A stretch of 64,000 bases of DNA from Mosigvirus mar005p1. This document shows, piece by piece, positions 1-64,000 of this stretch (positions are counted from its first letter, which is position 1; each line of letters starts with the position of its first letter). The notes under the pieces were generated by a model that saw nothing but the letters and a program-made list of their open reading frames with translations, ran no database searches and had not been told where the DNA came from. A program made the position numbers and the translations under genes. The stretch lies in sequence record OZ035759.1; one strand, written 5' to 3'.

Positions 1-171
1 GAACTCGTACTCAACTGGAGTTCCATTTATCGAAAATGACACGTCATGTGGGTTCAAAGGGTCGATGTCAAAATTAATTTTAAATTCTCGACCCAACAGT
101 TTTACCAAATAAGGGATTGCTTCGTCAAAAGGTTCTTCTAAGTAGTTAGAGATGTCAATTGTCATCCTCAT
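1..171 (-). CDS. hypothetical protein, N-terminal part only (gene continues beyond window start)
   Basis: Minus-strand ATG at 169-171 (alt 163-165), open to window edge; translation [30 protein letters not shown]...; overlaps 3' end of gene 55. Confidence 0.4.
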
Positions 172-712
172 ATAAAAAATCCAAACTAGGCGAATCGCTA
201 ACAACTTCCTTCTTTTCAGCCCCAGGAGCTTTATAAGCGGATTCTTCATAATGCGTCATTTTATCGTAGATGTCTTGAATAAACGTTTCATCTACCAACG
301 CTACCATATCATCGTCATGACTGTCGTAGACATTATGAACGAAGTAACTATATTTCTTTGCAACTTCCTTACGTTCTTTTTTGATACGTTGGACAAAAGC
401 ATTAAAACAAGCTCGAGTTATGTATGCATGTGGGTTATTGTACTTAGTTTCGTCGAAATTATGAAGTCCCTTAATAGAGGCTTCAATCCCATCTGCAATC
501 ATCTCCTGCTTCCAAGACTGGGTATATCCTGAAAAGTTGAAACGTTTGGACAGGCCTTCGGCGATAAGCATAATTGCTAAACCGATGGTATCATTCTGAC
601 GAATAATTTTGTTTGGGTCTTTATTATTTAAGAGCTCCTTTTTCCACTCGATTATAGCGGCGAGAAGCTCTTTATTATTCACATAGTTATTTTTAGGTTT
701 TTGTTCAGTCAT
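155..712 (-). CDS. 55: gp55 late-transcription sigma factor
   Basis: 185 aa from ATG at 710-712 (track start 730 is TTG); SD GAGGTA upstream; near-identical to recalled T4 gp55 ([13 protein letters not shown]..[51 protein letters not shown]). Confidence 0.95.
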
Positions 713-784
713 AAGTACCTCTTGGCTCAATTCATAGGTCTATTATATCATAATATTTAGAGACCTATCTTAAAGCACGAGATA

Positions 785-1054
785 CTATCGGAGCAAACAA
801 TAAGCCTGAAACACTTTTTCCATTAAACGTTTGAACTCATGGATATCGATATAAAGCTCAGTAAGACCGGCATTATAAAGAAAATCTAAAAAGTTCTCAT
901 GTGTTTCGTTATAGTCGCCTTCGTTTAATTGAGATACATGAGTTTCCCAAAAACCAACACCTTTAACGAATGGAAAATACGTGACTTTCATGTATTCGTC
1001 AACATAAAATTCGCCCAGCTTTTCTTCAGTTATACTGATTCGAGTTAATTTCAT
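785..1054 (-). CDS. hypothetical protein (89 aa)
   Basis: ORF with ATG and AAGGAA SD; no recognisable motif. Confidence 0.6.
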   Translation of the reverse strand: MKLTRISITEEKLGEFYVDEYMKVTYFPFVKGVGFWETHVSQLNEGDYNETHENFLDFLYNAGLTELYIDIHEFKRLMEKVFQAYCLLR

Positions 1055-1278
1055 TCTAGTTCCTTTGCTGCTTCAAGAGCAGCATCCAGCGAATCAAATT
1101 GGTCAACGAAATCAATATTCAACGCATCGTCAACCGTAGCATATAACCACCATTGTTTGAATTCGTATTCTAGAATAAATCCAGGACCTTCAATCTGAGG
1201 AAGACCTAGGCTATTTGTACCAACTTCGTAACCAGCTAGACGCAGGTCATTAATCAAAGTTTCTGTTAATACGCTCAT
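1051..1278 (-). CDS. hypothetical acidic protein (75 aa)
   Basis: ORF, ATG start, 4-nt overlap with downstream gene. Confidence 0.55.
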   Translation of the reverse strand: MSVLTETLINDLRLAGYEVGTNSLGLPQIEGPGFILEYEFKQWWLYATVDDALNIDFVDQFDSLDAALEAAKELE

Positions 1279-1607
1279 TTTGCCGCCTTAACAATTTTCA
1301 GATCAACGAATTTTTTCTTACGTTGATTTTTCATACGACGGATAGTCTTTTCAGAGATTTCATGTTTCTGATAAGCTTTAGATTCAACACCAAATGCAGC
1401 AACGTCAAATTCAGAAAGAATATATTGTACTAGAATTTCACGAATAGAATTGCGTCCAATTTTCTGGTCGTGTTTTTGCATAATTTCATAAAGACGGAAT
1501 TCCCACGCGTCAAGAACTTGAGGAGTAACAATATTGCCAGATTCCAGAAGAGCAACAACTTTATCGAAAGCGAAAGAATTAACTACGTTTTTGATTTTAG
1601 TAGACAT
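1275..1607 (-). CDS. hypothetical protein (110 aa)
   Basis: Start moved to internal ATG (MSTKIKN) preceded by GAGGAAAATAAT; early promoter lies inside the longer track ORF. Confidence 0.6.
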   Translation of the reverse strand: MSTKIKNVVNSFAFDKVVALLESGNIVTPQVLDAWEFRLYEIMQKHDQKIGRNSIREILVQYILSEFDVAAFGVESKAYQKHEISEKTIRRMKNQRKKKFVDLKIVKAAK

Positions 1608-1644
1608 ATTATTTTCCTCGGTTATTTTATTATCCAACGAGAGA

Positions 1645-1673
1645 ATTATACTCATCTCTCAAGAGTTTGTATA
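1645..1673 (-). promoter_or_regulatory. early promoter-like element (TATACA-N17-TATAAT) with GAGAG/CTCTC inverted repeat flanking the -10
   Basis: About 56-bp near-duplicate of the 31179-31207 region. Confidence 0.45.
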
Positions 1674-1913
1674 CTATTTTTTAAGCATGAAAAGTAAGTA
1701 ATTTGTATCACGTGGAGTAATATCAACACCCATATCAAAGATGCCTTTATAGATTGGGTATTTGTTTTCAGTTGTATCGAAGCTGAAACTATTTCCATCA
1801 CAACTAACAGTAATAGCATCTGTTAAAATGTCATACTCAATCCTAACAATTGAATCCCCAATTTTAACGTCGAGATGTTTTTTGAATTTGATAAAATCTA
1901 ATTCTTGGGCCAT
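1674..1913 (-). CDS. hypothetical protein (79 aa)
   Basis: ORF in early-gene block; no motif. Confidence 0.55.
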   Translation of the reverse strand: MAQELDFIKFKKHLDVKIGDSIVRIEYDILTDAITVSCDGNSFSFDTTENKYPIYKGIFDMGVDITPRDTNYLLFMLKK

Positions 1914-1976
1914 GATATTTTCCTCATTTTAAGACGATAGGAAGATAATAACATGTCTTCCTATCGTTGTACATTA

Positions 1977-2189
1977 TTAACCGAACTTTTTGGCACCTTT
2001 CCAGCCTTCGTACATAACTGCACAAGTCAGTAGTACAGCGTGCTGGCATTCTTTGTATTTGTAAATCCAGAACCAGCGTAAGAAGTCTTCATCCTCAACA
2101 CCGTTGAGTTTCATATTGGCAAAGAATTCAGCACGTTCTTCACGAAGCTTTTGCGATAACATAGATTCAGGATTCATTTTGTGTTCCAC
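1977..2189 (-). CDS. hypothetical protein (70 aa)
   Basis: ORF; no motif. Confidence 0.5.
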   Translation of the reverse strand: MEHKMNPESMLSQKLREERAEFFANMKLNGVEDEDFLRWFWIYKYKECQHAVLLTCAVMYEGWKGAKKFG

Positions 2190-2308
2190 GCCCCATTTTC
2201 ATCGATGAACTTAATCCAGTCATTTACAGACCATTTAGTTGTATCACCCTTTGGATTAACATTTAAAGTATATAATCCCTGCTTAAAAAGCATTCGTTTG
2301 ATATTCAT
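2174..2308 (-). CDS. hypothetical small protein (44 aa)
   Basis: ATG at 2306-2308 with GAGGAAA SD; the longer track ORF overlaps the upstream gene. Confidence 0.3.
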   Translation of the reverse strand: MNIKRMLFKQGLYTLNVNPKGDTTKWSVNDWIKFIDENGAWNTK

Positions 2309-2315
2309 AATTTCC

Positions 2316-2609
2316 TCAACTGTAACGATAACATTCGTTAGCTTTACGTTTGGCTTCAGTATGAGAAGTATTATAATCATACTCTTCTTTACTGTAAACA
2401 TCTTTTTTCAACTTACGAACTTCTTTGCGGAGTTGTCGATTCATTTCATTCTTGACTTCAGAATCAACGCCTTTCATACGTTTCCATTTATCTGAGCGGA
2501 AAATGTTTTCAACCATGTCTTTGTGGCTAACACCGTCAGGAGCTTTACGCTTACCAAAATAGTCGTAATCGCGAACTTTCAAATCTTTACGACGATATGT
2601 TTTACCCAT
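2316..2609 (-). CDS. hypothetical basic protein (97 aa)
   Basis: Track start is TTG; first ATG (MGKTYRRKDL) at 2607-2609 with GAGG SD; Lys/Arg-rich. Confidence 0.5.
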   Translation of the reverse strand: MGKTYRRKDLKVRDYDYFGKRKAPDGVSHKDMVENIFRSDKWKRMKGVDSEVKNEMNRQLRKEVRKLKKDVYSKEEYDYNTSHTEAKRKANECYRYS

Positions 2610-2616
2610 AAGTACC

Positions 2617-2865
2617 TCAGAGGTTGATTGATACAATGCGTTTGATAAAATTCACTTCACTTACTGAAAGGTCTTTAAGACCGATTGATTCTAAACGCTG
2701 AGTAAGCGTCAACATCGGGATATAATCCCAATGGGTTTTATTTGCTTGATAAGTACGAACGCCATTAGCAATTTCAACATACAAATCGGAAATGGTAACG
2801 AATACCGGTCGCTCGTCATTAACTTTAAGGGTTAGAACAACCTTCTTTGAATCTAAACTAATCAT
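2617..2865 (-). CDS. hypothetical protein (82 aa)
   Basis: ATG with AAGGAAA SD. Confidence 0.55.
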   Translation of the reverse strand: MISLDSKKVVLTLKVNDERPVFVTISDLYVEIANGVRTYQANKTHWDYIPMLTLTQRLESIGLKDLSVSEVNFIKRIVSINL

Positions 2866-3044
2866 AGCTTAATTTCCTTCGCAATTGAACAGAAGATACC
2901 ACGGTCACAAAGCATTTCGCCAATTTCTGGATATTTGATTGAACGATACCAAACATCCAGGCTTGAAACTCTGGTTATCTGTACTGCATTACCGTTGACA
3001 GAATAGTACTGATCAACCTTAATTTCTTTATCTTCAATTGTCAT
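2862..3044 (-). CDS. hypothetical protein (60 aa)
   Basis: Start moved to ATG at 3042-3044 (MTIEDKEIK) with GAGGAAAATAAA SD; early promoter at 3072-3100 lies inside the longer track ORF. Confidence 0.45.
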   Translation of the reverse strand: MTIEDKEIKVDQYYSVNGNAVQITRVSSLDVWYRSIKYPEIGEMLCDRGIFCSIAKEIKL

Positions 3045-3071
3045 TTTATTTTCCTCTATAGTAGATGGTTT

Positions 3072-3100
3072 AATCTTAACACATCTATTGAGGATGTAAA
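3072..3100 (-). promoter_or_regulatory. early promoter (GTTTAC-N17-TAAGAT)
   Basis: Minus-strand consensus upstream of the ATG at 3044. Confidence 0.5.
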
Positions 3101-3209
3101 CTGTTTTATGAAAATATTTTTGATTTGAGAGGGGCACAAGGAGATAGTGAAGTGAAGATTCCAATGGATTATATTAGAAATGAGATAAAGAAGACCAGGC
3201 GGCACCTGG

Positions 3210-3533
3210 TCAATCTTCTATGATATCAGAGTCATATCCTAATGAAATCAATGACTTTTTAAACTCTGCAATATTCTTTTGTTTCTTATCATTTAAAAAT
3301 ATGACAGGATAACGAATATTAAGTGAAGTGAATCCTGCACGTTTAGCAAGAGATACGATTAAAGGACGGTCATATTCAATCTTACCATTATTAGTGAGGA
3401 CTTTATAAAATGTATAAGGAGCATTGAGCTCCTTTAAAAGTTTTGTAACAGTATAACATCCTGGACAACGTCCAACTTCTTCAGGGATGCCATAAATTTC
3501 AATCTTGTTCTTTAAGTTCGAGTTTTGTTCCAC
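3210..3533 (-). CDS. glutaredoxin/thioredoxin-fold protein (NrdH-like), CPGC active site
   Basis: CxxC motif in IYGIPEEVGRCPGCY context; no in-frame ATG upstream of motif, so start probably GTG at 3531-3533; start uncertain. Confidence 0.6.
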   Translation of the reverse strand: MEQNSNLKNKIEIYGIPEEVGRCPGCYTVTKLLKELNAPYTFYKVLTNNGKIEYDRPLIVSLAKRAGFTSLNIRYPVIFLNDKKQKNIAEFKKSLISLGYDSDIIED

Positions 3534-3816
3534 GAGAAATAATTCCTTGGTAAGCCCAATAAGGAGGATTAACAGAATCCTCACCAGAGTTTTCTTCAGG
3601 AAAATAAACCTGGATAACGAAGCCGGATTCATCAAAGGTAAAATAAACCGTAGGCAGTTCACCTAACAAATCGGCATGAGCGTTGATTTCTTCGAGGTCT
3701 TGTTCACGTCCAGCCCAGAAGCTTGGGTTCAGACTACATTCATAGAAATAATAGTCATTACCGAACATATCAAAACCATTCCAACTCTCTACTACATACC
3801 GCTCAAAACTAATCAT
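3499..3816 (-). CDS. hypothetical protein (105 aa)
   Basis: ORF; acidic; no motif. Confidence 0.5.
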   Translation of the reverse strand: MISFERYVVESWNGFDMFGNDYYFYECSLNPSFWAGREQDLEEINAHADLLGELPTVYFTFDESGFVIQVYFPEENSGEDSVNPPYWAYQGIISRGTKLELKEQD

Positions 3817-3818
3817 AA

Positions 3819-4034
3819 TTAAGCCTTTTTATCAAGAACAGAATTCAGTTTATTAGTAATTTTGTCCAAACGTTCATTGAATTCGTTGGAGGATAAACCC
3901 TTTTCTGGAGAAATTAAACTAATCACGAAAAATACACCAGTAAAAGGAATAAGAAAAATAGCTCCAACTGCCATAAACAAAAAGAACGTTACAGTTGTAA
4001 GAAAATCAGCTAAACCTTTACGAAATTTATACAT
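3819..4034 (-). CDS. small membrane protein (71 aa)
   Basis: One hydrophobic helix (VTFFLFMAVGAIFLIPFTGVFFVISLI). Confidence 0.5.
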   Translation of the reverse strand: MYKFRKGLADFLTTVTFFLFMAVGAIFLIPFTGVFFVISLISPEKGLSSNEFNERLDKITNKLNSVLDKKA

Positions 4035-4144
4035 ATTTACCCTTAATTAACTAAGCATTGATAAGCATTAAACTATATTGCGAATAAAATTCTGGACCAA
4101 AATTAAAAATCATATCATTTATAGTATCCATAATGTAATTCAAT

Positions 4145-4615
4145 TTAATCATGTTTCCACACCCCATCGGTATTTGACCAAAGTCGCTGGTTATCTGATC
4201 CTCGCCACAGCTTTTTAGTCGGAAGATTTTTCTCATACTTCCCATCAATAATAACATCAACATATTTAAGCATTTCTAGTTGTTTAATATCTTCAAACTT
4301 ATATCCTGTCCACAACCAAATGCTTTTATTTGGATAAAGATTTTTTACTGTTTGAACAATGCAATGAATAACATCTCGGTTATCAGGATAGAGAGGGTCA
4401 CCTCCGGTTATAGTCAATCCTTCTATATAATCATTATTCAAACATTCAATTAATTGTTCTAGTGTCTCTCTAGTGAATGGAACACCATTTCTAGCATTCC
4501 ATGTTGATTTATTATAACACCCTTCGCATTTATGCAAACAACCCGTAACGAAAAGAACGACCCTGCATCCGGGGCCATTCACAAAATCGCAAGGATAAAA
4601 TCTATCATAATTCAT
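4145..4615 (-). CDS. nrdG: anaerobic ribonucleotide reductase activating protein (radical SAM)
   Basis: CLHKCEGC radical-SAM cysteine motif; 4-nt overlap with nrdD stop; position matches T4. Confidence 0.9.
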   Translation of the reverse strand: MNYDRFYPCDFVNGPGCRVVLFVTGCLHKCEGCYNKSTWNARNGVPFTRETLEQLIECLNNDYIEGLTITGGDPLYPDNRDVIHCIVQTVKNLYPNKSIWLWTGYKFEDIKQLEMLKYVDVIIDGKYEKNLPTKKLWRGSDNQRLWSNTDGVWKHD

Positions 4616-6429
4616 TGGTGTTTAACCCTATGCATGATTTCTTTATTTTTACCGAGATTAAATCCGCGTTCGTTCGGATTTCCCAAATAACCGCATGTTC
4701 TTCTTATGGTGTTCATCTTTTTAGGATCAGTTTCTCCGCAAACTGAACAAACAAATCCGTTTTCAGTAGGAGTCATTTCATGGGTACTTCCGCATGTAAA
4801 ACATTTATCTACTGGCATATTAACACCAAAATAATCTAAATGTTGTGCAGCATAATCCCATACAGCCTCAAGGCCCTTTAAGTTATTTTTCATATCAGGA
4901 AGTTCAACATAAGAAATGTGACCACCTGTCGCAATGAAATGATATGGCGCTTCACGAGAAATCTTTTCAAACGGAGTAATATTTTCTTCTACTGAAACAT
5001 GGAAACTGTTAGTGTACCAGCCTTTATCGGTAACATCCTTTACATTTCCGTATTTTTCTGTATCGAGTTTACAGAAGCGATAACAAAGGTTTTCAGCAGG
5101 AGTAGAATATAAACTAAAAGCAAATCCGGTTCTTTCAGTCCACTGTTTAAGATGAGCATTCATTTTAGTTAAAATTTCTTGTCCAATATCACGACCGACA
5201 AGAATATTCAATTCGTGAATACCAATGTATCCCAAAGACACTGAACTTCTACCATTTTTAAATAACTCAATTATGTCATCATCAGGTTTAAGACGAACCC
5301 CGAATGCACCTTCTTGGTAAAGAATAGGAGCAACAGTAGCTTTAACTCCTTTTAAGGAACTAATTCTACACATCAAGGCTTCAAAACACAGATCCATTCG
5401 TTCATTAAATAGCTCAACAAATTTCTGTTCATTGAACTGTGTTCCAATATAAGAATCTAATGCGATGCGAGGAAGATTCAGTGTTACAACGCCAAGATTA
5501 TTACGTCCATCAAGAATTTCATTACCAGTCGAATCTTTCCATACGCTCAAGAAACTACGGCAGCCCATTGGAGAAACTGGAACTGAAGAACCGGTAATAG
5601 CTTTATTATTCTTAACCGAAATAATGTCAGGATACATTCTTTTGCTTGCACATTCTAACGCAAGTTGTTTAATATCATAGTTCGGATCGTCTTTATAAAG
5701 ATTAACACCTTCTTCAACGAACATAACAAGCTTAGGGAAAATAGGAGTTATTCCATCACGACCAAGACCTTTAATGCGGTTTTTAAGAATTGCCTTCTGA
5801 ATCATTCGTTCAGTCCAATCGGTTCCCGTACCAAATGTAATTGTTACAAAAGGAGTTTGTCCGTTTGAACTAAAGAGAGTATTTACTTCATATTCATAAG
5901 CTTGGAATGCGTCATAGACATCTTTTTCTGTTTTAGATTGAGCATAATTCAGAATGTCTGGTATTTGCCATTTTTCTGCATCTTCAACATGTTTAGCGTA
6001 TGTGCGTTTAACATAAGGAGAAAGAACTTTATCTACATTAGCAAAAGTCGTTCCGCCGTATTGATGGGAAGCAACCTGTGCAGTAATTTGTGCCATAATT
6101 GCAGTAGCAACACCGATTGATTTAGGAGTTTCAATCTGTGCATTACCAAGCTTAAATCCATTCTCAAGCATCCCCTTTAAATCTACTAAACAGCAATTAG
6201 TAAAAGGAAGAGCAGGGGAATAATCAATATCGTGCACGTGAATAATTCCGCTTTCATGCGCTTTCATAATAAAAGACGGGACCATATTTTTGGCAATGTG
6301 TTTAGACACAATACCAGCCATAAGGTCCCGTTGAGTTGGAAAAACACGAGAATCTTTATTAGCATTCTCGTTTAAAAGGTCTTTATTAGTTTTATGAATT
6401 AATCCTTCAATTTCTTTTTCAATTGTCAT
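4612..6429 (-). CDS. nrdD: anaerobic ribonucleoside-triphosphate reductase
   Basis: 605 aa; glycyl-radical C-terminus (RTCGYLG) and Zn-Cys cluster (CFTCG..CSVCG); uninterrupted ORF. Confidence 0.95.
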   Translation of the reverse strand: MTIEKEIEGLIHKTNKDLLNENANKDSRVFPTQRDLMAGIVSKHIAKNMVPSFIMKAHESGIIHVHDIDYSPALPFTNCCLVDLKGMLENGFKLGNAQIETPKSIGVATAIMAQITAQVASHQYGGTTFANVDKVLSPYVKRTYAKHVEDAEKWQIPDILNYAQSKTEKDVYDAFQAYEYEVNTLFSSNGQTPFVTITFGTGTDWTERMIQKAILKNRIKGLGRDGITPIFPKLVMFVEEGVNLYKDDPNYDIKQLALECASKRMYPDIISVKNNKAITGSSVPVSPMGCRSFLSVWKDSTGNEILDGRNNLGVVTLNLPRIALDSYIGTQFNEQKFVELFNERMDLCFEALMCRISSLKGVKATVAPILYQEGAFGVRLKPDDDIIELFKNGRSSVSLGYIGIHELNILVGRDIGQEILTKMNAHLKQWTERTGFAFSLYSTPAENLCYRFCKLDTEKYGNVKDVTDKGWYTNSFHVSVEENITPFEKISREAPYHFIATGGHISYVELPDMKNNLKGLEAVWDYAAQHLDYFGVNMPVDKCFTCGSTHEMTPTENGFVCSVCGETDPKKMNTIRRTCGYLGNPNERGFNLGKNKEIMHRVKHQ

Positions 6430-6899
6430 TTTAAACTCTTTCTAAGCTGCTTCTTAAATGAAGCTATTAACTGTGTTTTGGTGTCAGATTCATTATATTC
6501 AAATCCTCTTTGAAGCATCTCGGCCATCATTTCCTCTTTTCCTAAACGAGAAAATTCCTTTGATTTATCTCCAACAAAATTAGGATGGATATTATTATCA
6601 GAATAATCTTGTTTCAAATAAGCAAGAAGAGCTTCAAGCCATTCGAGGTAGTCGACATCACGACCTTTAAGACCAGAACGGTTGAACTTATGCTTCATTT
6701 GACCTTCTGCTGCGTTGCACAGGTTACATAGTAAACCACGAACCTTACCAGCTTTTGGCCCGTTTAATTCATGGTCGTGGTCAAGATGGTTACCTTGAAC
6801 ATCAGGGTCTAATTCACGGTGGCAAATAGGACACTTACCGTTCTGTGCATCATAAAATTTTTGTTTTTCTTCTTTATATTTTGCGCCGGATAATAACAT
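6426..6899 (-). CDS. 49: endonuclease VII (Holliday junction resolvase)
   Basis: 157 aa; near-identical to recalled T4 gp49 (KEEKQKFYDAQNGKC..HLDHDHELNGPKAGKVRGLLCNLCNAAEG). Confidence 0.95.
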   Translation of the reverse strand: MLLSGAKYKEEKQKFYDAQNGKCPICHRELDPDVQGNHLDHDHELNGPKAGKVRGLLCNLCNAAEGQMKHKFNRSGLKGRDVDYLEWLEALLAYLKQDYSDNNIHPNFVGDKSKEFSRLGKEEMMAEMLQRGFEYNESDTKTQLIASFKKQLRKSLK

Positions 6900-6934
6900 G
6901 ATAAACCCTTACCTTAAATAGATAAGGGTATTTA

Positions 6935-7360
6935 TTAACTTAAACGTCTTTCTAAATATTCAATGTATTCTGCGGCTGCTTGCATCAGGTTACCTTCATA
7001 GCCGTCGTTATTTTCTTGTCCGGCTAATTTAGCTAATGCATAAGAAATTCGTTCACCTTCGAATTCACCAAGTTTACTACCTAGCACATCCGCAATATCA
7101 GCCGAATCAATTTCTTCGAGTTCATCTATTGAATGTGATTCCCAGAAGCACCAAAGAGAAGTATCACGGTCATAGATGCAAAGTTTCTCACCAGTGTTCA
7201 ACATCACTTCAATAATGCCATGGTCGCCATAACCATCTTCGGTCGTAGTACCAATTACCTTGATGATTGTATCTTTCTTTAATTCAGGAAACTTGACTTG
7301 TAGTTCTTCATCTTCTTTAACAATCTTGAACCATTTACCGCGAGTTTCAGAAATATTCAT
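6935..7360 (-). CDS. hypothetical protein (141 aa), pin-position ORF
   Basis: Start moved to ATG at 7358-7360 (MNISETRGKW); N-terminal extension in track ORF is low-complexity. Confidence 0.5.
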   Translation of the reverse strand: MNISETRGKWFKIVKEDEELQVKFPELKKDTIIKVIGTTTEDGYGDHGIIEVMLNTGEKLCIYDRDTSLWCFWESHSIDELEEIDSADIADVLGSKLGEFEGERISYALAKLAGQENNDGYEGNLMQAAAEYIEYLERRLS

Positions 7361-7361
7361 A

Positions 7362-7532
7362 TCAATATTCTCTATAAAAGTTACGATGAGAACGTTTAGC
7401 TTTGCGAAGCTGACGTTTAGTAGGACGAACTGTAAATGGTTGTCCAGAGAAAAAATTCGGATCGGTTTTAATAAGCAAATACCAATCATGTTTGCCATTT
7501 TTTAATAAACGGTACAATAATTTAACTTGCAT
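7362..7532 (-). CDS. hypothetical basic small protein (56 aa)
   Basis: Track start is TTG; first ATG at 7530-7532 (MQVKLLYRLL). Confidence 0.4.
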   Translation of the reverse strand: MQVKLLYRLLKNGKHDWYLLIKTDPNFFSGQPFTVRPTKRQLRKAKRSHRNFYREY

Positions 7533-7660
7533 AATAATCTCTTCCCATTTCCATATCAATTAATTCATTTATTGAAGGTTCATCATAACATGGTTCTTCG
7601 TCGTTGTAAACCGTTTCGACGTCTGGCTCGACAGTCTCCCATCGAGCAGAATACCACGGT

Positions 7661-8017
7661 TTAACCCCGGAGTTTATTGAGCTCTTCATAATCAATCCAG
7701 GATTCTAGCCCTGACGGCAGGTCACATTCAATGTTCCACAGAAGCTCTTCAATGGCTTGCAGGCGATTATATTCTTCAACGGTAATGGTAACCATTGGTG
7801 CAACCGGTTCTGCCTTTTTAACCATCATATCGTTCATCAGGACGTAAAGGTCATCACGAACGACAGTGTCGTTCCAACCCCATGATTTGGCTTCGTAAGC
7901 TAATGATGAAGGGAGCACATTTAAAACTTCAATAATAGTTGGAGCATCAGGACCAAGTTCATTGGCACAAACTTCGTATACATCTTGGAAATCTTTAAGA
8001 TTTAATGAATATGTCAT
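7661..8017 (-). CDS. hypothetical acidic protein (118 aa)
   Basis: ORF with ATG; 4-nt overlap with nrdC. Confidence 0.6.
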   Translation of the reverse strand: MTYSLNLKDFQDVYEVCANELGPDAPTIIEVLNVLPSSLAYEAKSWGWNDTVVRDDLYVLMNDMMVKKAEPVAPMVTITVEEYNRLQAIEELLWNIECDLPSGLESWIDYEELNKLRG

Positions 8018-8277
8018 TTAAAATATTCTCGCAGTTGATCAAATCCACCAATGTGACTTCCATCAGGAGCAAACACTTGAGGCATAGTCAATCCAACTTG
8101 TGATTCACGTCCAAGCTTAACAAGAAGCTCAGTAATTTTCTCATCGTCGAACACACCTTTTTCTGGCATAACATTAATGAATTCGAATGGCTGTTTCTTA
8201 ACAGTCAGCAATCGTTTCGCATTATCACAATAAATGCATTTATGAATAGTAGAGTCATACCCGTACACTTTAAACAT
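8014..8277 (-). CDS. nrdC: thioredoxin/glutaredoxin NrdC
   Basis: 87 aa from ATG at 8275-8277; close match to recalled T4 NrdC (MFKVYGYDS.IHKC.YCDNAKRLL). Confidence 0.85.
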   Translation of the reverse strand: MFKVYGYDSTIHKCIYCDNAKRLLTVKKQPFEFINVMPEKGVFDDEKITELLVKLGRESQVGLTMPQVFAPDGSHIGGFDQLREYFK

Positions 8278-8683
8278 TATTTTTCCTTTCATCGATTAAA
8301 TATGCAACGCCAAATACAATACATGTAATAAAACCTGTGATACAGATAGAAACCAACAACACTGTACCAAAGAACCAAATCAAGTTATCTTTAGTAGTTT
8401 GTTTGATATCCATCTCACGAATTTCTATAGCTATCGTATCACCTTTATTCAGAAGCGTATAAAATGACGGTGATACACGCCTGTCAAAAACTCGTCCTTG
8501 CTCATCTTTATAGACTGCAATAAATTCTAATTTAGAATATTTTCCTGTAGATTGGCCTGAGATTAATTCCACTACCTCCACAGGAATTACTTTAGTTTCC
8601 ATGTAAGTATTCTGGCTGTTCCAAATGAATGGGATGATGGCAAAAACTAAAGCTGCAATAAAACAACGAAGGCTATATCTCAT
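8270..8683 (-). CDS. membrane protein (137 aa), N- and C-terminal TM helices
   Basis: Hydrophobic segments CFIAALVFAIIPFIW and LIWFFGTVLLVSICITGFITCIVFGVAYLI. Confidence 0.6.
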   Translation of the reverse strand: MRYSLRCFIAALVFAIIPFIWNSQNTYMETKVIPVEVVELISGQSTGKYSKLEFIAVYKDEQGRVFDRRVSPSFYTLLNKGDTIAIEIREMDIKQTTKDNLIWFFGTVLLVSICITGFITCIVFGVAYLIDERKNNV

Positions 8684-8988
8684 TATAATGTTCTCTCAAA
8701 TTTGTGGAAGCATTTACGGCATTTCAATTTCAAGTTATCAGTGGTCCAGTTAACCAGTTGGACTTGGATAGTTCCACATTCCGGACATGGATGTTTTGCT
8801 GCCGATTTGGCAGCATTTTCACGTCGTTCAACCATTTTCATAATTTCGTTCCATGCCGGAGGAACGAACTCTTCTTCACTATGAATTTTATCTCGTTGAA
8901 CAAATTCAATCTTTGAACTATCGTCAATAAACTTAACCAAGCGGTGATTAGTGTTCATATCAATATCTTCTAAAAGACGTAGTTTCAT
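8683..8988 (-). CDS. zinc-ribbon protein (101 aa)
   Basis: CPEC..(N17)..CRKC four-cysteine motif. Confidence 0.6.
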   Translation of the reverse strand: MKLRLLEDIDMNTNHRLVKFIDDSSKIEFVQRDKIHSEEEFVPPAWNEIMKMVERRENAAKSAAKHPCPECGTIQVQLVNWTTDNLKLKCRKCFHKFERTL

Positions 8989-9938
8989 TATAACACCTCA
9001 ATGGCATTTCGTAAACCGTCCGCTTTCGCATTCAGAGCTTTTAACGATTTAGTTTGTTCTTTAATCTGGGCTTCGACTTCTTTCAGACGAGATTTGAGGT
9101 ACTCACGTTCTTCGCTCAAGTTGTCAACTTTTTCTACTTTAGGTTCTTTAATAGTCTTAAGTTTATACTCGTTAGGGTTCTTCAACTTAATTCGGGTACG
9201 AGAACTATATAACATTGAACCGTTATCTTCGGATTCGTCGAACGTTTCAACAACATCCATAGTCTCTAACAATGTAATAAGTTTATAAGACAACGAACGA
9301 ATAGTTTTGTTGTGCTTATTAATTTCTTCGGCTTTCATGGTGCCGAGATTACGTGAGTAGTAATAAGGAACCTGGATATCAATTGATAATGATGCGTTAC
9401 CGTTACCAGTTGGTTTGAATACTGCAGTAACCCAATCTTTAACATGAACTTTATTTGTACGATCATCGCCGCCTGTGAATAATTTACGTGAATGTTTAAA
9501 AAGCATATTCACTTGGTTATTGAATTCACAAGCAAATTTATCAGCAAATTTAGTTTCAGGAATGATAGCTAACCAATCAGCCAAATGAGTCTTTTTAACA
9601 TCATTAACAATAGTGAATTCAACCAAATCGGTTTTAGTTGTCACAGATTTAATAAAGCTCGGCTTCATAAAGTTTTTAATGTTATCGCGAGCTACAGTAG
9701 AAGATAATAAACGAGAACGTTTGAACCATTGAAGCAACGTCCCTAACGAATGAGAATACGCATTTTGAGTATCTTTACAGATATGATTTTCTTGGCCTAT
9801 GTATGTACAAAAATCGCGAAGAATACCACTTACTACATCTCGGTGTGGAACATCAAATCCTAGTGCACCAACAGCGCGCTGGGCATGAACGTTAGCGATA
9901 AGACCGGCAAAGTATTCAATGTAATGTGAACGTGTCAT
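8988..9938 (-). CDS. hypothetical protein (316 aa) with C-terminal coiled coil; tandem trio member A
   Basis: ATG with GAGAGGAAAA SD; own early promoter; heptad-rich C-terminus. Confidence 0.65.
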   Translation of the reverse strand: MTRSHYIEYFAGLIANVHAQRAVGALGFDVPHRDVVSGILRDFCTYIGQENHICKDTQNAYSHSLGTLLQWFKRSRLLSSTVARDNIKNFMKPSFIKSVTTKTDLVEFTIVNDVKKTHLADWLAIIPETKFADKFACEFNNQVNMLFKHSRKLFTGGDDRTNKVHVKDWVTAVFKPTGNGNASLSIDIQVPYYYSRNLGTMKAEEINKHNKTIRSLSYKLITLLETMDVVETFDESEDNGSMLYSSRTRIKLKNPNEYKLKTIKEPKVEKVDNLSEEREYLKSRLKEVEAQIKEQTKSLKALNAKADGLRNAIEVL

Positions 9939-9966
9939 AATATTTTCCTCTCGTTAAGATAGATTC

Positions 9967-9996
9967 ATTATACTCCAACCATCCTTGGTTGTAAAC
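9967..9996 (-). promoter_or_regulatory. early promoter (GTTTAC-N18-TATAAT) for tandem-trio gene A
   Basis: Minus strand GTTTACAACCAAGGATGGTTGGAGTATAAT. Confidence 0.55.
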
Positions 9997-10000
9997 TATT

Positions 10001-10960
10001 TTATGATTTTAACGCATTCATTGCGTTAAAAAGTTTAGAATACTGCAACTGGAGATTCGTTACAACACTTTGAGCATCACGAAGCTTAGCTTGTGCTTTG
10101 TCAAGTTCAACGGACAGTTGGTCTACAGTAGCCTTGATTTGATTGTAATGGTAATCTTCGGCCGGAAGAAGGTCATTAGAAACATTTAGTTTTACTGCAG
10201 ACAGTTTGCACACATTTGGCAAACCTTTAAACATTGATTTACCCGAAGTAGAATAAGCACTTAGGACTTCGGCTTGTTCAATTGGGGTCCCAGTAAGCGA
10301 TGCTTCAAACAATGCATTTTCCTTTTTAAGATTTTGATAGTATTCAGAGTCTTTGTGCCACCATGGCGCAGGAACCTTTTTACCAATAGATACACGAGCC
10401 TGGATAGCGATATGGCCCTTATTCTTGATAATGTCAATAATATTAAGCTCACGAGAATAAATCGCTTTAATCTGGTGGATATTATCACCTAAAACTTCCA
10501 ACGCTTGGTGGAATACACGAGCAACGTTATCATTCTTAGGTTTATACGTAAGAGTGAACTCGTTCTCACTGATAACCATGATTTCTAACTTATCGTAAGT
10601 ATATTTCAAATGTTTCATGTTAATTGCTTGAGGACGAATACGAGAAGCAATGGCCATCAGATTGTTAAGGTTATTCCGGAACTGCTTAGCGAAATATTGT
10701 CCTTCACCACCAATACAAAAATTACGAAGTTTCTGTTTGGCTAATAAACGGCTGAACTCACCATTTTTAATGAACTCTTTAACGGGTGTGTTAGTAACGC
10801 ATTCAAATTGAGTAAACTTACGAGAAGTAATCCCATAATATGAACAGACTTCCTCAATCTCTTCAGGAGTCTTTACAGGCATACGGATAGGATTAGGTCC
10901 TGGAGTATATGCGTTCGAGGTAAATTCTTTGATAAGTTCTCTACGTGTAATAAAAGCCAT
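10001..10960 (-). CDS. hypothetical protein (319 aa) with C-terminal coiled coil; tandem trio member B
   Basis: ATG; preceded by near-identical promoter sequence to member A; shares MA(I/V)A(S/A)R(I/L) motif with member C. Confidence 0.65.
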   Translation of the reverse strand: MAFITRRELIKEFTSNAYTPGPNPIRMPVKTPEEIEEVCSYYGITSRKFTQFECVTNTPVKEFIKNGEFSRLLAKQKLRNFCIGGEGQYFAKQFRNNLNNLMAIASRIRPQAINMKHLKYTYDKLEIMVISENEFTLTYKPKNDNVARVFHQALEVLGDNIHQIKAIYSRELNIIDIIKNKGHIAIQARVSIGKKVPAPWWHKDSEYYQNLKKENALFEASLTGTPIEQAEVLSAYSTSGKSMFKGLPNVCKLSAVKLNVSNDLLPAEDYHYNQIKATVDQLSVELDKAQAKLRDAQSVVTNLQLQYSKLFNAMNALKS

Positions 10961-10986
10961 TTTATATTCCTCATGTTGAAAAATTT

Positions 10987-11016
10987 ATTATACTCCAACC
11001 ATCCTTGGTTGTACAT
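10987..11016 (-). promoter_or_regulatory. early promoter (ATGTAC-N18-TATAAT) for tandem-trio gene B
   Basis: About 27 bp identical to the 9967-9996 element. Confidence 0.5.
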
Positions 11017-12011
11017 CATTCCTTAAGAAGTTTTACTACTTGAATAAGATTAGCTCGTTCTGTTTTATTTTTACCGTTTAAGCCTGCTAATCGTGAGATT
11101 TCATCGTCAGTCTGTTGAATAGTTACATTAAGTTCGTTAATCAAAGCTTCAAAGTATTTGATTTGCTCAGCATGTTTTGATTCAAATTTCTGAACCGGAA
11201 TAACGTCTTGGTTTAGTTCGTCAATAAGGTCTTTAAGAGCATCTTCTTGGTTGATATCATATTCAACTTCTTTTATTTCTTCAACGAGCTCGTCTTTATA
11301 TCTAACGTCTTTTAGTCCTGGAGCTGGTCCTGAAATCTCTTCTTTAAGAGTACAAACATACCCAATACGGTATCCAATGCCGTCTCGCTTGATATCAACT
11401 TCGTCGATAAATCCACAATGTTTAAGACCAGAGCCGATTAGGTTAAAATATCCTTGACGTCGTCCTTCAAACGTTACACGAACTACTAAGACAGTTTTGC
11501 CACCGACCTTTTGAAGCTCACATTTATAAAAGTCAGTTGAACCTGAATAACGTGGATGAGTTTTAAAGTTCATCTGACGATCTAGGCCCATTTGTAAACG
11601 TGCTGCTACGGCCATAAAACGTGTTTGGTTCTCGTTAAGATGAGCAACAATCCATTTCAAAGGCATTTTACACTGTTCACGACCGAACAAATCAGTACGT
11701 CCTAGATTACGCAGGATGTTGTTAGAGTTAATCATCGACAGAACGTTAAGTTTATTCAGCGCGCTGAAGATTCCATCAGCCATTGATTTTCCATAACCTT
11801 TACACGCTTTAATAAGTGCTCGCGGCAGATTAGTATAGATTTCAGACGGCATATGAAAATCAAATTTACTAACCAGTAATTGATGAACTTGGATAGCAAT
11901 TTGTTCATAATTAAGTGCTCTGCGATCGTTATGGTCTTTAAACCACACTTTAATCTGTGAAGCACATAAACCGTTAATTTCATGTTTTACCGCATCAGAT
12001 GTAATGCTCAT
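11016..12011 (-). CDS. hypothetical protein (331 aa) with C-terminal coiled coil; tandem trio member C
   Basis: ATG; possible MotA-box middle promoter upstream (CGCTTTA-N12-TATAAT). Confidence 0.65.
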   Translation of the reverse strand: MSITSDAVKHEINGLCASQIKVWFKDHNDRRALNYEQIAIQVHQLLVSKFDFHMPSEIYTNLPRALIKACKGYGKSMADGIFSALNKLNVLSMINSNNILRNLGRTDLFGREQCKMPLKWIVAHLNENQTRFMAVAARLQMGLDRQMNFKTHPRYSGSTDFYKCELQKVGGKTVLVVRVTFEGRRQGYFNLIGSGLKHCGFIDEVDIKRDGIGYRIGYVCTLKEEISGPAPGLKDVRYKDELVEEIKEVEYDINQEDALKDLIDELNQDVIPVQKFESKHAEQIKYFEALINELNVTIQQTDDEISRLAGLNGKNKTERANLIQVVKLLKE

Positions 12012-12073
12012 AACTATTTCCTCAGATTGAATTGGAACTCAAAACCATTATAACCCGTCCTTGGGTAAAGCGT

Positions 12074-12601
12074 TTATGCGTGAACCGTCTTTAAACGTTC
12101 TTCAAATTTCCGAAGAGTACTAATACGTTCTGCTTTCTGTTTTGTATAGTTTGCAATACGTTCTGAAGTGAGAGCGTATCGTTCGTTTACTGTTTCTTTC
12201 ATGAAGTCAGGGATTTCACGAGAAGCTTTAATTTCATCAAACTTATCGAGTACTGCCTGGTCTTCAGCGATTAAATTTTCGTACATCTCGATATCTTTCT
12301 TGATAAACTCGATATCTTCCTGGGTTACTTTGGATAAACGAGATGCTTTATCCTTTTTGTACTGCTCGTTAGTTTCACGAGACCAGAATAATGTACGTTT
12401 TTTGTTAGTGTTTTTGTAGACTTCCACAATTCCAACTGAATCGATGATAACAATCCAATTCCAGCGAGATTTGAAAATCTGACCTCCGTCCACGGTAATC
12501 TCGTTACCATAAGCAACGTCATTAAAGAACTTGCTTTGTGCTTCAGATTTAAATTTACCGTCGTTATAATTTACCAGGTTGAAAATATCTTTAGCGTTCA
12601 T
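12074..12601 (-). CDS. hypothetical protein (175 aa)
   Basis: ORF with ATG; C-terminal helical region. Confidence 0.6.
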   Translation of the reverse strand: MNAKDIFNLVNYNDGKFKSEAQSKFFNDVAYGNEITVDGGQIFKSRWNWIVIIDSVGIVEVYKNTNKKRTLFWSRETNEQYKKDKASRLSKVTQEDIEFIKKDIEMYENLIAEDQAVLDKFDEIKASREIPDFMKETVNERYALTSERIANYTKQKAERISTLRKFEERLKTVHA

Positions 12602-12659
12602 GTTTTACCTCCAGTAGTTGATAGGTCTATAATAACATAACCATAGACCTTGTAAACAA

Positions 12660-12947
12660 CTAAAAGAAACTTTTTTCGGTATTTTTTCCACTGAACCAAA
12701 CAGACTTCGGGATTTTTTGTAATTTTTCAGATTTAAGTTTCTCTTCCTGTTCTTTCTTATATACACTCTTGTCGTACTGGAGCATCTCTATGGCATTCTT
12801 TTGCAAATGATCTAAGGTAATTAAGGCTTTAGTTTTTCCTTTCAAGGAAGAGTCCTGGCGAACCTCCTCGCTATATTGCATCGTAGAACTAACCATACGA
12901 TGAGCATAGAGTTCGACTGCGGCTTTAATTTTTTGCATAAAATCCAT
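12660..12947 (-). CDS. hypothetical protein (95 aa)
   Basis: ORF; Lys/Glu-rich. Confidence 0.5.
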   Translation of the reverse strand: MDFMQKIKAAVELYAHRMVSSTMQYSEEVRQDSSLKGKTKALITLDHLQKNAIEMLQYDKSVYKKEQEEKLKSEKLQKIPKSVWFSGKNTEKSFF

Positions 12948-13084
12948 AACATATCCTCTTTGATTTGTACATCATTATTTTAAATATTTCTATGCCCTCA
13001 GTAGGTTCCTGGTGTCCTTCTTTGAGGTAAGCCATATGATTATTCATCTTTATGGCTTTTGTTACCTCAGAACTTCCTATAAGC

Positions 13085-14086
13085 TTATTTCAGTAAAGTT
13101 ACTTCAGAGATTTCCTCCCAACCATCTTTATCAGTTGAAATAAAATCTGCTACATAAAGAGCCGTACGTAATGATACATTGCGAAGACGAGATACGTTAG
13201 CCTTCATCCAGGACAATGCTTTATACGTTTCTGCATCCGTCAGACCACGTTTCTGCATCATGTCAGTAGATAATATTACATCTTCAACTCGAACCATAAT
13301 CTCTTCATTAGAGTGTACTCCAAGGTCGAGATACACTGAACGAGATACTAAAGCTTGAAGGTGTGGAGCAAGTTTCGAACCCCGTTCTAACTCTTTATCG
13401 ATATCAACGTTTGTAATGAAAACGATAGTACCTTCAAACTCAAATTCTTTATCAATACCCTTATCATCGAGATAAGATGACGCAGTGCTCCAACAAACTT
13501 TGCGTTTATCTCCGGTATCTAATGCTGCTTTAAGAAGGTTCAAGATGTCCATATCTGAGAATACGTCAACGTCGTCGATTAAGAGAACGCTGTCTGCATC
13601 ACGGTTGAGCCAAAGTTGTTCGTAAAGGCCAATACCAGAGATTTTACCATTAATGCTTTTGTATTTGATGAAACCATTATCATTAGCATTATTAAGTGCT
13701 CTATCCAGAGAATACGTCTTACCAATACCGGCTGCACCTGAAATAATGAGTGAACGAATTTTGCCATCGATAATGCCATTCGTCATCATGTTCATTACTT
13801 TAAAGCGTTTGTTGATACGAGTTTTCATATCTTCAGTGCTTTCAACAACTGCAACTGGTGATGTCTCAACTCCTTCCATTACGATGTCTGATTTGAAGAC
13901 CCATACTCCACGTTCAGAACCATCAATCATAACGAAAATTTTACCGTCACCTAAGTGGGAGCATTCAGGATTAAGCTTTGCCGGGAACCAGGTCTTTGTG
14001 GCAACATAAGAACCAGAGATTTCGTTATTACGATAGATACCTTTTTTGATTTGAACGTTGAACATTTTATTCTCCAATTTACTCAT
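13085..14086 (-). CDS. P-loop ATPase (AAA+-like), 333 aa
   Basis: Walker A GAAGIGKT and Walker B VLLIDDVD. Confidence 0.7.
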   Translation of the reverse strand: MSKLENKMFNVQIKKGIYRNNEISGSYVATKTWFPAKLNPECSHLGDGKIFVMIDGSERGVWVFKSDIVMEGVETSPVAVVESTEDMKTRINKRFKVMNMMTNGIIDGKIRSLIISGAAGIGKTYSLDRALNNANDNGFIKYKSINGKISGIGLYEQLWLNRDADSVLLIDDVDVFSDMDILNLLKAALDTGDKRKVCWSTASSYLDDKGIDKEFEFEGTIVFITNVDIDKELERGSKLAPHLQALVSRSVYLDLGVHSNEEIMVRVEDVILSTDMMQKRGLTDAETYKALSWMKANVSRLRNVSLRTALYVADFISTDKDGWEEISEVTLLK

Positions 14087-14140
14087 TTCGTTTCGATAGG
14101 TCTATAATAACATATCCTAAAAGCATGTACACTACTTTTT

Positions 14141-14180
14141 AAAAATATTTTAACCCCCTAAAGGGACCCGAAGGTCCCCA
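14141..14180 (-). terminator. hairpin (GGGACC-CGAA-GGTCCC) downstream of secreted-protein gene
   Basis: 6-bp GC stem with CGAA loop plus adjacent CCC/GGG pairing; U-tract interrupted. Confidence 0.4.
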
Positions 14181-14183
14181 CAT

Positions 14184-14465
14184 TTACTTATCGCACTTAG
14201 CAACATAATTAGGCATATCACAGAATACAGAGCGAGTAACTACTCGGCCCTTTGACCATGCTTCAGTTGCTTGTCCGGCCGTGCTATTAATATAGCTTGA
14301 TTTGATATTCTCAATACCCTGAGAATGTGATGCATTTACCGAACCATTGGAAGGCCCAGAAGACTGGTTACCACCAGCTCCTGCACTACCGCCGCCTGGA
14401 CCTGTGGTAGCACCAACAGAGAATGCCATCATTACTGCGAATAAACCAATTACTAATTTTTTCAT
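14184..14465 (-). CDS. secreted Gly/Ser-rich small protein (93 aa)
   Basis: Signal peptide MKKLVIGLFAVMMAFSVGA, then GPGGGSAGAGGNQSSGPSNGS, two C-terminal Cys; late-type TATAAATA upstream; hairpin downstream. Confidence 0.6.
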   Translation of the reverse strand: MKKLVIGLFAVMMAFSVGATTGPGGGSAGAGGNQSSGPSNGSVNASHSQGIENIKSSYINSTAGQATEAWSKGRVVTRSVFCDMPNYVAKCDK

Positions 14466-14496
14466 ATTTACCTCAAGTTAAGGGTTATTTATCTAT

Positions 14497-15486
14497 TTAT
14501 TTATAGTAAGAATTATGATTTTCGAGATAGACTTGCTCAAGGAAATCATCCCAGAAACTCATATCTACTTTTTGTTGCATACCGTTCTTAGCGGCTTGTT
14601 CTGACGCATGTTCAACTTGGTCAACGATATCTTCTAGGAATTCTTGTACAGTTTTAAACGTATGTTTACCAAGCTTAACATCGAGAATAAATGGAGCATC
14701 CTGAAGTGGGTAAACCAGGTCGCCGGTTTTGTAAATTTCCAATAATTGAAGTCCACCACGACATGCATGACTCAATGCTTTCCAGTCAATACCTTCGTTA
14801 GCTTCTGCCTTACGAGCACGTTCACCGTAGTTCTCTTCCAGTTTAACCAGGATGGCATTGAACTCTTTATTGGTTAACGTGTCTTGGAATTTACGGTCTA
14901 ACAGATTATAGAATGTTTGCTTACCTGTTTTCTCGTTTTCGGTTTCAACCCACGAAGCAAATTCACCTACAGGCAGAACATTCTTCATATGTGATAAACG
15001 AATTACTGCACCATTATCAAAGTATTGTCCCCATTCATTAGAACGTTTAAGGGCTTGTCGAAGAACAGCCAGTCGAGAGCCCTTGACACCGTATTTGGAA
15101 GCTTGCTTACGGACATACCCTAAATAAGATTTCATGTTAGTGGTATAGAAACGAGACCTGTTATCTTGAATATACTTCCACACGACAGGCAAATCAGATT
15201 TAACTACTAGACTTGGTGGAGTGTGAAGCATATCTAATGCGACGGTTTCACCATCCGCAGCTAGTTTAAAGAAATATTTGAGACTATACAACTCATGGTC
15301 CACGTCGTCTTTTGTGTTCTTAGAAGATGTGTTATTCGTGTTCTTGCTCATGTGTTCTTTAACGTTACCGGTCAAGATATCACGAGCATGAGGGACATAA
15401 ATTTCTTTAAAATCGACGTCAGATTCAGGAGTAGACGTTCCATAAAGGTGGCTACCAAAGTAAGTTTTCACAATTGTTTTCATCAT
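14497..15486 (-). CDS. predicted nucleotidyltransferase (Pol-beta superfamily motif), 329 aa
   Basis: N-terminal GSHLYGTSTPESDVDF matches the hG[GS]x(9-13)DhD nucleotidyltransferase signature; family not resolvable by eye. Confidence 0.6.
   Translation of the reverse strand: MMKTIVKTYFGSHLYGTSTPESDVDFKEIYVPHARDILTGNVKEHMSKNTNNTSSKNTKDDVDHELYSLKYFFKLAADGETVALDMLHTPPSLVVKSDLPVVWKYIQDNRSRFYTTNMKSYLGYVRKQASKYGVKGSRLAVLRQALKRSNEWGQYFDNGAVIRLSHMKNVLPVGEFASWVETENEKTGKQTFYNLLDRKFQDTLTNKEFNAILVKLEENYGERARKAEANEGIDWKALSHACRGGLQLLEIYKTGDLVYPLQDAPFILDVKLGKHTFKTVQEFLEDIVDQVEHASEQAAKNGMQQKVDMSFWDDFLEQVYLENHNSYYK
14498..14505 (-). promoter_or_regulatory. late-type promoter (TATAAATA) upstream of secreted Gly/Ser-rich protein gene
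   Basis: Exact consensus on minus strand about 33 nt upstream of the ATG at 14465. Confidence 0.5.
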
Positions 15487-15956
15487 TTAGCCTTATATTC
15501 AAGAGTAGGACAGACTTTTTCTTTACGAGCTTTAAGGTATTCACCTATTAATGATTTCTTACGTTCAATAGGCTCAAGTCCATTTTTAATTCGTTCTTGG
15601 TTTTGTGCAATGAGCTCAACTTCTTTATAATACTTCCGCTCTCTGTATAAGTCGATTAGCCACGGTATGCCTAATACTAAAACTATAGAAATACCAACAC
15701 ATAATGCAATGAATAAAACACCTACACCAATTGAAGCCGGAACTAATGTCCATAAACTACTAAAAACAAAGAATTTAGTTAAAATTTCCTGGCCAATGAT
15801 TGTGACTGCTGCTAAAATCGCAAATCCAATAATTGAAACAGACAATACTGGGATTAACGTTTTCCAAAAATAAGCACACAACGTTTTCGGACGATTCCAT
15901 GTACTATTGAACGCGGCATAAATTTTAAAGTGCCAAGAGTTTTCATTGATAATCAT
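15483..15956 (-). CDS. membrane protein (157 aa), 2-3 TM helices
   Basis: Hydrophobic segments; stop overlaps downstream start (ATGA). Confidence 0.6.
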   Translation of the reverse strand: MIINENSWHFKIYAAFNSTWNRPKTLCAYFWKTLIPVLSVSIIGFAILAAVTIIGQEILTKFFVFSSLWTLVPASIGVGVLFIALCVGISIVLVLGIPWLIDLYRERKYYKEVELIAQNQERIKNGLEPIERKKSLIGEYLKARKEKVCPTLEYKAK

Positions 15957-15965
15957 AATAATTCC

Positions 15966-16496
15966 TTATTTCAAAGTCGGGATAATAGAATCGAGATAAG
16001 CTTTAAGAGCAACTGCTTCATCTTTGTCTAATGTAACGATATGTTGACGAAGGTCATCAATTTGACGAATAACTACGACATCACCGTCTTCATAAGAAGG
16101 ATTAACGCCTAGGACTGTTGTATAGTCAGGGCGGTCCTGATTTGTAATAAAAGCATTACGGCATTTAGCCCATTGAAGTTTGGCCTTTTTGGCTGTTTCA
16201 GATTCCATGAATTCTTTCACCTTAGTGACAAATGTTTTCCAATTATTAATAGAAAAACATTCATCTTCAGTTTCGATATTAACCCCACTATAAAGTCCGT
16301 GATAAAAACGAACTTGAAGGTCTTCATCAATGTTAATTACAGATGCATGTCCGGGTGGATTGAGTTTCAAAATCTTGTCCAGTTCCATAGGAAGAATAGT
16401 AGCAGCATCATCTTCTTGTGTCAGAACATACACATAACCACGTTTTTCGATACATAAATCACCAAACAACTCGGTTGTTTCAATTACAGTTTTCAT
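15966..16496 (-). CDS. hypothetical protein (176 aa)
   Basis: Track start is TTG; ATG at 16494-16496 (MKTVIETTE). Confidence 0.6.
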   Translation of the reverse strand: MKTVIETTELFGDLCIEKRGYVYVLTQEDDAATILPMELDKILKLNPPGHASVINIDEDLQVRFYHGLYSGVNIETEDECFSINNWKTFVTKVKEFMESETAKKAKLQWAKCRNAFITNQDRPDYTTVLGVNPSYEDGDVVVIRQIDDLRQHIVTLDKDEAVALKAYLDSIIPTLK

Positions 16497-16508
16497 ATTA
16501 TTCACCAA

Positions 16509-16722
16509 TTAAAGTTTCAACAAAATTCACCAAATCATTCTTACGAGCATCAACCTGATTTCTATAAAAATTAAATAAGATCCATCAATTTATTAGCTTG
16601 TTCACGGGTCATTTTACCGTACTCGTTTCAATAAGATTCACTATGCCGTTTACCATGTTATAAGTAAACATCGGATAATTGTATTGTACTATAACATAAG
16701 CGATAAGCAAAAGTTTCATTTT
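16509..16722 (-). pseudogene. possible frameshifted remnant of a small early gene (or short 35-aa hydrophobic peptide gene)
   Basis: Early promoter at 16741-16777 then GGAGAACAAA-ATG at 16720-16722 opening a 35-codon ORF; two further short frames downstream read as a continuation if shifted; no ORF of 60 aa or more in this gap. Confidence 0.25.
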
Positions 16723-16740
16723 GTTCTCCATTTGTTTTGG

Positions 16741-16777
16741 TAGGACTACTATAACATAGTCCTACCAAGATGTAAAC
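16741..16777 (-). promoter_or_regulatory. early promoter with perfect palindrome TAGGACTA-N8-TAGTCCTA over the -10
   Basis: Minus strand GTTTAC-N18-TATAGT; one of four near-identical copies. Confidence 0.6.
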
Positions 16778-16983
16778 TACCGATTGTGTTTTAAATGTTG
16801 ATAAAGTTCTTCAACTTGTTTAGGGTCCAAAACAATTAAGTCATTTTCTTGACGAAGATAAATCCATCCCTTATCCCCAGGGCCATTTTTACAAAACATC
16901 ACCACCATATCATCATCTTCAGCGCTTTCAGGTAAAAGTTCAAGTACACCGTCTTCAGATTTTCCAGTATAATCGTAAAGCAT
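16777..16983 (-). CDS. hypothetical acidic protein (68 aa)
   Basis: ATG at 16981-16983 with GAGGA SD. Confidence 0.45.
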   Translation of the reverse strand: MLYDYTGKSEDGVLELLPESAEDDDMVVMFCKNGPGDKGWIYLRQENDLIVLDPKQVEELYQHLKHNR

Positions 16984-16990
16984 AATATCC

Positions 16991-17170
16991 TCACATAATC
17001 TCGTTAACATACATTTGCAATTCGGTGTGGGCGTCAGCCATCTTTTTCATAGCTCTGTTAATGTCGATGTCTCCATCTTCGCAACCATGAGCATTTTCCC
17101 AATCAGATACCGCATTAGCGTACTCTTCAATCAAAAACATTAACTTAGAAATTTTTTCTTTACGTGACAT
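16991..17170 (-). CDS. hypothetical small protein (59 aa)
   Basis: ATG at 17168-17170 with GGAGAA SD; track start is further upstream. Confidence 0.4.
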   Translation of the reverse strand: MSRKEKISKLMFLIEEYANAVSDWENAHGCEDGDIDINRAMKKMADAHTELQMYVNEIM

Positions 17171-17230
17171 AACGTTCTCCTCTAGTAAGTAAGGTTTACT
17201 ATAACACAACCTGAGGAGAAGTAAACTGAT

Positions 17231-17265
17231 AGATGCCAAAAAGCCCCGACCTTTCGGAAGGGGCT
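17231..17265 (-). terminator. rho-independent terminator after rI
   Basis: Minus strand AGCCCCTTCCGAAAGGTCGGGGCT followed by TTTTTGG. Confidence 0.6.
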
Positions 17266-17271
17266 AGTAAA

Positions 17272-17574
17272 TTAGATAGATGTAGGCTCTAATTTTATTT
17301 TCATGAACTCGGCAAATTGTCTGGCAGTTTTTATGCCTTGTTCATGACATTCAAATGCATCATCACAGGGGCTATTTTTGTAATGCTTTGCCATATACTT
17401 ATAGAATTTTTCAGAATTCTCGACATTTTGAATTTCAAACAAAGTATATACGTTTTTAATCCCTGATTCCATAAAGTTATCAAAATATGGGTCGATATAT
17501 GCAGTACCAACGATAGGAGTTGTTGCTGCAAAAAACCCCAGCATCGCCATGACAGCTATCGCTCTTAAGGCCAT
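17272..17574 (-). CDS. rI: RI antiholin (lysis inhibition)
   Basis: 100 aa; N-terminal signal-anchor MALRAIAVMAMLGFFAA and strong match to recalled T4 RI (DPYFDNFMESGI..NSPCDD.FEC). Confidence 0.85.
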   Translation of the reverse strand: MALRAIAVMAMLGFFAATTPIVGTAYIDPYFDNFMESGIKNVYTLFEIQNVENSEKFYKYMAKHYKNSPCDDAFECHEQGIKTARQFAEFMKIKLEPTSI

Positions 17575-17586
17575 ATAGGCCTCCTG

Positions 17587-17799
17587 TTAATTTTGGCCAG
17601 TATTTATTTTTCGCCTTTGGACGGCCTTAACATCTGTGAGGTATTTTTCCAGCTTGCGCTTGCGTGTATAATCAGCTTTAGAACCAGTTTGACGGATATC
17701 CTCGTTTAAATGAGAAATAGAATGTCCTAATTCTCTTCGGATTTCATCCAATTGGGTTACAGTAAGATTACGAAGTTGTCTTTCGTTTAATTGCTGCAT
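17587..17799 (-). CDS. hypothetical protein (70 aa), rI.1 position
   Basis: ORF between rI and tk. Confidence 0.5.
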
Positions 17800-17826
17800 A
17801 TATACCTCTTGGTTAGATATTAGTAT

Positions 17827-18408
17827 TTATAACAACCCTGTCAAATCGTTCCAATGCTTCCGGCATAATGACACATATCTATCGGTATCACCAATTTCAA
17901 TTTGACTGCCATCTGTAATTGGAAGTCCATCTTCCGTGACTCTAGCTACCATTGTGGCCTTTTTACCGCAATGACAGACACCTTTAAGTTCAACAAGCTT
18001 ATCGGCAATAGCCATTAATGCTTGAGAACCTTCAAATAGATTACCTTTAAAATCTGTTCGTAGTCCATATGCCATTACCGGCACATTGTATACGTCAACA
18101 ATACGACTAAGTTGATACACCTTTTCAGTAGTTAAGAACTGAGCTTCATCAACAAATACACAGTGAATATCCTTTTGTGCTGCAGCCCATTTATAGAATT
18201 CAAAGATATCCATGTCTTTTGTAATTATATTGGCATCCTGACGAATACCAATACGAGAGACTATTTCACCTTTTGAATCGCGAGTATCAATAGCCGGTTT
18301 AAGAACTAATACACCCATGCCACGTTCTTTATAGTTATGTGCGGCAGTAAGTAATGAAGCGGACTTACCAGCGTTCATAGCGGCATAGGTAAAAATTAAA
18401 CTAGCCAT
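17827..18408 (-). CDS. tk: thymidine kinase
   Basis: 193 aa; P-loop AMNAGKS; Zn-ribbon cysteines (CHCGKKAT..LCRKHW). Confidence 0.9.
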   Translation of the reverse strand: MASLIFTYAAMNAGKSASLLTAAHNYKERGMGVLVLKPAIDTRDSKGEIVSRIGIRQDANIITKDMDIFEFYKWAAAQKDIHCVFVDEAQFLTTEKVYQLSRIVDVYNVPVMAYGLRTDFKGNLFEGSQALMAIADKLVELKGVCHCGKKATMVARVTEDGLPITDGSQIEIGDTDRYVSLCRKHWNDLTGLL

Positions 18409-18417
18409 AAGAGTCCT

Positions 18418-18600
18418 TTATAGTGAATTCACATAGTCAATGAGTTCTTGTTCTTTCCTGTCAAATGATTCCATCAATGCGTGATATTCTTCATCTGTTA
18501 AAGGAGCATATTCATCATACGCATTGGTGGCCGCTTGCTCATCCAATAGGTCGTGGATAAGTTCGAACAGTTTAGTTTTCTCTTCTTTAGTCAATTTCAT
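18418..18600 (-). CDS. hypothetical acidic protein (60 aa)
   Basis: ORF immediately downstream of tk. Confidence 0.45.
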   Translation of the reverse strand: MKLTKEEKTKLFELIHDLLDEQAATNAYDEYAPLTDEEYHALMESFDRKEQELIDYVNSL

Positions 18601-19091
18601 TTAGGTTCCCAATCAACAATCACAATTTCTAGTTTAGTGGAATACGTATCTAAAATCTCTTCGATGACATCCCAGTTTCCACCACCAATACCTGCACCAA
18701 TTCTTGGCATATAAATTACAGGCTTTGTTATCTTATTCTTTCCGAATTCATTTAATTCTATTATACAATTCATTAAAGCAGAGTACTCAAAATTAGGTCC
18801 CGGTTCAAACTGCGTATAAAGATTAAAGCAATAAGCTTTATGGGTCTTAAAATATTTTTCATAAACCGAATAAGTTCCGAGTTTAGACTCATCTCCGAAT
18901 TCGGTTTGAAGTTTATCGGCTTCCAGAATTTTTGGATAAGCCTTTGCTAATTGTCCTGCTACACCGGCGCCCATTGTATGAAAACAATTACACCCATGAG
19001 CAATATTATTACCTTTAGAAAACAGGGCGACAATATCGCCCTTGATATAGTTTTTAATCACTTGCTGCAAGTCCTCTATTATAAGAGTCAA
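18597..19091 (-). CDS. macrodomain protein (predicted ADP-ribose binding/hydrolase)
   Basis: Motifs NNIAHGCNCFHTMGAGVAG and PRIGAGIGGG typical of macro domains; track start is TTG, true start uncertain. Confidence 0.65.
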   Translation of the reverse strand: MTLIIEDLQQVIKNYIKGDIVALFSKGNNIAHGCNCFHTMGAGVAGQLAKAYPKILEADKLQTEFGDESKLGTYSVYEKYFKTHKAYCFNLYTQFEPGPNFEYSALMNCIIELNEFGKNKITKPVIYMPRIGAGIGGGNWDVIEEILDTYSTKLEIVIVDWEPK

Positions 19092-19401
19092 CTAGACGGT
19101 CCACCATAGAATTGCATGCTGCCTTATCTTTAGGTTCCGCCACCGAGCATTCTAATATTTGCCATTTTTTATAGTATCTTTTAATTAAGGTAGACGCCTT
19201 GAACCTACTAGACGCCCCATCTTTTTCTCCGTCTTTATATGCGTATAACAATTTTTGTGAAAAATCTACTTTACACTCTTGACTTTTACCACAATAATCA
19301 GACGCCGTTCTGTTTGTATACTCCGTTACATCAGTATATGTAGTATTAGCAAGAGCGTTAAATGAAACCAAGCCAACTATTAAAGCCAACATTTTGGTCA
19401 T
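19054..19401 (-). CDS. secreted Cys-containing protein (115 aa)
   Basis: Signal peptide MTKMLALIVGLVSFNALA; four Cys in mature part. Confidence 0.55.
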   Translation of the reverse strand: MTKMLALIVGLVSFNALANTTYTDVTEYTNRTASDYCGKSQECKVDFSQKLLYAYKDGEKDGASSRFKASTLIKRYYKKWQILECSVAEPKDKAACNSMVDRLVDSYNRGLAASD

Positions 19402-19940
19402 TCTTTTATTTCCAGTAGTTTATTTGATTTAAGGTAATTAGCCTTTTCTAGGACTTCAGAAGCATATTTACTTCCAGCACTTGTCTTCCATCCCGCATTA
19501 TATGAGGATATAGCTTTTCTTATATCCCCGTTATGTATATTTAACCAATAAGAAAATTCGATATAAGCCCATCTGGCTGAATTAGACCGCTTAGATAGCA
19601 TTTTCTTAATTTGGGCATCAGTCATATTATAACCAAGCTGGTTAATTCTTGCCCTCATTGTTGGTAGATAGTTTTGGAACATTCCATACGCATGGTGACC
19701 TTTCTTATCTTTAAGATTAACACCGGCAGATGATTCTTGCCATAGTATTGCGGCCATTATGTATCCAAGTCCTTTCTTATGCATATTTTCATGCGTTTTA
19801 AATTTTCCGTCCTTAGAAAACTGTTCCCCAAACTGATAAGCATAATTCAAGTTATCGAGTTGGACATTACTAAAAGTATGCTCGGAGCTATGTGCTGATA
19901 ATGAAAGAGCAAATAGACCAGCGAGTAGTGCTTTTCTCAT
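19398..19940 (-). CDS. periplasmic lytic transglycosylase (SLT domain)
   Basis: Signal peptide MRKALLAGLFALSLSAHS; SLT motifs WQESSAG, YGMFQ, SYNAGW. Confidence 0.7.
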   Translation of the reverse strand: MRKALLAGLFALSLSAHSSEHTFSNVQLDNLNYAYQFGEQFSKDGKFKTHENMHKKGLGYIMAAILWQESSAGVNLKDKKGHHAYGMFQNYLPTMRARINQLGYNMTDAQIKKMLSKRSNSARWAYIEFSYWLNIHNGDIRKAISSYNAGWKTSAGSKYASEVLEKANYLKSNKLLEIKE

Positions 19941-19948
19941 GTTTACCT

Positions 19949-20407
19949 CTAGATTTTAATCACTGCTTTAGAAGCTTTTCCTGGTAGTCGTTTACTGTTA
20001 ATAATAGCCATTCTGCATTGAAGAGTCTTCATTTTGAATGCTGGATTTTCGCGACAAACTGTAAGTCCTAACCAAAGATTTCCATCAGTTATTTCTAAAC
20101 GGCCTGGGCGGTATTCGACACCTTCGACAAAATCTTCATCAACGTCTGGACGTGCCGGCATTGATAAAAATTCTGTAACTTCTTTAACATGATTTTTTAC
20201 TTTATGAAATAATTCAAAAACGTAATTCTCATCTATTTCTCTCTGGATGGCACGATCTAAGAGATGTTGAGAATACTTGATATGAAAGCCTGGTAGTCCA
20301 AGAGACTTTGCAGCATCTTTTATACCGGCATTTATTTTGCGGAACTCCGTTTCAAAGATTCGACGGAGTTTATTACGGCGGATAAAAACTTCCGAATTGA
20401 TAGTCAT
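19949..20407 (-). CDS. regB: RegB endoribonuclease
   Basis: 152 aa; near-identical to recalled T4 RegB (MTIN.EVFIRRNKLRR..YSQHLLDRAIQREIDE.YVFELFHK). Confidence 0.9.
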   Translation of the reverse strand: MTINSEVFIRRNKLRRIFETEFRKINAGIKDAAKSLGLPGFHIKYSQHLLDRAIQREIDENYVFELFHKVKNHVKEVTEFLSMPARPDVDEDFVEGVEYRPGRLEITDGNLWLGLTVCRENPAFKMKTLQCRMAIINSKRLPGKASKAVIKI

Positions 20408-20463
20408 TTTGATTTCTCCTCTAGTTGACAGATCTATAGTAACACAACTAGAGGAGAAGTAAA

Positions 20464-20763
20464 CTACTCTTTGAAAGGAATTAACTTTTTAACTGCTTTA
20501 GATACTTCGTCACGAACCTGGTGGAAGTTCTTGAGCTGTTCAAGGCGTTGTTCGTAATACGCAATCTCATCTTCTTCAAGACAATCGTCAGCGTCTTCTT
20601 TCAGATATGCCTTGTACTCATTAAAGAGGGCCCATAGGCGGTTCTCAAAGTCATCAAGGCTTTGAATTTTCTTGTGCTTCGGAACAAGGCCAAAAGGATT
20701 GCTTTCAGTTATGCGTCGAGATGCTTCATAATGAGTTCCAAAGCCTGATAGGATTTGAGCCAT
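20464..20763 (-). CDS. hypothetical protein (99 aa), regB-denV interval
   Basis: ATG at 20761-20763 with GAGGAAA SD; by gene order probably a vs.x-type ORF. Confidence 0.5.
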
Positions 20764-21008
20764 TAGTATTTTTCCTCTGGTTGAAATACCGCACGACAAG
20801 CCCACATACTAGCTTCCTTTAGGCGTTCTTTAGCACAGTTCAATTGGGACAAAGCTGTCAAAGCTTCAGGAGTATTCGCAGACAACGCTTCTTCCGCCAA
20901 GGCATCGAAAATAAGCCCTAATCGAACTTCTGCATCTTTAATAGCGTTCACTTTACCGATTTTATCATCGGTATGCGGCTTGTAGCCTTTGATGTCTTCA
21001 ATCGACAT
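20763..21008 (-). CDS. hypothetical helical protein (82 aa)
   Basis: ATG at 21006-21008 ([10 protein letters not shown]); longer track ORF overlaps upstream gene. Confidence 0.5.
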
Positions 21009-21222
21009 AAGGAATTTCCTCATCGGTGGCAAGGTCATATTCGACCAATTGGATAGGCTCATTAATACCATATCCACGTACAGTGATATCAGTTGTCGGA
21101 TAGTTTCCAGTAATATCACCCATTCTAAATGCTTCAGTGAATGATTGCTCTCCAGAGCAACTAAACCAGGCGGCAAAACATTTTAAAACATCTTCAGACC
21201 CTTCTATAATCAATTTAGCCAT
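20998..21222 (-). CDS. hypothetical acidic protein (74 aa)
   Basis: ORF with ATG. Confidence 0.5.
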   Translation of the reverse strand: MAKLIIEGSEDVLKCFAAWFSCSGEQSFTEAFRMGDITGNYPTTDITVRGYGINEPIQLVEYDLATDEEIPYVD

Positions 21223-21584
21223 TATAGACTCTCAGTAAAGGTACGAGCGATAACGTCGCGCTGCTGTTCCGGAGTCAGAGAGTTAAAGCGAACTGCATAA
21301 CCGGATACACGGATGGTCAGCTGCGGATATTTTTCCGGATGCTTAACTGCATCTTCTAGAGTTTCACGACGCAGAACGTTAACGTTCAGGTGTTGACCAC
21401 CTTCAATTTTAACTTTAGGTTGACGTTCAATTTCAATTTCACGGGCATGCAAACCGTAGAAAATTTCCGGGTCTACAATAGCGTCTTCTTTAAAAGTCTT
21501 AGAGACAATAATCCGGGCTTGAGTACCGTCTTCAAAATAAATAGTGCCTTTATGTGCACCTTCAAGAATTTGATATGCTTTCAT
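21222..21584 (-). CDS. autonomous glycyl-radical cofactor (GrcA/YfiD-like)
   Basis: C-terminal [59 protein letters not shown] carries the RVSGYAV glycyl-radical motif; matches recalled E. coli GrcA. Confidence 0.85.
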
Positions 21585-21590
21585 ATAACC

Positions 21591-21899
21591 TCAATTAGAA
21601 AATAAATTTATCCAAGTTTTTTCTTTAATCAAAAATGGGTCGGAATTAAACGCCATTAAACTTTGAGTGATTAATCCCTTAAATGGCCCATCAATAAATT
21701 CCATTTTGAAATGCGGAATACTAGTCATCAACCGTGCATTAGGAGCAGTACAAAGAACCTGCTGCCCTGCGAAAGGACCTTTAGTCAAACGGTATCGTTT
21801 AGGTTTAAAATGGTAAATCTCGTAATTTTCTACAAGGGCCCTTTTATTGCATACTAGGCTGTTATAACAATATTCAAAAACTTCAATAGTGGTCATCAT
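21591..21899 (-). CDS. hypothetical protein (102 aa)
   Basis: ORF; 4-nt overlap with upstream gene. Confidence 0.5.
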   Translation of the reverse strand: MMTTIEVFEYCYNSLVCNKRALVENYEIYHFKPKRYRLTKGPFAGQQVLCTAPNARLMTSIPHFKMEFIDGPFKGLITQSLMAFNSDPFLIKEKTWINLFSN

Positions 21900-22504
21900 T
21901 GCATTCCAATCACAAAAAATTGAGGACGAGCATTACCGCCGATGCAATATTTGCTTTTGCAACAGTGTTGGACTGTTTTAATATGGATGTCGTAAATCTT
22001 ATCCATATCAGGAGCTTTAATAGGCTCGTCAATTATATACAGAATACGAGAAAGCGTTAATCCACGGAATTTAGAACCTTCATTGCCAATAAAACTACGG
22101 ACAGAATCAGTAAATAAACGGAATCGAATATCGTCGCTAGAATAACGAGAAAATTCTTTTTCAATGTTGCCAGCAGAAATTTTAGCATAAGCTGAAGTAT
22201 TAGAAAGAACAATAACTGTTCCACCATCATACAGCCAATTAGCAGCAAAGTTAGTCACAGCAATTGATTTACCTGATTGTCTGCCACCGTCTAAACGAAG
22301 TGTACAGTACTGCTTGAGTACGTCTTCAAATGGTGGGACATAACCGTTCTTACAAATTTCTTCTACTCTAGCATCAGAATGGTGTGTAAAAGCATTCATC
22401 AGGGATAGATAAGGACCAGTTAAAAATGTTCTCATTTTATTCTCTCTAAATTTGGGCCATTCCATGGCGCATGTTAGGTCCTTCGACTCGCTATGTAAAC
22501 CCAT
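21896..22504 (-). CDS. P-loop NTPase-like protein (about 180-200 aa)
   Basis: Walker A-like GGRQSGKS and Walker B-like ILYIIDEP; start ambiguous (ATG candidates near 22435 and 22465). Confidence 0.55.
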   Translation of the reverse strand: MGLHSESKDLTCAMEWPKFRENKMRTFLTGPYLSLMNAFTHHSDARVEEICKNGYVPPFEDVLKQYCTLRLDGGRQSGKSIAVTNFAANWLYDGGTVIVLSNTSAYAKISAGNIEKEFSRYSSDDIRFRLFTDSVRSFIGNEGSKFRGLTLSRILYIIDEPIKAPDMDKIYDIHIKTVQHCCKSKYCIGGNARPQFFVIGMQ

Positions 22505-22606
22505 TACCGCATTGCGCTCGACCTTATTACAGGTTGGAAAAGGTACATCACTCAGAGGACTCGACGTTCATGAGGAGAGGTTGCGTTTCCCTTTATTAGG
22601 CAAGAA

Positions 22607-22936
22607 TTATACTCTAGGCTTTTGAGCTTGTTTGGTATTGGATTCCCATGCGGCTTTGGTAATTTTGTTAGCGGCATAACCAAAGGCATTAGATAGAACA
22701 CCTTTAGAGTTGAATACATCCAATCCAATAAGTACACCGGCTGTGTTAAATTTAGGAGCAAAGTACGCATTAGTTTTAGAAAGAGCTTTTTTCAATTCAG
22801 GGTCTTGAACCAAGCCATCAAAAACGCCTTTACTATTTACTTTATATGTTACTTTGGGATTTTTACCTTCTTCGATAGCAGCTTTCTGTTCCGCAGATAA
22901 TGTAACTTCAGTGATAAACTCCTGATATGTTTTCAT
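22607..22936 (-). CDS. internal (capsid-targeted) protein, IP-like
   Basis: N-terminal capsid targeting sequence MKTYQEFITE (T4 consensus MKTYQEFIAE). Confidence 0.65.
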   Translation of the reverse strand: MKTYQEFITEVTLSAEQKAAIEEGKNPKVTYKVNSKGVFDGLVQDPELKKALSKTNAYFAPKFNTAGVLIGLDVFNSKGVLSNAFGYAANKITKAAWESNTKQAQKPRV

Positions 22937-22961
22937 TTTGTTCCTATTGATTTAATTTATG

Positions 22962-23276
22962 TTATTCTTTAGGGAAGTTTTTAGAGTATGCATCATAAAG
23001 TTTATTACCAATACGGCGGAAGACTTTAGCTGCAAAACGGTTTTCAGGGTTTTTAATCATAATTTGCATCATGTAAGTTCCTGCATCCGAAAGAGCTTCT
23101 TCATAGTACCCATTAATTTCTTTAAGAGTCCTACGTTTACCACCAGGACCATCAACAGTAATTTTCCATTTACCTGTAGAAGTGCGGCTCGGTGGCTCAA
23201 CTTGTTCAATCCAAATATAACCACCTTCAACGCGTTGGTTGGCGGATTCTGCAATAAATTCTTTATACGTTTTCAT
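22962..23276 (-). CDS. internal (capsid-targeted) protein, IP-like
   Basis: N-terminal MKTYKEFIAE; own early promoter. Confidence 0.65.
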   Translation of the reverse strand: MKTYKEFIAESANQRVEGGYIWIEQVEPPSRTSTGKWKITVDGPGGKRRTLKEINGYYEEALSDAGTYMMQIMIKNPENRFAAKVFRRIGNKLYDAYSKNFPKE

Positions 23277-23307
23277 TTTTTGTTTCCTTGTTTGTTTTGA
23301 TAGAGTA

Positions 23308-23337
23308 ATTATACCATATTAATACTTAAGCGTAAAC
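23308..23337 (-). promoter_or_regulatory. early promoter (GTTTAC-N18-TATAAT) for IP-like gene
   Basis: Minus-strand consensus upstream of the 22962-23276 gene. Confidence 0.55.
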
Positions 23338-23340
23338 AAT

Positions 23341-23601
23341 TTAAGCTTTACCGCCAGAAATAATTCCGAAGTTGTTAAAATCATATCCAATATCGTCAAC
23401 ATCTACTTTAGGGCTTGCTACAACATAAGCAATTTCACTACGTTTTGCATAGGTGTTGATTTCTTTACCATCGCCACCTAAGAAAGAATACCCATTACGT
23501 TTTAATGAGCCAAAGTCTTCGGCATCACCAACGAAAGCTTTAACTTTAAATTTAGGACCTTTGGCAACTGCTTCAGCGATAAATTCTTGATACATTTTCA
23601 T
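23341..23601 (-). CDS. internal (capsid-targeted) protein, IP-like
   Basis: ATG at 23599-23601 gives MKMYQEFIAE; AAGGA SD. Confidence 0.6.
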   Translation of the reverse strand: MKMYQEFIAEAVAKGPKFKVKAFVGDAEDFGSLKRNGYSFLGGDGKEINTYAKRSEIAYVVASPKVDVDDIGYDFNNFGIISGGKA

Positions 23602-23608
23602 TTTTTCC

Positions 23609-24022
23609 TTAGTAAATTGATTTACCATAGTATTTGTACCAAGTCGGACGTTGAGCAATTTTTTCATCTAAGCGTGCTTGACTTATCGCAATAGACGCTT
23701 CAGACGGGACATAATTATTACGAAATTCGACAGGGATGTCGGAAATATCCTGGACTGACGTGTCCTTGATTTTGAAACCACGTTTCAAACATTCAGCGAT
23801 TAGCTCGATTTGTCGTAAACGTAAAAATTCGAGTTTGTCGTAAAAGAATGTTACGTGACCTGTGCCTAAGATAAATGTTGGAGAGATTTTAAAATCCTTT
23901 ACACGTTTACCGTTTTGAACATGTTTACGGACTGCACCAAATACGCGTGGTAATTCACGATACTCAGCCATAAGATGTTGGTCGGTCAGTTCAGAAACAA
24001 GTGTTAAATTGATACGAGTCAT
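23609..24022 (-). CDS. denV: endonuclease V (pyrimidine-dimer DNA glycosylase)
   Basis: 137 aa from ATG at 24020-24022 ([12 protein letters not shown]); near-identical to recalled T4 DenV. Confidence 0.9.
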
Positions 24023-24080
24023 AATTTCCTCCAAGTAGTTGATAGATGTATAGTATCAAAGTCCTTGGAGGAAGTAAACA

Positions 24081-24362
24081 CTATTTTTCTGAAGCGCCTG
24101 AAATATATTTTTCAAGACGTTGTTTCATCAGCGAGCCGTTCTTAGCGATTTCTTCCGGTTTATCGCACATACGTAACAAGGCTTCAAGCTTAGCGATATC
24201 GCTGGTACGTTCAAATTTGCGAGTATCTATCTTACTAGCAAGTTCAGAAATACGTGCTAGTAGACTTTCGGCTTCAACCAAAGCTGCACCTAGCTTAGTT
24301 GCAAATGTGTCAGTAGCTTCGTTAAGAATAGATTCTGATAAAAATTCACTATATGTTTTCAT
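24081..24362 (-). CDS. internal (capsid-targeted) protein, IP-like
   Basis: ATG at 24360-24362 gives [10 protein letters not shown]; start overlaps lysozyme stop. Confidence 0.6.
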
Positions 24363-24847
24363 ATATACGCTTTCCAAGTTCCTGTTTTAAATGTTGAGAT
24401 TACGCGTTTCGCGCGATTAGGTGTCTGACGATACCATTTAGATTGGGCGAGATTTACTGCCGCTTCATCCCAACGTTTCTGTTGAAGCATACGAAGAGAA
24501 TTAGTAAAACCGGCGACGCCTGATACACCCATTTGGAAGACCATATTGACCAATGCACATCGACGAACCGCATCTAAAGAATCATATACCGGTTTAAGTT
24601 TAGCATTACCCAAGATTCCGCGAACGGCTTTATCAACGTCTTCATTAAATAGCTTTTCAGCCTCATCAAGGGTAATTGTACCGTTGCATTTACGACCGAT
24701 CATTCTGTCAAGTTCAGCTTTAGCTACGGCTAAAGACGGGTTCTTTGTTACTAAATGGCCTATGCCAATCGTCCAAAAGCCTTCAGTGTCTTTGTATAAA
24801 GTCAGTCTAAGACCTTCGTCATTACGAAGCATTTCAAATATATTCAT
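24359..24847 (-). CDS. e: lysozyme (endolysin)
   Basis: 162 aa from MNIFEMLR; about 80% identical to T4 lysozyme (catalytic E11/D20/T26 context conserved). Confidence 0.95.
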
Positions 24848-24851
24848 AATA

Positions 24852-24871
24852 CCTCCCACGTTTATAGGAGG
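24852..24871 (-). promoter_or_regulatory. lysozyme e translational control hairpin with embedded late promoter-like element
   Basis: Minus strand CCTCC-TATAAACGTG-GGAGG-tatt-ATG: the SD GGAGG pairs with upstream CCTCC; TATAAACG lies in the loop. Confidence 0.6.
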
Positions 24872-24881
24872 TATTTATTAC

Positions 24882-25340
24882 TTATAGGAGGGTAGTGAGC
24901 ACCTTATATAATGATTTACCCATTACATATTCCCATTGAGAAGGTTTAATTAAAGCGAATGCATCAAATTCAGGAATCTGTCGTCCGTCTGGGAATGTAT
25001 GATAGGAATTACAAACACTGTTTCTGAATTGCTCGTGCTCTACAGGGATGGTATATAGGAACAGATGAATATTCTTATTATCTGAGTAATGATGTTCACC
25101 TAGGTCTTTCAGGAAGGCAGGGTCATATTGTGTAAACCCAGTTTCTTCTTCGCATTCACGAATAGCGGCTTCAATAGGAGATTCACCGGGCTCGACACGT
25201 CCTTTAGGAATATCCCACCGATGAGCTAAAGAACCTTTAGGACGAGAACCAGTTACACGCCCCATGAATAATTCTTTATCTTCGGTAAGGAAAATAATAC
25301 CGGCTGATAGTTCTTTCACTTTATTTTTCTTACTCATCAT
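24882..25340 (-). CDS. nudE: Nudix hydrolase
   Basis: Nudix box GRVEPGESPIEAAIRECEEETGF; immediately follows e as in T4. Confidence 0.8.
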   Translation of the reverse strand: MMSKKNKVKELSAGIIFLTEDKELFMGRVTGSRPKGSLAHRWDIPKGRVEPGESPIEAAIRECEEETGFTQYDPAFLKDLGEHHYSDNKNIHLFLYTIPVEHEQFRNSVCNSYHTFPDGRQIPEFDAFALIKPSQWEYVMGKSLYKVLTTLL

Positions 25341-25566
25341 CTCGGCCCCATGATTTGGCCATTAATTCGGACATAAATTCTTCAATGCGCGTTTCTTTAG
25401 ATGGACTTTCACTATTAGAGACCGCAAGTTTGTAATCTGCAATAGGACAGAACATATCAAGGTCCATATTAAGATCGTCTTTGATTTTTTCTTCTGACAC
25501 ATCTTTATCGTATGTGTACAGATAACTATCACATGATTCTGATTTAATGTAAATTGCTATACTCAT
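25330..25566 (-). CDS. hypothetical acidic protein (78 aa)
   Basis: ATG at 25564-25566 (MSIAIYIKS). Confidence 0.45.
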   Translation of the reverse strand: MSIAIYIKSESCDSYLYTYDKDVSEEKIKDDLNMDLDMFCPIADYKLAVSNSESPSKETRIEEFMSELMAKSWGRDDE

Positions 25567-26054
25567 CTCAAATTCCTGCATTCGGTAATAAAACGTTCAA
25601 CTTCATTATTCTTGGCTTTTATCTTGTCTTTATGTTCTTGTAAACTACTTTTAACAAGATTAATAATGATGCCTACAGTACCTCCACCAATAATACCACC
25701 AACAACACTTATGATAATAGATGCTAATAAGATAGCAATAATATCAACAAAACCGAAAGAACTCACCTTAGTACTGAAAAACCATACCGACGGTACAAAT
25801 ATAATCCATCCTGTTATCCATTGGCACTTATTGAAAAACTTTTCAAGCTCAGCTTGAGTTGTTCGTATTACTTCATCGATAGGTTGATATCCATTAATGT
25901 ATCTGTTCACAATAATACCTGCTGGCTGGTCGATTTTAAATTCTTGGCAAATATGTTTCACTAAGTAGGATGGACATCCTGTCCAATCCACTGAATAGTA
26001 CGAAATACCTTCATTGCCGTCGTCTATATTAGACCAATATGTTTTGTTAATCAT
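25563..26054 (-). CDS. membrane protein (163 aa), C-terminal FITECR motif family
   Basis: Two TM helices; Gly-rich GGIIGGGTVG; C-terminus ERFITECRNLR. Confidence 0.6.
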   Translation of the reverse strand: MINKTYWSNIDDGNEGISYYSVDWTGCPSYLVKHICQEFKIDQPAGIIVNRYINGYQPIDEVIRTTQAELEKFFNKCQWITGWIIFVPSVWFFSTKVSSFGFVDIIAILLASIIISVVGGIIGGGTVGIIINLVKSSLQEHKDKIKAKNNEVERFITECRNLR

Positions 26055-26740
26055 TACCAGCCTTCCATAGGGAATTCCAGATAAACTTGGGCATTGACAC
26101 GAATTTCATTGGTAATCTTTTTAACTCGGTCTGTATTACGAGATACACGTCCGAACCAACGCCATCCGTTACTAATTGCACGAGAACCAGTGTGCCATGT
26201 TTGCCAATCAAACTGAAGAAGAGTACGATCTGGAGCTTCCCATTTCTCTAGTTCACCTTTTTCAATTTTTTCGAGGACTTCTTTGTGCCACTGGCGATAG
26301 ATAAGTTCGCCATCAGGAATCTGACTGAACTCTGCAGTTCCTGTTGCAAAATGAGTAGGACACACGTCAGCGTTAACAAGACCAAGAATATGTTCAGAAT
26401 GGTAACGAGGGTTGTCATAGTCAGGTTGTCCTGCAGTAATAAAGTGTTGACCAACTGGAATATCAGGGCGTGGAACATCGTCATGGTGATATCCAGGAAT
26501 AGCAGGGTACCAGCCAGGCATCAGCATGTGGACTCGTGAATCAAATACTACATCCGAGTCTTTCCAATCGTCAGGAAGATTTTGGATAAAGCTACGAGTA
26601 ATTGGGCCGCCATTATCAAAAGCAAAATTCAAATCGCAGTTAAAGAACATAGGCTCGTTTTTAATCTGGTCGTTTTTAATCGCATGAGCAAAACCACCTA
26701 CTGCACGAGCTTGACTATTAAACACTTTAGAACTATTCAT
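26054..26740 (-). CDS. hypothetical protein (228 aa), His/Asp-rich
   Basis: ATG; GWYPAIPGYHHDDVPRP segment; no confident family. Confidence 0.6.
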   Translation of the reverse strand: MNSSKVFNSQARAVGGFAHAIKNDQIKNEPMFFNCDLNFAFDNGGPITRSFIQNLPDDWKDSDVVFDSRVHMLMPGWYPAIPGYHHDDVPRPDIPVGQHFITAGQPDYDNPRYHSEHILGLVNADVCPTHFATGTAEFSQIPDGELIYRQWHKEVLEKIEKGELEKWEAPDRTLLQFDWQTWHTGSRAISNGWRWFGRVSRNTDRVKKITNEIRVNAQVYLEFPMEGW

Positions 26741-26741
26741 A

Positions 26742-27047
26742 TTATTTTCCTCGGCATTCTTTAATGAAATTTTCTAGATTGGTAGATTCAATAGCTTTTT
26801 TACGAGCTTCTGCGTGTTCTTCTTCGGACAATTTACGTTTATAATTGACCCAGACATTATGGTCGAAACCAGACGTGGCATATAATAACAAAGCTCCAAC
26901 GAATAGCAAAAATGGTGATAAAAATATACAACCAGGAACACCATCCATACTGTAAGCCTTTTGTAATACTGCAACAGAAAGAGTTGCGTAAAAAGGTGAT
27001 GCAAGTATTGTTAAAAGACCAATTCGATTGGTTTCTGTTAATTTCAT
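26742..27047 (-). CDS. membrane protein (101 aa), C-terminal FIKECR motif family
   Basis: Two TM helices; C-terminus ENFIKECRGK. Confidence 0.55.
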   Translation of the reverse strand: MKLTETNRIGLLTILASPFYATLSVAVLQKAYSMDGVPGCIFLSPFLLFVGALLLYATSGFDHNVWVNYKRKLSEEEHAEARKKAIESTNLENFIKECRGK

Positions 27048-27068
27048 AATATTCTCCTCATGTTTTAA

Positions 27069-27105
27069 TAGGACTACTATAACATAGTCCTATAATTGTG
27101 TAAAC
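27069..27105 (-). promoter_or_regulatory. early promoter with TAGGACTA palindrome (copy 2)
   Basis: Same module upstream of the 26742-27047 gene. Confidence 0.6.
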
Positions 27106-27117
27106 AGTTTTGTGAAG

Positions 27118-28074
27118 TTATTTGAAAGGTTTTACCATATGGAAATTTTGTTTGAAACGTTTGACGTAATCATTTTTGCCGAGCTTATGATACATAGCCA
27201 CTACTTCATAATAGTTCTCGTATGCGTACTCACGGAACCAACCAGAGGTGATGCTTGTGCAGACTTTTTCTAATGCCATCATGAAACTGGCTTCAGGGTT
27301 AATTTTAAAGTCATTAGGAATCTGAGAACGTTCTAACGCTAGTACACATGATTCTTCGTATACGCCGGCCAATTTGACCATTTCTGGTAATGATTCGAAC
27401 TTCTCGCGTGAGGTCATGACTTCAGAACCATCTTTCATATAAAATGTATACGCTGGACGGTCTGTTAGTGCAATGGCTTCATGAATAGTATCATGGTCAT
27501 ATGTATAGATGTCATCTTTAAAGAACGCACTTTTAGAAGTGTCAAGAACTGGGTGAGCATAATTCAAGGTTTCTTTCTGGCGTTTCAGCATAATTTCAGT
27601 AAGTTCATCGTTCAGTGTAACACCTTTACCACGAAGATACTGAATATGGTTCATAGTCTTTAAAAAGAATGGATTATTTTTCTTGAAACGATGAGACATC
27701 TTAATTGCAAGACATATCTCGGGAGTTGCCCAGTAAAACCCGTTCAAACGGTCTTTAGTCAAATTTTTCTTGGCATATTTTAAAAGGTCATAAGAAGACG
27801 TGAAATCTTCAGGAGTGAGTTCACCAACTAATTCACGGACATTAGTGATTGCCGGAACAATATATGCTTCAAAATGAGTTTCGCGTCCATTATGGAAGCA
27901 TTTGAAAACTTGGACATCAGGGTTATCTTGGTGAACATATACACCCATCATTTGATTTTTGAATGCATTCCAAGAACATTGGTCCGCAATAAAGTCCCAA
28001 TCACTATTTTTGATAGCGCTAGAATCAATAAGACCGTGATAGTGAAGTGCACGAGAACCAATAACTAACAACAT
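27118..28074 (-). CDS. hypothetical protein (318 aa)
   Basis: ATG with GAGGAAA SD; N-terminal GSRALHYHGLIDSSAIKNSDWDF loosely resembles a nucleotidyltransferase motif. Confidence 0.6.
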   Translation of the reverse strand: MLLVIGSRALHYHGLIDSSAIKNSDWDFIADQCSWNAFKNQMMGVYVHQDNPDVQVFKCFHNGRETHFEAYIVPAITNVRELVGELTPEDFTSSYDLLKYAKKNLTKDRLNGFYWATPEICLAIKMSHRFKKNNPFFLKTMNHIQYLRGKGVTLNDELTEIMLKRQKETLNYAHPVLDTSKSAFFKDDIYTYDHDTIHEAIALTDRPAYTFYMKDGSEVMTSREKFESLPEMVKLAGVYEESCVLALERSQIPNDFKINPEASFMMALEKVCTSITSGWFREYAYENYYEVVAMYHKLGKNDYVKRFKQNFHMVKPFK

Positions 28075-28102
28075 AATATTTTCCTCGGATTAATTCATTA
28101 AC

Positions 28103-28354
28103 TTAAATTTCACGACATGCGATATTATATTCATCCCAGAGGTCATCATGTGAAGCCTCTACCAATGGAACGATTGTACCGTTTATGTCTTCATTATAAG
28201 GGCAAATTGTACAGTGCGCATCTTCGAATCGGATGCCTTTGTGTTCAGATTTTTTATAACGCATATCGAATATCTTTGCAAACTTTTCACGAGTAATGGT
28301 TTTACCAACCACTTTGGTTCCGATACTTTCGTAATAAATCATTGTGGACTCCAT
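28103..28354 (-). CDS. hypothetical protein (83 aa)
   Basis: ORF; own early promoter at 28363-28399. Confidence 0.5.
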   Translation of the reverse strand: MESTMIYYESIGTKVVGKTITREKFAKIFDMRYKKSEHKGIRFEDAHCTICPYNEDINGTIVPLVEASHDDLWDEYNIACREI

Positions 28355-28362
28355 TTGTTTTG

Positions 28363-28399
28363 ATAGGACTACTATAACATAGCCCTATCTTGTTGTAAA
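28363..28399 (-). promoter_or_regulatory. early promoter with TAGGACTA palindrome (copy 3, one mismatch)
   Basis: Same module upstream of the 28103-28354 gene. Confidence 0.6.
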
Positions 28400-28404
28400 C
28401 TGTT

Positions 28405-28602
28405 TTAGCAAGAATAACTAGATGATACCCAGCCTTGAACAGTGATACTATTGTGGGATAATGAGATCGCGTCCTGGAGATTCAGACCTGCGTTATCTTC
28501 AATCCATAATGTAACTTCTTCGCGTTCTTCTGTTGCAATTTGGAACAGGTTTTCCAGAGCAGCTACTGCCGTACGTACAGCACAATCTAATTCACGAGAC
28601 AT
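28405..28602 (-). CDS. small protein, WVSSS-x-C family paralog 1 (65 aa)
   Basis: C-terminus QGWVSSSYSC. Confidence 0.5.
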   Translation of the reverse strand: MSRELDCAVRTAVAALENLFQIATEEREEVTLWIEDNAGLNLQDAISLSHNSITVQGWVSSSYSC

Positions 28603-28611
28603 ATTGTTTCC

Positions 28612-28884
28612 TTAGCAAGTGTGAGAAGATGCGACCCAACCACCAGTTTCGAGGCTCAGGTTGTAGTCGTATTGGTAAACGTCGGCCCATTCAGCATAGC
28701 CGTTTTTTGTACAACGTTCAAGATCGGCTTTAAGATGTCCGGGTGAATGATAGGTTCCACCCATACCATAAGCTGGATACAAGTCGAATGTTGTGTTTTG
28801 TTTATCAGCAATTTCTTTGGCAGCCTCAATAGCAGCATAGATTTTTGCTACAGCTTCAGCCAGTTCGGTTTGTTCTTTAGACAT
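28612..28884 (-). CDS. small protein, WVSSS-x-C family paralog 2 (90 aa)
   Basis: C-terminus GGWVASSHTC; stop inside TAAGGAA SD of next gene. Confidence 0.55.
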   Translation of the reverse strand: MSKEQTELAEAVAKIYAAIEAAKEIADKQNTTFDLYPAYGMGGTYHSPGHLKADLERCTKNGYAEWADVYQYDYNLSLETGGWVASSHTC

Positions 28885-28893
28885 AATGATTCC

Positions 28894-29199
28894 TTAGCAC
28901 AACGCAGAAGACGAAACCCAAGCACCTTCAGTAATAACGTAACCATTACCTTCACGCTTAACATCGCCACCATTATTTTCAATTTCATCTTTCATCCACT
29001 GGGATACGATTTCACCCTTAGGATAATAAGTACGACCGCTACCATAATCACCTACAGAAAACGATACTGCATATTGGTCTGCGATCTTTGTTGCTTCTTC
29101 TTCGATACGTTCAGCTTGATTCAGAAGTTTATAAATTGCATCTGAAGCAGATTTGGCATCATTAAACTCTGGTACTTTAATTTCAATAATCTTACTCAT
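28894..29199 (-). CDS. small protein, WVSSS-x-C family paralog 3 (101 aa)
   Basis: C-terminus GAWVSSSALC; shares G(S/G)GRTYYPKG / GMGGTYHSPG region with paralog 2. Confidence 0.55.
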   Translation of the reverse strand: MSKIIEIKVPEFNDAKSASDAIYKLLNQAERIEEEATKIADQYAVSFSVGDYGSGRTYYPKGEIVSQWMKDEIENNGGDVKREGNGYVITEGAWVSSSALC

Positions 29200-29555
29200 T
29201 TTCTACATTCCTTAATAAAGTTTTCGATTGTTTCATTTTCACGTCTAGCTAGGAGTTCATTATAACTAATCATTTGAGAAGCGTAAACCTTTTTATTTTT
29301 CTTGTTATGGTTTATAAAATCATAGTAAAAATAGACTACAGTACAAAATGATGCGATGGATGCAAAGGCTTGGGTATACCGTAAGTCCTGCCATTGGTCT
29401 GTGAATCCGCCGGTATTCCCTATAAATCCTAACACAACTCCGTCAATAAGAAATCCAACTAATCCAAAGGCAAATCCCATGCCAATACCCATAATAAAAA
29501 TTAGAATGTTCTCACCAAGAGAAGGCCATACGGTTAAGAGTTGAGGCTTTTGCAT
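29196..29555 (-). CDS. membrane protein (119 aa), C-terminal FIKECR motif family
   Basis: Gly-rich TM helices; C-terminus ENFIKECRK. Confidence 0.55.
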   Translation of the reverse strand: MQKPQLLTVWPSLGENILIFIMGIGMGFAFGLVGFLIDGVVLGFIGNTGGFTDQWQDLRYTQAFASIASFCTVVYFYYDFINHNKKNKKVYASQMISYNELLARRENETIENFIKECRK

Positions 29556-29929
29556 CTTATTTCCTTAACGAATTCCATAGCTTCTTCATATTCATACTTT
29601 TTAACAGCTTCATCATACTGAGCTTGGGCTTTTGCGCACTGAACTTTCCATTCTCTTAATCGGGCTCTGTGATGACGGCCTTGGTGCCAATATCCCACCC
29701 AATTAATAGGCATTAATAAAAACGGTACAATAAGTGGTGCGACGAACATTAATGAAAATGCTGCATCAGACGATATAACTTTATTGGAATCTAAAACAGC
29801 TCCTATAATCATAAAGATTAAAAATGCTAAAGCTAAAATAGGGCCAAATAGTACTTCGTTTGGGATTAATTTACGTTTGTATTCGTATGCCCAGGGCTTA
29901 ATTGGCATGTACAGGGTTGGCTTTGACAT
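29534..29929 (-). CDS. membrane protein (131 aa)
   Basis: ATG at 29927-29929 (MSKPTLYMPIK); two TM helices; C-terminus EFVKEIRCK. Confidence 0.5.
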   Translation of the reverse strand: MSKPTLYMPIKPWAYEYKRKLIPNEVLFGPILALAFLIFMIIGAVLDSNKVISSDAAFSLMFVAPLIVPFLLMPINWVGYWHQGRHHRARLREWKVQCAKAQAQYDEAVKKYEYEEAMEFVKEIRCKSLNS

Positions 29930-30494
29930 ATTCTCTACATTCCATAATAAATTGCTCAAGGATTAAATTGTTAGTGAAATTAGGACTAACAACCATAGTT
30001 TCATAAAGCGCATCAATAGCACTTAAAGCATCAACTCTTTTAAGCAAAGGCTTGCCTTCATACATAGTTTCAGAATCGACGATTAAAGTGAAGTAGTATT
30101 TTTTATTATTGACCAGAACTTCTGTATCAATATAAAACATGTTAGACCTTAAAAGCTTGTCTCTAAAACCATAATAATCTTTAGAGCGTTCGCTGATATA
30201 TTCCCATTCAGTGTTTAAACAACAAACAGACCATGTAGGAGCAACGAAATCGGTGAATCTAATATCATGGTCTGCAACTAGTTTAGCAATAGCTCCGATA
30301 TCATGAATCATAATACCTGGGGCTAATAAAGATTTTCGGTTATTTGCATATTCAGTTGTCTCATAAGAAGACGACCAGTACCATTTACGTCCAGTTGCAA
30401 CATATCGTAATGAATCAACTAAAGACGTAGGTGGATTTACCTTATCTCGGAACTCTTCGAACATTGAGTCAATATCATTATTTTGGTTTCGCAT
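29898..30494 (-). CDS. hypothetical protein (198 aa), C-terminal FIMECR motif
   Basis: ATG at 30492-30494 with AAGGAG SD; C-terminus EQFIMECREYV overlaps next gene start. Confidence 0.55.
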   Translation of the reverse strand: MRNQNNDIDSMFEEFRDKVNPPTSLVDSLRYVATGRKWYWSSSYETTEYANNRKSLLAPGIMIHDIGAIAKLVADHDIRFTDFVAPTWSVCCLNTEWEYISERSKDYYGFRDKLLRSNMFYIDTEVLVNNKKYYFTLIVDSETMYEGKPLLKRVDALSAIDALYETMVVSPNFTNNLILEQFIMECREYVKANPVHAN

Positions 30495-30510
30495 GTTAAC
30501 TCCTTTATTA

Positions 30511-30534
30511 TCCAAAAGGAGGACCGGAGTCCTC
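30511..30534 (-). terminator. rho-independent terminator after coiled-coil gene
   Basis: Minus strand GGAGGACTCCGGTCCTCC followed by TTTTGG. Confidence 0.5.
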
Positions 30535-30543
30535 CGTATTATT

Positions 30544-31137
30544 TTATTTCAAAGAGTTAATATATTCTTGTACATCAGCAGAAGTGGTTTCGACACCGGC
30601 TGGAGTGCCATTGAACGTTTCAACACGAGTTAGAGTGTCTTCGATATCAACCTTAGTCAGTGCAGCGATTTCAATTACATCATCGGCCGTAGAGATACCA
30701 AGGGCATTGGCTGCTCGAGTTTCACGAATGTATTCAAGTTTGATTGCCAGGTTCTGACGAGCATCATCAAGTTCAACCACCTTACGAGCAATTTCAATTC
30801 GCATAGCGGCATACCCGTCAGCTTTTGTATTAAGTTGTTCGGCAGTTCGACGATACAGAAGACCAAGCTTAGCATGCATAGTAACATCTTGTCCTTCGGC
30901 CAGGAGCTTACGAATTTCACGTTCCTTAGAAGCGGCTTGCTTGTTCTTTTCATTAACAAGTTCGCGAATACGTTTTTCTTCATTAATAGATTTAACAGAA
31001 GCCGTTTTTAGTTCTTTGATTTGGGTAATCAACTTATCTGCAGCTGCGTTATACTGTTCTTCGACAGTCAGATTTTTAGCCATAGCAGTACCCAGTTTAG
31101 TGCGGATGAATTCAACAAGTTTCTTCAGTGTGTTCAT
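30544..31137 (-). CDS. coiled-coil protein (197 aa)
   Basis: ATG at 31135-31137 (MNTLKKL); predicted long alpha-helical coiled coil; hairpin terminator downstream. Confidence 0.6.
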
Positions 31138-31178
31138 ATTATTACCTTTCAATTGGTGGTTTATTATCCAACGAGAGC

Positions 31179-31207
31179 ATTATACTCTGCTCTCAAGAGT
31201 TTGTAAA
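31179..31207 (-). promoter_or_regulatory. early promoter (TTTACA-N17-TATAAT) with GAGAG/CTCTC inverted repeat flanking the -10
   Basis: Near-duplicate of the 1645-1673 region; upstream of the coiled-coil gene. Confidence 0.5.
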
Positions 31208-31435
31208 TTATTTTTTAATCAAATTGACATAAAACTTGGCGTCTTCAGGGTGCATACCTTCGCAGTATTCTTCAACCATGAACTTCTTAACAGCTTCATA
31301 AGGACCACTCAGATTAAGCTCAGTTGTCCAGAACTTGGAATCTTGGACTGAATCGATACGAACTTCAGGGTGGCGGTTGCGAATAACTTCTTCGGTGTAT
31401 TCATAATCAACGACATCAATACTAACTTTAGCCAT
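31208..31435 (-). CDS. hypothetical protein (75 aa)
   Basis: ORF with ATG. Confidence 0.5.
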   Translation of the reverse strand: MAKVSIDVVDYEYTEEVIRNRHPEVRIDSVQDSKFWTTELNLSGPYEAVKKFMVEEYCEGMHPEDAKFYVNLIKK

Positions 31436-31496
31436 TTTGTTTTCCTCTTGATTTGATGTGATTACTATAACATAAACTTACTTAGATGTAAATTAT

Positions 31497-31645
31497 TTCA
31501 ACGTCACCTTTAGCTGCTTTATAACCTTCAGCCCAAGATACAACAGAGTTTTTATCTGAGGATTCAAATTCAGGCATTGGACTTTCACCAATATTCACAC
31601 AGTACGTTTCTTCATTTTCATCGAACCAAATAATTAAAGTAGTCA
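31497..31645 (-). CDS. hypothetical small protein (49 aa)
   Basis: Not in ORF track (under 60 aa); ATG at 31643-31645 with GAGGAGTAAACAAA upstream; translation MTTLIIWFDENEETYCV... Confidence 0.3.
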
Positions 31646-31714
31646 TTTTGTTTACTCCTCTGTAGTTGATAAGTCTATAGTATCACCGTCCTTGGTGCTT
31701 GTACATCGTTATTT

Positions 31715-32020
31715 TTAATTTTTCCAACTTAACAACTTGTAGTGTCCTTCATTCATACGTGGTTTATCCCAAGAAATACTAATATATGATTCGCTGTCAA
31801 TAGAAGTCGCCGGGTTTTTCTCTACCGTAAGACCTTCACTTTCCAGCCATTCAATAGTATTTGCGCATAAATCGGAAGAACACCTCATCGGGAACCGGCA
31901 AGATTTTTCACCTTTAGCCGCAGTGTTATACATCTTTTCTAAAATACGCTTTTGCACGTTTTTAAAAATAGTTTCAGCAGATTCTTCAGATTTTTTATTC
32001 AGTTCAGTGTAAAGACTCAT
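31715..32020 (-). CDS. hypothetical protein (101 aa)
   Basis: ORF with ATG; five Cys. Confidence 0.5.
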   Translation of the reverse strand: MSLYTELNKKSEESAETIFKNVQKRILEKMYNTAAKGEKSCRFPMRCSSDLCANTIEWLESEGLTVEKNPATSIDSESYISISWDKPRMNEGHYKLLSWKN

Positions 32021-32089
32021 AATATTCTCCTCATGTTTTTATAGGTCTATAGTAACACATCCCGGGAAGAAGTAAACAACTTTTTCAGT

Positions 32090-32124
32090 AAGTTATAAAC
32101 CCCCTAAAGGGGACCGAAGTCCCC
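32090..32124 (-). terminator. hairpin (GGGGAC-CGAA-GTCCCC) after IPIII-like gene
   Basis: Near-copy of the 14141-14180 element. Confidence 0.4.
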
Positions 32125-32129
32125 ATTCT

Positions 32130-32756
32130 TTACTTACGAGTTTTTGCATACTGAGCAGCGTCAGCAGCCAAACGACCTGCCTGACGAAGTTTTTCTTTAA
32201 TCGCATCGTGAAGTGGTTGAGTGTACTTCAAACCTTCGATAGTCAAATAAAGACGATAAAGGTCCGGGGTATCAAGGTTGTTGATATGTTGGCCATTACG
32301 AAGACTATTGAATTCACGAACGAGTGAAGATGTATCGGATTCAATATCACGAACAAGCGAAGATAGTTGTTTATATTTTTTTTCCAGGCTAGAAGTATCA
32401 AACTTAAGAGCAGGAGCTTTAGGAGTTGCTTTTACTTCCGGCTTAGGCTCAGGTTTTGTTATTGCTTTAGGGGTCGCAGGTTTAGGAATGGTAGGAGCAG
32501 GTTTTACTTTAGGCGAACCCGATTTAGCAGAAACACCACCACTAACAATATCTTTGAATGCTTTAGAAGCTCTGTAATATTCTTTTTGGCTGGAAGTGTC
32601 GATACCGTACATGGCTTGAACGTTTTTGAAAAACTCTGTACTAGTTTTTGTACCAGAAATAGCATCGTAAGCAGCTTGCCATTTCTCTTTTGTCATACGT
32701 ACGCCGGCTTCGGTGATTACTTCCGTTTCGGCTAAAAATTCATTAAAAGTATACAT
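32130..32756 (-). CDS. internal (capsid-targeted) protein, IPIII-like (208 aa)
   Basis: N-terminal MYTFNEFLAE resembles the capsid targeting sequence; Pro/Lys-rich middle; late TATAAATA upstream. Confidence 0.6.
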   Translation of the reverse strand: MYTFNEFLAETEVITEAGVRMTKEKWQAAYDAISGTKTSTEFFKNVQAMYGIDTSSQKEYYRASKAFKDIVSGGVSAKSGSPKVKPAPTIPKPATPKAITKPEPKPEVKATPKAPALKFDTSSLEKKYKQLSSLVRDIESDTSSLVREFNSLRNGQHINNLDTPDLYRLYLTIEGLKYTQPLHDAIKEKLRQAGRLAADAAQYAKTRK

Positions 32757-32791
32757 TGATGGTCCTTAGAAAGTAGGCTTATTGTTTACTA

Positions 32792-32799
32792 TATTTATA
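32792..32799 (-). promoter_or_regulatory. late promoter (TATAAATA) for IPIII-like gene
   Basis: Exact consensus on minus strand, just downstream of terminator hairpin, about 36 nt upstream of the ATG at 32756. Confidence 0.55.
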
Positions 32800-32830
32800 C
32801 AAAAAAAGCCCCAACCTTTCGGAAGGGGCT
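32800..32830 (-). terminator. rho-independent terminator after tRNA/stable-RNA region
   Basis: Minus strand AGCCCCTTCCGAAAGGTTGGGGCT followed by TTTTTTT; near-identical to the rI terminator. Confidence 0.65.
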
Positions 32831-32872
32831 ATACACCTTGTCGGGGTTTCCACCTACTAAGGCAAGTGTTTG

Positions 32873-32963
32873 TACGAAACGCTGGGATTTGAACCCAGTT
32901 ATTAAGTAGTTGACGCTACTCAATATTTTTAAAAGGCCATATCTCGACCATATCCGAACGTTC
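32873..32963 (-). ncRNA. tRNA-like structured RNA (possible homolog of T4 stable RNAs rnaC/rnaD)
   Basis: Minus strand has T-arm-like CTGGGTTCAAATCCCAG and a 7-bp acceptor-like pairing (CGGAACG/CGTTTCG), but the interior forms a 10-bp hairpin, not a canonical cloverleaf; no CCA encoded. Confidence 0.3.
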
Positions 32964-33133
32964 CGTCAAAAACGCTACTCGGCTTACGGCAAAGATATTT
33001 CCTCGAATCGATAATTCGGTGCGCCGTTTCTGCTGTGATGTAAGGGGATATTAACAAATCGTAAAGATTTATTAAGACCAGTCCTTACTCAGGGAACATC
33101 AGTCCGACGACTTGCCGGTAGCGACCCGGCTTC

Positions 33134-33478
33134 TTATTTTGACATATCATCAATTTGCTCTCGACGCCGACGCCATAGATTAATCGCTTCATTACCACAT
33201 TCGGCGTTTGGTATATGACGGCAATAATATAATGATTCGCGTTTCTGGAACCGATGTTGCAATGGGATTTCGTTTAAAAGGTCTTTACGATCAAAGTATT
33301 CAAAACTAGTTAACCCAGAACGGTTTTTAATGAACTTCCAATGTCCAAATTCATTTTGAACATAGATGTAATCGGCATGCTGATACAGCGAATTAATCAA
33401 TCGGTCTGAAATAACTGTATCGTGTTCGTTAAAATAAAACGTTAAATCATGAACTACTAAGTAAACATTACCTTTCAT
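33134..33478 (-). CDS. hypothetical protein (114 aa) between tRNAs and tRNA-like RNA
   Basis: ATG at 33476-33478 (MKGNVYLVV) with GAGGAAA SD; the longer track ORF would overlap tRNA-Arg. Confidence 0.5.
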   Translation of the reverse strand: MKGNVYLVVHDLTFYFNEHDTVISDRLINSLYQHADYIYVQNEFGHWKFIKNRSGLTSFEYFDRKDLLNEIPLQHRFQKRESLYYCRHIPNAECGNEAINLWRRRREQIDDMSK

Positions 33479-33496
33479 ATTTTCCTCACTTGAAGT

Positions 33497-33573
<77 letters not shown>

Positions 33574-33576
33574 GAT

Positions 33577-33653
33577 TGGTGACCCAGACCAGATTCGAAC
33601 TGGTAACCTTTCCCTTATGAGGGGACTGCTGCTAACCATTGAGCTACAGGGCC
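33577..33653 (-). tRNA. tRNA with anticodon CAU (Met or lysidine-modified Ile)
   Basis: Acceptor GGCCCTG/CTGGGTC (one T-T mismatch), anticodon loop CTCATAA, T-arm ACCAG-TTCGAAT-CTGGT, 3' ACCA encoded; D-arm atypical. Confidence 0.6.
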
Positions 33654-33716
33654 TAAATAACTTTCTATTATGAAAGGCACTTTAGAGCACCTTTGGTAAT
33701 AGAGGGTATGAATTAA

Positions 33717-33743
33717 TAATAACACATAATTCTTAAAGCAAAT
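33717..33743 (-). promoter_or_regulatory. possible MotA-dependent middle promoter for the tRNA cluster
   Basis: Minus strand ATTTGCTTTAA (MotA-box-like) then 11 nt then TATTAT, about 55 nt upstream of the first tRNA. Confidence 0.4.
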
Positions 33744-34248
33744 CAATCATTTTAACAGTTGGCAAAACGATTTCTTCTTCAATATAAGCAAATTCAACAC
33801 GTTCAACTACACGCAAGAAATCATAATCATAATATTCAGAAGCATGTCCAAGAATATCAATGAGACCTTCTGATACTAAATATCCATTCTCACGGAACAG
33901 GTCGAATACACGCGATTCGTCTTCTTCAGATTTATTACCAAGGTCGACTTCAATATCAAAGACCTTTTTAATAAATTCCGGTTGGAGTTGGTCTGAGAAC
34001 AGTCCTTCAACCAAGTATTCATAGATTAAAAGCGAACAATCACTGAATAGTGTATTACCACAGTAACGTTCAGCTTTAGTGCTGGAATGACGGCTCTTAA
34101 ATTTCTTCAAAAGATATTTAAACTGTTGGAGCTCATGCTCTTCTACACCAAACAACGTTTTAGTTTTATAGTTGTCGCCGTCATTTTCCCAAGTAGTGAC
34201 ATCAATTACGTAACCCTTAGGAATTGTACTGCCTAAACAAATATTCAT
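33733..34248 (-). CDS. hypothetical acidic protein (171 aa)
   Basis: ORF with ATG. Confidence 0.55.
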   Translation of the reverse strand: MNICLGSTIPKGYVIDVTTWENDGDNYKTKTLFGVEEHELQQFKYLLKKFKSRHSSTKAERYCGNTLFSDCSLLIYEYLVEGLFSDQLQPEFIKKVFDIEVDLGNKSEEDESRVFDLFRENGYLVSEGLIDILGHASEYYDYDFLRVVERVEFAYIEEEIVLPTVKMIDLL

Positions 34249-34252
34249 TTAC

Positions 34253-34543
34253 TCACCGTACCATATTAATGTAATTATATTCAATGCAACGTAATTTCAA
34301 AGGATTCTTGAAAATATCATATTCAAGAGGACCTTTTTCTGTTTCAATAAAGAAATCAAAGTTCACACTATTAAATTTGTGGTCTTCCCAAAGTAATTTA
34401 ACCTGTGAAGATGAACGGTCGACGTAAACCTTTTCAACTTCAAAGTGGGTCAAAATACCATAGTAATCGACTAGTGCTTTAGCTGCAGCTCGGTCGCTTT
34501 CATATCCATTCTCAACGGATTTTACCTTAGCATAAAGAATCAT
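34253..34543 (-). CDS. hypothetical protein (96 aa)
   Basis: ORF with ATG. Confidence 0.5.
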   Translation of the reverse strand: MILYAKVKSVENGYESDRAAAKALVDYYGILTHFEVEKVYVDRSSSQVKLLWEDHKFNSVNFDFFIETEKGPLEYDIFKNPLKLRCIEYNYINMVR

Positions 34544-34902
34544 GAATGTTCCACCATTTCAAAGGTATGAGCATCAACAATATGATACCAGTCAAAATTT
34601 TCTTCTGCGTTTTTATAAATTTCGCGAAGAGCCTCAACAGTTTTTCCTGTAGCAACAAGGTCGTCAATACCACCAAGAGGATAACAGTCATAACCAGCAA
34701 ACAGAAGGAAATTAATAGTTTCTGTAGGTTCTGGATGCAGTGTACCATTGTCATCGACTACTTCAAAGAACATATAACCAGGCGATTTAGATTTAATCCA
34801 AGCCCATGCTTGAGCTGCTGAATCAAATGGTTTGCGTATCAAACGACAATCAGGGTCTTTAGAAGGATTTGCTTCAAAATCCGCATATACGTGATATTTC
34901 AT
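34540..34902 (-). CDS. hypothetical protein (120 aa)
   Basis: ATG at 34900-34902 (MKYHVYADF) with AAGGTGAG SD. Confidence 0.5.
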   Translation of the reverse strand: MKYHVYADFEANPSKDPDCRLIRKPFDSAAQAWAWIKSKSPGYMFFEVVDDNGTLHPEPTETINFLLFAGYDCYPLGGIDDLVATGKTVEALREIYKNAEENFDWYHIVDAHTFEMVEHS

Positions 34903-34903
34903 T

Positions 34904-35110
34904 TTACTCACCTTTTGCAATTTTATCCATAACAATAGCGATTAAACCGATTAGAAATGCTACTACCAATGAGATAGAGTTTTCAGTTGTTGTCAGTAGT
35001 CCACAAATGAATCCTACAAACATCGAAAAACTAAAAGCCATTGAAGCAATTACTACAGCAACATTACGAATCAGTTCAGCGCGTTTCATTTTATTTCTCC
35101 ATTTACTCAT
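34904..35110 (-). CDS. small membrane protein (68 aa)
   Basis: Two hydrophobic helices; own early promoter at 35121-35157. Confidence 0.45.
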   Translation of the reverse strand: MSKWRNKMKRAELIRNVAVVIASMAFSFSMFVGFICGLLTTTENSISLVVAFLIGLIAIVMDKIAKGE

Positions 35111-35120
35111 TTTGTTTTGA

Positions 35121-35157
35121 TAGGACTACTATAACATAGTCCTATCAGCATGTAAAC
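35121..35157 (-). promoter_or_regulatory. early promoter with TAGGACTA palindrome (copy 4)
   Basis: Same module upstream of the 34904-35110 gene. Confidence 0.6.
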
Positions 35158-35160
35158 TAC

Positions 35161-35448
35161 TTACAGAAGAGTTTTTGCAATAATTTTAAGCTGAGCTACA
35201 GAAATATGCTTAGCTTTAAACAGTGCAGTCTCTTCAGCGGGAGAGATAACAATAGTAGCGCCATCTTTCTTAGCGGACCACCCGTCTCCTAAGTAAACAG
35301 TACCTTTTACTTCTTCGCCGTCAACCAGACTAATCATTGGTTTACCCTCACGTCCTTTATTTGCTTTAATAACTTCGGAAGTAAGGGTTGCTTCGGTCAG
35401 AGTAGAAACGTTAGCAACAGGTGATATAAATTCTTTATAGGTTTTCAT
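35161..35448 (-). CDS. ipI: internal protein I-like (capsid-targeted)
   Basis: 95 aa; N-terminal MKTYKEFISP; directly upstream of 57B as T4 ipI. Confidence 0.7.
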   Translation of the reverse strand: MKTYKEFISPVANVSTLTEATLTSEVIKANKGREGKPMISLVDGEEVKGTVYLGDGWSAKKDGATIVISPAEETALFKAKHISVAQLKIIAKTLL

Positions 35449-35525
35449 TTTATTTCCTTGAGGTTGTTTATTTGATAGGATGATAGTATCACACCATCAT
35501 CCTTATGTAAACTGTTTTGTGAAAA

Positions 35526-36211
<686 letters not shown>

Positions 36212-36215
36212 TTTA

Positions 36216-36950
36216 TTACCTTAAGATTGTTTCAATTTTAGAATAAAGCTCTTCTAAAGAGCCGTCGTTTGTAATAACTAAATCGCCTTCTTCAATAGGC
36301 AACCCAGCTTCTGTAATATGTTTATCGGTGGATTCCGTACCAGAGCGAACCACATGAATAACTGTAGCACCCATCGCTCTAGCGGTTTCCATTTCATGGA
36401 CTTGACGTGTATCGGTTACGACATAGTAATCGAAATCACTTCCAATATAATCCATATAGTTTAATGCAAAAAGTTTAACCCAATACATACGGTCAAATAA
36501 ATTAACGACAACATCCGTACCGAGGGCTTGCATAAGACGGCGGATTGACCATGTGTCGTTGATATTATTTATAGCTTCACGCAGGGCTTCATATGGTTTA
36601 ATATCTAGATACGAATATCCACCTTCTAACGATGATAATACTTTAACATTATTAATTGGTAAATATTGACTTTGCAAATAAATTAGCGCTTCTTCCAATA
36701 ATTCAATAACATCCAACTTATTGAGATTTAATGGTGTTTCACGGTCATATCCGACACCTTCAAAGTATTCGTATTTCAACTCTGTGAATACATCAGGGTT
36801 TTCAGCATGCCTACGTCCCCAGGCTATTGCTAGAGCGTCTTTAATCGGATATGCCAATTGGTATTTTACGGACTTAAAGTTTGAATTGATGTAATCAGCA
36901 GTAGTGTCTTTACCGCTACGTTTGATGCCACTTAAAAAGATTAGCTCCAT
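36216..36950 (-). CDS. 1: deoxynucleoside monophosphate kinase
   Basis: 244 aa; P-loop LSGIKRSGKDT; matches recalled T4 gp1 N-terminus. Confidence 0.9.
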   Translation of the reverse strand: MELIFLSGIKRSGKDTTADYINSNFKSVKYQLAYPIKDALAIAWGRRHAENPDVFTELKYEYFEGVGYDRETPLNLNKLDVIELLEEALIYLQSQYLPINNVKVLSSLEGGYSYLDIKPYEALREAINNINDTWSIRRLMQALGTDVVVNLFDRMYWVKLFALNYMDYIGSDFDYYVVTDTRQVHEMETARAMGATVIHVVRSGTESTDKHITEAGLPIEEGDLVITNDGSLEELYSKIETILR

Positions 36951-37003
36951 AGGTTTTCCTCATATAATTTATGAGTGATTATAACATACGGAGCTAGAAG
37001 CGA

Positions 37004-37588
37004 TTAACGCAAGGAAGGGTGTCTAGAAATGGATTTAGATTCGACCGCTTGACGTGGTTGTTGAGATACAATGACTTCGCCGTCTTTTTCTATCGTCATA
37101 TACGCGTAGTGAATAGTTGCTACGCACGTAACGGCAGGATCAGAATCTTCAGTGTAACTAAATTCAATTTCGCTCAGATCGGAAATCCATGGTTTATAGA
37201 AATTCGCCGTCAAAACTACTTCAGTCTTATTGTTGTTTAAAATGTGCAAAGTAACAAACTCAGGACCATCGGAGTGTGCCGTATTATGTCCGGTTATATA
37301 GTTATTAGTGCTGAGCATCCATTTATACATGTTCATCCAGGACGTCATGTCTTCATCAACTATAAATCGTACAATAAAAGGGTCATATTCAAATGTGGTG
37401 CCTGCACGCATTGCACGCCCTAGCCCCATTGTGCCTGTCACCGTTTCAACAACAGGAATTCTCACACCTGGCAGTGGAGCCGTTTGGGCATTGAGCACAA
37501 AACCTGAAGTTCGTGTACTATCCGGGATATCCACAACAAAGTTTGTTATATTTGTTTGGTTAAAAATCTGTCTCGTTGGACGAGTCAT
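37004..37588 (-). CDS. 3: gp3 tail tube terminator / sheath stabiliser
   Basis: ATG at 37586-37588 with GAGGTG SD; assigned by T4 order 1-3-2-4. Confidence 0.75.
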   Translation of the reverse strand: MTRPTRQIFNQTNITNFVVDIPDSTRTSGFVLNAQTAPLPGVRIPVVETVTGTMGLGRAMRAGTTFEYDPFIVRFIVDEDMTSWMNMYKWMLSTNNYITGHNTAHSDGPEFVTLHILNNNKTEVVLTANFYKPWISDLSEIEFSYTEDSDPAVTCVATIHYAYMTIEKDGEVIVSQQPRQAVESKSISRHPSLR

Positions 37589-37690
37589 AAGCACCTCAAA
37601 AACGCTTTAATAAAAATGCAGTATAATGGTTTTAGGTCTCTTCCATTAATCTGGTTCAACAGAATATCAGAAGAACGGAAGAGAATAGAA

Positions 37691-38512
37691 TTAAGATTTC
37701 CAAACAGTATTCGCAGAGAAACGTTTTCCTTTTGACATAAACTGCTGAGTAGGTAACATGATTATGTTAGCCCAGTCTTTAGGAGCTATTTCTGTTATTG
37801 TTCCTCTAATGTGACCTGGCAAGTATGCTTTAATCATTTTGTCAGCACCTTGAAATCCTTTCACCTTGCTCCAGTCTATCTTCAACTTTGTGTTATTAGT
37901 AATAGTAGTTGTGCTAGCATATTGCTTCAGCAATTCTTCAAGAAACTGTTGACGTGCTTTAGGCGGGATATAGTGCAAGTTTAACCCATACATCAAATTA
38001 TGTTTACCTAATCCTAAATAAATAATCAAAGGATATCGGTCCCAGTATGGCAGAGTATCTTTATGTTTAGCATCATACACGTAAGTATAAATTTTGCCTG
38101 GCGTAGGCTTGACTACTTTATGACCTTTTACACTTTTCTTAATTGTTTCAGCAAACCACTTAGATGATTTGTTGTTTACTGCTGCGCCTTCATTTCTAAT
38201 CTTTTCTCGTATTGAACTGCGAAACGAGTTTATCATCAGAAGTTGACGTTCTTGCTTATTGAGTTTATTTTTAGGTTTAGATTCAAGCGTTTCAATTTTC
38301 TGTGCAGTCTTAATAGATGATGCATATCTAGACATTGCAGATGTAAACGACGAGTATTTTATTCCTTTTGATTCTGCAAATGCTTTTGCAGTGATTCCTT
38401 TCTCTTTAGCTTTCTTGTATTCTAATCCTATCTCAATCCATTTTCTTTCATTCATAGACTGAGCAATCTTAGGGGCTTGTACGCCTTCAGATATAATTTG
38501 GAATATGCTCAT
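37691..38512 (-). CDS. 2: gp2 DNA end-protector protein
   Basis: 273 aa basic protein; assigned by T4 order and size. Confidence 0.75.
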
Positions 38513-38514
38513 GA

Positions 38515-38964
38515 TTACCCCTTGTATCCGAGTTTTCTAAGACCATCTTCGGTTAGAACTCGAAATTTTATATTTCTCTTTTCAGCAACAGCTGAGGCAG
38601 CTTTCCATTTGTCACAGTTCACAGACCAGGTGTAGATTTCATTCATATAACGTTTCTTTGCTGCAGTTGTAAGATTCACCGGTTTAATAGGTGGCTGAGT
38701 TTCTTTCTTTGGTTTTATTTCTACAAAAAACTCTTGACCTGATGCATCTTTCATCCATATGTCCATATAGTATCGACGTTTCTTACCTTCTGCGTTACAG
38801 AAATATGGAATTACTGCCGTTTCGCTGCCCCATGCAATAATTTCTGGATTTTTATCTAACCATTCGAAAAAGAATTTTTCCCAGTTTGAACGATACGTTA
38901 TTTTGGTATGGTCTCCACGGTATTTTTTTAAATTTTTTGGGACCCATTTACCAGAGTAGGCCAT
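38515..38964 (-). CDS. 4: gp4 head completion protein
   Basis: 149 aa; late TATAAATA on minus strand upstream; T4 order. Confidence 0.8.
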
Positions 38965-38975
38965 GTTGTCCTCCT

Positions 38976-38983
38976 TATAAATA
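38976..38983 (+). promoter_or_regulatory. late promoter (TATAAATA) for gene 53
   Basis: Exact consensus on plus strand about 43 nt upstream of the gene 53 start. Confidence 0.5.
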
Positions 38984-38990
38984 GTATTAT

Positions 38991-38998
38991 TATTTATA
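38991..38998 (-). promoter_or_regulatory. late promoter (TATAAATA) for genes 4-2-3
   Basis: Exact consensus on minus strand about 27 nt upstream of the gene 4 ATG; divergent with the gene 53 promoter. Confidence 0.55.
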
Positions 38999-39025
38999 CC
39001 AATTTCATATTGGAAGGAGACTATC

Positions 39026-39601
39026 TTGTTATTTACATTCTTCGACCCAATAGGATATAGTGCTAAAACAGTTAATAAGAATGCACCTACTATTCCTATG
39101 ACAGATATATTTCGTAACTATAAAGAGTACTTTAAGCGTGTGGCTGCCAATTATAGATTACGTTCTTATTATATTAAAGGCTCTCCACGTCCTGAAGAAC
39201 TAGCTAATATCATTTATGGTAACCCGCAATTATACTGGGTTCTTTTGATGTGCAACGATAACTACGACCCGTATTATGGCTGGATTACATCTCAGGAAGC
39301 AGCGTATCAAGCTTCTATTCAGAAATATGCTAATGCCGGTGGAGACCAAATTCTTTACCATATTAACGAGAACCGTGAGAAATTTTACAATTTAGTTTCA
39401 TATCCAGACGAGCCTTTAGTGTGGTACGATAAAGGTGATGAAGCTCGTAAGTATCCGCAATATAAAGGACCTTTAGCTGCAGTAGATACTTATGAAGCGG
39501 CAGTATTAGATAATGAAAAACTTCGTAAAATAAAAATTGTTGCAAAAGAAGATATAAACTCGTTTATTACTGATTTGATTCGTGAGATGGAGATTGCATA
39601 A
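39026..39601 (+). CDS. 53: gp53 baseplate wedge protein
   Basis: 191 aa; TTG start 5 nt after GGAAGGAGA SD; strong match to recalled T4 gp53 (MLFTFFDPI.Y.AKTVNKNAPTIPMTDIFRNYK). Confidence 0.85.
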   Translation: MLFTFFDPIGYSAKTVNKNAPTIPMTDIFRNYKEYFKRVAANYRLRSYYIKGSPRPEELANIIYGNPQLYWVLLMCNDNYDPYYGWITSQEAAYQASIQKYANAGGDQILYHINENREKFYNLVSYPDEPLVWYDKGDEARKYPQYKGPLAAVDTYEAAVLDNEKLRKIKIVAKEDINSFITDLIREMEIA

Positions 39602-41334
39602 TGGAAATGATTAGCAGTAGCCTTAATTGGTTCGTGGGTGTTGTCGAGGACAGAATGGACCCATTAAAACAAGGGCGAGTTCGAGTGAGAGTAGTTGGGC
39701 TTCATCCCGCACAGAGAGTACAAGGCGATGTGCAGGGTATTCCTACAGAAAAACTTCCATGGATGACTGTTATTCAACCTATTACGTCTGCATCAATGTC
39801 AGGTATTGGTGGTTCTGTTACAGGTCCTGTTGAAGGAACTCGAGTATATGGTCATTTCTTAGACAAATGGAAAACAAACGGGATTGTACTTGGTACATAC
39901 GGCGGAATCGTACGTGAAAAGCCTAATAGACTTGAAGGTTTTTCAGACCCTACAGGACAGTATCCGCGACGTTTAGGTAATGATACGAACGTATTAAACC
40001 AAGGTGGTGAAGCCGGTTATTATTCAAACTCTAACGTAATTCAAGATAACAACTTGGATTATGGTATAAACCCAGATGATACAGATTTAGCAAATATTCC
40101 AGAAGATGACGACCCTAATTTTACAATAACAGAAATGTTACGTCGTGACGAAGGTCTTCGTGATAAAGTGTATTGGGACCATCTCGGATATCCTACCGTA
40201 GGTATTGGACACCTTATCGTAATGGAAAAGACCCGAGATATGTCTCGAATTAATAAATTGCTATCTGATCAAGTAGGGCGTGAAGTAACAGGAAATCCGG
40301 GAACTATTACATTAGAAGAAGCAACAGCATTATTTGAGAAAGACCTTGCTAAAATGCAGAAAGACATTCGTTCTAATTCTAAAGTAGGTCCTGTTTATGC
40401 TAAAATGAACAGGTCTCGTCAAATGGCATTAGAAAACATGTGCTTCCAAATGGGCGTTGGTGGTGTAGCAAAATTCAATACTATGCTTAAAGCAATGGCC
40501 ACAGGTGATTGGAAAACCGCATACAAATCTGGACGCGATTCGTTATGGTTCCAACAGACTAAAGGGCGTGCTTCACGTGTAACAACAATTATTTTAACTG
40601 GTAACATGGAATCATATGGCGTTCCTGTTAAAACACCACCTTCACCAGGAGTTGGTGCTGATTTAGTTACTAGAAATACCGATCCAGAAGACCCGGCTGG
40701 TCCTCCTGTTCCATTAGATTCACGCATCCTTTTTAAAGAACCGGAATCAAGTTATCGTGGTGAGTATCCATACGTTCATGCTATGGAAACAGAAAGTGGT
40801 CATATCCAAGAATTTGACGATACTCCAGGTAATGAACGTTATCGCTTAGTTCATCCAACAGGGTCATATGAGGAAGTTTCTCCGTCTGGACGTCGTACTC
40901 GTAAAACTGTAGAAGACCTTTTTGACATCACTAATGGCGATGGGAACTTCTTGATTTCTGGCGATAAGCTTGTTAACGTTGGTGCTAATGAAATATATTA
41001 TAACATGGCAGACCGCCTCCATCAAATAGACGGCAATGACACAATCTTTATTCGTGGTAACCAAGCTAAAACTGTTGAAGGCGATGGAACTCTTTACGTT
41101 AAGGGTAATATCAAAATAGTTGTTGACGGAAATGCAGATATTCTTGTTAAAGGCGATGCTAAAACTCAGGTCGAAGGGAATCATGATTACACCGTCAACG
41201 GAAACGTTAAATGGACTGTTAATGGTAATGTTGATATGACTGTTGCCGGGGATTGGGCAGAAACAATGTCTACAATGAGCTCAGTAGCTTCAGGACAATA
41301 CACTGTTGACGGATCTCGTATTGATATTGGGTAA
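39601..41334 (+). CDS. 5: gp5 baseplate hub / tail lysozyme / central spike
   Basis: 577 aa; N-terminal OB domain, lysozyme domain (DEGLRDKVYWDHLGYPTVGIGH), C-terminal beta-helix VxGN repeats. Confidence 0.95.
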   Translation: MEMISSSLNWFVGVVEDRMDPLKQGRVRVRVVGLHPAQRVQGDVQGIPTEKLPWMTVIQPITSASMSGIGGSVTGPVEGTRVYGHFLDKWKTNGIVLGTYGGIVREKPNRLEGFSDPTGQYPRRLGNDTNVLNQGGEAGYYSNSNVIQDNNLDYGINPDDTDLANIPEDDDPNFTITEMLRRDEGLRDKVYWDHLGYPTVGIGHLIVMEKTRDMSRINKLLSDQVGREVTGNPGTITLEEATALFEKDLAKMQKDIRSNSKVGPVYAKMNRSRQMALENMCFQMGVGGVAKFNTMLKAMATGDWKTAYKSGRDSLWFQQTKGRASRVTTIILTGNMESYGVPVKTPPSPGVGADLVTRNTDPEDPAGPPVPLDSRILFKEPESSYRGEYPYVHAMETESGHIQEFDDTPGNERYRLVHPTGSYEEVSPSGRRTRKTVEDLFDITNGDGNFLISGDKLVNVGANEIYYNMADRLHQIDGNDTIFIRGNQAKTVEGDGTLYVKGNIKIVVDGNADILVKGDAKTQVEGNHDYTVNGNVKWTVNGNVDMTVAGDWAETMSTMSSVASGQYTVDGSRIDIG

Positions 41335-41337
41335 TAT

Positions 41338-41853
41338 ATGGCACAAATACTTCCTTTAAATACCGACTTAGGAGAAGACATGGAAGGGGCGTCTATTGAC
41401 GTCCTTTTTACTCCACAGTTAGAAACAACCGAAACTTTAGTGTCAATAAATATAACAGATTATGAACCGACACAAGGCATTACGGTAGATGGTAATCGTT
41501 TATATGGAACATATGAAAGTGTGTTTAGCTTTTCTTCGGATGCATTGAAATACCGATTAAATGATGATTTTGAAACCGCATCTTCATGGGATGATTTACC
41601 AAAAGATGAATCCACACAGTTATATTTGTGGAGAGCTCCTCAGAATCTTCGTAAAGTGTTTAGTTATACGGTTGAAATGATTTATAACTACCAAGAAGAA
41701 AGTTCATCAGGAGGTTCTAGAAGTGACTCTGGTACAGAACCTCCACCGGCTCCAGTACAAAAAACTCTTACTAAAGTTTATACAAAAACTATAGTAGGAA
41801 ATTGGAGCAAATGGGCTCATCAATTACGAAACTATGTTTATGAGAGGCCGTGA
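41338..41853 (+). CDS. 5.1: gp5.1-position protein (171 aa)
   Basis: ORF directly after gene 5; assignment by position only. Confidence 0.6.
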
Positions 41854-41854
41854 A

Positions 41855-42149
41855 AATGTCTGGCTTAAGTTACGACAAGTGCGTTACAACAGGTCATGAA
41901 GCATGGCCTCCTACTGTAATAAATGCTTCCCAATCTAAAGTGTTCACCGGCGGTATTCCTGTTCTTGTGGCAGGAGACCAAATAACACCTCATACAGAAA
42001 TTAAAAAACCATACGAGACTCATGGAGGTGTTACTGAACCTCGTACATCTAAAGTATACGTCACCGGTAAAAAGGCCGTTCAAATGGCTGACCCAATTTC
42101 ATGCGGGGATACTGTTTCTCAGGCCTCGTCAAAAGTCTTTATAAAATAG
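41855..42149 (+). CDS. 5.4: gp5.4-like PAAR-repeat spike tip protein
   Basis: 98 aa from ATG at 41855; small Cys/Gly-containing protein between 5.1 and 6. Confidence 0.75.
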
Positions 42150-42157
42150 GAATTAAA

Positions 42158-44131
42158 ATGGCAAACACTCCTGTAAATTATCAGTTAGTCAGAACAGCGA
42201 ATGCTATTCCCGAGATTTTTATCGGGGGCACATTTGCCGAAATCAAACAGAACATTATCGAATGGCTCAATGGGCAGAATGAATTTCTTGATTATGATTT
42301 TGAAGGTTCACGCTTAAACGTATTGTGCGACCTTTTAGCATATAACACTCTTTACATCCAACAGTTCAGTAATAGTGCAGTGTATGAAAGTTTTATGCGT
42401 ACTGCAAACTTGCGTAGTTCTGTTGTACAAGCGGCTCAAGATAACGGATATCTGCCTTCATCTAAATCAGCAGCGCAAACAGAAATTATGCTCACATGTA
42501 CGGATGCATTAAATAGAAACTATATCACCATTCCACGCGGCACTCGTTTCTTAGCATACGCTAAAGATACTTCTGTTAACCCGTATAACTTTGTTTCCAC
42601 TGAAGATGTCATTGTAGTTAAAGACAAAAATAACCAATATTTTCCACGTCTTCGATTAGCTCAAGGACGTATTGTTCGCACTGAATTAACATTTGATAAA
42701 TTAAAACCTATCATTATTCGTGATAAGAATATTGACCGTAATTTGGTTAAGTTGTATGTTGACGGAGCAGAATGGATTAACTGGACTCGTAAGTCGATGG
42801 TTCATGCTGGTTCTACGTCAACAATCTATTATATGCGTGAAACAGTTGATGGGAACACAGAATTTTATTTTGGTGAAGGCGAAATCTCTATTAACACATC
42901 AGAAGGTGCGTTAACATCTAACTATATTGGTGGTCTTAAACCTGTTCAGGGTTCTAAAATAGTAATTGAGTATATTTCTACTAATGGTGCAGATGCTAAC
43001 GGTGCTGTAGGATTTTCTTATGCTGATACATTAGCTAATATCACGGTAATCGATATTAATGAGAACCCTAGCAATAACCCAGACTTTGTCGGCGCCGACG
43101 GTGGCGGTGACCCTGAAGATATTGAACGTATTCGAGAATTAGGCACAATTAAACGCGAAACTCAACAACGTTGTGTAACCGCTTCCGACTATGACACATT
43201 CGTCTCTGAGCGGTTTGGTTCTATTATTCAAGCGGTTCAAACATTCACAGATTCATCTAAACCAGGGTACGCATATATTGCTGCTAAGCCTAAATCTGGA
43301 TTGTATTTGACTTCTGTCCAACGCGATGATATCAAAAACTATTTGAATGATTATAACTTAGGGACTATTACACCTGTTGTTATTTCGCCTGATTATTTGT
43401 TTATCAAAATGAATATCAAAGTTACATACGCGTTGAATAAACTCCAAGAATCAGAACAATATCTTGAAGGGCAAATTATTAATAAAATTGACCGATATTA
43501 TATTGAAGATGTAGAAATTTTTAACTCATCGTTTGCAAAATCTAAAATGCTAACTTATGTCGATGATGCAGATATTTCTATTATTGGTTCTTCAGCTACT
43601 ATTCAAATGGTTCGCGAAGTACAAAACTTCTATAAAACGCCTGAGGCCGGTATTAAATACAATAATCAGATTAAAGATAGATCGATGGAATCTAATATAT
43701 TCTCGTTTGATTCGCACAGACCTAATCCAGAAAATGCAAACGAAACTATTAAATATGGTGTTCGCATAGTATCTTCTGACCGTAATGACCGTGGCATAGG
43801 TCAAGTTATTATTGGTCCATTTGCAGACGGCGATGTTGTTGAAAACGAAAATATACAACCTTATACAGGTAATGATTTTAATAAACTTACTGTTACTGAC
43901 GGACGAAACAAATACTATTCAATTGGTGAAGTGAATTATCCTGTCGATTCGATTTATTGGAACATTGCTAAAATTGACCTCACTTCAGACCGTTTTGAAG
44001 TTCAAACAATTGAACTTTATTCCGACCCTGCAGATGATATTATTTTTACAAAGGATGGTTCTTTAATCGTATTCGAAAATGACTTACGTCCTCAGTACTT
44101 AACTATAGATTTGGAGCCTATTTCACAATGA
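42158..44131 (+). CDS. 6: gp6 baseplate wedge protein
   Basis: 657 aa from ATG at 42158 (MANTPVNYQLV) with AGGAA SD; T4 order/size. Confidence 0.9.
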   Translation: MANTPVNYQLVRTANAIPEIFIGGTFAEIKQNIIEWLNGQNEFLDYDFEGSRLNVLCDLLAYNTLYIQQFSNSAVYESFMRTANLRSSVVQAAQDNGYLPSSKSAAQTEIMLTCTDALNRNYITIPRGTRFLAYAKDTSVNPYNFVSTEDVIVVKDKNNQYFPRLRLAQGRIVRTELTFDKLKPIIIRDKNIDRNLVKLYVDGAEWINWTRKSMVHAGSTSTIYYMRETVDGNTEFYFGEGEISINTSEGALTSNYIGGLKPVQGSKIVIEYISTNGADANGAVGFSYADTLANITVIDINENPSNNPDFVGADGGGDPEDIERIRELGTIKRETQQRCVTASDYDTFVSERFGSIIQAVQTFTDSSKPGYAYIAAKPKSGLYLTSVQRDDIKNYLNDYNLGTITPVVISPDYLFIKMNIKVTYALNKLQESEQYLEGQIINKIDRYYIEDVEIFNSSFAKSKMLTYVDDADISIIGSSATIQMVREVQNFYKTPEAGIKYNNQIKDRSMESNIFSFDSHRPNPENANETIKYGVRIVSSDRNDRGIGQVIIGPFADGDVVENENIQPYTGNDFNKLTVTDGRNKYYSIGEVNYPVDSIYWNIAKIDLTSDRFEVQTIELYSDPADDIIFTKDGSLIVFENDLRPQYLTIDLEPISQ

Positions 44132-47100
44132 CAGTAAAAGCGCCAGCAGTCACAAGTCTCAGAATATCCAAGTTGTCCGCTAACCAAGTTCAAATACGCT
44201 GGGATGACGTTGGTGCTAATTTCTACTATTTCGTAGAAATCGCTGAGACTAAAACGGCAGACGGGGAAATAATTCCCCCTGCCAGCTACAGATGGATAAA
44301 TTTAGGATATACTCCTAATAGCAACTGGTTCGAAAGTAGCTTAGACCCATTAACTTCTTATATTATTCGTGTATCAACTGCGGCCGAAGGCTTCGAGAGA
44401 TCTGATTGGGTATATACCGAAATATTTGAATCATTTCAGACTAACGCGTATACATTTCAACATATGATTGAAATGCAATTGGCTAACACTTTTATTAGAG
44501 AAAAATTTACAAATAACAACATGGCTTATGTCGATTTTAATAACGACACTATAATGGCAGCTCTAATGAATGAATCGTTCCAATTTAGCCCTGCTTATGC
44601 GGATATTTCATCTATTAAAAATTTCATTATTGGCGAAAATGAGTATCATGAAATTCAAGGTTCGATTCAACAGGTGTGTCATGATATAAACCGTGTTTAT
44701 TTGATGGAATCCGAAGGAATTCTTTATTTGTTTGAACGGTATCAGCCTGTGGTTAAAGTCTCTAATGATAAGGGACAAACCTGGAAATCGGTTAAATTGT
44801 TTAATGACCGTGTAGGGTATCCTGTATCAAGAACAGTGTATTACCAGACAGGTTATACCACGTATGTTCTTGGGTACGATAAATTATTTTACGGTCGTAA
44901 ATCAACAGACGTTCGTTGGTCTGCTGATGACGTGAGATTTAGTTCCCAAGATATAACATTTGCTAAAATTGGCGACCAGTTAAATTTAGGATATGATGTA
45001 GAAATATTTGGTAACTATGCATCATTACCTGCTAACGTATCACGTATTGCAGAAGCTATCGTTTGCAATGATGATTATGTATACGTTGCTGCTCGAGATA
45101 AAGTTCGTTTTATTAAAACTAGTAATGCCCCTATCGATTCAGACCCGTTATCTCCGACATATTCCGAACGTTTGTTTGAACAAGAAACATTTAACATCAC
45201 AGGTAACCCTAAGGCAGTTTGTTATAAAATGGATTCTGTCGGTGGTAAAATATTTGCACTGATTATCGGTGAAGTTGTTAATCTTAATGACGACCCGAGG
45301 ACCACTCCTATTGTTGATTCTGCTGATAAGGGTGTTTACGTTCTAGACCATGACGCTGGCACATTTAAACGTGTGTTTGGTAATACTGAAGAAGAACGTC
45401 GCCGTATTGAACCAGGGTACACCAGTATGTCTACTGATGGTGTTGAGTTATCTATTTCATCTAGTAATTTTAAATTTCTAGAATCTGATATTGTTGATGA
45501 CCCAAAAACACAAATCAAGTACGGTTTAATCGGTGCTGTTAAATATGAGTATCCTCGTGAATGGCTGGCTGATAAACATTATCATATGATGGCATTTATT
45601 TCAACTGAAGACTCTCAATGGGAATCGTTCACTCCTCAACCGATGGAATACTATGCCGAGCCATTCTTTAGTTATTCTAGAAAGTCTGGTACTCGTTGTT
45701 GGATTAATAACTCAGACAAGGCCGTTGTAATTTATTCTGATTTACTTTACACTAAGGTTATTGAGAATCATCCACTTAGTTCTTCAGACCGTGAAGTTCA
45801 TGAATATTGGAAGGACGGTGACTGTACAATAGTGATGCCTAACGTAGATTTCACCGGATTTAAAAAATATGCATCCGGCATGATTTTCTATAAATCATCA
45901 GGTGAGATTATTTCTTATTATGATTTTAGTTATCGTGTTAGAGATAATGTTTCTATAATTTGGAAGCCTACTAATATATTCTTAACAGCATCGTTACAAA
46001 ACCAAGAAAAAGATACCACATGGACTCCTGTAGAAGAGAACGGTATTGCAGACCCAGATTTACGACCATTGCTCACTACAATGATGCCGGAGTCTTATCT
46101 TTTAGATAATACAAACTTCGAAGCATTCTGCGAGGCTTATATTCAGTATCTTTCTGACGGTTATGGGACCCATTATAACAACCTTTTAAATCTTATTAAA
46201 AATCAATATCCACGCGAAGAACATGCGTGGGAATATTTATGGTCTGAGATTTATAAACGAAACATTTACTTAAACGCCGAAAAACGCGATTTAGTGTCTC
46301 GTTTCTTTGAATCAAGAAGTTATGACTTCTATTCAACTAAAGGAACTGAAGCATCATATAAATTCTTGTTTAAAGTGCTTTATAACGAAGATGTTGAAAT
46401 TGAAATTGAATCTAGTTCCGGGACCGAATATGATATCATCGTTGAATCTGATTCGTTGACAGAAGATTTGGTCGGACAAACCATATACACCGCGACAGGA
46501 CGTTGTAATGTGACGTATATCGAGAGAAGTTACTCTAAAGGTAAATTACAATGGACTGTAACAATTCACAACCTCTTAGGTCGTTTAATCCAAGGACAGG
46601 AAGTTAAAGCTGAAAGACTCCCTGGTTTTGAAGGTGAAATTGTTCGTGGTATTAAAGGTAAAGAGCTTTCTCAGAACAACATCGATTACATAAATCGTGG
46701 TAGAGCATACTACGTAATGAAGATTAAATCTAAACTTCCATCATCTCGTTGGAAATCAGACGTATTACGTTTTGTTCATCCGGTTGGATTTGGATTTATC
46801 GCAATTACCCTTCTCACAATGTTTATTAACACCGGATTAACACTTAAACATGTTGAAACCATTATTAATAAATACAAAAACTATAAGTGGGATTCTGGAT
46901 TACCGACTAAATATGCAGACCGAGTGGCTAAATTAGACCCACAAGGAAATGTTGAGTTTGACCCTATTACAGGTAAAGCGATATATGAAATAGGCCCTAT
47001 GGCTGGTCAAGATTATCCATTACCTGAAGATTATAACGCTGAAAACAATAACTCCATATTTCAAGGTCAACTTCCATCGGAACGACGTAAACTGATGAGC

Positions 47101-47226
47101 CCATTATTTGATGCGTCCGGAACAACATTCTCTAGATTTAGAGATTTGGTTGAACAACGGTTAATCGATAATGTAGGAAATCCAAGAGACCCCGTGAATC
47201 CACCACAGGTTAAATTAGATGAATGA
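44128..47226 (+). CDS. 7: gp7 baseplate wedge protein
   Basis: 1032 aa, same length as T4 gp7; T4 order. Confidence 0.9.
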   Translation: MTVKAPAVTSLRISKLSANQVQIRWDDVGANFYYFVEIAETKTADGEIIPPASYRWINLGYTPNSNWFESSLDPLTSYIIRVSTAAEGFERSDWVYTEIFESFQTNAYTFQHMIEMQLANTFIREKFTNNNMAYVDFNNDTIMAALMNESFQFSPAYADISSIKNFIIGENEYHEIQGSIQQVCHDINRVYLMESEGILYLFERYQPVVKVSNDKGQTWKSVKLFNDRVGYPVSRTVYYQTGYTTYVLGYDKLFYGRKSTDVRWSADDVRFSSQDITFAKIGDQLNLGYDVEIFGNYASLPANVSRIAEAIVCNDDYVYVAARDKVRFIKTSNAPIDSDPLSPTYSERLFEQETFNITGNPKAVCYKMDSVGGKIFALIIGEVVNLNDDPRTTPIVDSADKGVYVLDHDAGTFKRVFGNTEEERRRIEPGYTSMSTDGVELSISSSNFKFLESDIVDDPKTQIKYGLIGAVKYEYPREWLADKHYHMMAFISTEDSQWESFTPQPMEYYAEPFFSYSRKSGTRCWINNSDKAVVIYSDLLYTKVIENHPLSSSDREVHEYWKDGDCTIVMPNVDFTGFKKYASGMIFYKSSGEIISYYDFSYRVRDNVSIIWKPTNIFLTASLQNQEKDTTWTPVEENGIADPDLRPLLTTMMPESYLLDNTNFEAFCEAYIQYLSDGYGTHYNNLLNLIKNQYPREEHAWEYLWSEIYKRNIYLNAEKRDLVSRFFESRSYDFYSTKGTEASYKFLFKVLYNEDVEIEIESSSGTEYDIIVESDSLTEDLVGQTIYTATGRCNVTYIERSYSKGKLQWTVTIHNLLGRLIQGQEVKAERLPGFEGEIVRGIKGKELSQNNIDYINRGRAYYVMKIKSKLPSSRWKSDVLRFVHPVGFGFIAITLLTMFINTGLTLKHVETIINKYKNYKWDSGLPTKYADRVAKLDPQGNVEFDPITGKAIYEIGPMAGQDYPLPEDYNAENNNSIFQGQLPSERRKLMSPLFDASGTTFSRFRDLVEQRLIDNVGNPRDPVNPPQVKLDE

Positions 47227-48223
47227 TTCAAGTGTTATCTATCGTGCAATAGTTACATCAAAATTTAGAACAGAGAAAATGCTGAATTTTTATAATTCAG
47301 TTGGGGATGGAGATGATAAGAACTCCATTTATATTACGTTTGGACGTTCAGAGCCTTGGGCGTCAAATGAAAATGAGGTGGGCTTCGCCCCACCTTATCC
47401 TACAGATTCTGTTCTTGGTGTTACTGATATGTGGACCCATATGATGGGTACCGTTAAAGTTTTACCTTCAATGTTAGATTCTGTTATTCCTAGGCGTGAT
47501 TGGGGAGATGTGCGATATCCAGACCCTTACACATTTAGAATTAACGATATAGTCGCGTGTAATACTGCTCCGTACAACGCGACAGAAGTTGGAGCTGGTT
47601 GGTTAATTTACCGTTGTTTAGACGTCCCTGACGTAGGGCTCTGTTCAATAGAATCTTTAGATAATAAAGATGAATGTCTTAAATTAGGTGGTAAATGGAC
47701 CCCGTCTGTTCGTTCTATGTCTCCTCCTGAAGGCAGAGGCGATGCTAATGGGGTCATAGAAACCGGTGATGGATATATTTGGGAATATCTTTATGAGATT
47801 CCTGCCGATGTGTCAATTAACCGTTGCACTAATGAATATCTTGTAGTTCCATGGCCGGAAGAAATTAAAGAAGACCCAACCCGTTGGGGATATGAAAATA
47901 ACTTAACTTGGCAACAAGATGACTATGGCTTGATTTACCGTGTTAAAGCCAATACGATGCGGTTTAAAGCATATTTTGATTCGGTTTATTTCCCTGAGGC
48001 AGCTTTGCCTGGTAACAAGGGTTTTAGACAGATATCAATTATCGCAAACCCGTTAGAAGCTAAGAAAAATCCAAATGACCCTAACGTTAAAGCAGAAAAG
48101 GATTATTACGACCCTAGAGATCTGCAACGTCATTCTGGTGAAATGATTTATATGGAAAACCGACCACCTGTTATTATGGCAATGGACCAAACAGAAGAAA
48201 TTAACATTTTGTTTATGTTTTAA
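47219..48223 (+). CDS. 8: gp8 baseplate wedge protein
   Basis: 334 aa, same length as T4 gp8; hairpin terminator follows. Confidence 0.9.
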   Translation: MNDSSVIYRAIVTSKFRTEKMLNFYNSVGDGDDKNSIYITFGRSEPWASNENEVGFAPPYPTDSVLGVTDMWTHMMGTVKVLPSMLDSVIPRRDWGDVRYPDPYTFRINDIVACNTAPYNATEVGAGWLIYRCLDVPDVGLCSIESLDNKDECLKLGGKWTPSVRSMSPPEGRGDANGVIETGDGYIWEYLYEIPADVSINRCTNEYLVVPWPEEIKEDPTRWGYENNLTWQQDDYGLIYRVKANTMRFKAYFDSVYFPEAALPGNKGFRQISIIANPLEAKKNPNDPNVKAEKDYYDPRDLQRHSGEMIYMENRPPVIMAMDQTEEINILFMF

Positions 48224-48226
48224 TTA

Positions 48227-48251
48227 GGGAGCCTTCGGGCTCCCATTTTTG
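48227..48251 (+). terminator. rho-independent terminator after gene 8
   Basis: GGGAGCC-TTCG-GGCTCCC followed by ATTTTTG. Confidence 0.7.
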
Positions 48252-48255
48252 TATC

Positions 48256-48263
48256 TATAAATA
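48256..48263 (+). promoter_or_regulatory. late promoter (TATAAATA) for gene 9
   Basis: Exact T4 late -10 consensus about 33 nt upstream of the gene 9 ATG. Confidence 0.7.
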
Positions 48264-48295
48264 GAATATAATATCGGACAACAAAAGGCAGAATT

Positions 48296-49168
48296 ATGGC
48301 ATTTTTTAAGCAAACTCCTAAACAATTAATCGATACCGGCGAAATTGGTAATGCCTCAACAGGTGATATCTTATTCGACGGTGGTAATAAAATAAATGAC
48401 GATATCAACGCTATTTACAATGCATTTGGCGATCAACGTAAAATGGCCGTAGCAGATGGAACCGGACCTACAGGTCAAACTATTCATGCCACAGGTTATT
48501 ATCAAAAAGGAAAGGCGGTCGATTATCAAACTCCTATTAAACCAGGCACTATGCATGATATTGATGCTTCTGATGGTGGTGTGATTGTTATTATTGACCG
48601 TCCTGAATTAGGTGACTCTGTAGAATTCATAAACTCTAATGGGTCTATTTCTGTTAACAATCCTTTAAGTATCCAAGTAACTGATGGTTCAATTAAAGGT
48701 GTTCTTAATAATCTTGTTATTTCCACCCCTTATACCCATGTTGTTCTTCGTTGTGTTGAAATTAATGGGCCGACTTCAGTATGGAATTATTCTACTGATA
48801 GCATGTTTGGGCAGAAAGAATCTCCTGTCGATGGAACTTGGAGTCTTACAGGAAACACAGTTTCTATTCCTCTGTTTTATCGCACGGATTATAACATGGC
48901 TAAATTGCTTGTTACATGCCAATCCGCTGACGGTAGAAAAATAAAAACATGCGAAATAAATATTCTAATAGATACAATTAACTCAGAAGTTCTTTCTACC
49001 GAATTTGCAGTAATGCGAGTTGGTAACGTAGATGAAACCGACGAGATTGCTAATATTAGCTTTAGTATTATTAACAACTTTGCTACTATGACGATTACAT
49101 CCGATATTATTGGATTACGTGCAGCAGTTAAAATTATCTCAACTCAGAAAATTGGGGTCGCTCAATAA
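48296..49168 (+). CDS. 9: gp9 baseplate protein (long tail fibre attachment)
   Basis: 290 aa; late promoter TATAAATA at 48256-48263. Confidence 0.85.
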   Translation: MAFFKQTPKQLIDTGEIGNASTGDILFDGGNKINDDINAIYNAFGDQRKMAVADGTGPTGQTIHATGYYQKGKAVDYQTPIKPGTMHDIDASDGGVIVIIDRPELGDSVEFINSNGSISVNNPLSIQVTDGSIKGVLNNLVISTPYTHVVLRCVEINGPTSVWNYSTDSMFGQKESPVDGTWSLTGNTVSIPLFYRTDYNMAKLLVTCQSADGRKIKTCEINILIDTINSEVLSTEFAVMRVGNVDETDEIANISFSIINNFATMTITSDIIGLRAAVKIISTQKIGVAQ

Positions 49169-50973
49169 TGAAACAAAATATTAAAATTGGTAACGTCGTT
49201 GATGACGGACAAGGCGATTACCTTCGTCGAGGTGGTGAAAAAATAAATGAGAACTTTGACGAAATCTATTATGAATTAGGTGATGGTGAAGTTCCTTATG
49301 CCGCTGGCGCATGGAAGACTTATGATGCGGCTGATGGTCTTAATCTTAAGGCTGCTTGGGGTAAATCTTATGCAATTAATACTACTTCTGGACGAGTTTC
49401 GGTAAATCTTCCTAAAGGGACAATTGCAGACTATAATAAAGTTATTCGTGCTCGTGACGTATTTGCAACTTGGAACATTAACCCTGTTACTTTAATTCCG
49501 GCAAACGGAGACACGATTAAAGGTTCTTCATCTCCGGTAGAAATTAACGTTCAGTTCTCTGATTTAGAATTAGTTTATTGTGCTCCTGGACGTTGGGAAT
49601 ACATCAAGAACAAACAAATTGATAAAATAGTTAGCTCTGACATTAGTAATGTTGCTCGTAGAGAATATCTGGTTGAAACCCAAGGTCAGACCGATTTCAT
49701 GGATGTTTTTAACGGGACCTCTTATAACGTTAACAACATTCGCGTAAAACATCGTGGCAACGAATTGTATTATGGTGACGTATTCAGTGATAATAGTGAT
49801 TTTGGTTCTCCAGGCGCTAATCCTGGTGAACTGGTTGCACTTGATGGATTTAATATTAGATTACGCCAACCATGTAATGTTGGGGACACTGTACAAATTG
49901 AGACATTCCTAGATGGTGTTTCTCAGTGGCGTAGTTCATATACTCGTCGCCAAGTTCGCATTTTAGATAGTAAATTGACTGCTAAAAAGTCTATTGATGG
50001 AAGTATTTACGTCACTGATTTGAGTACGTTCCGGTCTATTCCATTTACAGCATTTGGTATTAATCCTACAGAACCACCTAACCCGAATTCGTTAGAAGTT
50101 CGCTTCAATGGTATTCTCCAAGAATTAGCTGGTACTGTTGGAACTCCTATTTTCCGTTGTGAAGGTGTGGATGCTGATTCTGAAGAGTCATGCGCTAATC
50201 TCGGTGGGACATGGACCCAATCATATACAGATTATGCAATTGAATATACTGATAATATCCCTAGCGCAATTCTGTTTGACCGTCAATTTGAAGACCAAGA
50301 CATTATTACCATCACATGGTTTAATAACGATTTAGGAACTCTTCTTGAAATGGAAGAAATCCTTGATGTCGCTGATGAGAAATATGTTTCTCAAGGGTCT
50401 AACATTGAAATTACTGGTGACGTTGCATTAACCGATTTCGATAAAATTGGATGGCCTAATGTAGAACCTGTTCCTAAGTATGAACGTGAATTCTCGACTA
50501 TCTCAGCAATATTTGATACAATTTATCCTGTCGGGACTATTTACGAAAATGCGGTTAACCCTAATAATCCGGCAACTTATTTAGGTTTTGGTTTGTGGAA
50601 AATTTGGGGACAAGGCAAAGTATTAGCAGGTTGGAATGACGACGCGTCGGATCCTAATTTTGCATTAAATAATAATGACCTTGACGTCAATGGTAACCCT
50701 ACTCATACCGCAGGTGGTACCGTTGGTGTAACAACCGTCACATTAGAAAATGCTGATTTACCGGCTACACAAACCGATGAAAAGGTTCTTATTTCTGATG
50801 ATAATGGTACAGTAATTATAGGCGGTTGCCAATATGACCCAGATGAAGAAGGTCCTATTTACACTAAATATCGTGAAGACCATGCAAAGACTAATGGATC
50901 TCATGTTCCAGCGCGTTCTATAACTAATATTCAGCCATCTATAACTGTATACCGTTGGGTAAGGATTGCATAA
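49168..50973 (+). CDS. 10: gp10 baseplate wedge protein
   Basis: 601 aa; T4 order/size. Confidence 0.9.
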
Positions 50974-51632
50974 TGACTGTACTTAATACAAAGGCGGGAG
51001 TTATTTCCCGTCATGCTGATTTTTTGAATTACAGAAAAAATCCAGCTCAAATTGATGTTTTAAACAACCAAGCTGTAGGTTCCGTGACTATTTCTCAGTT
51101 AGCTCGCGGTTTTTATGATGCTAACGTAGAATCTGCAATAAATGATGTCCATAATATGGCACGAGCTGATATTGGTACTGTTGTCACAAACACTTCAGGA
51201 GTATCACCTGAAGGTACAGCACAAGTTGATTATTGGACTTTTTCTGGTGATGTTCTCGACGATACTTTGGCCCCTGGAACGCCGGTCGTTATTAACGTAT
51301 TTGGACTTGCTGTTAAAGCAACAATCGGTATGACTGATAACGAATTAACGGCACAAGTTCGTATAGCTTTACAAGAAGCCATTGCTAATCAAATCGCTAT
51401 TTCTTCTTATAAAGACCATCCGTCTGAAGGTAATAAACTTCAGGTGACATATTTAGATAACCAACGTCATGTGTTGCCAACATATGCTTCGTTTGGTGTA
51501 ACAATTTCGCAAGAAATTTTGTCTGAAGCAAAATCCGGATACGGAACATGGAATTTATTGGGTGCCCAAACGGTTACTCTTGATAACCATGATACTCCTA
51601 CCGTTTTCTACCACTTTGTGAGAGCCTCATGA
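50973..51632 (+). CDS. 11: gp11 baseplate short-fibre attachment protein
   Basis: 219 aa from ATG overlapping gp10 stop (TAATG). Confidence 0.85.
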
Positions 51633-53212
51633 GTAATAACAATACATACCAACACGTTTCAAATGAATCTATTTACGTTGAATTCGACCCTACGGGGTCG
51701 AATTTTCCAGACACAGTCACTAATGTCCAAGCCGCATTAGCTGCCATTTCTCCTTCAGGTGTTAATGGCGTACCGGAAGCAACAACTACTACACCTGGAA
51801 TTATTCAAATAGCTACTCCACAAGAAGTTATTGATGGATTAGATAATAGTAAAGCTGTTACTCCGGCATCACTGAATGCTCGTCTACAATATCCTAATGC
51901 AACCGAAACTCAATATGGCTTAACTCGTTATGCTACTGAAGATGAAGCAGTAACAGGAACTATTGACGATGCATCAATTACTCCGCTTAAATTGAATCAA
52001 AAAATAGACGATGTATTTCAGACAAAAGTGTCAACAGAAGCAACAAATGGTGTAATTAAAATTTCAACTTCTGCTGCGGCATTAGCCGGTTCTGATGATA
52101 CGACGGCAATGACTCCGTTAAAAACGCAACAATTAGCAATTAAACTTATTTCGCAAATTGCTCCAAATAATAGTGACGCCACCGAATCTATTACCGGTGT
52201 TGTTCGTTTGGCTACAGTTGCACAAGCACAACAAGGCACCCTGCGTGAAGGCTATGCAATTTCACCTTATACCTTTATGAATTCAGTAGCATCAGAAACT
52301 AATAAAGGTGTCGTTAAACTAGGGACACAGACTGAAGTAAATAGTAACAACTCTTCAGTTGTAGTGACCGGCGCAACATTAAACGGGCGTGGGGCTACAA
52401 CTTCTTTACGTGGAGTTGTTCGTTTAACTACACAAGCGGGTAGCCAATCAGGTGGTGATGGTTCTTCTGCCCTTGCTTGGAATGCTGATGTTATCCACCA
52501 ACGAGGCGGTCAAACTATTAATGGCACGCTTCGCATTAATAATACGTTGACGGTTGGTTCTGGTGGTGCTAATATAACGGGTAATGTCAATATGACCGGT
52601 GGTTATATTCAAGGCAATCGTATTGTGACTCAAAATGAATTAGACCGAATTCTTCCAGTTGGCGCTATTACAATGTGGGCTGCAGATAGTTTGCCGAGTT
52701 CGGACTGGCGTTTCTGTCACGGTGGGACCGTTTCTGCTTCAGAATGTCCGGTATATGCTTCCAGAATTGGGACACGATATGGTGGTAGTTCTTCTAACCC
52801 AGGCTTGCCCGATATGCGTGGATTATTTGTTCGCGGCTCAGGTCGTGGTAACCATTTAACTAACCCTAATGTTAATGGTAATGACCAATTCGGTAAGCCT
52901 CGTCTGGCGGTAGGTTGTACCGGTGGATATGTTGGTGAGGTGCAAAAACAACAGATGTCATATCATAAGCATGCTGGCGGTTTTGGTGAACATGACGATG
53001 CAGGAGCATTCGGTAATACTCGTCGTTCAAACTTTGTTGGTACTCGTAAAGGACTTGACTGGGATAACCGTTCATACTTCACCAACGACGGATATGAAAT
53101 TGACCCGGCATCACAACGAAATTCCAAATATACATTAAATCGTCCTGAATTAATTGGAAATGAAACTCGCCCATGGAATATTTCTTTAAACTATATCATT
53201 AAGGTAAAATAA
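51629..53212 (+). CDS. 12: gp12 short tail fibre
   Basis: 527 aa, same length as T4 gp12. Confidence 0.9.
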
Positions 53213-54660
53213 TGGCTGATATAACTCTGGTAGATTTACCATATGTTGACGGCCCGCCAGACGCGGGTCAGAGTCGTATTGAATGGATTAAAAACGATGA
53301 AGAAATAACAGGTGCTGACACAAAATACGGTTCTGAAGGTGTAATGAACCGTCCTATTGTTGAAGTTCAACGTAACGTAGAAGCGTTAGATGTTAATATT
53401 AAAACTATAGCATCTTCTTTGAATACGGCCAACGAAGATATCAAAGTTATTCAAGGTATTTTAGATGTTTCTGGGGATGTTGATGCTCTTGCACAGATAG
53501 GCCAGAACACCCAAGATATTGATGTCATTAAAGTCACAGTTCAAACCCATGCTAGTGAATTGAATGATTTGAATGAACATATTGATGCGAATACTGATGA
53601 TATTGGTGTTTATAATCAGGAAACAGATTCAGTTTATAGAACGGTTCGTAACGACCTGCTTTGGATTAAAAATGAATTAGGACAATATACTGGTCAAGAT
53701 ATTAATGGGGTTCCTACTCCAGGAAATGATAGCACTGGTATGAAACGCCGTATTATGACTAATAGCTCCGTAATTGTTGACCACGGTGTTCGATTAACTG
53801 ATTTAGAAACTAAATTTGCTGATTCTGACGTCGGCTCTTTAACTATTGAAGTCGAACACTTGCGCGAAGAAATGGGACCTCGCACTTCTTTCACTACTCC
53901 AGTGTTTAGTCGTCTTTCCAGTATTGATTTAACTTTGTCGCGTCAAAATGCCGACTTGGATGGCATTAAACGGTCTATTGGGTATCCTAATACGACTTCT
54001 ATTATTACTACCACTAATGCAAATAGTTCAGCAATAAACGACATTAATCTTGAGCTCAATCAATCAGGTGGTATTAAACCTCGTTTGACTACAGTAGAAA
54101 CTGCCATTGGCGCTGATGATTTGCCTACTACAATCCAAGGACGTATTAAACTCAATACTGATGCTATCGGAGCATTGAACACTGTTGTCGGCTCTGATTC
54201 TTCGTCAGGACTGCGTTTTAATGTGTCATGGTTAAATAACGTAGTTGGTGTTGACGCTTCAGGTGGGAAACCGGAACCAGACGGCTCTTTGCTTTATCGT
54301 ACTCGAGAGCTTGAAGGAACTATCGGTGGGATGAGTAATGACATTCAGAACATTCAAACTGATGTTGGGACTAATTCCACAGGAATTAAGGGTTCTGTAA
54401 ACACATTAAATACTCTTATAAACGGCACCAACCCAAATGGTTCGACTGTTGAAGAACGCGGTATATTGCCTACAGTTAAAAGTCATGATACGACAATTAA
54501 TGGTTTAACTTCTAGAATTGCTACTCTTGAAACTGATTTGGCCGCTGCAGAAGCTGAAATCCAAACTCTTAAGGACGCTGGATATATTGAAGATGCTCCT
54601 TCAGACGGTAAATTCTATGTTCGCAAAGATGGTGCATGGGTTGAACTTCCTACAGCTTAA
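53212..54660 (+). CDS. wac: fibritin (whisker antigen control)
   Basis: 482 aa coiled-coil; C-terminal foldon GYIEDAPSDGKFYVRKDGAWVELPTA. Confidence 0.9.
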   Translation: MADITLVDLPYVDGPPDAGQSRIEWIKNDEEITGADTKYGSEGVMNRPIVEVQRNVEALDVNIKTIASSLNTANEDIKVIQGILDVSGDVDALAQIGQNTQDIDVIKVTVQTHASELNDLNEHIDANTDDIGVYNQETDSVYRTVRNDLLWIKNELGQYTGQDINGVPTPGNDSTGMKRRIMTNSSVIVDHGVRLTDLETKFADSDVGSLTIEVEHLREEMGPRTSFTTPVFSRLSSIDLTLSRQNADLDGIKRSIGYPNTTSIITTTNANSSAINDINLELNQSGGIKPRLTTVETAIGADDLPTTIQGRIKLNTDAIGALNTVVGSDSSSGLRFNVSWLNNVVGVDASGGKPEPDGSLLYRTRELEGTIGGMSNDIQNIQTDVGTNSTGIKGSVNTLNTLINGTNPNGSTVEERGILPTVKSHDTTINGLTSRIATLETDLAAAEAEIQTLKDAGYIEDAPSDGKFYVRKDGAWVELPTA

Positions 54661-54666
54661 TGAAAA

Positions 54667-54680
54667 GGGCCTTCGGGCCC
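54667..54680 (+). other. GC-rich stem-loop after wac
   Basis: GGGCC-TTCG-GGCCC; no U-tract, so more likely an RNA stability element. Confidence 0.35.
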
Positions 54681-54692
54681 TAAAGGATTTAT

Positions 54693-55619
54693 ATGTCAGG
54701 TTATAATGCACAAAACCCTAAAGAATTAAAGGACGTAATATTACGTCGTTTAGGCGCTCCTATTGTAAATGTTGAATTAACTACAGACCAAATTTATGAT
54801 TGTATTTCACGAGCGTTAGAACTTTATGGCGATTACCATTTCGACGGGTTGAATAAAGGTTTCCATGTATTTTTTGTTGATGACGAAGAAAAATATCGTC
54901 ACGGCGTATTTGATATGCGTGGTTCTAACGTATTTGCTGTAACAAGAATTATAAGAACAAATGTTGGCTCTATTACTTCAATGGATGGTAATGCAACTTA
55001 TCCATGGTTCACTGATTTCCTTTTAGGAATGGCAGGTGTTTCAGGTGGTATGGGTAGTAATTGTGGTAAATTCTACGGCCCGAACGCTTTTGGCGCTGAC
55101 CTCGGGTATTATTCTCAATTAGTATCTTATATGGGTATGCTTCAAGATATGATTGCTCCTCTTCCAGATTTTTGGTTTAACTCTGCAAACGAGCAATTAA
55201 AAGTAATGGGTAACTTTAGACAGAAAGATGTCATTATCGTTGAATCGTACGTTCGCTCTTATATCGAGACCCATAAGATGGTAGGAAATACAGTAGGGTA
55301 CGGTCAGGTTGGTCCTCGTGATTCATGGTCTATTTCTGAACGTTATGATAATCCAGACCATAATTTGGTCGGACGTCGAGTTGGTGAAGATCCTGCAACC
55401 AAACAAGGCGCATATAACAACCGCTGGGTTAAAGATTATGCAACTGCATTAGCTAAAGAGCTTAATGGACAAATTCTTGCTAAACATCAAGGTATGATGT
55501 TACCCGGTGGCGTCACTGTTGATGGTGTTCGATTAATTGAAGAAGCTCGTTTAGAGAAAGAAGCTTTACGAGAAGAGTTATATTTACTAGACCCTCCTGC
55601 AGGTATTTTGGTAGGTTAA
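54693..55619 (+). CDS. 13: gp13 neck protein
   Basis: 308 aa; T4 order/size. Confidence 0.85.
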
Positions 55620-55620
55620 T

Positions 55621-56385
55621 ATGGCAACTTATGATAAAAATCTTTTCGCCAAGCTAGAAAATCGTGGTGGGTATTCTCAGACAAATGAGACTGAAATCCT
55701 CAATCCATTTGTCAATTTTAATAATTATGAGAATAGTCAGACATTAGCCGATGTTCTAGTGGCAGAAAGCATACAGATGCGCGGTATTGAATGTTTTTAT
55801 GTTCCACGTGAATATGTTGCCGTGGACCTTATCTTTGGTGAGGACCTTAAAAATAAATTTACTAAAGCATGGAAATTTGCTGCATATCTGAACTCTTTTG
55901 AAGGTTATGAAGGAGCGAAATCGTTCTTCAGCAACTTCGGAATGCAAGTTCAAGACGAAGTTACATTATCTATTAACCCGGGTCTTTTCAAACACCAGGT
56001 CAACAATCAGGAGCCTAAGGAAGGTGATTTAATATACTTCCCAATGGACAACAGTTTGTTTGAGATTAACTGGGTTGAACCATATGACCCATTCTATCAA
56101 GTAGGTAAAAATGCGATTCGTAAAATTACTGCAGGCAAGTTTATTTACTCTGGCGAAGAAATCAATCCGGTGCTTCAGAAAAATGAAGGTATCAATATAC
56201 CTGAATTTAGTGACTTGGAACTTAACCCTGTTAGAAATCTTGACGGTATCCATGACATTAATATCGATGAATATTCTGAAGTTGAGCAAATCAATTCAGA
56301 GGCAAGTGAATACGTTGAACCGTATGTAGTAGTTAACAACCGTGGTAGACAAAATTCACCATTTGACGATGGGTTTATGAATTAA
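55621..56385 (+). CDS. 14: gp14 neck protein
   Basis: 254 aa; T4 order/size. Confidence 0.85.
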
Positions 56386-56408
56386 TAAATAGATAAGATA
56401 AAGCAAAC

Positions 56409-56426
56409 ACCGGTCGAAAGGCCGGT
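56409..56426 (+). other. stem-loop with GAAA tetraloop between genes 14 and 15
   Basis: ACCGGTC-GAAA-GGCCGGT. Confidence 0.35.
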
Positions 56427-56434
56427 TAGGAGAA

Positions 56435-57259
56435 ATGATGTTTGGCTATTTTTACAACTCGTCGTTCAGGCGATATATCACAATGATGGGCGATTTGTTT
56501 TCAAATATCCAAGTTAACCGTCAATTGTCTACAGGCAATAAATTAATTAGAGTTCCTATTACGTATGCATCTAAAGAGCACTTTATGATGAAACTTAATA
56601 AATGGACCTCTATAAACTCACAAGAAGATGTGGCTAAAGTCGAAACTATTCTACCACGTATAAATCTCCAAATGGTAGATTTCGTTTATAACCCAACGTT
56701 TAAAACGAATATATTGAATAACTCTCTTTTGAGTAAATCGACTAAGGATATTGTAGACCAATACAACCCATCACCAATTAAAATGATTTTTGAACTGAGC
56801 ATCTTTACTCGTTATGAAGATGATATGTTCCAAATCGTTGAGCAAATTATTCCATATTTTCAGCCGCATTTTAATACGACTATGATTGAGCAATACGGGC
56901 AGGATATTCCATTTGAAAGGGATATTAAAGTCGTATGGATGGCAGCAGCAATGGATGAACAAATAGACGGTGATAATTTATCTCGTCGACGTTTAGAGTG
57001 GTCATTAACATTTGAAGTAAATGGATGGATGTATCCTCCGGTAGGCGCAGCTGAAGGCCTTATTAAAACGACTTATCTTGATTTTCATGCTAATGAACGA
57101 GACCTTCAAACAGCCGCCAGTGTTTTTGAATCAGTTGATACAGAAATTAAACCGAGAGACGTTGAAGCACAAGATTGGAATGGTGAAGTTGAACAAACTT
57201 ATACTCATGATATTCCAATCCCGACTCCACCAACCCCTCCTGGTCCTAGAAAACAATAA
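56435..57259 (+). CDS. 15: gp15 tail sheath completion / tail terminator
   Basis: 274 aa (ATG-ATG; second ATG at 56438 better spaced from AGGAG). Confidence 0.85.
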   Translation: MMFGYFYNSSFRRYITMMGDLFSNIQVNRQLSTGNKLIRVPITYASKEHFMMKLNKWTSINSQEDVAKVETILPRINLQMVDFVYNPTFKTNILNNSLLSKSTKDIVDQYNPSPIKMIFELSIFTRYEDDMFQIVEQIIPYFQPHFNTTMIEQYGQDIPFERDIKVVWMAAAMDEQIDGDNLSRRRLEWSLTFEVNGWMYPPVGAAEGLIKTTYLDFHANERDLQTAASVFESVDTEIKPRDVEAQDWNGEVEQTYTHDIPIPTPPTPPGPRKQ

Positions 57260-57268
57260 GAGGTAAAT

Positions 57269-59582
<2,314 letters not shown>

Positions 59583-59612
59583 ATAAAATAAAGCAAATTA
59601 AGAGGAATTAAA

Positions 59613-61595
59613 ATGGCACTTCTCTCTCCGGGCGTTGAGCTCAAAGAAACTACCGTACAGAGTACTGTAGTTAATAACTCCACTGGTACTGCTGCCCTGG
59701 CTGGAAAATTCCAATGGGGACCTGCATTCCAGATTAAACAAATCACTGATGAAGTTGCATTGGTTGATATGTTTGGTACTCCTAATACGGATACAGCAGA
59801 TTATTTCATGTCTGCTATGAACTTCCTTCAATATGGTAATGACCTTCGTGTTGTACGCGCAGTTGATCGTGATACTGCTAAGAACTCATCTCCTGTAGCA
59901 GGCAATATTGAATTCACAATCTCTGCTGCTGGTAGTAACTATGCAGTTGGTGATAAAATTATCGTTAAGTATTTGACCGAAACTGTTGAAGCAGATGGTT
60001 ATGTCACTTCAGTTGATGTCGATGGTAAAATTCGTAACATTTATATCCCAACCGGTAAAATTATTGCTCGTGCAAAAGAAATTAATGAATATCCGGCATT
60101 AGGTTCTAACTGGACCGCTGAAGTTGCCAGTTCTTCTTCTGGACTTTCTGGCGTTATTACAATTGGTTCTATCGTAACCGATTCGGGTATTCTGTTAACT
60201 GAAGTTGAAACTTCTGAAGAAGCTATTACTTCTCTAACTTTCCAAGAATCTATTAAAAAATATGGCGTCCCAGGCGTAGTTGCTCTTTATCCTGGTGAAC
60301 TTGGCGACCAGCTCGAAATTGAAATCGTATCTAAAGCAGACTATGACAAAGGTGCTTCAGCCCAGTTAAAAATTTATCCTGATGGTGGTACTCGTGCATC
60401 TACTGCTAAAGCAATCTTTGGGTATGGCCCACAAACCGATGACCAATATGCAATTATCGTTCGTCGTAACGATGCTGTAGTCCAGAGTGTAGTTCTTTCT
60501 ACTAAACGTGGTGAACGCGATATTTATGGTAGTAATATCTTTATTGATGATTTCTTTGCTAAAGGCGCAAGCAATTATATTTTCGCTACTGCACAAGGTT
60601 GGCCAAAAGGTTTCTCTGGCGTAATCAAACTGGGTGGTGGCTTATCATCTAATGAAACGGTTGACGCTGGTGATTTAATGGAAGCTTGGGATTTGTTTGC
60701 TGACCGCGAATCTGTTAATGCGCAGTTGTTTATTGCTGGTTCTTGTGCAGGTGAATCTTTAGAAGTTGCTTCTACAGTTCAGAAACATGTTGTAGCAATT
60801 GGTGATTCTCGTCAAGATTGCTTGGTTCTTTGCTCACCGCCACGTGCAACTATAGTTGGTATTCCTGTTAATCGTGCAGTTGATAATCTGGTCGATTGGC
60901 GTACTGCATCAGGAACTTACACTGATAATAACTTTAATGTAAGTTCTACTTACGCTGCTATTGACGGTAACTATAAATATCAATATGACAAATATAATGA
61001 CGTGAATCGTTGGGTTCCATTAGCTGCTGATATTGCTGGTCTTTGTGCTCGCACAGACAATATTTCTCAGCCTTGGATGTCTCCTGCCGGTTATAACCGT
61101 GGACAAATTCTTAACGTTATTAAGCTTGCAATTGAAACTCGTCAACCACAGCGTGATCGTTTGTATCAGGAAGCTATTAACCCTGTTACTGGTACCGGTG
61201 GTGATGGGTATGTTCTGTACGGTGATAAAACTGCCACTTCTGTTCCTTCACCATTTGACCGTATTAACGTTCGTCGTTTGTTCAATATGGTTAAAACGAA
61301 CATTGGTTCAGCATCTAAATATCGCCTGTTTGAATTGAACAACGCATTTACCCGTTCTTCTTTCCGTACAGAGACTTCTCAATATCTACAGGGTATTAAA
61401 GCTCTCGGTGGTGTATATAACTTTAAAGTTGTTTGTGATACTACCAATAACACCCCAGCAGTTATCGACCGTAATGAATTTGTAGCTACTTTCTACTTAC
61501 AACCTGCCCGCTCGATAAATTATATTACGTTGAACTTTGTAGCAACAGCAACTGGTGCCGATTTCGACGAACTGATTGGTGCTGTAGGTGGTTAA
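59613..61595 (+). CDS. 18: gp18 tail sheath protein
   Basis: 660 aa; T4 order/size. Confidence 0.95.
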   Translation: MALLSPGVELKETTVQSTVVNNSTGTAALAGKFQWGPAFQIKQITDEVALVDMFGTPNTDTADYFMSAMNFLQYGNDLRVVRAVDRDTAKNSSPVAGNIEFTISAAGSNYAVGDKIIVKYLTETVEADGYVTSVDVDGKIRNIYIPTGKIIARAKEINEYPALGSNWTAEVASSSSGLSGVITIGSIVTDSGILLTEVETSEEAITSLTFQESIKKYGVPGVVALYPGELGDQLEIEIVSKADYDKGASAQLKIYPDGGTRASTAKAIFGYGPQTDDQYAIIVRRNDAVVQSVVLSTKRGERDIYGSNIFIDDFFAKGASNYIFATAQGWPKGFSGVIKLGGGLSSNETVDAGDLMEAWDLFADRESVNAQLFIAGSCAGESLEVASTVQKHVVAIGDSRQDCLVLCSPPRATIVGIPVNRAVDNLVDWRTASGTYTDNNFNVSSTYAAIDGNYKYQYDKYNDVNRWVPLAADIAGLCARTDNISQPWMSPAGYNRGQILNVIKLAIETRQPQRDRLYQEAINPVTGTGGDGYVLYGDKTATSVPSPFDRINVRRLFNMVKTNIGSASKYRLFELNNAFTRSSFRTETSQYLQGIKALGGVYNFKVVCDTTNNTPAVIDRNEFVATFYLQPARSINYITLNFVATATGADFDELIGAVGG

Positions 61596-61606
61596 TAAGA
61601 CGCCTG

Positions 61607-61628
61607 ATGGGCTATTTCGGTAGCCCAT
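61607..61628 (+). terminator. hairpin after gene 18, adjacent to late promoter
   Basis: ATGGGCTA-TTTCGG-TAGCCCAT; weak U-tract. Confidence 0.45.
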
Positions 61629-61635
61629 ATAAATA
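61628..61635 (+). promoter_or_regulatory. late promoter (TATAAATA) for gene 19
   Basis: Exact consensus upstream of gene 19. Confidence 0.65.
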
Positions 61636-61707
61636 TACTATATCGTTTAAAAATTAATTCTATGGGCATCTGGTTAATCTAGAGCCCATAATACTACAGA
61701 GGCTAAT

Positions 61708-62199
61708 ATGTTTGTAGATGACGTAACTCGCGCCTTCGAATCTGGTGATTTCGCTCGCCCTAACCTGTTCGAAGTAGAAATCTCTTATCTTGGGCAAAAC
61801 TTTAGCTTCCAGTGTCGTGCTACGGCTCTTCCTGCTGCGATCGTTGAAAAGGTTCCTGTTTCTTATATGAACCGTAAAATTAACGTGGCCGGTGATCGTA
61901 CATTCGATGATTGGACTATTACAGTAATGAACGATGATGCTCATAGCATTCGTCAGAAATTTGTTGATTGGCAAGGTATTGCAGCAGGACAAGGTAATGA
62001 AATTACCGGTGGTAAACCTGCTGAATATAAAAAGTCTGCTATCGTTCGTCAATTTGCTCGTGATGCTAAAACGGTCACTAAAGAAGTTGAAATTGTCGGC
62101 TTGTGGCCTACTAACGTTGGTGAAGTATCTCTTGATTGGGATTCGAATAACGAGATTGAAACGTTCGAAGTAACTCTTGCTCTTGATTGGTGGGAATAA
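61708..62199 (+). CDS. 19: gp19 tail tube protein
   Basis: 163 aa, same length as T4 gp19; late promoter upstream. Confidence 0.9.
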   Translation: MFVDDVTRAFESGDFARPNLFEVEISYLGQNFSFQCRATALPAAIVEKVPVSYMNRKINVAGDRTFDDWTITVMNDDAHSIRQKFVDWQGIAAGQGNEITGGKPAEYKKSAIVRQFARDAKTVTKEVEIVGLWPTNVGEVSLDWDSNNEIETFEVTLALDWWE

Positions 62200-62206
62200 T
62201 CTGGTT

Positions 62207-62220
62207 GGGGAGAAATCCCC
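62207..62220 (+). terminator. hairpin after gene 19
   Basis: GGGGA-GAAA-TCCCC; no clear U-tract. Confidence 0.4.
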
Positions 62221-62247
62221 AGCTTCCCGTGATGACGGAGAAGTCCA

Positions 62248-62255
62248 TATAAATA
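62248..62255 (+). promoter_or_regulatory. late promoter (TATAAATA) for gene 20
   Basis: Exact consensus about 29 nt upstream of the gene 20 ATG. Confidence 0.65.
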
Positions 62256-62283
62256 TAACTATAATTCCCATTCGGAGAATACA

Positions 62284-63855
62284 ATGAAATTTAATATCTT
62301 AAGTTTGTTTGCTCCATGGGCAAAAATGGACGAACGTGATTACAAAGACCAAGAAAAAGAAAATTTAGAATCGATCACCACACCAAAATTAGATGACGGC
62401 GCTAAAGAATACGAAGTATCTGAAAATGAAGCACAGCAAACATATAATGCTATGTTTCAGAGAATGTTCGGTAGTCAAGAACCAGGGCTCAAATCAACCC
62501 GTGAATTAATCGATACGTATCGAAATTTGATGACGAACTATGAAGTGGATAATGCGGTCTCTGAAATAGTTTCCGATGCTATCGTGTATGAAGATGATAC
62601 AGAAGTCGTTTCTATAAATTTAGACAACACAAAATTTAGTCCAAATATCAAATCAATGATGTTGGATGAATTTAACGAAGTGTTAAATCATTTATCTTTC
62701 CAACGTAAAGGTTCAGATCATTTTAGACGTTGGTATGTGGATTCTCGAATTTTCTTCCATAAAATTATTGACCCTAAACGCCCTAAAGAAGGTATTAAAG
62801 AGCTTCGTCGTTTAGACCCACGTCAAGTTCAATATGTCCGTGAAGTTATTACAACCACTGAAGCCGGTGTTAAAATAGTCAAGGGTTATAAAGAATATTT
62901 CATTTATGACACATCACACGAATCTTATGCTTGTGATGGACGCATATATGAAGCTGGCACAAAAATAAAAATCCCTAAAGCCGCGATTGTTTATGCCCAT
63001 TCTGGTTTAGTTGATTGTTGTGGTAAAAATATCATCGGTTATTTGCATAGGGCTATTAAGCCAGCGAACCAATTAAAACTTCTTGAAGATGCTGTCGTAA
63101 TTTATCGTATTACTCGTGCTCCCGATCGTCGTGTATGGTACGTTGATACAGGTAATATGCCTTCAAGAAAAGCAGCAGAACATATGCAACATGTTATGAA
63201 TACGATGAAAAACCGTATTGCATACGATGCTACCACAGGCAAGATTAAAAACCAACAGCATATTATGTCGATGACCGAAGATTATTGGTTACAACGACGT
63301 GATGGTAAAGCAGTAACAGAAGTTGATACATTACCAGGTGCAGATAATACCGGAAATATGGAAGATGTACGTTGGTTCCGTAATGCGCTTTATATGGCTT
63401 TACGTATTCCTATTACCCGTATTCCAAGCGACCAAGGTGGTATACAGTTTGATGCTGGTACTTCTATTACACGAGATGAATTGTCATTTGGTAAATTTAT
63501 TCGTGAGCTGCAACATAAATTTGAAGAGATATTCCTAGACCCGCTTAAAACTAATTTAATTCTTAAAGGAATTATTACAGAAGATGAGTGGAATGATGAA
63601 ATAAATAATATTAAGATAAAATTTCATCGGGATAGTTATTTCTCGGAATTAAAGGATGCTGAGATTCTGGAGCGTCGCATTAATATGCTTCAGATGGCCG
63701 AACCATTTATTGGTAAATATATTTCTCACAGAACAGCTATGAAAGATATTCTTCAGATGTCTGATGAGGAAATTGAACAAGAGGCTAAGCAAATTGAAGA
63801 AGAGTCGAAAGAGGCTCGTTTCCAAGACCCCGACCAAGAACAAGAGGATTTTTAA
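62284..63855 (+). CDS. 20: gp20 portal vertex protein
   Basis: 523 aa; late promoter upstream. Confidence 0.95.
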
Positions 63856-64000
63856 TGGACGATTTAATTCAAGCTATTAAATCAAACGACCTCGTTGCTA
63901 CTCGAAAGTTTTTTGAAAGTGCAATGGCAGAAAAAACGGTTCGTTTGATTGAAGCACGCAAAGCAGAAATCGCTTCTCAATTTTTGATTGAAGGCGAAGA
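63856..64000 (+). CDS. 67: gp67-position prohead core protein, 5' part only
   Basis: ATG directly after gp20 stop; [27 protein letters not shown]...; assignment by position. Confidence 0.5.

What the first reader, a model, noticed from the sequence alone, without database searches (positions are those of the whole stretch)
14184..14505. Late-promoter-driven secreted Gly/Ser-rich mini-protein inside the early-gene block
A 93-aa ORF has a canonical Sec signal peptide (MKKLVIGLFAVMMAFSVGA), a flexible Gly/Ser/Asn-rich segment and a C-terminal pair of cysteines. Unlike its neighbours it is preceded by an exact T4 late promoter (TATAAATA, minus strand 14498-14505) and followed by a GC hairpin. A late, periplasm-targeted small protein could act in superinfection exclusion, lysis timing or envelope modification.
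Basis: seen in the sequence. Interest (0 to 1): 0.45.

Follow-up and report, generated by a model that had tools for sequence, protein, structure and literature searches.

The report
Small exported phage accessory protein gene
This is a real gene for a small protein that a T4-like phage exports into the host cell envelope; related phages keep the same gene next to their receptor-binding tail genes, so it probably blocks competing phages, but this has not been tested.

Summary
Window 14184-14465 (-) encodes a 93-aa protein with a Sec-type signal peptide, a Gly/Ser/Asn-rich linker and a conserved C-terminal domain with two cysteines. An exact TATAAATA lies 32 nt upstream and a GC hairpin lies downstream.

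The window is from a Mosigvirus (T4-like). The gene sits between the nrdC.11 and nrdC.10 homologs. It is under purifying selection (dN/dS 0.09-0.19).

It is an accessory gene: about 94 public phage records carry it and about 65 Mosigvirus records lack it, as does T4. It is deposited everywhere as "hypothetical protein". One GenBank record already marks the late promoter and the terminator.

The new result is that it belongs to PHROG 2243 (function unknown). In seven of seven siphophage contexts examined, including prophage Gifsy-2, members lie directly beside the gpJ or tail-fibre genes. That is where receptor-masking superinfection-exclusion lipoproteins (Cor, Llp, Rtp45) are encoded. This family has no lipobox.

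The "late-driven" claim is only partly supported. Seven of the eight promoter bases are the Tyr-Lys-stop codons of nrdC.11, Gapriverviruses use a middle-type promoter instead, and no terminator separates the ORF from nrdC.11, so early read-through is also expected. Function remains inferred.

The parts
14184..14465 (-). Coding sequence of the 93-aa exported protein (PHROG 2243 member); the stop codon is 14184-14186
   Evidence: ORF; phrog_2243, E 1.7e-37, full length; dN/dS 0.09-0.19; homologs in Mosigvirus and Gaprivervirus.
14409..14465 (-). Signal peptide, residues 1-19. It has an MKK n-region, the h-region LVIGLFAVMMAFSV, and the site V-G-A|T. There is no lipobox cysteine.
   Evidence: Read directly from the sequence. 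The same architecture holds in all 24 aligned family members: net +1 to +3 n-region, 14-29 residues free of charged or strongly polar residues (in the Mosigvirus proteins this run extends into the Gly/Ala linker), and a small-x-small site in most. SignalP was not available.
14352..14408 (-). Gly/Ser/Asn/Pro-rich variable linker, residues 20-38
   Evidence: Length varies by in-frame indels among Mosigvirus copies, which range from 86 to 93 aa. One database variant, P0016, has this stretch read in another frame while the downstream frame is kept. AlphaFold pLDDT is below 50 here.
14187..14351 (-). Conserved mature domain, residues 39-93. It carries the IEN..Y..T.G....W.KGR motif and the C82...C91 pair, a likely periplasmic disulfide.
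   Evidence: Invariant and near-invariant columns. The only moderately confident AlphaFold element is a helix hairpin at residues 51-71.
14471..14474 (-). Shine-Dalgarno GAGG, 5 nt upstream of the ATG
   Evidence: conserved in all Mosigvirus loci read.
14498..14505 (-). Exact T4-type late-promoter motif TATAAATA, overlapping the Tyr-Lys-stop codons of the NrdC.11 homolog
   Evidence: Present in 8/8 ORF-bearing Mosigvirus loci, including one with a 4-nt deletion. ORF-less relatives have TATAAATG. Annotated as a late promoter by the depositors of OL960576.
14162..14179 (-). GC-rich hairpin (7-bp stem, UUCG loop) with a short U tract; the transcription terminator of the unit
   Evidence: The homologous hairpin is annotated as a rho-independent terminator in OL960576. 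The same element follows nrdC.11 directly in T4 and in ORF-less Mosigviruses.
14104..14131 (-). Early-promoter-like sequence (TGTACA-N16-TATTAT) for the NrdC.10 homolog. Together with the hairpin it forms a terminator/early-promoter (PeSL-type) module.
   Evidence: (scan). PeSL modules in T4-like hyperplastic regions are described in PMC2839356 and PMC4122927.
14497..15486 (-). Upstream gene, the NrdC.11 homolog (nucleotidyltransferase). There is no terminator between it and the small ORF.
   Evidence: phrog_388; Pfam RlaP; T4 nrdC.11, 78% identity.
16748..16777 (-). Early-promoter-like GTTTAC-N18-TATAGT embedded in a hairpin; the probable start of the early unit that reads through to the small ORF
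   Evidence: Read by eye. At roughly this position in OL960576 the depositors annotate a terminator followed by a T4 middle-type promoter. The early-promoter reading is my inference and is not mapped.

Best explanation
The ORF is a real accessory gene of a Mosigvirus (T4-like phage).

Product (inferred from sequence). The precursor is exported by the Sec pathway and cut by signal peptidase I after Ala19. This releases a roughly 74-residue soluble periplasmic protein. It has a flexible Gly/Ser/Asn-rich N-terminal tail and a small conserved domain closed by a Cys82-Cys91 disulfide.

Family (shown). It belongs to the uncharacterised family PHROG 2243. In siphophages, members are self-contained promoter-gene-terminator cassettes wedged against the gpJ central tail-fibre or side-fibre genes.

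Transcription (inferred). The gene is the last cistron of an early/middle unit that ends at the hairpin at 14162-14179, so it is made from early times. The TATAAATA at 14498-14505 adds gp55-dependent late transcription. The protein would then be present throughout infection and boosted late.

Function (inferred by position and analogy only). It most likely acts in the envelope to exclude superinfecting or competing phages, or to stop progeny from adsorbing to infected cells and debris. It would do so by binding an outer-membrane receptor or another envelope component from the periplasmic side. This is the way Llp, Cor and Rtp45 work, but here without a lipid anchor.
For: Real gene: dN/dS is 0.09-0.19 at dS above 1, and indels are in frame. 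It has a good Shine-Dalgarno.

Export: all 24 aligned family members, and the Gifsy-2 copy by inspection, have a positive n-region, a hydrophobic h-region (14-29 residues free of charged or strongly polar residues) and, in most, a small-x-small cleavage motif, although the residues themselves diverge. Two C-terminal cysteines are present in nearly all members.

Family membership: phrog_2243 E 1.7e-37 for the window protein, 8.4e-41 for Gifsy-2 STM1049.2n, and 8.5e-12 for a Klebsiella Webervirus protein. hhalign probabilities are 96% and 94%.

Family size: a profile search of 1.84 billion representatives found only about 14 true clusters, all 71-112 aa (most 71-91 aa); the full-length ones share the same architecture.

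Position: 7 of 7 siphophage contexts place the gene directly beside gpJ-type tail-tip or tail-fibre genes. The two loci read in detail have their own promoter-like sequence and a terminator shared with the convergent J gene.

Precedent: small exclusion proteins encoded next to the receptor-binding gene bind the periplasmic face of the receptor (PMC12685063, PMC9586334, bioRxiv 10.64898/2026.04.02.716166).

Late promoter: the octamer is exact and lies 32 nt from the ATG, and 9 of 11 TATAAATA in the window are in such upstream positions. It is present in 8/8 ORF-bearing Mosigvirus loci, while all ORF-less relatives read have TATAAATG.

Early read-through: the 31-nt spacer after nrdC.11 holds no hairpin, and the unit's terminator lies after the ORF.
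Against: - No experiment or RNA data supports any step.
- SignalP and DeepTMHMM were not run.
- In this phage the gene is not near the tail-fibre genes, so the guilt-by-position argument is borrowed from distant relatives (33-38% identity).
- All characterised exclusion proteins at the gpJ locus are lipoproteins. This family has no lipobox and no detectable similarity to T1 Cor or to any solved structure.
- AlphaFold gave only low-confidence models (pLDDT 53 and 58), so there is no fold evidence.
- Seven of the eight promoter bases are forced by the Tyr-Lys-stop codons of nrdC.11, and Gaprivervirus orthologs have a middle-type promoter instead.
- Many Salmonella prophage copies are frameshifted, which suggests the gene is dispensable there.
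Confidence: 0.45

Rival explanations
1. The gene is the same exported protein but an ordinary early/middle gene. The TATAAATA is an incidental by-product of the Tyr-Lys-TAA ending of nrdC.11 and contributes little or nothing to expression.
For: - T4, JS98-like phages and ORF-less Mosigviruses have TATAAAT at the same place with no ORF behind it.
- Two of the three stop codons would complete the octamer.
- Gaprivervirus orthologs use a MotA-box middle-type promoter and lack TATAAATA.
- The whole-window count of the motif is not above shuffles.
- There is no terminator between nrdC.11 and the ORF.
Against: - By established knowledge of T4 late transcription (gp55 recognition of TATAAATA, Geiduschek/Kassavetis work; recalled, not re-checked here), the octamer alone is enough for promoter recognition.
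- Nine of 11 octamers in the window are in promoter-like positions.
- Every ORF-less relative read has G at position 8 and every ORF-bearing Mosigvirus has A, including a variant that has a 4-nt deletion and a TAG stop but keeps the octamer.
Confidence: 0.3
2. The periplasmic protein serves lysis control or self-protection rather than receptor masking. For example, it could inhibit a lysozyme or the puncturing device of incoming phage as T4 Spackle does, or modulate the holin as the T4 RI antiholin does.
For: - It is a small protein carrying an N-terminal Sec-type export signal in a T-even phage, as T4 Spackle and RI are from my recollection of T4 biology (not re-checked here).
- It lies in the same early block as the rI homolog, which also has a TATAAATA upstream (17824-17831).
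- Combined early and late expression would suit such roles.
Against: - Pfam, PHROG and NCBIfam scans returned only phrog_2243 and sub-threshold noise, so there is no similarity to any annotated family.
- The phage already has its own rI homolog.
- The family's tight linkage to gpJ and tail-fibre genes in siphophages points to receptor and adsorption biology, not to the lysis cassettes.
Confidence: 0.13
3. It is a host-directed lysogenic-conversion factor (a virulence or fitness moron, like Lom or Bor) that T4-like phages picked up passively and that has no role in lytic infection.
For: - It is found in Salmonella prophages of the Gifsy-2 type, in the moron slot between J and stf.
- It is organised as a promoter-gene-terminator cassette.
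- It is an accessory gene within Mosigvirus, present or absent between close relatives.
Against: - It is under strong purifying selection in strictly virulent Mosigvirus and Gaprivervirus phages.
- It is also carried by virulent T1-like Klebsiella phages.
- In the T4-like phages the sequences upstream of it match phage-specific promoter types (late-type in Mosigvirus, middle-type in Gaprivervirus).
- Many prophage copies are frameshifted.
Confidence: 0.07
4. The ORF is not expressed as a protein, or the N-terminus is an uncleaved membrane anchor rather than a signal peptide.
For: No proteomic or experimental evidence was found. The structure model is of low confidence.
Against: dN/dS is 0.09-0.19. 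The architecture is conserved across about 14 divergent clusters. The h-region is about 14 residues, which is short for a stable transmembrane helix, and a small-x-small site follows it in most members.
Confidence: 0.05

Closest known systems
PHROG 2243 (function unknown), including Gifsy-2 STM1049.2n, VR7ORF099c and JS09_085
   Same: It matches the family profile over its full length (E 1.7e-37). It shares the family architecture: signal peptide, G/S/N-rich stretch, IEN..Y..T.G...W.KGR motif and two C-terminal cysteines.
   Different: The T4-like copies carry an extra roughly 10-residue insert (SVNASHSQG) before the IEN motif and a longer linker. They sit in the early nrdC hyperplastic region, not beside tail-fibre genes.
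Receptor-masking superinfection-exclusion lipoproteins Llp (T5), Cor (T1, phi80, N15) and Rtp45 (Rtp)
   Same: Similarities:
- They are small (6-8 kDa mature) exported phage proteins with a disulfide (a Cys30-Cys38 bond is documented for Rtp45).
- In siphophages this family occupies the same kind of genomic slot, next to the receptor-binding tail genes (PMC12685063 and PMC9586334).
- Llp and Rtp45 have been shown to bind the periplasmic face of the receptor and so prevent adsorption.
   Different: This family has no lipobox cysteine, so it would be a soluble periplasmic protein and not anchored in the outer membrane. It has no detectable sequence similarity to T1 Cor or to any PDB chain. No exclusion phenotype has been shown for any member.
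T4 periplasmic accessory proteins Spackle (sp) and RI (rI)
   Same: They are small proteins of T-even phages that act in the periplasm and are encoded among early genes. The rI homolog in this window also has a TATAAATA upstream.
   Different: There is no sequence relationship: family scans returned nothing else. T4 itself has no homolog at this locus, and no T4 record was among the 102 significant tblastn matches in the phage collection (E limit 0.01).
PeSL (promoter-early stem-loop) cassettes of T4-like hyperplastic regions
   Same: The ORF sits immediately upstream of a hairpin plus early-promoter module. It is present or absent between very close relatives, with the breakpoints at that module and at the nrdC.11 stop codon (PMC2839356 and PMC4122927).
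   Different: PeSLs are regulatory and recombination modules, not proteins. They explain how the gene moves, not what it does.
Pfam PF13985, YbgS-like protein (E. coli periplasmic Gly/Ser/Asn-rich protein)
   Same: It has a signal peptide followed by a low-complexity Gly/Ser/Asn-rich region. There is a weak hit, E 0.052.
   Different: The score is 14.2 bits against a gathering threshold of 27. The match covers only the signal peptide and linker, so the similarity is compositional.

Membership tests
PHROG 2243 | Significant full-length match to the family profile | tested here: met
   E 1.7e-37, residues 1-93 against profile positions 2-87 of 87. Gifsy-2 and Webervirus members hit the same PHROG.
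PHROG 2243 | Shared architecture: cleavable signal peptide, G/S/N-rich stretch, IEN...Y..T.G motif and a C-terminal Cys pair | tested here: met
   Alignments A2, A3 and A5 and the per-sequence feature table.
T4-type late promoter | Exact TATAAATA on the coding strand | tested here: met
   14498-14505 (-).
T4-type late promoter | Placed a few tens of nucleotides upstream of a start codon with a Shine-Dalgarno | tested here: met
   It lies 32 nt from the ATG. Nine of 11 octamers in the window lie 24-114 nt upstream of ORF starts.
T4-type late promoter | Conserved with the gene across relatives, beyond what coding constraint explains | tested here: inconclusive
   It is present in 8/8 ORF-bearing Mosigviruses, and position 8 is G in all ORF-less relatives read. 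However, 7 of 8 bases are Tyr-Lys-stop codons, the A/G difference coincides with the indel boundary, and Gaprivervirus orthologs lack the motif.
T4-type late promoter | gp55/gp33/gp45-dependent transcript 5' end appearing late in infection | not testable with these tools
   No RNA data were available. A literature search found no Mosigvirus transcriptome.
Sec (SPase I) signal peptide | Positive n-region, hydrophobic h-region of 7-15 residues or more, and small residues at -3 and -1 | tested here: met
   MKK / LVIGLFAVMMAFSV / V-G-A|T. The same pattern holds across the family.
Sec (SPase I) signal peptide | Prediction by a dedicated tool (SignalP, DeepTMHMM), or experimental processing | not testable with these tools
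   No such predictor was available.
Lipoprotein exclusion proteins (Cor, Llp, Rtp45) | Lipobox with an invariant Cys at +1 of the mature protein | tested here: not met
   The window protein has no Cys in or right after its signal peptide. The few Cys in other members' h-regions are not at the predicted cleavage site. T1 Cor has LTGC.
Lipoprotein exclusion proteins (Cor, Llp, Rtp45) | Sequence or profile similarity to a characterised member | tested here: not met
   hhalign against T1 Cor gave 7% probability, covering the signal-peptide start only. The profile search of PDB sequences returned only two chains, a lectin and a beta-propeller protein, at E up to 10. I did not check that Llp and Rtp45 chains are in that PDB copy.
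Lipoprotein exclusion proteins (Cor, Llp, Rtp45) | Encoded adjacent to the receptor-binding tail gene | tested here: inconclusive
   Met for siphophage relatives in 7/7 contexts. Not met in this window or in Gapriverviruses, where the gene lies in the nrdC region.
Lipoprotein exclusion proteins (Cor, Llp, Rtp45) | Expression blocks adsorption or infection by phages that use the cognate receptor | not testable with these tools
   This needs plating and adsorption assays.
Pfam PF13985 YbgS-like | Score at or above the gathering threshold | tested here: not met
   14.2 bits against 27.
PeSL-flanked hyperplastic-region cassette | Hairpin plus early promoter at the border, and presence/absence polymorphism among close relatives | tested here: met
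   Hairpin at 14162-14179 plus promoter-like site at 14104-14131. About 94 records carry the ORF-bearing junction and about 65 the ORF-less junction.

The most novel reading that the evidence does not exclude
PHROG 2243 would be a new class of phage superinfection-exclusion or receptor-masking factor that is soluble and not a lipoprotein. It would be shared by siphophages (next to gpJ) and T4-like myophages. Its Gly/Ser/Asn-rich tail and disulfide-closed domain would engage an outer-membrane protein from the periplasm.

The target could be a general porin. All 14 receptor-typed Mosigviruses use OmpC or OmpF, and Gifsy-2 uses OmpC.

In Mosigviruses a late promoter would time the protein to protect progeny from adsorbing to debris.
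Probability: 0.2. Interest if true: 0.65.

Novelty: new member of a known kind. Interest (0 to 1): 0.36.

Why it matters
If the function is right, this would be the first exclusion or receptor-masking protein from the gpJ-adjacent slot that is not a lipoprotein. It would also be the first one shared between lambda-like or T1-like siphophages and T4-like myophages.

That would bear on predicting phage-phage interference in therapeutic cocktails, because many Mosigviruses are therapy candidates. It would also help in annotating a recurrent "hypothetical protein".

The case also shows a simple evolutionary point. One cassette has upstream sequences matching three different promoter classes (sigma-70-like in siphophages, MotA-box middle-type in Gapriverviruses, late TATAAATA in Mosigviruses) as it moved between phage types.

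As it stands the gene is an already deposited, uncharacterised accessory gene, so the finding is of moderate interest.

Tried and rejected
1. Structure route. Two AlphaFold2 runs with family alignments of 17 and 24 sequences gave mean pLDDT 53 and 58. I therefore ran no fold search, because the matches would be meaningless.

2. Solved-structure sequences. The family profile against PDB gave only a repeat-summed hit to the BP39L beta-propeller lectin (E 6e-5, no single stretch significant) and one noise hit. I treat both as spurious. The repetitive proteins P0072, P0074 and P0075 are the same kind of artefact.

3. Curated libraries. Pfam, NCBIfam and PADLOC returned nothing above threshold.

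4. Cor hypothesis. T1 Cor was fetched and compared. It is a lipoprotein and unrelated.

5. Porin hypothesis. Mosigviruses all use OmpC or OmpF whether or not they carry the ORF; RB69, for example, lacks it and uses OmpF. The data therefore cannot discriminate. The OmpC-dependent Webervirus GH-K3 has no family member in the 18-kb tail-fibre region I searched. The hypothesis is unsupported but not excluded.

6. Shared receptor-binding domain. Comparison of the gpJ C-termini next to family members shows only general J homology, with at least two different extreme C-terminal types. This is uninformative.

7. Paralogs. A profile search of the six-frame translation of the window found only the ORF itself.

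8. Transcriptomics. A literature search found no Mosigvirus transcriptome or TSS mapping.
Full report
**What is at the coordinates.** On the minus strand, 14465..14184 is a 93-codon ORF (MKKLVIGLFAVMMAFSVGATTGPGGGSAGAGGNQSSGPSNGSVNASHSQGIENIKSSYINSTAGQATEAWSKGRVVTRSVFCDMPNYVAKCDK). A GAGG lies 5 nt before the ATG. TATAAATA lies at 14505..14498, 32 nt before the ATG. It overlaps the last codons (TAC TAT AAA TAA) of the upstream 329-aa gene. Four nucleotides after the stop there is a GGGGACC-UUCG-GGUCCC(U) hairpin at 14179..14162 with a short U tract. It is followed by an early-promoter-like TGTACA-N16-TATTAT (14131..14104) in front of the next gene.

**Genomic setting.** The 2.6 kb around the ORF is 98% identical to many Escherichia and Shigella phages of the genus Mosigvirus (Straboviridae, Tevenvirinae).
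- The upstream gene is the NrdC.11 homolog (nucleotidyltransferase: phrog_388, Pfam RlaP).
- The downstream gene is the NrdC.10 homolog, a P-loop protein.
- In T4 the two genes are adjacent. nrdC.11 ends TAT TAT AAA TGA and is followed at once by a hairpin terminator and an early promoter, with no ORF between them.
- In GenBank OL960576 (vB_EcoM_SA79RD) the homolog is "hypothetical protein SA79RD_095". The depositors already annotated a "TATAAATA T4-late promoter" before it and a rho-independent terminator after it.

**It is a real gene.** tblastn finds it in 102 phage records at E up to 0.01. The copies fall into three groups:
- Mosigviruses at about 94-98% identity (93-aa type).
- Mosigviruses at about 76-81% identity by tblastn, where gaps count, with a shorter linker (86-89 aa).
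- The Gapriverviruses VR7 and VR25 plus the unclassified phage 212, which groups with them, at about 54-65%.

Nei-Gojobori dN/dS between Mosigvirus and Gaprivervirus copies is 0.09-0.19 at dS 1.3-2.2. It is 0.19 in the C-terminal domain. All length differences are in-frame indels in the Gly-rich linker.

**Export signal.** Residues 1-19 have a +2 n-region (MKK), a 14-residue hydrophobic core and V-G-A|T. There is no cysteine, so there is no lipobox. Across 24 aligned family members, the positive n-region and the hydrophobic run (14-29 residues free of charged or strongly polar residues) recur in every one. A small-x-small site (AFA|A, AHA|D, LAA|K and similar) recurs in most, although the residues are not conserved; the Gifsy-2 copy has AVA|D. 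Two cysteines 8-15 residues apart near the C-terminus are almost universal. This pattern is what a cleaved Sec signal and a periplasmic disulfide predict. A dedicated predictor could not be run.

**Family and distribution (the main new result).**
- The protein matches PHROG 2243 ("unknown function") over its full length (E 1.7e-37).
- A weak tblastn hit led to Gifsy-2 STM1049.2n, an 80-aa protein encoded between gpJ and stf. Another led to 90-aa proteins of T1-like Klebsiella phages (Webervirus), encoded next to tail-fibre genes.
- Both fall in the same PHROG (E 8.4e-41 and 8.5e-12). They align to the Mosigvirus profile with 96% and 94% hhalign probability.
- A profile search of the 5.8-billion-protein collection found 63 clusters, all unnamed or "hypothetical".
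- An exhaustive HMMER search of 1.84 billion representatives found only 17 hits. About 14 are true members, 71-112 aa long; the full-length ones share the architecture.
- Many Salmonella prophage copies are frameshifted after the KG motif.

**Where relatives sit.** In every siphophage context with enough flanking DNA, the gene lies directly against the receptor-recognition genes:

| Member | Neighbours |
|---|---|
| Gifsy-2 STM1049.2n | between J and stf |
| Klebsiella phage PMBT64 | convergent with two tail-fibre genes |
| P0064 | between a Phage_Tail_Tip gpJ-type protein and a Gp53-like fibre plus Caudo_TAP |
| P0069 | between a J-like protein and a Peptidase_S74 fibre, in a T1-like genome |
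| P0065, P0068, P0073 | 28-42 nt from the 3' end of gpJ, convergent |

Two such loci read in detail have their own sigma-70-like promoter region and a bidirectional terminator shared with J. This is the classical promoter-gene-terminator "moron" layout.

This slot is where siphophages encode the small exclusion proteins Cor, Llp and Rtp45. Llp and Rtp45 have been shown to bind the periplasmic face of the phage's own receptor (FhuA, LptD) and so abolish adsorption (PMC9586334, PMC12685063, bioRxiv 10.64898/2026.04.02.716166). Those proteins are lipoproteins. T1 Cor has LTGC and shows no relationship to this family. The family profile hits nothing relevant in PDB sequences.

I therefore propose that the family works like these proteins. 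It is not a member of their families.

**Transcription.**

For a functional late promoter:
- The octamer is exact.
- Nine of the 11 octamers in the window lie 24-114 nt upstream of an ORF start on the same strand. These include sites before the tail sheath, tube and portal genes and before the rI.1/rI homologs. Only two are buried in genes. The whole-window count (11 against 8.5 expected) would not predict such placement.
- All eight ORF-bearing Mosigvirus loci read keep the octamer. This includes phiEC1, where a 4-nt deletion changes the stop to TAG yet preserves TATAAATA.
- All ORF-less relatives read (four Mosigviruses, T4-type and JS98-type phages) have TATAAATG.

Against its being a dedicated element:
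- TATAAAT is simply Tyr-Lys plus the T of the stop codon.
- The A/G difference coincides with the boundary of the insertion or deletion.
- The Gaprivervirus orthologs sit behind another small ORF. They carry TGCTTCA-N12-TATAGT (TATAAT in phage 212), a good match to the T4 MotA-dependent middle promoter, and no TATAAATA.

In addition, nothing terminates transcription between nrdC.11 and the ORF. The unit appears to start at an early-promoter-like site near 16777-16748 and ends at the hairpin after the ORF. The most economical reading is expression from early times by read-through, with additional late transcription from the octamer. The rI homolog in this same window shows the same combination of an early-block location and an upstream octamer.

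**Mobility.** Within Mosigvirus the gene is accessory. A 171-nt probe across the ORF-bearing junction finds 94 records with at least 80% coverage. The ORF-less junction finds 65. In ORF-less genomes a different small ORF follows the hairpin and early-promoter module. This matches the PeSL-mediated shuffling described for T4-like hyperplastic regions (PMC2839356, PMC4122927).

**Structure.** AlphaFold2 with 17- and 24-sequence alignments gave pLDDT 53 and 58. Only a helix hairpin at residues 51-71 reached about 72-78. I ran no fold search.

**Attempts to tie the family to a receptor.**
- All 14 receptor-typed Mosigviruses use OmpC or OmpF.
- Bas47 AlbertHofmann carries the ORF and uses OmpF.
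- Gifsy-2 uses OmpC (Ho and Slauch 2001, cited in PMC12312913).
- RB69, however, uses OmpF and has a different ORF at this site.
- The OmpC-dependent Webervirus GH-K3 has no family member in the 18-kb tail-fibre region searched.
- The gpJ C-termini beside family members are not of one type.

A porin link is therefore only a speculation.

**Verdict.** The gene is an already deposited, uncharacterised accessory gene. What this analysis adds is its membership of a narrow exported-protein family that siphophages keep next to gpJ. That placement makes envelope-level exclusion the best working hypothesis, at roughly 35-40% for the function itself. Confidence that the gene is real and its product exported is about 85-90%.

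Noticed in passing
window 17824-17831 (-), with ORFs 17799..17587 and 17574..17272 (-): A second exact TATAAATA in the early block lies 24 nt upstream of a 70-aa ORF. That ORF is followed by a 100-aa ORF starting MALRAIAVMAMLGFF..., which looks like the T4 rI.1 and rI (antiholin) homologs. This is another periplasm-acting gene with a late promoter inside the early region.
   Followed up: partly
window 38976-38983 (+) and 38991-38998 (-): Two exact TATAAATA octamers lie back to back on opposite strands, 8 nt apart, each facing an ORF. This looks like a divergent pair of late promoters.
   Followed up: no
window 12629-12656 (-), 14104-14131 (-) and about 16748-16777 (-): Terminator-hairpin plus early-promoter modules recur (the first two sites share ...GT(G/T)TACA...TATGTTATTATAGACCTATC). 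They resemble the PeSL elements proposed to shuffle genes in T4-like hyperplastic regions.
   Followed up: partly
L006 3488-3630; L051-L053 (ORF-less Mosigviruses): Mosigviruses that lack the small ORF carry a different small ORF (starting MKTKMLEMIRE...) after the hairpin and early promoter. The site is therefore a replacement polymorphism, not a simple indel.
   Followed up: no
L003 2198-2422 and L004 2063-2287 (Gapriverviruses VR25, VR7): A 74-aa ORF overlaps the end of nrdC.11 and precedes the homolog. Its translation begins within the nrdC.11 3' end. Several other T4-like loci (L012-L014, L018, L020, L027) have a similar sequence after nrdC.11.
   Followed up: no
Proteins P0038, P0042, P0048, P0051-P0059, P0061 (Salmonella prophage copies): Many Salmonella copies of the family are frameshifted after the KG motif and lose the Cys-pair C-terminus. 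This suggests frequent decay of the gene in prophages.
   Followed up: no
Protein P0016 (Mosigvirus variant): A variant reads the linker in another frame (GDWLPPAPAPSNG) and returns to frame before the conserved domain. The linker sequence therefore seems to be under little constraint.
   Followed up: no
L054 2849-3164 (Klebsiella phage GH-K3): A 316-nt unannotated gap lies between the depolymerase gene and the J-like tail-fibre gene. It holds two hairpin terminators but no family member, so the slot is empty in this Webervirus.
   Followed up: partly

Follow-up and report, generated by a model that had tools for sequence, protein, structure and literature searches.

The early region of this phage DNA carries near-identical copies of a short promoter module, each with a palindrome across its -10 element. 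What is the palindrome for, and why does the module recur? A sequence-only reading had taken the modules for early-promoter cassettes and had named an operator for a phage or host regulator, a cruciform-prone element, and a homology patch for cassette exchange as possible roles of the dyad. The window, by which we mean the whole stretch of 64,000 nucleotides analyzed here, is from an RB69-like Mosigvirus (Straboviridae) and shares about 96.7% identity with JN02 and mar005P1. It spans the region of nrdC, tk, vs, regB, denV, e, the tRNA genes, ipI, 57, 1, and 3, and its early genes all lie on the minus strand. The role that we favor for the palindrome, an RNA hairpin on read-through transcripts, was absent from the earlier options. 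Taken as a whole, each copy is probably a promoter-early stem-loop (PeSL) cassette of the T-even type, in which the palindrome would fold as an RNA hairpin on read-through mRNA and the copies serve as recombination junctions.

A search of the window with the 24-nt plus-strand core TAGGACTACTATAACATAGTCCTA gave exact matches at 16741, 27069, and 35121 and a one-mismatch copy, reading TAGCCCTA, at 28364; no match occurred in 100 dinucleotide-preserving shuffles. The four modules are therefore near-identical, as had been claimed, with the third starting one nucleotide away from the position first given for it (28363). On the minus strand, which is the coding strand, all four read GTTTAC-N18-TATAGT, again as described before. 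In a sigma-70 scan, all four scored 10/12, carried a TG extended -10 at -15/-14, and ranked among the top hits. Their designation as early-promoter cassettes also agreed with the C at -3/-2 and with the adjoining Shine-Dalgarno (SD) sequence and ATG of early-strand genes. The same features tie them to the T4 and RB69 early consensus (Nolan et al. 2006, PMC1524935; Liebig and Rueger 1989). That consensus has GTTTAC at -36 to -31, a -10 of the form TAnnnT with a GT-rich extension, and C at -3 to -1, and it occurs 5' of early and novel ORFs (PMC1524935). The complementarity between the spacer and the start site is a point of difference, as it is absent from the published descriptions that we found. 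Promoter activity, the start sites, and the existence of read-through RNA are predictions from these motifs. The parts of each copy are listed in the table below.

Predicted early-promoter cassettes and related promoters in the window (positions in the plus-strand numbering of the window; promoters, start sites, and promoted genes are predictions)
Feature	Span	Strand	-35	-10	5' arm	3' arm	Predicted +1	SD	ATG	Putative promoter of; remarks
Cassette copy 1	16703..16777	-	GTTTAC 16777-16772	TATAGT 16753-16748 (TG 16756-16755)	UUGGUAGGACUAU 16768-16756	GUAGUCCUACCAA 16749-16737	A 16741	GGAG 16729-16726	16719	mobD.2/tk.1/mobD.1
Cassette copy 2	27031..27105	-	27105-27100	27081-27076	AUAGGACUAU 27093-27084	GUAGUCCUAU 27077-27068	27069	GAGG 27059-27056	27047	RB69ORF133c homologue
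Cassette copy 3	28326..28400	-	28400-28395	28376-28371	GAUAGGGCUAU 28389-28379	GUAGUCCUAUC 28372-28362	28364	GGAG 28352-28349	28342	RB69ORF135c homologue; one G.U pair between arms
Cassette copy 4	35083..35157	-	35157-35152	35133-35128	UGAUAGGACUAU 35147-35136	GUAGUCCUAUCA 35129-35118	35121	GGAG 35100-35097	35089	tRNA.4/tRNA.3/tRNA.2; directly 3' of internal-protein gene ipI
Decayed fifth member	31435..31499 (repeat match 31452-31499)	-	ATTTAC	TATAGT	GTAAGTTTA (degenerate)	AATCACATC				RB69ORF145c-like gene; ATTTAC-N18-TATAGT
Sister early promoter	12601..12657	-			AGGTCTAT	ATAGACCT				Other dyad, same position; 11 pairs with G.U
Sister early promoter	35448..35512	-			AGGATGAT	ATCATCCT				ipI; 12 pairs with G.U
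Sister early promoter	31137..31208	-			TGAGAGCA	TGCTCTCG				Dyad around -10; paralogue at 1626-1687
Type-B sister promoter	20414..20464	-			TTCTCCTCTAGTTG (anti-SD, in spacer)	CAACTAGAGGAGAA (SD of downstream gene)				14-bp stem

The conserved unit is longer than the roughly 40 bp originally assigned to it. A repeat search on the four copies (71 to 100% identity) delimited a unit of about 75 nt from the -35 to the start codon, and alignment of the flanks showed that conservation spans the -35, the dyad, and the leader (TAGGACTATGTTATAGTAGTCCTAyyAAAACAaatGGAG) up to that codon. The sequences 5' of the -35 are coding, unrelated among the four cassettes, and not conserved, and the stop codon of the upstream ORF lies 0 to 15 nt before the -35; in copy 1, this stop (TAG) overlaps the -35. 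AAAAC(A/T) tracts can be seen directly 5' of the -35 in three of the four cassettes. The dyad runs from -27 to +5. The 5' arm, at -27 to -15, lies in the spacer of the promoter, the 3' arm (-8 to +5) covers the discriminator and the start site (CCTATC), and the SD (GGAG or GAGG) follows at +10 to +22, before the ATG. Arms of 8 bp had been reported; with G.U allowed, a 6-nt loop is closed by stems of 13, 10, 11, and 12 pairs in copies 1 to 4, respectively, and the mismatch in copy 3 is a sense-strand G.U pair, a variant common to RB69, LF82-3, and mar005P1. The stems are AT-rich, with G-C in 4 of 10 pairs. The two weaker relatives pointed out earlier proved to be real, perfect 8-bp dyads at the same promoter position (promoters 12657 and 35512).

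Gene names at the cassettes were taken from the mar005P1 and RB69 annotation. The homologues of ORF133c and ORF135c are RB69-specific small ORFs inserted between e.2 and e.3. At copies 1 and 3, the mechanical ORF starts (16731 and 28354) fall on the ATG within AAATGGAG, which overlaps the SD. The annotated homologues use the next in-frame ATG, at 16719 and 28342, so the two mechanical ORF lengths are 4 codons too long. About 170 bp downstream of copy 1, at 16569-16575, the window lacks a 65- to 70-bp segment of RB69 and mar005P1; the gap lies where the mobD.2 ORF (16609-16719) ends or shortly beyond it, on the side of tk.1.

The family also exceeds four copies. A fifth, decayed member in the window shares 73 to 78% identity with the family repeats, and the 3' arm of its RB69 orthologue (72340) is still intact. 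The assembled RB69 genome has 10 recognizable members, all on the early strand, and blastn with a 61-nt query found 8 to 10 places per Mosigvirus genome. Several RB69 copies precede the RB69-specific ORFs 133c, 135c, and 270c, and across the family, members stand before genes other than those for internal proteins (IP), namely, mobD.2, ORF133c, and ORF135c and, in RB69, ndd.1, frd.1, and the imm region. A scan of IMG/VR for GTTTAC-N18-TATAGT-N9-AAAACA returned 10 loci, 4 of them family members, which is too few for statistics. In the literature searched, we found no description of the RB69/Mosigvirus cassette family or of the sense-strand G.U bias presented below.

Two checks proposed in the sequence-only reading were a genome-wide search for the dyad and a comparison with T4 early promoters. 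We scanned T4 and RB69 for early promoters of the form [AG]TTTAC-N17-19-TAnnnT followed by an SD and ATG. Of the RB69 promoters, 14 of 38, and of the T4 promoters, 13 of 34, had a perfect inverted repeat of 7 bp or more whose 5' arm fell in the spacer. Spacer shuffles gave an expectation of about 1.5 and a maximum of 5 to 6 over 300 shuffles, an enrichment of about 9-fold. A second null, in which spacers were swapped among promoters, runs too high, as an anti-SD spacer can pair with any SD and arms are shared within the family; the observed counts exceeded its maximum too. By the location of the 3' arm, the dyads fall into classes: -8 to +5 (type A, which includes the four cassettes), on the SD (type B), and inside the spacer.

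In T4, orthologous promoters also have a dyad at this position, and its arms are different: a 14-bp pair, AGTTGACAAGATTA/TAATCTTGTCAACT, at P-mobD.2, ATAGGGT/ACCCTAT at P-trna.4, and TGATGAGGTA/TACCTCATCA at P-ipI. The expectation that the palindrome would recur in homologous promoters of relatives is thus borne out for the dyad and not for the sequence of its arms. Unrelated arms occupy this promoter position in T4, RB69, a Karamvirus, and Acinetobacter phage Acj61. A record for T4 bears on one such dyad: positions 133300-133313 of AF158101 (14300-14313 of L018) are annotated as a 14-nt "inverted complement of previously reported sequence," and this stretch coincides exactly with the -10-containing loop that the arms GGTAGAG/CTCTACC enclose in early promoter Pe133295. 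The inversion could be an old sequencing artifact or a real flip between inverted repeats.

We then aligned 31 distinct promoters from RB69, the window, three other Mosigviruses, a Karamvirus, T4, Acj61, and IMG/VR contigs, selected chiefly on the -10 and the four bases that follow it, with T4 57990 and RB69 145286 added by hand as known to pair. In this alignment, in which many variants are inherited and not independent, 91.2% of the cells were paired, compared to 25 to 59% with the partners slid, and 9 of 11 stem pairs changed on both sides. None of 500 shuffles matched the observed pairing and covariation values. At one position the change can be followed stepwise, from A-U in the consensus (GATAGG/CCTATC) through G.U in RB69 57662 (GGTAGG/CCTATC) to G-C in window promoter 16777 (GGTAGG/CCTACC). 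Family member RB69 76445 carries an A.C mismatch. Outside the family, the window has a two-copy promoter pair (1626-1687 and 31160-31221) that is 90% identical, with a dyad around the -10. The paralogous dyads, GAGAGA/TCTCTC and GAGAGCA/TGCTCTC, respectively, differ by a compensatory change. T4 promoters 136336 and 123093 have TATAGTAGTC without any 5' arm, indicating that the hairpin is dispensable for some promoters.

The differing T4 arms, the 9 of 11 covarying pairs, and imperfections that are mostly sense-strand G.U together show that the dyad is under selection for pairing and behaves as a structure rather than as a sequence-specific operator. A palindrome bound by a dimeric phage or host repressor that closes a subset of early promoters, the first of the roles proposed earlier, is accordingly highly improbable. 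A perfect dyad over the -10 is the textbook position for an operator, and the arms GATAGGAC/GTCCTATC recur in distant phages. Against this, the half-sites covary instead of being conserved, the T4 orthologues have wholly different arms, the imperfections are strand asymmetric (22 G.U versus 2 A.C), and the start-site consensus accounts for the conserved 3' arm; no candidate regulator was identified. In Acj61 (NC_014661, Twarogvirinae), at least four promoters (2390, 4265, 8028, and 20001) carry the arms GATAGGAC(T)/(A)GTCCTATC around TATAAT, blastn gives seven places in that genome, and the 3' arm coincides with the widely conserved start-site motif CCTATCAA.

The kinds of mismatch that the stems tolerate point to the molecule that folds. 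Over all promoters, the helix interruptions flanked by Watson-Crick pairs comprised 13 sense-strand G.U, no A.C, and no other mismatches. In the inner nine pairs of the family, we counted 246 Watson-Crick, 22 G.U, 2 A.C, and 9 other cells. The sense RNA fold was 1.8 kcal/mol more stable than the antisense fold (P = 0.0009); the folding z-scores differed only marginally between the strands (P = 0.065), so the strand argument rests on the mismatch-type counts. Such an asymmetry is not expected of a duplex operator or a two-stranded cruciform and indicates that the sense single strand folds.

This bears directly on a DNA-level structure, in which a cruciform or a non-template-strand hairpin centered at -12/-11 would modulate promoter opening, possibly as a supercoil-dependent shut-off of early promoters. 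Early-promoter shut-off is described as "not completely understood" (PMC3014915; PMC2988021), and the center of the dyad is the site where promoter melting begins. A cruciform requires both strands to fold, and the antisense strand has A.C wherever the sense strand has G.U; arms of 8 to 13 bp with a 6- to 8-nt loop and low GC content also extrude poorly. The cruciform proposed at the outset is thus disfavored. DNA hairpins tolerate G.T as well, and G.T is the least destabilizing mismatch in single-stranded DNA, too, so a fold of the non-template DNA strand stays a minor possibility. The spacer of type-B promoters, which pairs with an SD 30 to 40 nt away, makes sense for RNA only. Overall, we regard a DNA-level role as very unlikely and infer an RNA fold rather than a fold of the non-template strand.

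Most likely, the folding molecule is RNA read through from upstream promoters. In the read-through context, the minimum free energy (MFE) of the cassettes was -17 to -23 kcal/mol, with z-scores of -1.9 to -3.6 (copy 1, a 13-bp stem with an MFE of -22.9 and z of -3.6; copy 2, z of -2.8; copy 4, z of -3.5). From +1 to the ATG, the MFE was only 0 to -1.7 kcal/mol (0 kcal/mol for the own-transcript leader of copy 4), i.e., the leader is unstructured, compared to -14 to -22 kcal/mol for this region within read-through RNA. Placing the -10 at -12 to -7 predicts that transcription starts at the A of ..CCTA, in agreement with the RB69 preference for C at -3 to -1. Since this predicted start lies inside the 3' arm, the promoter's own transcript would lack the 5' arm, and only read-through RNA would form the 10- to 13-bp hairpin.

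How might such a hairpin work? In our model, a strong sigma-70 early promoter (-35 GTTTAC, extended -10 TGtTATAGT) is fused to an A-rich leader, SD, and start codon, and the palindrome would give an RNA hairpin formed only by transcripts arriving from upstream early promoters. The hairpin would partition polycistronic early mRNA at each promoter, and it may block 3'-to-5' exonucleases once RegB or RNase E/G has cut the SD or A-rich leader just downstream. The RegB/S1 site is GGAGRAYARAA (PMC1702504), and the SD and leader of copy 1, GGAGAACAAAA, fit this consensus. RegB cuts at GGAG SDs open entry sites for 3' exonucleases, and RNase II, RNase R, and PNPase enter where RegB and RNase E/G have cut (PMC3014915). 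We favor this role, in which the hairpin would act on read-through mRNA as a barrier to 3' exonucleases or as an insulator; we infer it from general RNA biology. Reduced ribosome standby binding is a further possibility, and weak attenuation by the hairpin may be an additional effect.

In the original PeSL proposal, such elements are terminators or attenuators on read-through RNA that insulate each cassette transcriptionally. The intergenic position and the sense-strand fold suit this idea, and one RB49 PeSL stem-loop cut downstream lacZ as much as rrnB T1 did (Arbiol et al., PMC2839356). However, that lacZ assay cannot tell termination from RNA processing, and the same authors call the T-even stem-loops weaker (PMC2839356). 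The cassette stems are AT-rich and are followed by AUCAAAACAAA in place of a U-run, and the four dyads were absent from the 17 terminator-like sites that an intrinsic terminator scan returned. A hairpin without a U-tract makes classical termination unlikely, and we rejected an intrinsic (rho-independent) terminator because no U-run directly follows the hairpin. All told, we hold attenuation to be an unlikely main function. A search of the window against Rfam 15 at the gathering threshold returned two tRNAs only and no match to the dyads.

An established precedent is the promoter-in-hairpin gating of T4 genes e, soc, 49, and I-TevI, in which the promoter lies in the DNA for the 5' strand of the helix, and long transcripts fold while promoter-proximal ones do not (PMC3014915). 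The cassettes share this layout. They differ in that their 3' arm stops at +3 to +5, leaving the SD, 8 to 10 nt beyond, unpaired, and in that the classical cases are late or middle promoters within early read-through transcripts, whereas the cassettes are early promoters. The SD was unpaired in the centroid folds of all four cassettes, giving no sign of its sequestration, so the well-proven logic of translational gating is not directly applicable to them.

In sister promoters of type B, the same 5'-arm position pairs with the SD and would gate translation as in the classical T4 promoter-in-hairpin design. Besides promoter 20464, this arrangement occurs on the minus strand at 24079-24026 (10 bp), 17226-17175 (8 bp), and 32077-32027 (6 bp with G.U), and all four pair their spacer with the SD as in the T4 examples. 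In these four promoters, the spacer is complementary to the SD of the driven gene. The SD and the RegB site would be masked in read-through RNA and free in RNA that starts at the promoter itself. The same anti-SD spacer design is seen in T4 at P-denV, P-regB, and P-nrdC.8. One may go further and suppose that about one-third of T-even early promoters lie inside hairpins that only read-through RNA can form, with two classes (SD sequestering and SD adjacent) making up a genome-wide "transcript-origin code." The hairpin-nested promoters meant are those of T4, the RB69-like phages, the Karamvirus, and Acj61. We put this forward tentatively, as a generalization that may well not hold.

The second part of the question, why the module recurs, leads to recombination. 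The near-identical direct repeats, with a 24- to 30-bp identical core in about 75 bp of similarity, make the copies recombination junctions, and comparison of genomes shows that they act as such in homologous recombination, deleting, inserting, or swapping the small genes that they flank. In O157 typing phage 3, the order is ipI, module, IP-like gene, module, and tRNA.4 onward. In typing phage 6 (160.6 kb, conspecific with phage 3), it is ipI, module, IP-like gene, module, and ORF133c. The junction module of phage 6 has chimeric flanks, the left from the P-tRNA.4 module and the right (TTaaaacatgaggagaatattATGaaatta) from module 2, which places the crossover within the shared ATAGGACTATGTTATAGTAGTCCTAT. 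The event removed about 8 kb, including tRNA genes and e.3 to e.8, and the orthologue of copy 4 in typing phage 3 was one partner in it. In mar005P1 and many other genomes, a 275-bp cassette (promoter body plus a 66-aa ORF) is inserted into module 2, separating its -35 from its dyad (window 27093-27099) and leaving a degenerate TGTACA -35 on the downstream copy. In phage WFK, window positions 25166-27099 are replaced, and the end of the replacement falls between the dyad and the -35 of module 2. Three independent structural variants break within module 2 at 27093-27105. The crossover of the 8-kb deletion in the shared core and the two other variants breaking in module 2 strongly support the proposal that the modules are homology patches for cassette exchange. 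Breakpoints of the window relative to RB69 or mar005P1 also lie off the modules, at 6935, 12908-13084, 18604, and 31722, so the modules are frequent but not exclusive junctions.

Other repeats lie at junctions as well. At the ipI locus, RB69 has an extra IP gene and module, and there the junction is in a repeat of the SD plus the capsid-targeting sequence. A 30-nt gene start is found five times in the window (22907-22936, 23247-23276, 23572-23601, 24333-24362, and 35419-35448). It encodes MKTYQEFI..., which is the capsid-targeting sequence of internal proteins, and indicates a cluster of IP-like genes at 22.6 to 24.4 kb besides ipI; such coding repeats at IP gene starts are also recombination junctions (RB69 ORF156c/ipI). 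In addition, the window has two pairs of G+C-rich hairpin repeats with UUCG/GAAG-type loops, one at 17238-17266 and 32803-32831 (AAAAAGCCCCGACCTTTCGGAAGGGGCT, 97% identical) and the other at 14136-14190 and 32082-32136 (CCCCTAAAGGGACCCGAAGGTCCC). These repeats stand directly 5' of early promoters, as in PeSLs that combine a terminator with a promoter, and a 2.9-kb deletion in phage WFK ends exactly at 32803.

That the copies recombine raises the possibility that the dyad is a functionless by-product, one promoter having been spread or homogenized by recombination or gene conversion, with palindromy kept by templated repair of a quasi-palindrome. T4 recombines at homologies down to 6 to 10 bp (PMC9391042), the cassettes are recombination substrates, and the 3' arm is largely the conserved motif CCTATCAA, found in Acj61 also. 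Dyads with unrelated arms at the same position in T4, RB69, a Karamvirus, and Acj61, at about 9-fold over shuffles, speak against a single spreading sequence. Compensatory changes and sense-only G.U are likewise unexpected, as templated correction would give palindromes perfect on both strands. We give the by-product explanation little chance and return to the PeSL reading, with a hairpin in read-through RNA.

By anatomy, copy number, setting, and behavior, the cassettes belong to the known PeSL class (Arbiol et al. 2010, PMC2839356; Comeau et al. 2014, PMC4122927). PeSLs likewise join an early promoter, a stem-loop, an SD, and a start codon; their stem-loop is commonly between the -35 and -10 or over the -10, and G-T pairs have been noted in the stems. 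They occur in many copies, chiefly among small non-essential ORFs in hyperplastic regions, and lie at insertion, deletion, and replacement junctions of close relatives, with the crossover localizable within the element; mini-circles arising between adjacent elements are a further trait of the class. The described PeSLs of RB49 and phi1 differ in having TTGACA promoters, G/C-rich stems, and demonstrated terminator-like activity; those of PST and T4 are drawn with the stem-loop just 5' of the promoter, and nt-1/KVP40 elements have also been described. The Mosigvirus cassettes are unlike these in their AT-rich stems without a U-tract. Closer relatives are the elements at the T-even IP locus, which a later summary (Repoila et al. 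1994, as cited in PMC2839356) presents as PeSL analogues on T4 early promoters with weaker, AT-rich stem-loops. In that summary description, on which the likeness is drawn, the stem-loops are of variable size and flank shuffled IP genes; in the window, copy 4 and promoter 35512 flank ipI, and the RB69 and typing-phage variants gain or lose IP-like genes between modules. The Mosigvirus family differs from the IP-locus elements, as far as they are summarized there, in serving non-IP genes too.

T4-like phages such as Mosigvirus are widely used in therapy and typing. The cassettes account for where these genomes break, lose tRNA and accessory genes, and gain internal-protein genes, the 8-kb loss in an O157 typing phage being an example of such cassette-linked change, and they predict more deletions between any two direct copies. 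They also mark early transcription units for annotation and offer compact promoter-leader parts for engineering, and the sense-strand G.U bias lets one argue cheaply, from sequence alone, for action of PeSL-type stem-loops at the RNA level. If the transcript-origin code were true, promoter-proximal (immediate-early) and read-through (delayed-early) copies of a cistron would differ in translation, RegB sensitivity, or stability. The gene e/soc/49 paradigm would then extend to the whole early program, with the four-copy family as the allele that spread most recently.

Follow-up and report, generated by a model that had tools for sequence, protein, structure and literature searches.

A small gene close to the thymidine kinase gene tk of Mosigvirus mar005p1 encodes a protein with the Gly-rich loops of a macrodomain. 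This raises two questions: which ADP-ribosylated molecule such a protein would act on in the infected cell, and which residues of its predicted active site could carry out the reaction. The window analyzed here is the whole 64,000-nt stretch of DNA, which comes from a T4-like Mosigvirus with ~99% DNA identity to phages Bas46 and moha; the 2.2 kb surrounding the macrodomain gene has 98.5–98.8% identity to many Escherichia phages. Along the minus strand, the genes run regB, vs.1, vs, the macrodomain gene, a 60-aa DUF7438 gene, tk, rI.1, and rI (Table 1), with a weak SLT-like match for vs.1. The initial annotation placed the macrodomain gene downstream of tk, but the two are minus-strand genes, so that in transcription the macrodomain gene is located two genes upstream of tk. 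The directly upstream neighbor, which had been labeled a secreted-protein gene, is vs by its phrog_1256 match; the N-terminus of its product does look like a signal peptide. Where Mosigvirus has the single DUF7438 gene, T4 has three small genes (tk.3, tk.2, and tk.1). The order vs–tk.4–…–tk is common to T4, moha, Bas46, AugustSocin, phiR1-RT, a Klebsiella Jiaodavirus, and ECD7, and is kept in Tequatrovirus, Mosigvirus, Tegunavirus, Jiaodavirus, and Krischvirus; it is absent from one Acinetobacter phage examined.

Table 1. Features of the macrodomain locus and its neighbors, in coordinates of the 64,000-nt window.
Feature	Coordinates	Strand	Remarks
vs (valyl-tRNA synthetase modifier)	19054..19401	-	phrog_1256 (1.8e-35) and annotation in relatives; directly upstream
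Putative Shine-Dalgarno sequence GAGGA	19072..19076	-	in the terminal part of vs, 10 nt ahead of the GTG; read from sequence
GTG start codon of the macrodomain gene	19059..19061	-	aligned with the ATG of T4 tk.4
Macrodomain CDS (T4 tk.4/adfM orthologue)	18597..19061	-	154 aa, GTG start; ORF and homology
GC-rich 8-bp hairpin AGGGCGAU-AUU-GUCGCCCU, then GUUUUCU	19024..19042	-	terminator-like scan and RNA folds; codons 7–13 of the macrodomain gene
Loop 1 region NNIAHGCNCFHTMGAGVAG	18954..19010	-	conserved H22, G23, C24, N25, C26, M30, G31, G33, A35
N80-L-Y82-T83-Q84 motif	18810..18824	-	Q84 at the site of DarG K80/TARG1 K84
Loop 2 PRIGAGIGGG, diphosphate-binding Gly-rich loop	18678..18707	-	G126 where TARG1 has D125
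ATGA stop/start overlap	18597..18600	-	macrodomain gene TGA (18597..18599) over the ATG of the next gene (18598..18600)
60-aa DUF7438 gene	18418..18600	-	Pfam DUF7438 (6e-17), phrog_653; between the macrodomain gene and tk
tk, thymidine kinase	17827..18408	-	Pfam TK (7e-57), phrog_592; downstream landmark

The ORF list of the window contains a 164-codon ORF running from TTG to TGA on the minus strand (18597..19091). The initial annotation described this 164-aa ORF as having a non-ATG start that overlaps the upstream gene; the ORF exists, and both the non-ATG start and the overlap are correct, but the length of the gene and the extent of the overlap need revision. As judged by homology, the true product is the 154-aa protein starting from the GTG at 19061..19059. 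In alignment this GTG matches the ATG of T4 tk.4 exactly, the N-terminus MI-x-x-YIKGD is present in every homologue retrieved, and the gene is annotated as a 465-nt CDS with a GTG start in the near-identical phages moha and Bas46 'ChristianSchoenbein' (in Bas46 with locus coordinates 18597..19061, the same as in the window). The TTG start at 19091 was ruled out because the homologues and T4 begin at the aligned GTG or ATG; the 10 additional codons at the front of the 164-aa ORF simply belong to the last part of the vs reading region. The GTG is located 5 nt ahead of the vs TAA stop codon, and with this start the overlap with vs is 8 nt (GTGATTAA) rather than 38 nt. The minus-strand sequence around the start is ...TATAATAGAGGACTTGCAGCAAGTGATTAAAAACTATATCAAGGGC in this Mosigvirus and ...TATAATCGAGGATTGAGTACTAGATGATTGTAAAATATATCAAGGGC in T4, and the GAGGA, which is also found in T4 at the same aligned place, is likely the Shine-Dalgarno sequence of the gene. 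As the start and stop codons overlap the neighboring genes, translation of the macrodomain gene is probably coupled to that of both neighbors.

The macrodomain assignment made in the initial annotation is upheld by profile matches, by the predicted fold, and by conservation of both Gly-rich loops; the two motifs quoted in that annotation are present, as loop 1 and loop 2 (Table 1). The Pfam Macro profile (PF01661) matches 115 residues at profile positions 2–117 of 118, with 28.1 bits against a cut-off of 22, and phrog_335 matches the protein at E = 9e-67. Alignment by hhalign gives a probability of 98.9% for four DarG-type macrodomains and of 98.4% for TARG1. In the AlphaFold2 model, which was built on 87 homologues (pLDDT 96.1, pTM 0.91), the protein has the three-layer α/β/α macro fold. 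A Foldseek search of the PDB with this model yielded 145 matches at E <= 1e-3, and the top 50 are macrodomains, save a few designed serine hydrolases (OSH55 series). The family is large: tblastn finds relatives of the protein in 2,800 records of phages with hosts in many genera, and 1.84 billion cluster representatives searched with a profile yield 18,656 matches at E <= 1e-3, of which 1,264 reach E <= 1e-30, the top 150 being mostly proteins of about 150–170 aa.

The rankings by Foldseek and by the family profile place the protein in the TARG1/ALC1-like class, about equidistant from all characterized subfamilies. The best Foldseek matches, each with a probability of 1.0, are TARG1 (1.3e-10), Poa1p (TMq 0.81, the highest query TM-score), BT1257, and DarG; for DarG, the matches are to the macrodomains from T. 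aquaticus and M. tuberculosis, at E of about 5e-8 with TM 0.75–0.77. When the PDB is searched with the family profile (hmmsearch), the order is BT1257 (5e-18), TARG1 (9e-17), SCO6735 (4e-15), Mtb DarG (7e-14), and Poa1p (1e-13). Viral MacroD-type domains are lower-ranked (Foldseek E of about 1e-6, profile 3e-4). The MacroD/YmdB motifs are N-x6-GG[VLI]-D and G-[VIA]-[YF]-G (PMC8120803), whereas the Mosigvirus protein reads N25-x5-G-A-G-V-A35 and G124-I-G126-G, in which the MacroD Asp and the aromatic residue are absent. By sequence, BT1257 of Bacteroides thetaiotaomicron (PDB 2FG1/2AFC) is the nearest solved relative. BT1257 is likewise a stand-alone protein (~155 aa) and has an N-x-x-x-Q motif (NMIGQ vs. 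NLYTQ) and a PRIGxG[IL]xGG-W loop, but it is bacterial and uncharacterized, has about 25–30% identity, and carries HICND instead of HGCNC in loop 1. No specific classification of the T4 macrodomain was found in the survey of Iyer et al. (2022; PMC9503650).

The function of the protein is indicated by T4. Among the T4 tk.x ORFs, with which the initial annotation had proposed a comparison, the counterpart in the same position is tk.4. T4 Tk.4 is 83% identical over residues 11–163 of the 164-aa ORF (153 aa), which is essentially the whole 154-aa protein, and has every family-invariant residue in common with it. The T4 gene likewise occurs in the interval from vs to tk, in the same orientation, with the same start position overlapping vs. 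The T4 protein differs in having 155 aa, an ATG start, and the C-terminus ...DWEPLL, where the Mosigvirus protein ends in ...DWEPK. The macrodomain gene is almost certainly the Mosigvirus orthologue of T4 tk.4 (adfM).

In a study using HIDEN-SEQ, tk.4 was the sole significant hit when a T4 transposon library was grown on a DarTG2-expressing host, and a clean tk.4 knock-out sensitized T4 to DarTG2; the gene was accordingly named adfM (anti-DarT factor Macrodomain), and enzymatic removal of ADP-ribose from DNA was stated by the authors to 'seem likely' (bioRxiv 10.1101/2025.11.20.689424). This result fits the earlier finding that T4 without adfA and adfN is still resistant to DarTG2, for which a further factor had been predicted (PMC11825919). 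DarT2 targets thymidine in single-stranded DNA, and replication of the modified DNA is blocked (PMC11825919). The Tk.4 protein of T2 has been seen by proteomics in infected cells (10.64898/2026.06.19.733364). The suggestion that the macrodomain counters host ADP-ribosylation-based immunity is thus borne out in the T4 orthologue, from which the phenotype itself comes, and by orthology an anti-DarTG2 role is very likely in Mosigvirus. Nothing was found in support of the accompanying suggestion of a partner for the phage's own ADP-ribosyltransferases. The gene itself is already known, as a 'macro domain protein' in many records, and the function of its T4 orthologue was assigned in 2025.

The macrodomain of the antitoxin DarG (T. 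aquaticus 5M31/5M3E, M. tuberculosis 5M3I) has the same fold and class and opposes the toxin DarT2, and DarG models are the sole matches of the protein in NCBIfam and PADLOC, over their macro part. Membership of DarG was nevertheless rejected on score, domain content, the catalytic Lys, and the lack of a darT gene nearby. The NCBIfam DarG model NF048014 reaches 32.4 bits against a 250-bit cut-off, with profile positions 4–148 of 338 matched. DarG carries a C-terminal DarT-interacting domain (PMC11825919), whereas the 154-aa protein is a macrodomain throughout. DarG has the signature T-K-G-G, in which K80 is catalytic and its mutation inactivates the protein (PMC8120803), whereas the Mosigvirus protein has Q84. 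A tblastn search of the window with one P. aeruginosa DarT2 found no DarT, and the neighbors of the gene are vs and the DUF7438 gene.

The bacterial homologues were assessed in the best 80 loci of 376 bacterial genome matches, which belong to Ruegeria, Shimia, Desulfobacter, Verrucomicrobia, Calothrix, Vibrio, and others. The 25 commonest Pfam families among the 133 ORFs adjoining these loci are housekeeping or miscellaneous, with two NADAR; DarT is not among the 25, and tblastn with one P. aeruginosa DarT2 found nothing in the 80 loci, both tests being of limited sensitivity. Within that sensitivity, the bacterial members of the clade are not DarT-linked antitoxins, and they provide no guilt-by-association link to DarT. 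An orphan-antitoxin origin was rejected on these two tests, and the lack of darT beside the bacterial homologues argues against a recent capture of DarG.

The residues of the predicted active site were compared in 87 aligned homologues with 37–96% identity. C26, G33, A35, D49, G62, N80, Y82, Q84, P119, I121, G122, and G124 are invariant, and H22, G23, N25, M30, G31, L61, T83, G88, and W130 are nearly so (H22 in 85/87, N25 in 86/87, and Q84 in 87/87). The Gly-rich loops G31-x-G33 and P119-x-I-G122-x-G124-I-x-G-G are invariant or nearly invariant throughout. No Lys is invariant among the 87 homologues; position 60 is always Lys or Arg. In three independent profile alignments (two by hhalign, and the hmmsearch against the PDB), Q84 stands opposite K80 of DarG and K84 of TARG1, for which a sequence identical to PDB 2LGR was used. 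In profile alignments, TARG1 D125 is replaced by Gly or Ala in the family (G126 in the Mosigvirus protein). The K84/D125 pair of TARG1/OARD1 (TK-G-G-D) corresponds to Q84/G126, and the protein lacks the mark of that subfamily. A MAFFT alignment of seven distant macrodomains, which put Tyr82 opposite the catalytic Lys, and a single-sequence phmmer alignment, which shifted BT1257, were both discarded in favor of the three concordant profile alignments. Y-x-Q is present in all 261 relatives retrieved; 256 have N-x-Y-[TS]-Q, and 5 have close variants.

The initial annotation had proposed a check of the catalytic residues: H22 and N25 of loop 1 are conserved, the Lys of DarG and TARG1 is Gln, and the Asp of TARG1 is Gly. 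As read from these alignments, the feature newly recognized here is the invariant Gln of N-x-Y-T-Q at the place where DarG and TARG1 carry the catalytic Lys. This Gln rules out the Lys chemistry of DarG and TARG1 for the Tk.4 family, and hydrolysis by the family, if it occurs, must be Lys-independent. The missing Lys does not imply inactivity, because SCO6735, a member of the same branch, is without the catalytic pair, yet removes mono-ADP-ribose from protein (PMC8120803). From family conservation, the candidate catalytic residues are H22, N25, D49, and Q84.

A biochemical precedent is provided by PhiKZ gp104, which has independently been named AdfM. It strips DarT2-made ADP-ribose from an oligonucleotide in vitro, and the gp104 N23A mutant has reduced activity (Cell Rep 2026, PMC13309987), which shows that a lone macrodomain suffices. 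Like the Mosigvirus protein, gp104, which counters DarTG2, is a stand-alone phage macrodomain of similar size and has the loop-1 Asn and the Gly-rich loops; N25 of the Mosigvirus protein is located in a segment that aligns with gp104 N23. However, gp104 is a close relative of DarG with the catalytic Lys, whereas the Mosigvirus protein has Gln at the same site. In the gp104 translation, the Lys of FPTK is present and the match to Mtb DarG (5m3i) has E = 9e-25, whereas the Mosigvirus protein matches DarG at 1e-3 to 5e-3 in a single-sequence search, and BLASTP between gp104 and the Mosigvirus protein gives one 23-residue match only. On this sequence evidence, T4-type AdfM and PhiKZ AdfM are two non-orthologous proteins from different macrodomain lineages that go by one name, and because of the difference in lineage, the biochemical proof for gp104 is not simply transferable to the Tk.4 family, the shared loop-1 Asn excepted. 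In the T4-like phages themselves, AdfN (gp30.3), an orphan enzyme of the ADP-ribosylglycohydrolase type, follows the same strategy of reversing DarT damage; it differs in having the unrelated NADAR fold, in acting on the guanosine-linked ADP-ribose of DarT1, and in having no action against DarTG2 (PMC11825919).

This analysis establishes that the gene is an orthologue of tk.4, that its product has a macrodomain fold, and that the signature of ADP-ribose binding is intact. Taken as a whole, it is probable that the gene is an adfM orthologue encoding a stand-alone 154-aa macrodomain that serves in counter-defense by hydrolysis of ADP-ribosyl-thymidine. The protein would be made from the regB–tk block. 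Host DarTG2 would release the DarT2 toxin, thymidines in the single-stranded DNA of the phage would become ADP-ribosylated, and DNA replication would be blocked. The macrodomain would then grip the ADP-ribose on the modified thymidines via its two Gly-rich loops, and most likely the bond between ADP-ribose and thymidine would be hydrolyzed, restoring normal DNA, by a Lys-independent site formed from H22, N25, D49, and Q84. Direct hydrolysis of ADP-ribosyl-thymidine by the Tk.4 family is, as a step of its own, rather more plausible than not.

Poa1p suggests a different substrate. The Mosigvirus protein could be a small-molecule hydrolase of the Poa1p type (ADP-ribose-1''-phosphate phosphatase or O-acetyl-ADP-ribose deacetylase) that tidies up NAD-derived metabolites, and its effect on DarTG2 would then be indirect. 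Besides the highest query TM-score, Poa1p has the H-x-C-N-C loop in common with the protein (HSCNC vs. HGCNC in the phmmer alignment; the loop His is mutated in PDB 6LFS, H23A), and the label 'phosphatase' is found in PHROG and in many genome records. That label, however, is an annotation transfer and not a test, and in Poa1p, for which ADP-ribose-1''-phosphate phosphatase activity is described, the residue corresponding to Q84 is Ser. The only known genetic phenotype of the T4 orthologue is specific to DarTG2, the product of which is ADP-ribosylated DNA. T4 is not known to have a pathway for producing ADP-ribose-1''-phosphate, which also counts against a Poa1p-like role, and such a role is considered unlikely.

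It is quite improbable, too, that the protein removes ADP-ribose from protein or RNA instead of DNA, after modification by the Alt, ModA, or ModB enzymes of the phage or by other ADP-ribosyltransferase defenses of the host, with DarTG2 being met by one of several activities. T4-like phages do encode ADP-ribosyltransferases of their own, and TARG1 and SCO6735 of the same class act on protein-linked ADP-ribose, SCO6735 without the Lys/Asp pair, but tk.4 is not known to be linked to the targets of Alt or Mod. In the screens described, tk.4 scored with DarTG2 only (10.1101/2025.11.20.689424), and CmdTAC (an mRNA ADP-ribosyltransferase) is reported to give robust defense against T-even phages that presumably carry tk.4 (PMC11618068). 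The absence of both the catalytic Lys of DarG/TARG1 and the Asp of TARG1 would suit a non-catalytic 'reader' of ADP-ribose, or a direct inhibitor, that binds DarT2, NAD+, or modified DNA, and non-hydrolytic reader macrodomains have been described, PARP9 MD2 among them. Yet the conservation over hundreds of clusters of the polar residues near the predicted active site, strictly invariant D49, N80, Y82, and Q84 together with H22 and N25, is more enzyme-like, and the protein is without the second, DarT2-interacting domain of DarG. Binding to modified DNA alone, moreover, should not restore replication. A reader or inhibitor therefore seems a very doubtful explanation.

The main research value of the Tk.4 family lies in its catalytic site: the T4-type protein is without the Lys on which DarG, TARG1, and PhiKZ AdfM rely, and either there is a new macrodomain route to cleave ADP-ribosyl-thymidine, or protection differs from what the preprint assumes. 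Tentatively, the Tk.4 family may constitute a DNA (thymidine) ADP-ribosylglycohydrolase class of its own that works independently of the Lys and originated from stand-alone cellular macrodomains and not from a captured DarG. If this is true, anti-DarT2 activity arose in phages on two or more occasions, T4 Tk.4 and PhiKZ gp104 belonging to different macrodomain lineages, and the many stand-alone homologues in bacteria might also repair ADP-ribosylated DNA. The protein would be another case of the T-even orphan ADP-ribose erasers directed against DarT toxins, with AdfN acting on guanosine and AdfM on thymidine. For annotation, the gene is best named adfM (tk.4-like macrodomain, anti-DarTG2 factor), with the GTG start at 19061, rather than 'phosphatase' or 'hypothetical protein'.

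A sigma-70 scan gave 11 sites where 11.8 were expected, with none usable for the macrodomain gene, and the MotA-box pattern was found 4 times against 1.5 expected, with none close to the gene. The terminator-like hairpin inside the coding region (Table 1) has no counterpart in phiR1-RT, a Klebsiella phage, or an Acinetobacter phage; it is retained with changes in Krischvirus ECD7 and is unchanged in T4 and AugustSocin.

The hairpin within the macrodomain gene occupies codons 7–13, the start codon lying 20 nt earlier. It is unchanged in T4 and in the comparison phage AugustSocin, even though the AugustSocin macrodomain protein shows only 58% identity. Krischvirus ECD7 retains the hairpin, in a version that has U-A in place of one U·G pair and whose loop differs. 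The hairpin is missing from phiR1-RT, a Klebsiella Jiaodavirus and an Acinetobacter phage. Possible roles for this element are those of an attenuator or of an RNA-stability element; alternatively, it may be the relic of a recombination junction.

Coordinates of features within and around the macrodomain gene
Feature	Coordinates	Strand	Remarks
Hairpin in macrodomain gene	19024..19042	minus	GC-rich, 8 bp, then U-rich run; flagged terminator-like
T4 counterpart of hairpin	T4 locus 2519..2539
DUF7438 gene	18418..18600	minus	60 aa
T4 tk.3, tk.2, tk.1	T4 locus 2965..3544
vs	19054..19401	minus	valyl-tRNA synthetase modifier; phrog_1256
vs.1 homologue	19398..19940	minus	180 aa; phrog_600
NudE Nudix hydrolase gene	about 25082..25540	as macrodomain gene	about 6 kb from macrodomain gene; co-linear Bas46 annotation
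Four hypothetical genes	about 9236..11208 and 13336..15421		about 320 aa each; two adjacent pairs; Bas46 annotation

On the side toward tk, the DUF7438 gene is the sole small gene between the macrodomain gene and tk in the window, whereas T4 has three small genes at the same place and AugustSocin has four. This interval is a hot spot for the turnover of small genes.

Upstream, the vs product begins with MTKMLALIVGLVSFNALANTTY, which looks like a cleavable signal peptide. Such a start is odd, given that the reputed target of the protein is a cytoplasmic synthetase. In minimal medium, vs is reportedly the most depleted T4 gene (HIDEN-SEQ preprint; 10.1101/2025.11.20.689424). The N-terminus of the vs.1 homologue is also signal-like, and the match of this homologue to the SLT lytic transglycosylase domain, at 19.2 bits, stays below the 21.3-bit cut-off. 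In some records it is wrongly labelled 'endoribonuclease'.

NudE substrates reportedly include ADP-ribose, among others (PMC9503650), and one may speculate that NudE could in principle clear ADP-ribose freed by the macrodomain. At the 80 best loci of 376 bacterial matches, the ORFs adjoining Tk.4-type macrodomain genes encode an AbiEii-type AAA_21 domain in 5 of 133 cases and a NADAR domain in two of the 133; NADAR is the other ADP-ribosyl-DNA eraser fold, besides the macrodomain.

The name AdfM has been coined twice, independently, for T4 Tk.4 (10.1101/2025.11.20.689424) and for PhiKZ gp104 (PMC13309987). These phage macrodomains are non-orthologous, and the shared name therefore invites annotation mix-ups. 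Elsewhere in the window, the four hypothetical genes may be paralogues of one another.

Follow-up and report, generated by a model that had tools for sequence, protein, structure and literature searches.

A Mosigvirus counterpart of the T4 vs.8-to-vs.3 block encodes homologues of the immune-signal sponges Acb2 and TadIV-1

Six small genes of a Mosigvirus genome very probably constitute its version of the T4 vs.8-to-vs.3 block, a series of coupled small genes that includes at least two counter-defence sponges, Acb2 and TadIV-1. The genes were found in a DNA stretch of 64,000 nucleotides (record OZ035759.1, referred to in its entirety as the window) from a Mosigvirus, a T4-type coliphage, with 97.6% DNA identity to phage JN02. 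The six ORFs lie on the minus strand between positions 20464 and 22504, tightly packed and with overlapping stop and start codons, an arrangement in which they would form a string of translationally coupled genes on one strand. The block is flanked by regB (19949-20407) and by three internal-protein genes (22607-23667) harbouring the MKTYQEFIAE capsid-targeting signal, as the original prediction had placed it. That prediction also pointed out that the number of genes equals that of T4 vs.3-vs.8, and the BLASTP and PHROG comparisons bore this out: all six ORFs have counterparts among T4 Vs.3-Vs.8, the gene order is the same, and each ORF matched a PHROG family (E-values from 1e-26 to 4e-78). 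Identity to the T4 proteins was 59% for vs.3, approximately 70% for vs.4, 94% for vs.6, 62% for vs.7 and 86% for vs.8. The sizes originally given for four of the ORFs (99, 74, 120 and 102 amino acids) were right, while the figure of 82 counts the stop codon of an 81-residue protein, and the last gene almost certainly encodes 179 residues instead of about 190.

Acb2 in the vs.4 position and its short hairpin tip

The product of the gene at 20763-21008 (minus strand), which had been proposed by position as the best candidate for an Acb2-like sponge, is the cyclic-dinucleotide sponge Acb2. The assignment itself is not new. The 81-residue protein scored 64.6 bits against the Pfam model of the Acb2/Tad1 hairpin (PF24729; E 9.4e-18, profile positions 1-58/58, gathering cut-off of 27 bits), matched the solved structure of T4 Vs.4 (PDB 7UQ2) with an E-value of 9.9e-31 and fell into PHROG 717 (E 1e-25), on which Jenson et al. 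2023 (PMC10097602) also relied. The AF2 monomer model is a helical hairpin (helices 14-44 and 47-74, pLDDT 84.7) with a confident and continuous tip (pLDDT 94-97). This model superposes on 7UQ2, which was the best Foldseek match (TM 0.74, E 1e-7), followed by the PaMx33 Acb2 entries 8H2X and 8H2J (TM 0.64-0.65), with probabilities of 0.99-1.0 across the three matches; similarity to Acb2/Vs.4 was found, therefore, in both sequence and structure.

The residues on which T4 Acb2 depends are conserved. Mutagenesis of the T4 protein revealed the importance of Y8, H11, T12, K23, L29, F33, A66, A73, S74, A77, R79 and F82 (PMC10097602), and all 12 are identical in the window protein when it is aligned with 7UQ2 and the family. 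The dinucleotide-pocket residues Y9, F75, H12, K24, R72 and S67 correspond to T4 Y8, F82, H11, K23, R79 and S74, in columns that are invariant among 39 homologues, and the hexamer-interface residues L30, F34, A59, A66 and A70 correspond to T4 L29, F33, A66, A73 and A77. The protomer is a two-helix hairpin, and by homology with T4 Vs.4 six protomers would interlock; hexamer formation and cGAMP binding are expected of the shortened hairpin too, by extension from the experiments with the T4 and PaMx33 proteins. Each of the three pockets at the dimer interfaces would accommodate one cyclic dinucleotide, 3',3'-cGAMP or a related one, on which Tyr9 and Phe75 would stack from either side and which His12, Lys24 and Arg72 would also hold, and the trapping of the signal would starve the CBASS effector of its activating molecule.

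Binding of cyclic trinucleotides (cA3, cAAG) is not expected from the sequence. At the positions of R67 and T74, which belong to the trinucleotide site of PaMx33 Acb2, the window protein has Ser54 and Glu61 (D61 and T68 in T4), so no cyclic-trinucleotide site is predicted, as in T4, whose Acb2 does not bind cA3. Signals of this class would be covered by a homologue of gene 57B/Acb1, a cyclic-oligonucleotide phosphodiesterase, encoded elsewhere in the window (35529-35984, minus strand) and detected by tblastn with T4 gp57B (85% identity over 152 amino acids, E 3e-90).

The window carries a short variant of vs.4, with 7 residues fewer at the hypervariable hairpin tip. The corresponding DNA (20790-20925, minus strand) is a sharply bounded mosaic patch: from regB to vs.8 the window is 97-100% identical to mar005P1 except in this patch, where identity is approximately 50% and there is a length difference of 21 nt. 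In 8 records the patch occurs at 100% identity, and about 22 further Mosigvirus records have it at 86-90%. In the family alignment, the ends are near-invariant and the centre is variable in length (81-98 amino acids). The behaviour of the hairpin tip is that of a cassette which recombines, varies in length and lines the second pocket, so that this is a natural place to look for specificity shifts. Both the shortening by 7 residues and the substitutions of T4 Y37, A57, D61, T64 and T68 (by A, L, S, N and E) adjoin the three-fold pocket, and they might affect stability or secondary specificity.

At 81 amino acids, the short form is the shortest among approximately 150 homologues, and it differs only in the central patch from the 88-residue allele of otherwise 97-98% identical phages, which might indicate a decaying or inactive allele whose hexamer is broken by the loss of 7 residues and which is kept only within the operon. 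This is highly improbable, as the ORF is intact in about 30 Mosigvirus genomes, among which the DNA of the patch has diverged by 10-14% and the proteins differ by 0-4 residues. The dN/dS among short-allele carriers is approximately 0.03-0.05, which corresponds to strong purifying selection, and the values for the tip itself are similarly skewed (dS 0.7-0.9, dN 0.02-0.04). Moreover, every interface and pocket residue is kept, the modelled hairpin runs uninterrupted through its confidently predicted tip, and a second, independent 81-residue lineage (P0002) exists at 75% identity. A functional Acb2 whose second pocket has been opened or reshaped for another signal, or whose recognition by a guard (e.g. 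Panoptes) is altered, is also unlikely. Four of the five residues reported to occlude the trinucleotide pocket in T4 (Y37, A57, L60, D61 and T64) do differ in the window protein (A38, L50, S54 and N57), with loss of the bulky Tyr at T4 Y37; the tip varies across the family in the cassette-like manner described above, and Acb2 homologues with new specificity are documented in the literature. However, Ser and Glu take the place of PaMx33 R67 and T74, without which cA3 is not bound, the known switch to 3'cADPR occurred through added terminal beta-strands and not through the tip, and Panoptes escape was traced to lost dinucleotide binding, again not to the tip. The short allele is best read as an Acb2 cyclic-dinucleotide sponge under selection.

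The other genes of the block

The vs.3 gene (20464-20763, minus strand; 99 amino acids) encodes a long-form homologue of TadIV-1, which acts as a sponge for N7-cADPR and thereby counters type IV Thoeris. The protein matched PHROG 2037 (E 4e-35), T4 Vs.3 (BLASTP, E 1e-37) and, over the full length, UPEC07 (U07) TadIV-1 (PDB 9WIW; phmmer E 1.6e-35, 65% identity). The long form of TadIV-1 exceeds 80 amino acids, and short forms of about 70 are inactive (Chen et al. 2026, PMC13243611); the window protein aligned to 9WIW from residue 1, with the N-terminal loop present. The U07 residues implicated in N7-cADPR binding are R18, R19, S21, S23, N24, K34 and E58 (PMC13243611), and their equivalents are kept as R16, R17, T19 (a conservative change), S21, N22, K32 and E56. 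Two accessory positions, S16 and K60, at which combined mutation impaired U07 activity (PMC13243611), are Ala in the window protein. By analogy with the UPEC07 protein, vs.3 would form a dimer in which the flexible N-terminal loop (R16, R17, T19, S21, N22), together with K32 and E56, sequesters N7-cADPR, and capture of this signal would block the caspase-like effector of type IV Thoeris. The homology of this gene to a characterised immune-signal sponge had been overlooked in the original prediction.

The last gene, vs.8, was described originally as a small P-loop NTPase, and its motifs and fold agree with this. The longest ORF spans 21896-22504 (minus strand; 202 amino acids) and includes a spurious N-terminal extension; the start is almost certainly the ATG at 22435, which gives a protein of 179 residues (21896-22435, minus strand). 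Homologues and PHROG 1488 begin at MRTFLTG, matching this ATG, and the upstream sequence, although conserved at the nucleotide level, falls into another reading frame in T4 owing to a 5-nt indel. That this part of the 202-residue ORF is non-coding had likewise escaped notice. The Walker A motif DGGRQSGK[ST] is invariant among 25 homologues, down to 37% identity, and the Walker B stretch LYIIDEP, (I/V)(I/V)(D/E)EP in the family, is conserved as well; its Glu and Pro do not vary among these 25 homologues. The AF2 model (pLDDT 85.6, pTM 0.85) has an ASCE/RecA-type alpha-beta fold, and the top PDB matches in Foldseek, with modest TM values (0.45-0.51), were all ATPase domains, from helicases, terminases, RecA or KaiC. 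The score against PF03237, the Pfam model of the large-terminase N-terminal domain, was 13.1 bits, below the cut-off of 22, and the match to PHROG 2 reached only E 9e-5. T4 terminase gp17 was not retrieved in the profile search of the PDB with vs.8, and tblastn detected no vs.8 paralogue in the window; consequently, the terminase link rests on weak profile matches, the fold class and the literature, in which a relationship of T4 Vs.8 to terminase is claimed from PSI-BLAST and structure (bioRxiv 10.64898/2026.04.30.721860). These three lines suggest that vs.8 encodes a minimal, single-domain terminase-ATPase-like P-loop protein.

The product of vs.6 (21222-21584, minus strand; 120 amino acids) contains a GrcA-like autonomous glycyl-radical domain, in agreement with the earlier identification of the fourth gene as GrcA-like. 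It scored 67.1 bits against the Pfam Gly_radical model (PF01228; E 2e-18, cut-off of 22.2 bits), with the RVSGY motif present, and matched E. coli GrcA (6OWR) with an E-value of 1.8e-42, residues 58-120 (the last 63, including RVSGYAV) being identical. The score against the NCBIfam GrcA equivalog TIGR04365 was below the cut-off (157.9 vs. 170 bits), and the N-terminal half is phage-specific. The protein very probably represents a host-derived, GrcA-type spare glycyl-radical domain. The remaining two genes, vs.5 (20998-21222, minus strand; 74 amino acids; PHROG 1986 over the full length, E 3e-39) and vs.7 (21591-21899, minus strand; 102 amino acids; PHROG 2049, E 9e-48), are conserved and without known function. 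PADLOC and NCBIfam scans yielded nothing useful for either protein, comparison with PDB sequences gave chance-level matches only, and vs.7 matched nothing in Pfam, NCBIfam or the PDB. The alignment of vs.5 with the annotated T4 Vs.5 is confined to the first 18 residues, and compared with the ORF in the window the T4 reference gene carries a frameshift.

Two adjacent genes of the block are proven sponges in T4, the genes are small and accessory with one leader in common, and in an AlphaFold3 model Vs.8, as a mimic of the terminase ATPase, binds the Avs2 sensor pocket (bioRxiv 10.64898/2026.04.30.721860). In view of these observations, all six genes might together make up a dedicated anti-defence island, in which vs.5, vs.7 and vs.8 are also immune antagonists (e.g. 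Vs.8 as a terminase decoy). We consider this unlikely. T4 Vs.8 was reported in the same work to activate EcAvs2 on co-expression, that is, to be a trigger and not an inhibitor, and only vs.3 of the six T4 genes relieved type IV Thoeris; in addition, vs.6 is a homologue of the metabolic protein GrcA, and neither vs.5 nor vs.7 gave a PADLOC or Pfam signal. A block of coupled small genes with at least two sponges among them remains the favoured reading. With Acb2, the adjoining TadIV-1 and an Acb1 elsewhere in the window, this Mosigvirus carries the standard T-even counter-defence kit, and the phage is predicted to form plaques on hosts with CBASS or type IV Thoeris. The assignments are also of use for annotation, as the genes are labelled 'hypothetical' or, wrongly, 'endoribonuclease' in most GenBank relatives.

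The leaders of vs.8 and regB

Upstream of vs.8 there is a conserved, apparently structured non-coding leader of approximately 130 nt (22451-22580, minus strand), overlapping the spurious extension of the 202-residue ORF. Across at least 8 Tevenvirinae genera its conservation exceeds that of the proteins encoded downstream, and of 35 vs.8 loci taken from IMG/VR all but one (34) contain the element. The covariance model R1 scored 135.8 bits on the leader (E 1.8e-37); 88.5% of the cells were paired, compared with 30-43% for slid controls, and compensatory change was seen in 14 of 25 pairs, compared with 1-6 in controls. The z-scores from single-sequence folding were not significant, so support for the structure comes from between-sequence comparison only. 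Hairpin P4 (columns 65-67 with 72-74) was dropped from the model, as its middle pair was broken in 13 of 17 sequences. A promoter is not claimed in the leader, because the hexamers of the sigma-70-like candidate GTTTAC-17-TAACAT are not conserved in T4. The 38-nt core of the leader was also found in an unrelated Vequintavirus, and a degenerate 20-mer of this core gave 35 scattered matches in bacterial genomes, about the number expected by chance according to our own estimate. The Rfam scan of 19900-24100 produced no match for the leader, nor was the core sequence found in the literature searched, and the observation may be new.

We tentatively suggest that the leader is an undescribed structured cis-regulatory RNA of the Tevenvirinae that controls whichever accessory gene follows, although this is somewhat less than an even prospect. 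The controlled genes would be those of the vs.8-to-vs.3 block or an inserted internal-protein gene; sensing of a ligand or protein by the leader is more speculative. If functional, the leader would be a new phage RNA element, and regulation of immune-evasion genes would be tied to a shared RNA module.

The regB leader (20408-20463, minus strand) contains a promoter-like GTTTAC-17-TACTAT sequence and a hairpin of 14 bp that pairs the regB GGAG Shine-Dalgarno (MFE -22.5 kcal/mol, z -3.35).

Comparison with known systems

Arbiol et al. in 2010 are said to have described 'promoter-early stem-loop' (PeSL) cassettes in T4-type genomes. Like these, the vs.8 leader is located at the borders of shuffled accessory (ip) genes and is partly duplicated where a gene is inserted. 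It differs from them in having several helices within about 130 nt, in the conservation of its core, which goes well beyond the needs of a promoter and terminator, and in -10/-35-like hexamers that are not conserved in T4. The hairpin of the regB leader recurs in T4 with other bases in its stem, and the T4 promoter is GTTTAC-17-TATAAT.

Vs.6 is nearly the same protein in T4 and in the window, and it shares the glycyl-radical motif and the C-terminal 63 residues with E. coli GrcA/YfiD (6OWR), from which its N-terminal residues (approximately 55) diverge. Identity to T4 Vs.8 extends over 179 residues, with Walker A and B conserved; in the T4 annotation, however, the protein is extended N-terminally by 40 residues, which are probably not translated. 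The vs.3 protein has in common with TadIV-1 (T4 Vs.3; UPEC07, 9WIW; Chen et al. 2026, PMC13243611) the ligand residues RR, S/T, S, N, K and E, and its loop has 2 residues fewer than that of UPEC07 and 7 more than that of T4.

PaMx33 Acb2 (8H2J/8H2X; Huiting 2023; Cao 2023, PMC10312549) has the same fold as the vs.4 product (Foldseek probability 1.0, TM 0.64) and the same Tyr/Lys logic of the dinucleotide pocket, although identity is only about 19%. T4 Vs.4 (7UQ2; Jenson et al. 2023, PMC10097602) is the closer relative and occupies the same slot between vs.3 and vs.5. The tip of the T4 protein (YDEFWEALDNCEDCEFAKNYAESL) is 7 residues longer and unrelated in sequence, and its two Cys pairs are missing in the window protein. 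By contrast, N-terminal residues 3-36 and the C-terminal 23 residues, which carry all of the cGAMP-contact and hexamer-interface residues, are identical in the two proteins, and the vs.4 model shares the helical-hairpin fold of T4 Vs.4.

The six-gene block between regB and denV

The region shares 97.6% DNA identity with Escherichia phage JN02 and further phages of the genus Mosigvirus (Straboviridae, Tevenvirinae). All genes between 18.4 and 25.3 kb lie on the minus strand, in the order, with transcription, lysozyme e, internal protein, denV, three internal-protein genes, the six ORFs, regB, vs.1, vs and a macro-domain gene. The stop and start codons of the six ORFs overlap (ATGA, TAATG and one 11-nt overlap), as expected of a translationally coupled block. 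These ORFs had been proposed as candidate homologs of T4 vs.3-vs.8, and all of them proved real and conserved: each matched a PHROG family (E 1e-26 to 4e-78), and BLASTP against the T4 reference (AF158101) paired them one-to-one, in the same order, with Vs.3-Vs.8 (identity of 59% for Vs.3, approximately 70% for Vs.4, 94% for Vs.6, 62% for Vs.7 and 86% for Vs.8). They are orthologues of characterised T4 genes whose biology is already known, and proteins identical to their products are already present in public databases. Only the vs.8 leader and the recombining Acb2 tip might repay further work.

In the case of vs.5 (20998-21222, minus strand), just 18 residues align with T4 Vs.5 by BLASTP. Residues 14-72 of the window protein have their counterpart, at 68% identity, in a different T4 reading frame (positions 3800-4100 of the T4 record), indicating a frameshift in the T4 reference vs.5 (58 aa) compared with the intact 74-aa form found in the window and in PHROG 1986. 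The product of vs.6 (21222-21584, minus strand), predicted to be GrcA-like, is indeed so: the C-terminal 63 residues match E. coli GrcA at every position, and the protein scores just below the NCBIfam GrcA equivalog cut-off. Searches of Pfam, NCBIfam, PADLOC and PDB gave no informative match for vs.5 or vs.7 (21591-21899, minus strand).

Several features were observed around the block. In the regB leader (20408-20463, minus strand), the GGAG Shine-Dalgarno of regB is base-paired within a 14-bp hairpin (dG -22.5 kcal/mol, z -3.35), the 5' arm of which falls between the two hexamers of a conserved early-promoter-like GTTTAC-17-TACTAT; this arrangement suggests that read-through transcripts are translationally masked and promoter-proximal ones are not. 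T4 retains the hairpin with different stem bases. Four internal-protein genes (22607-22936, 22962-23276, 23341-23601 and 24081-24362, minus strand) share an MKTYQEFIAE-like N-terminal capsid-targeting sequence, which was detected as a DNA repeat family. Their number between vs.8 and denV varies among near-identical phages (three in the window, one in O157 typing phage 3). Misannotation has propagated through the relatives JN02, HX01 and O157 typing phage 3 (L003, L005 and L007). In these records, vs.8, vs.7, vs.1 and vs.3 homologues are mislabelled 'endoribonuclease' or 'RegB', vs.3 is called 'pyrimidine dimer DNA glycosylase' and lysozyme 'sulfurtransferase'. For the 164-aa ORF at the tk.4 position (18597-19091, minus strand), the JN02 record gives the counterpart as 'macro domain protein' and the O157 typing phage 3 record as 'phosphatase'.

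Vs.8 and its conserved leader

The last ORF had been described as a small P-loop NTPase of about 190 aa. The class was right, as the Walker A and B motifs are conserved and the structural neighbours of the confident model are helicase, terminase and RecA-like ATPase domains. The length was not: vs.8 (22435-21896, minus strand) should be read from ATG 22435, which gives 179 aa, because the homologues and the PHROG profile begin at MRTFLTG. Upstream of this ATG the nucleotides are conserved, but the reading frame differs between T4 and the window. T4 vs.8 was described as a terminase-ATPase-like protein activating the Avs2 sensor (2026 preprint, bioRxiv 10.64898/2026.04.30.721860); the sequence hints only weakly at a specific relationship to terminase.

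A non-coding element of approximately 130 nt precedes vs.8 (22451-22580, minus strand; also in the comparison records L009, L014, L023 and L032-L036). Its conservation extends from T4 to phages of Klebsiella, Enterobacter, Citrobacter, Yersinia, Serratia and Edwardsiella and spans at least eight Tevenvirinae genera; it exceeds that of the adjacent genes, does not depend on the gene lying upstream, and persists at loci whose Vs.8 proteins share just 34-46% identity. Several phages carry a full copy before an inserted internal-protein gene and then a remnant or variant copy before vs.8.

The leader structure was tested in two ways. The hand-derived structure has three hairpins (two-tier on the 5' side, ACCU/AGGU, and GCCA/UGGC on the 3' side) and one long-range helix, which encloses CC:GG (or CUGG:CCAG); 84.9% of its cells were paired (26-44% with slid partners) and five pairs showed double changes (1-2 in slid controls), the structure being derived from the same sequences used to test the pairing. 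A 17-sequence covariance model detected the element at 34 of 35 IMG/VR vs.8 loci, and in its alignment, itself fitted to the structure, 88.5% of cells were paired, with compensatory changes in 14 of 25 pairs (1-6 in slid controls). More than one helix is affected: several carry such base-pair changes.

The 38-nt core CCAACCTGTAATAAGGTCGAGCC.AAGTGCGGTAATGGG also occurs at 2001-2038 of the Escherichia phage nimi record (L008; Vequintavirus nimi, an unrelated family; 36.5 bits, E 1e-8), where it is intergenic and precedes a small ORF and a tRNA cluster; the sequence on either side is able to lengthen the enclosing helix. By our estimate, core matches in bacterial genomes are about as numerous as expected by chance; the leader had no match in Rfam, and none of the papers searched contained the core sequence. 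The most economical reading of these sequence comparisons is a structured leader, with a possible role in regulation or processing.

Adjacent signal-sponge homologues and the short Acb2 tip

The 99-aa product of vs.3 (20464-20763, minus strand) matched UPEC07 TadIV-1 (2026 PDB entry 9WIW, which bears the molecule name 'Endoribonuclease') with E 1.6e-35. T4 Vs.3 is the phage's sole type IV Thoeris inhibitor, a dimeric sponge for N7-cADPR; the TadIV-1 pocket is formed by a flexible N-terminal loop, and among the homologues tested the long ones were all active and the short ones inactive (Chen et al., PMC13243611). The window Vs.3 is the long form and retains R16, R17, S21, N22, K32 and E56, with Thr replacing one Ser.

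The original prediction had picked the protein of about 82 aa at 20763-21008 (minus strand) as a candidate Acb2-like sponge. The 81-aa ORF scored 64.6 bits against Pfam PF24729 (Acb2/Tad1 hairpin; cut-off 27) and matched T4 Vs.4 (PDB 7UQ2) with E 1e-30. Its AlphaFold2 model, with 38 homologues as input, is a confident two-helix hairpin (pLDDT 84.7), closest to three 7UQ2 chains (TM 0.70-0.74) and then to PaMx33 Acb2. Similarity to Acb2/Vs.4 was found in both sequence and structure, and the interpretation therefore stands: judged from alignment and model, the ORF belongs to the Acb2 family. Consequently, adjacent genes code for two unrelated signal sponges.

T4 Vs.4 is a hexamer binding three cGAMP molecules (Kd approximately 30 nM), in which Y8 and F82 provide base stacking, polar contacts come from H11, K23 and R79, the hexamer assembles through L29, F33, A66, A73 and A77, and T12 and S74 likewise tolerate mutation poorly (Jenson et al., PMC10097602). 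All of these residues are identical in the window, in columns invariant or nearly so in 39 homologues; by homology with T4 Vs.4, we infer hexamer assembly and ligand binding.

Elsewhere from regB to vs.8, the window and related phages are 97-100% identical, whereas one patch of approximately 140 nt within vs.4, coding for the hairpin tip, differs sharply and is 21 nt shorter in the window. Within the Acb2 family the two ends of the protein hardly change, whereas the tip is variable both in sequence and in length (whole proteins of 81-98 aa). About 30 Mosigvirus records carry the short allele, including O157 typing phages 3, 6 and 13, LH01, JN02, HX01 and Bas47. A decaying gene was rejected as the explanation, since tips of different carriers show dS of 0.7-0.9 but dN of 0.02-0.04. 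The short allele is old, selected and spread by recombination.

The lack of cA3 binding by T4 Acb2 has been attributed to Y37, A57, L60, D61 and T64 near the three-fold pocket, and R67 and T74 are essential for binding cA3 in PaMx33 Acb2 (Cao et al., PMC10312549). The window reads A, L, L, S and N at the T4 positions and S and E at the PaMx33 positions, and therefore no trinucleotide site is predicted; the short tip might still alter secondary specificity to some degree.

The window also encodes a homologue of the cyclic-oligonucleotide phosphodiesterase gp57B/Acb1 (35529-35984, minus strand; 85% identity to T4 gp57B), and thus carries both anti-CBASS proteins, as does T4, which likewise encodes Acb1 and Acb2.
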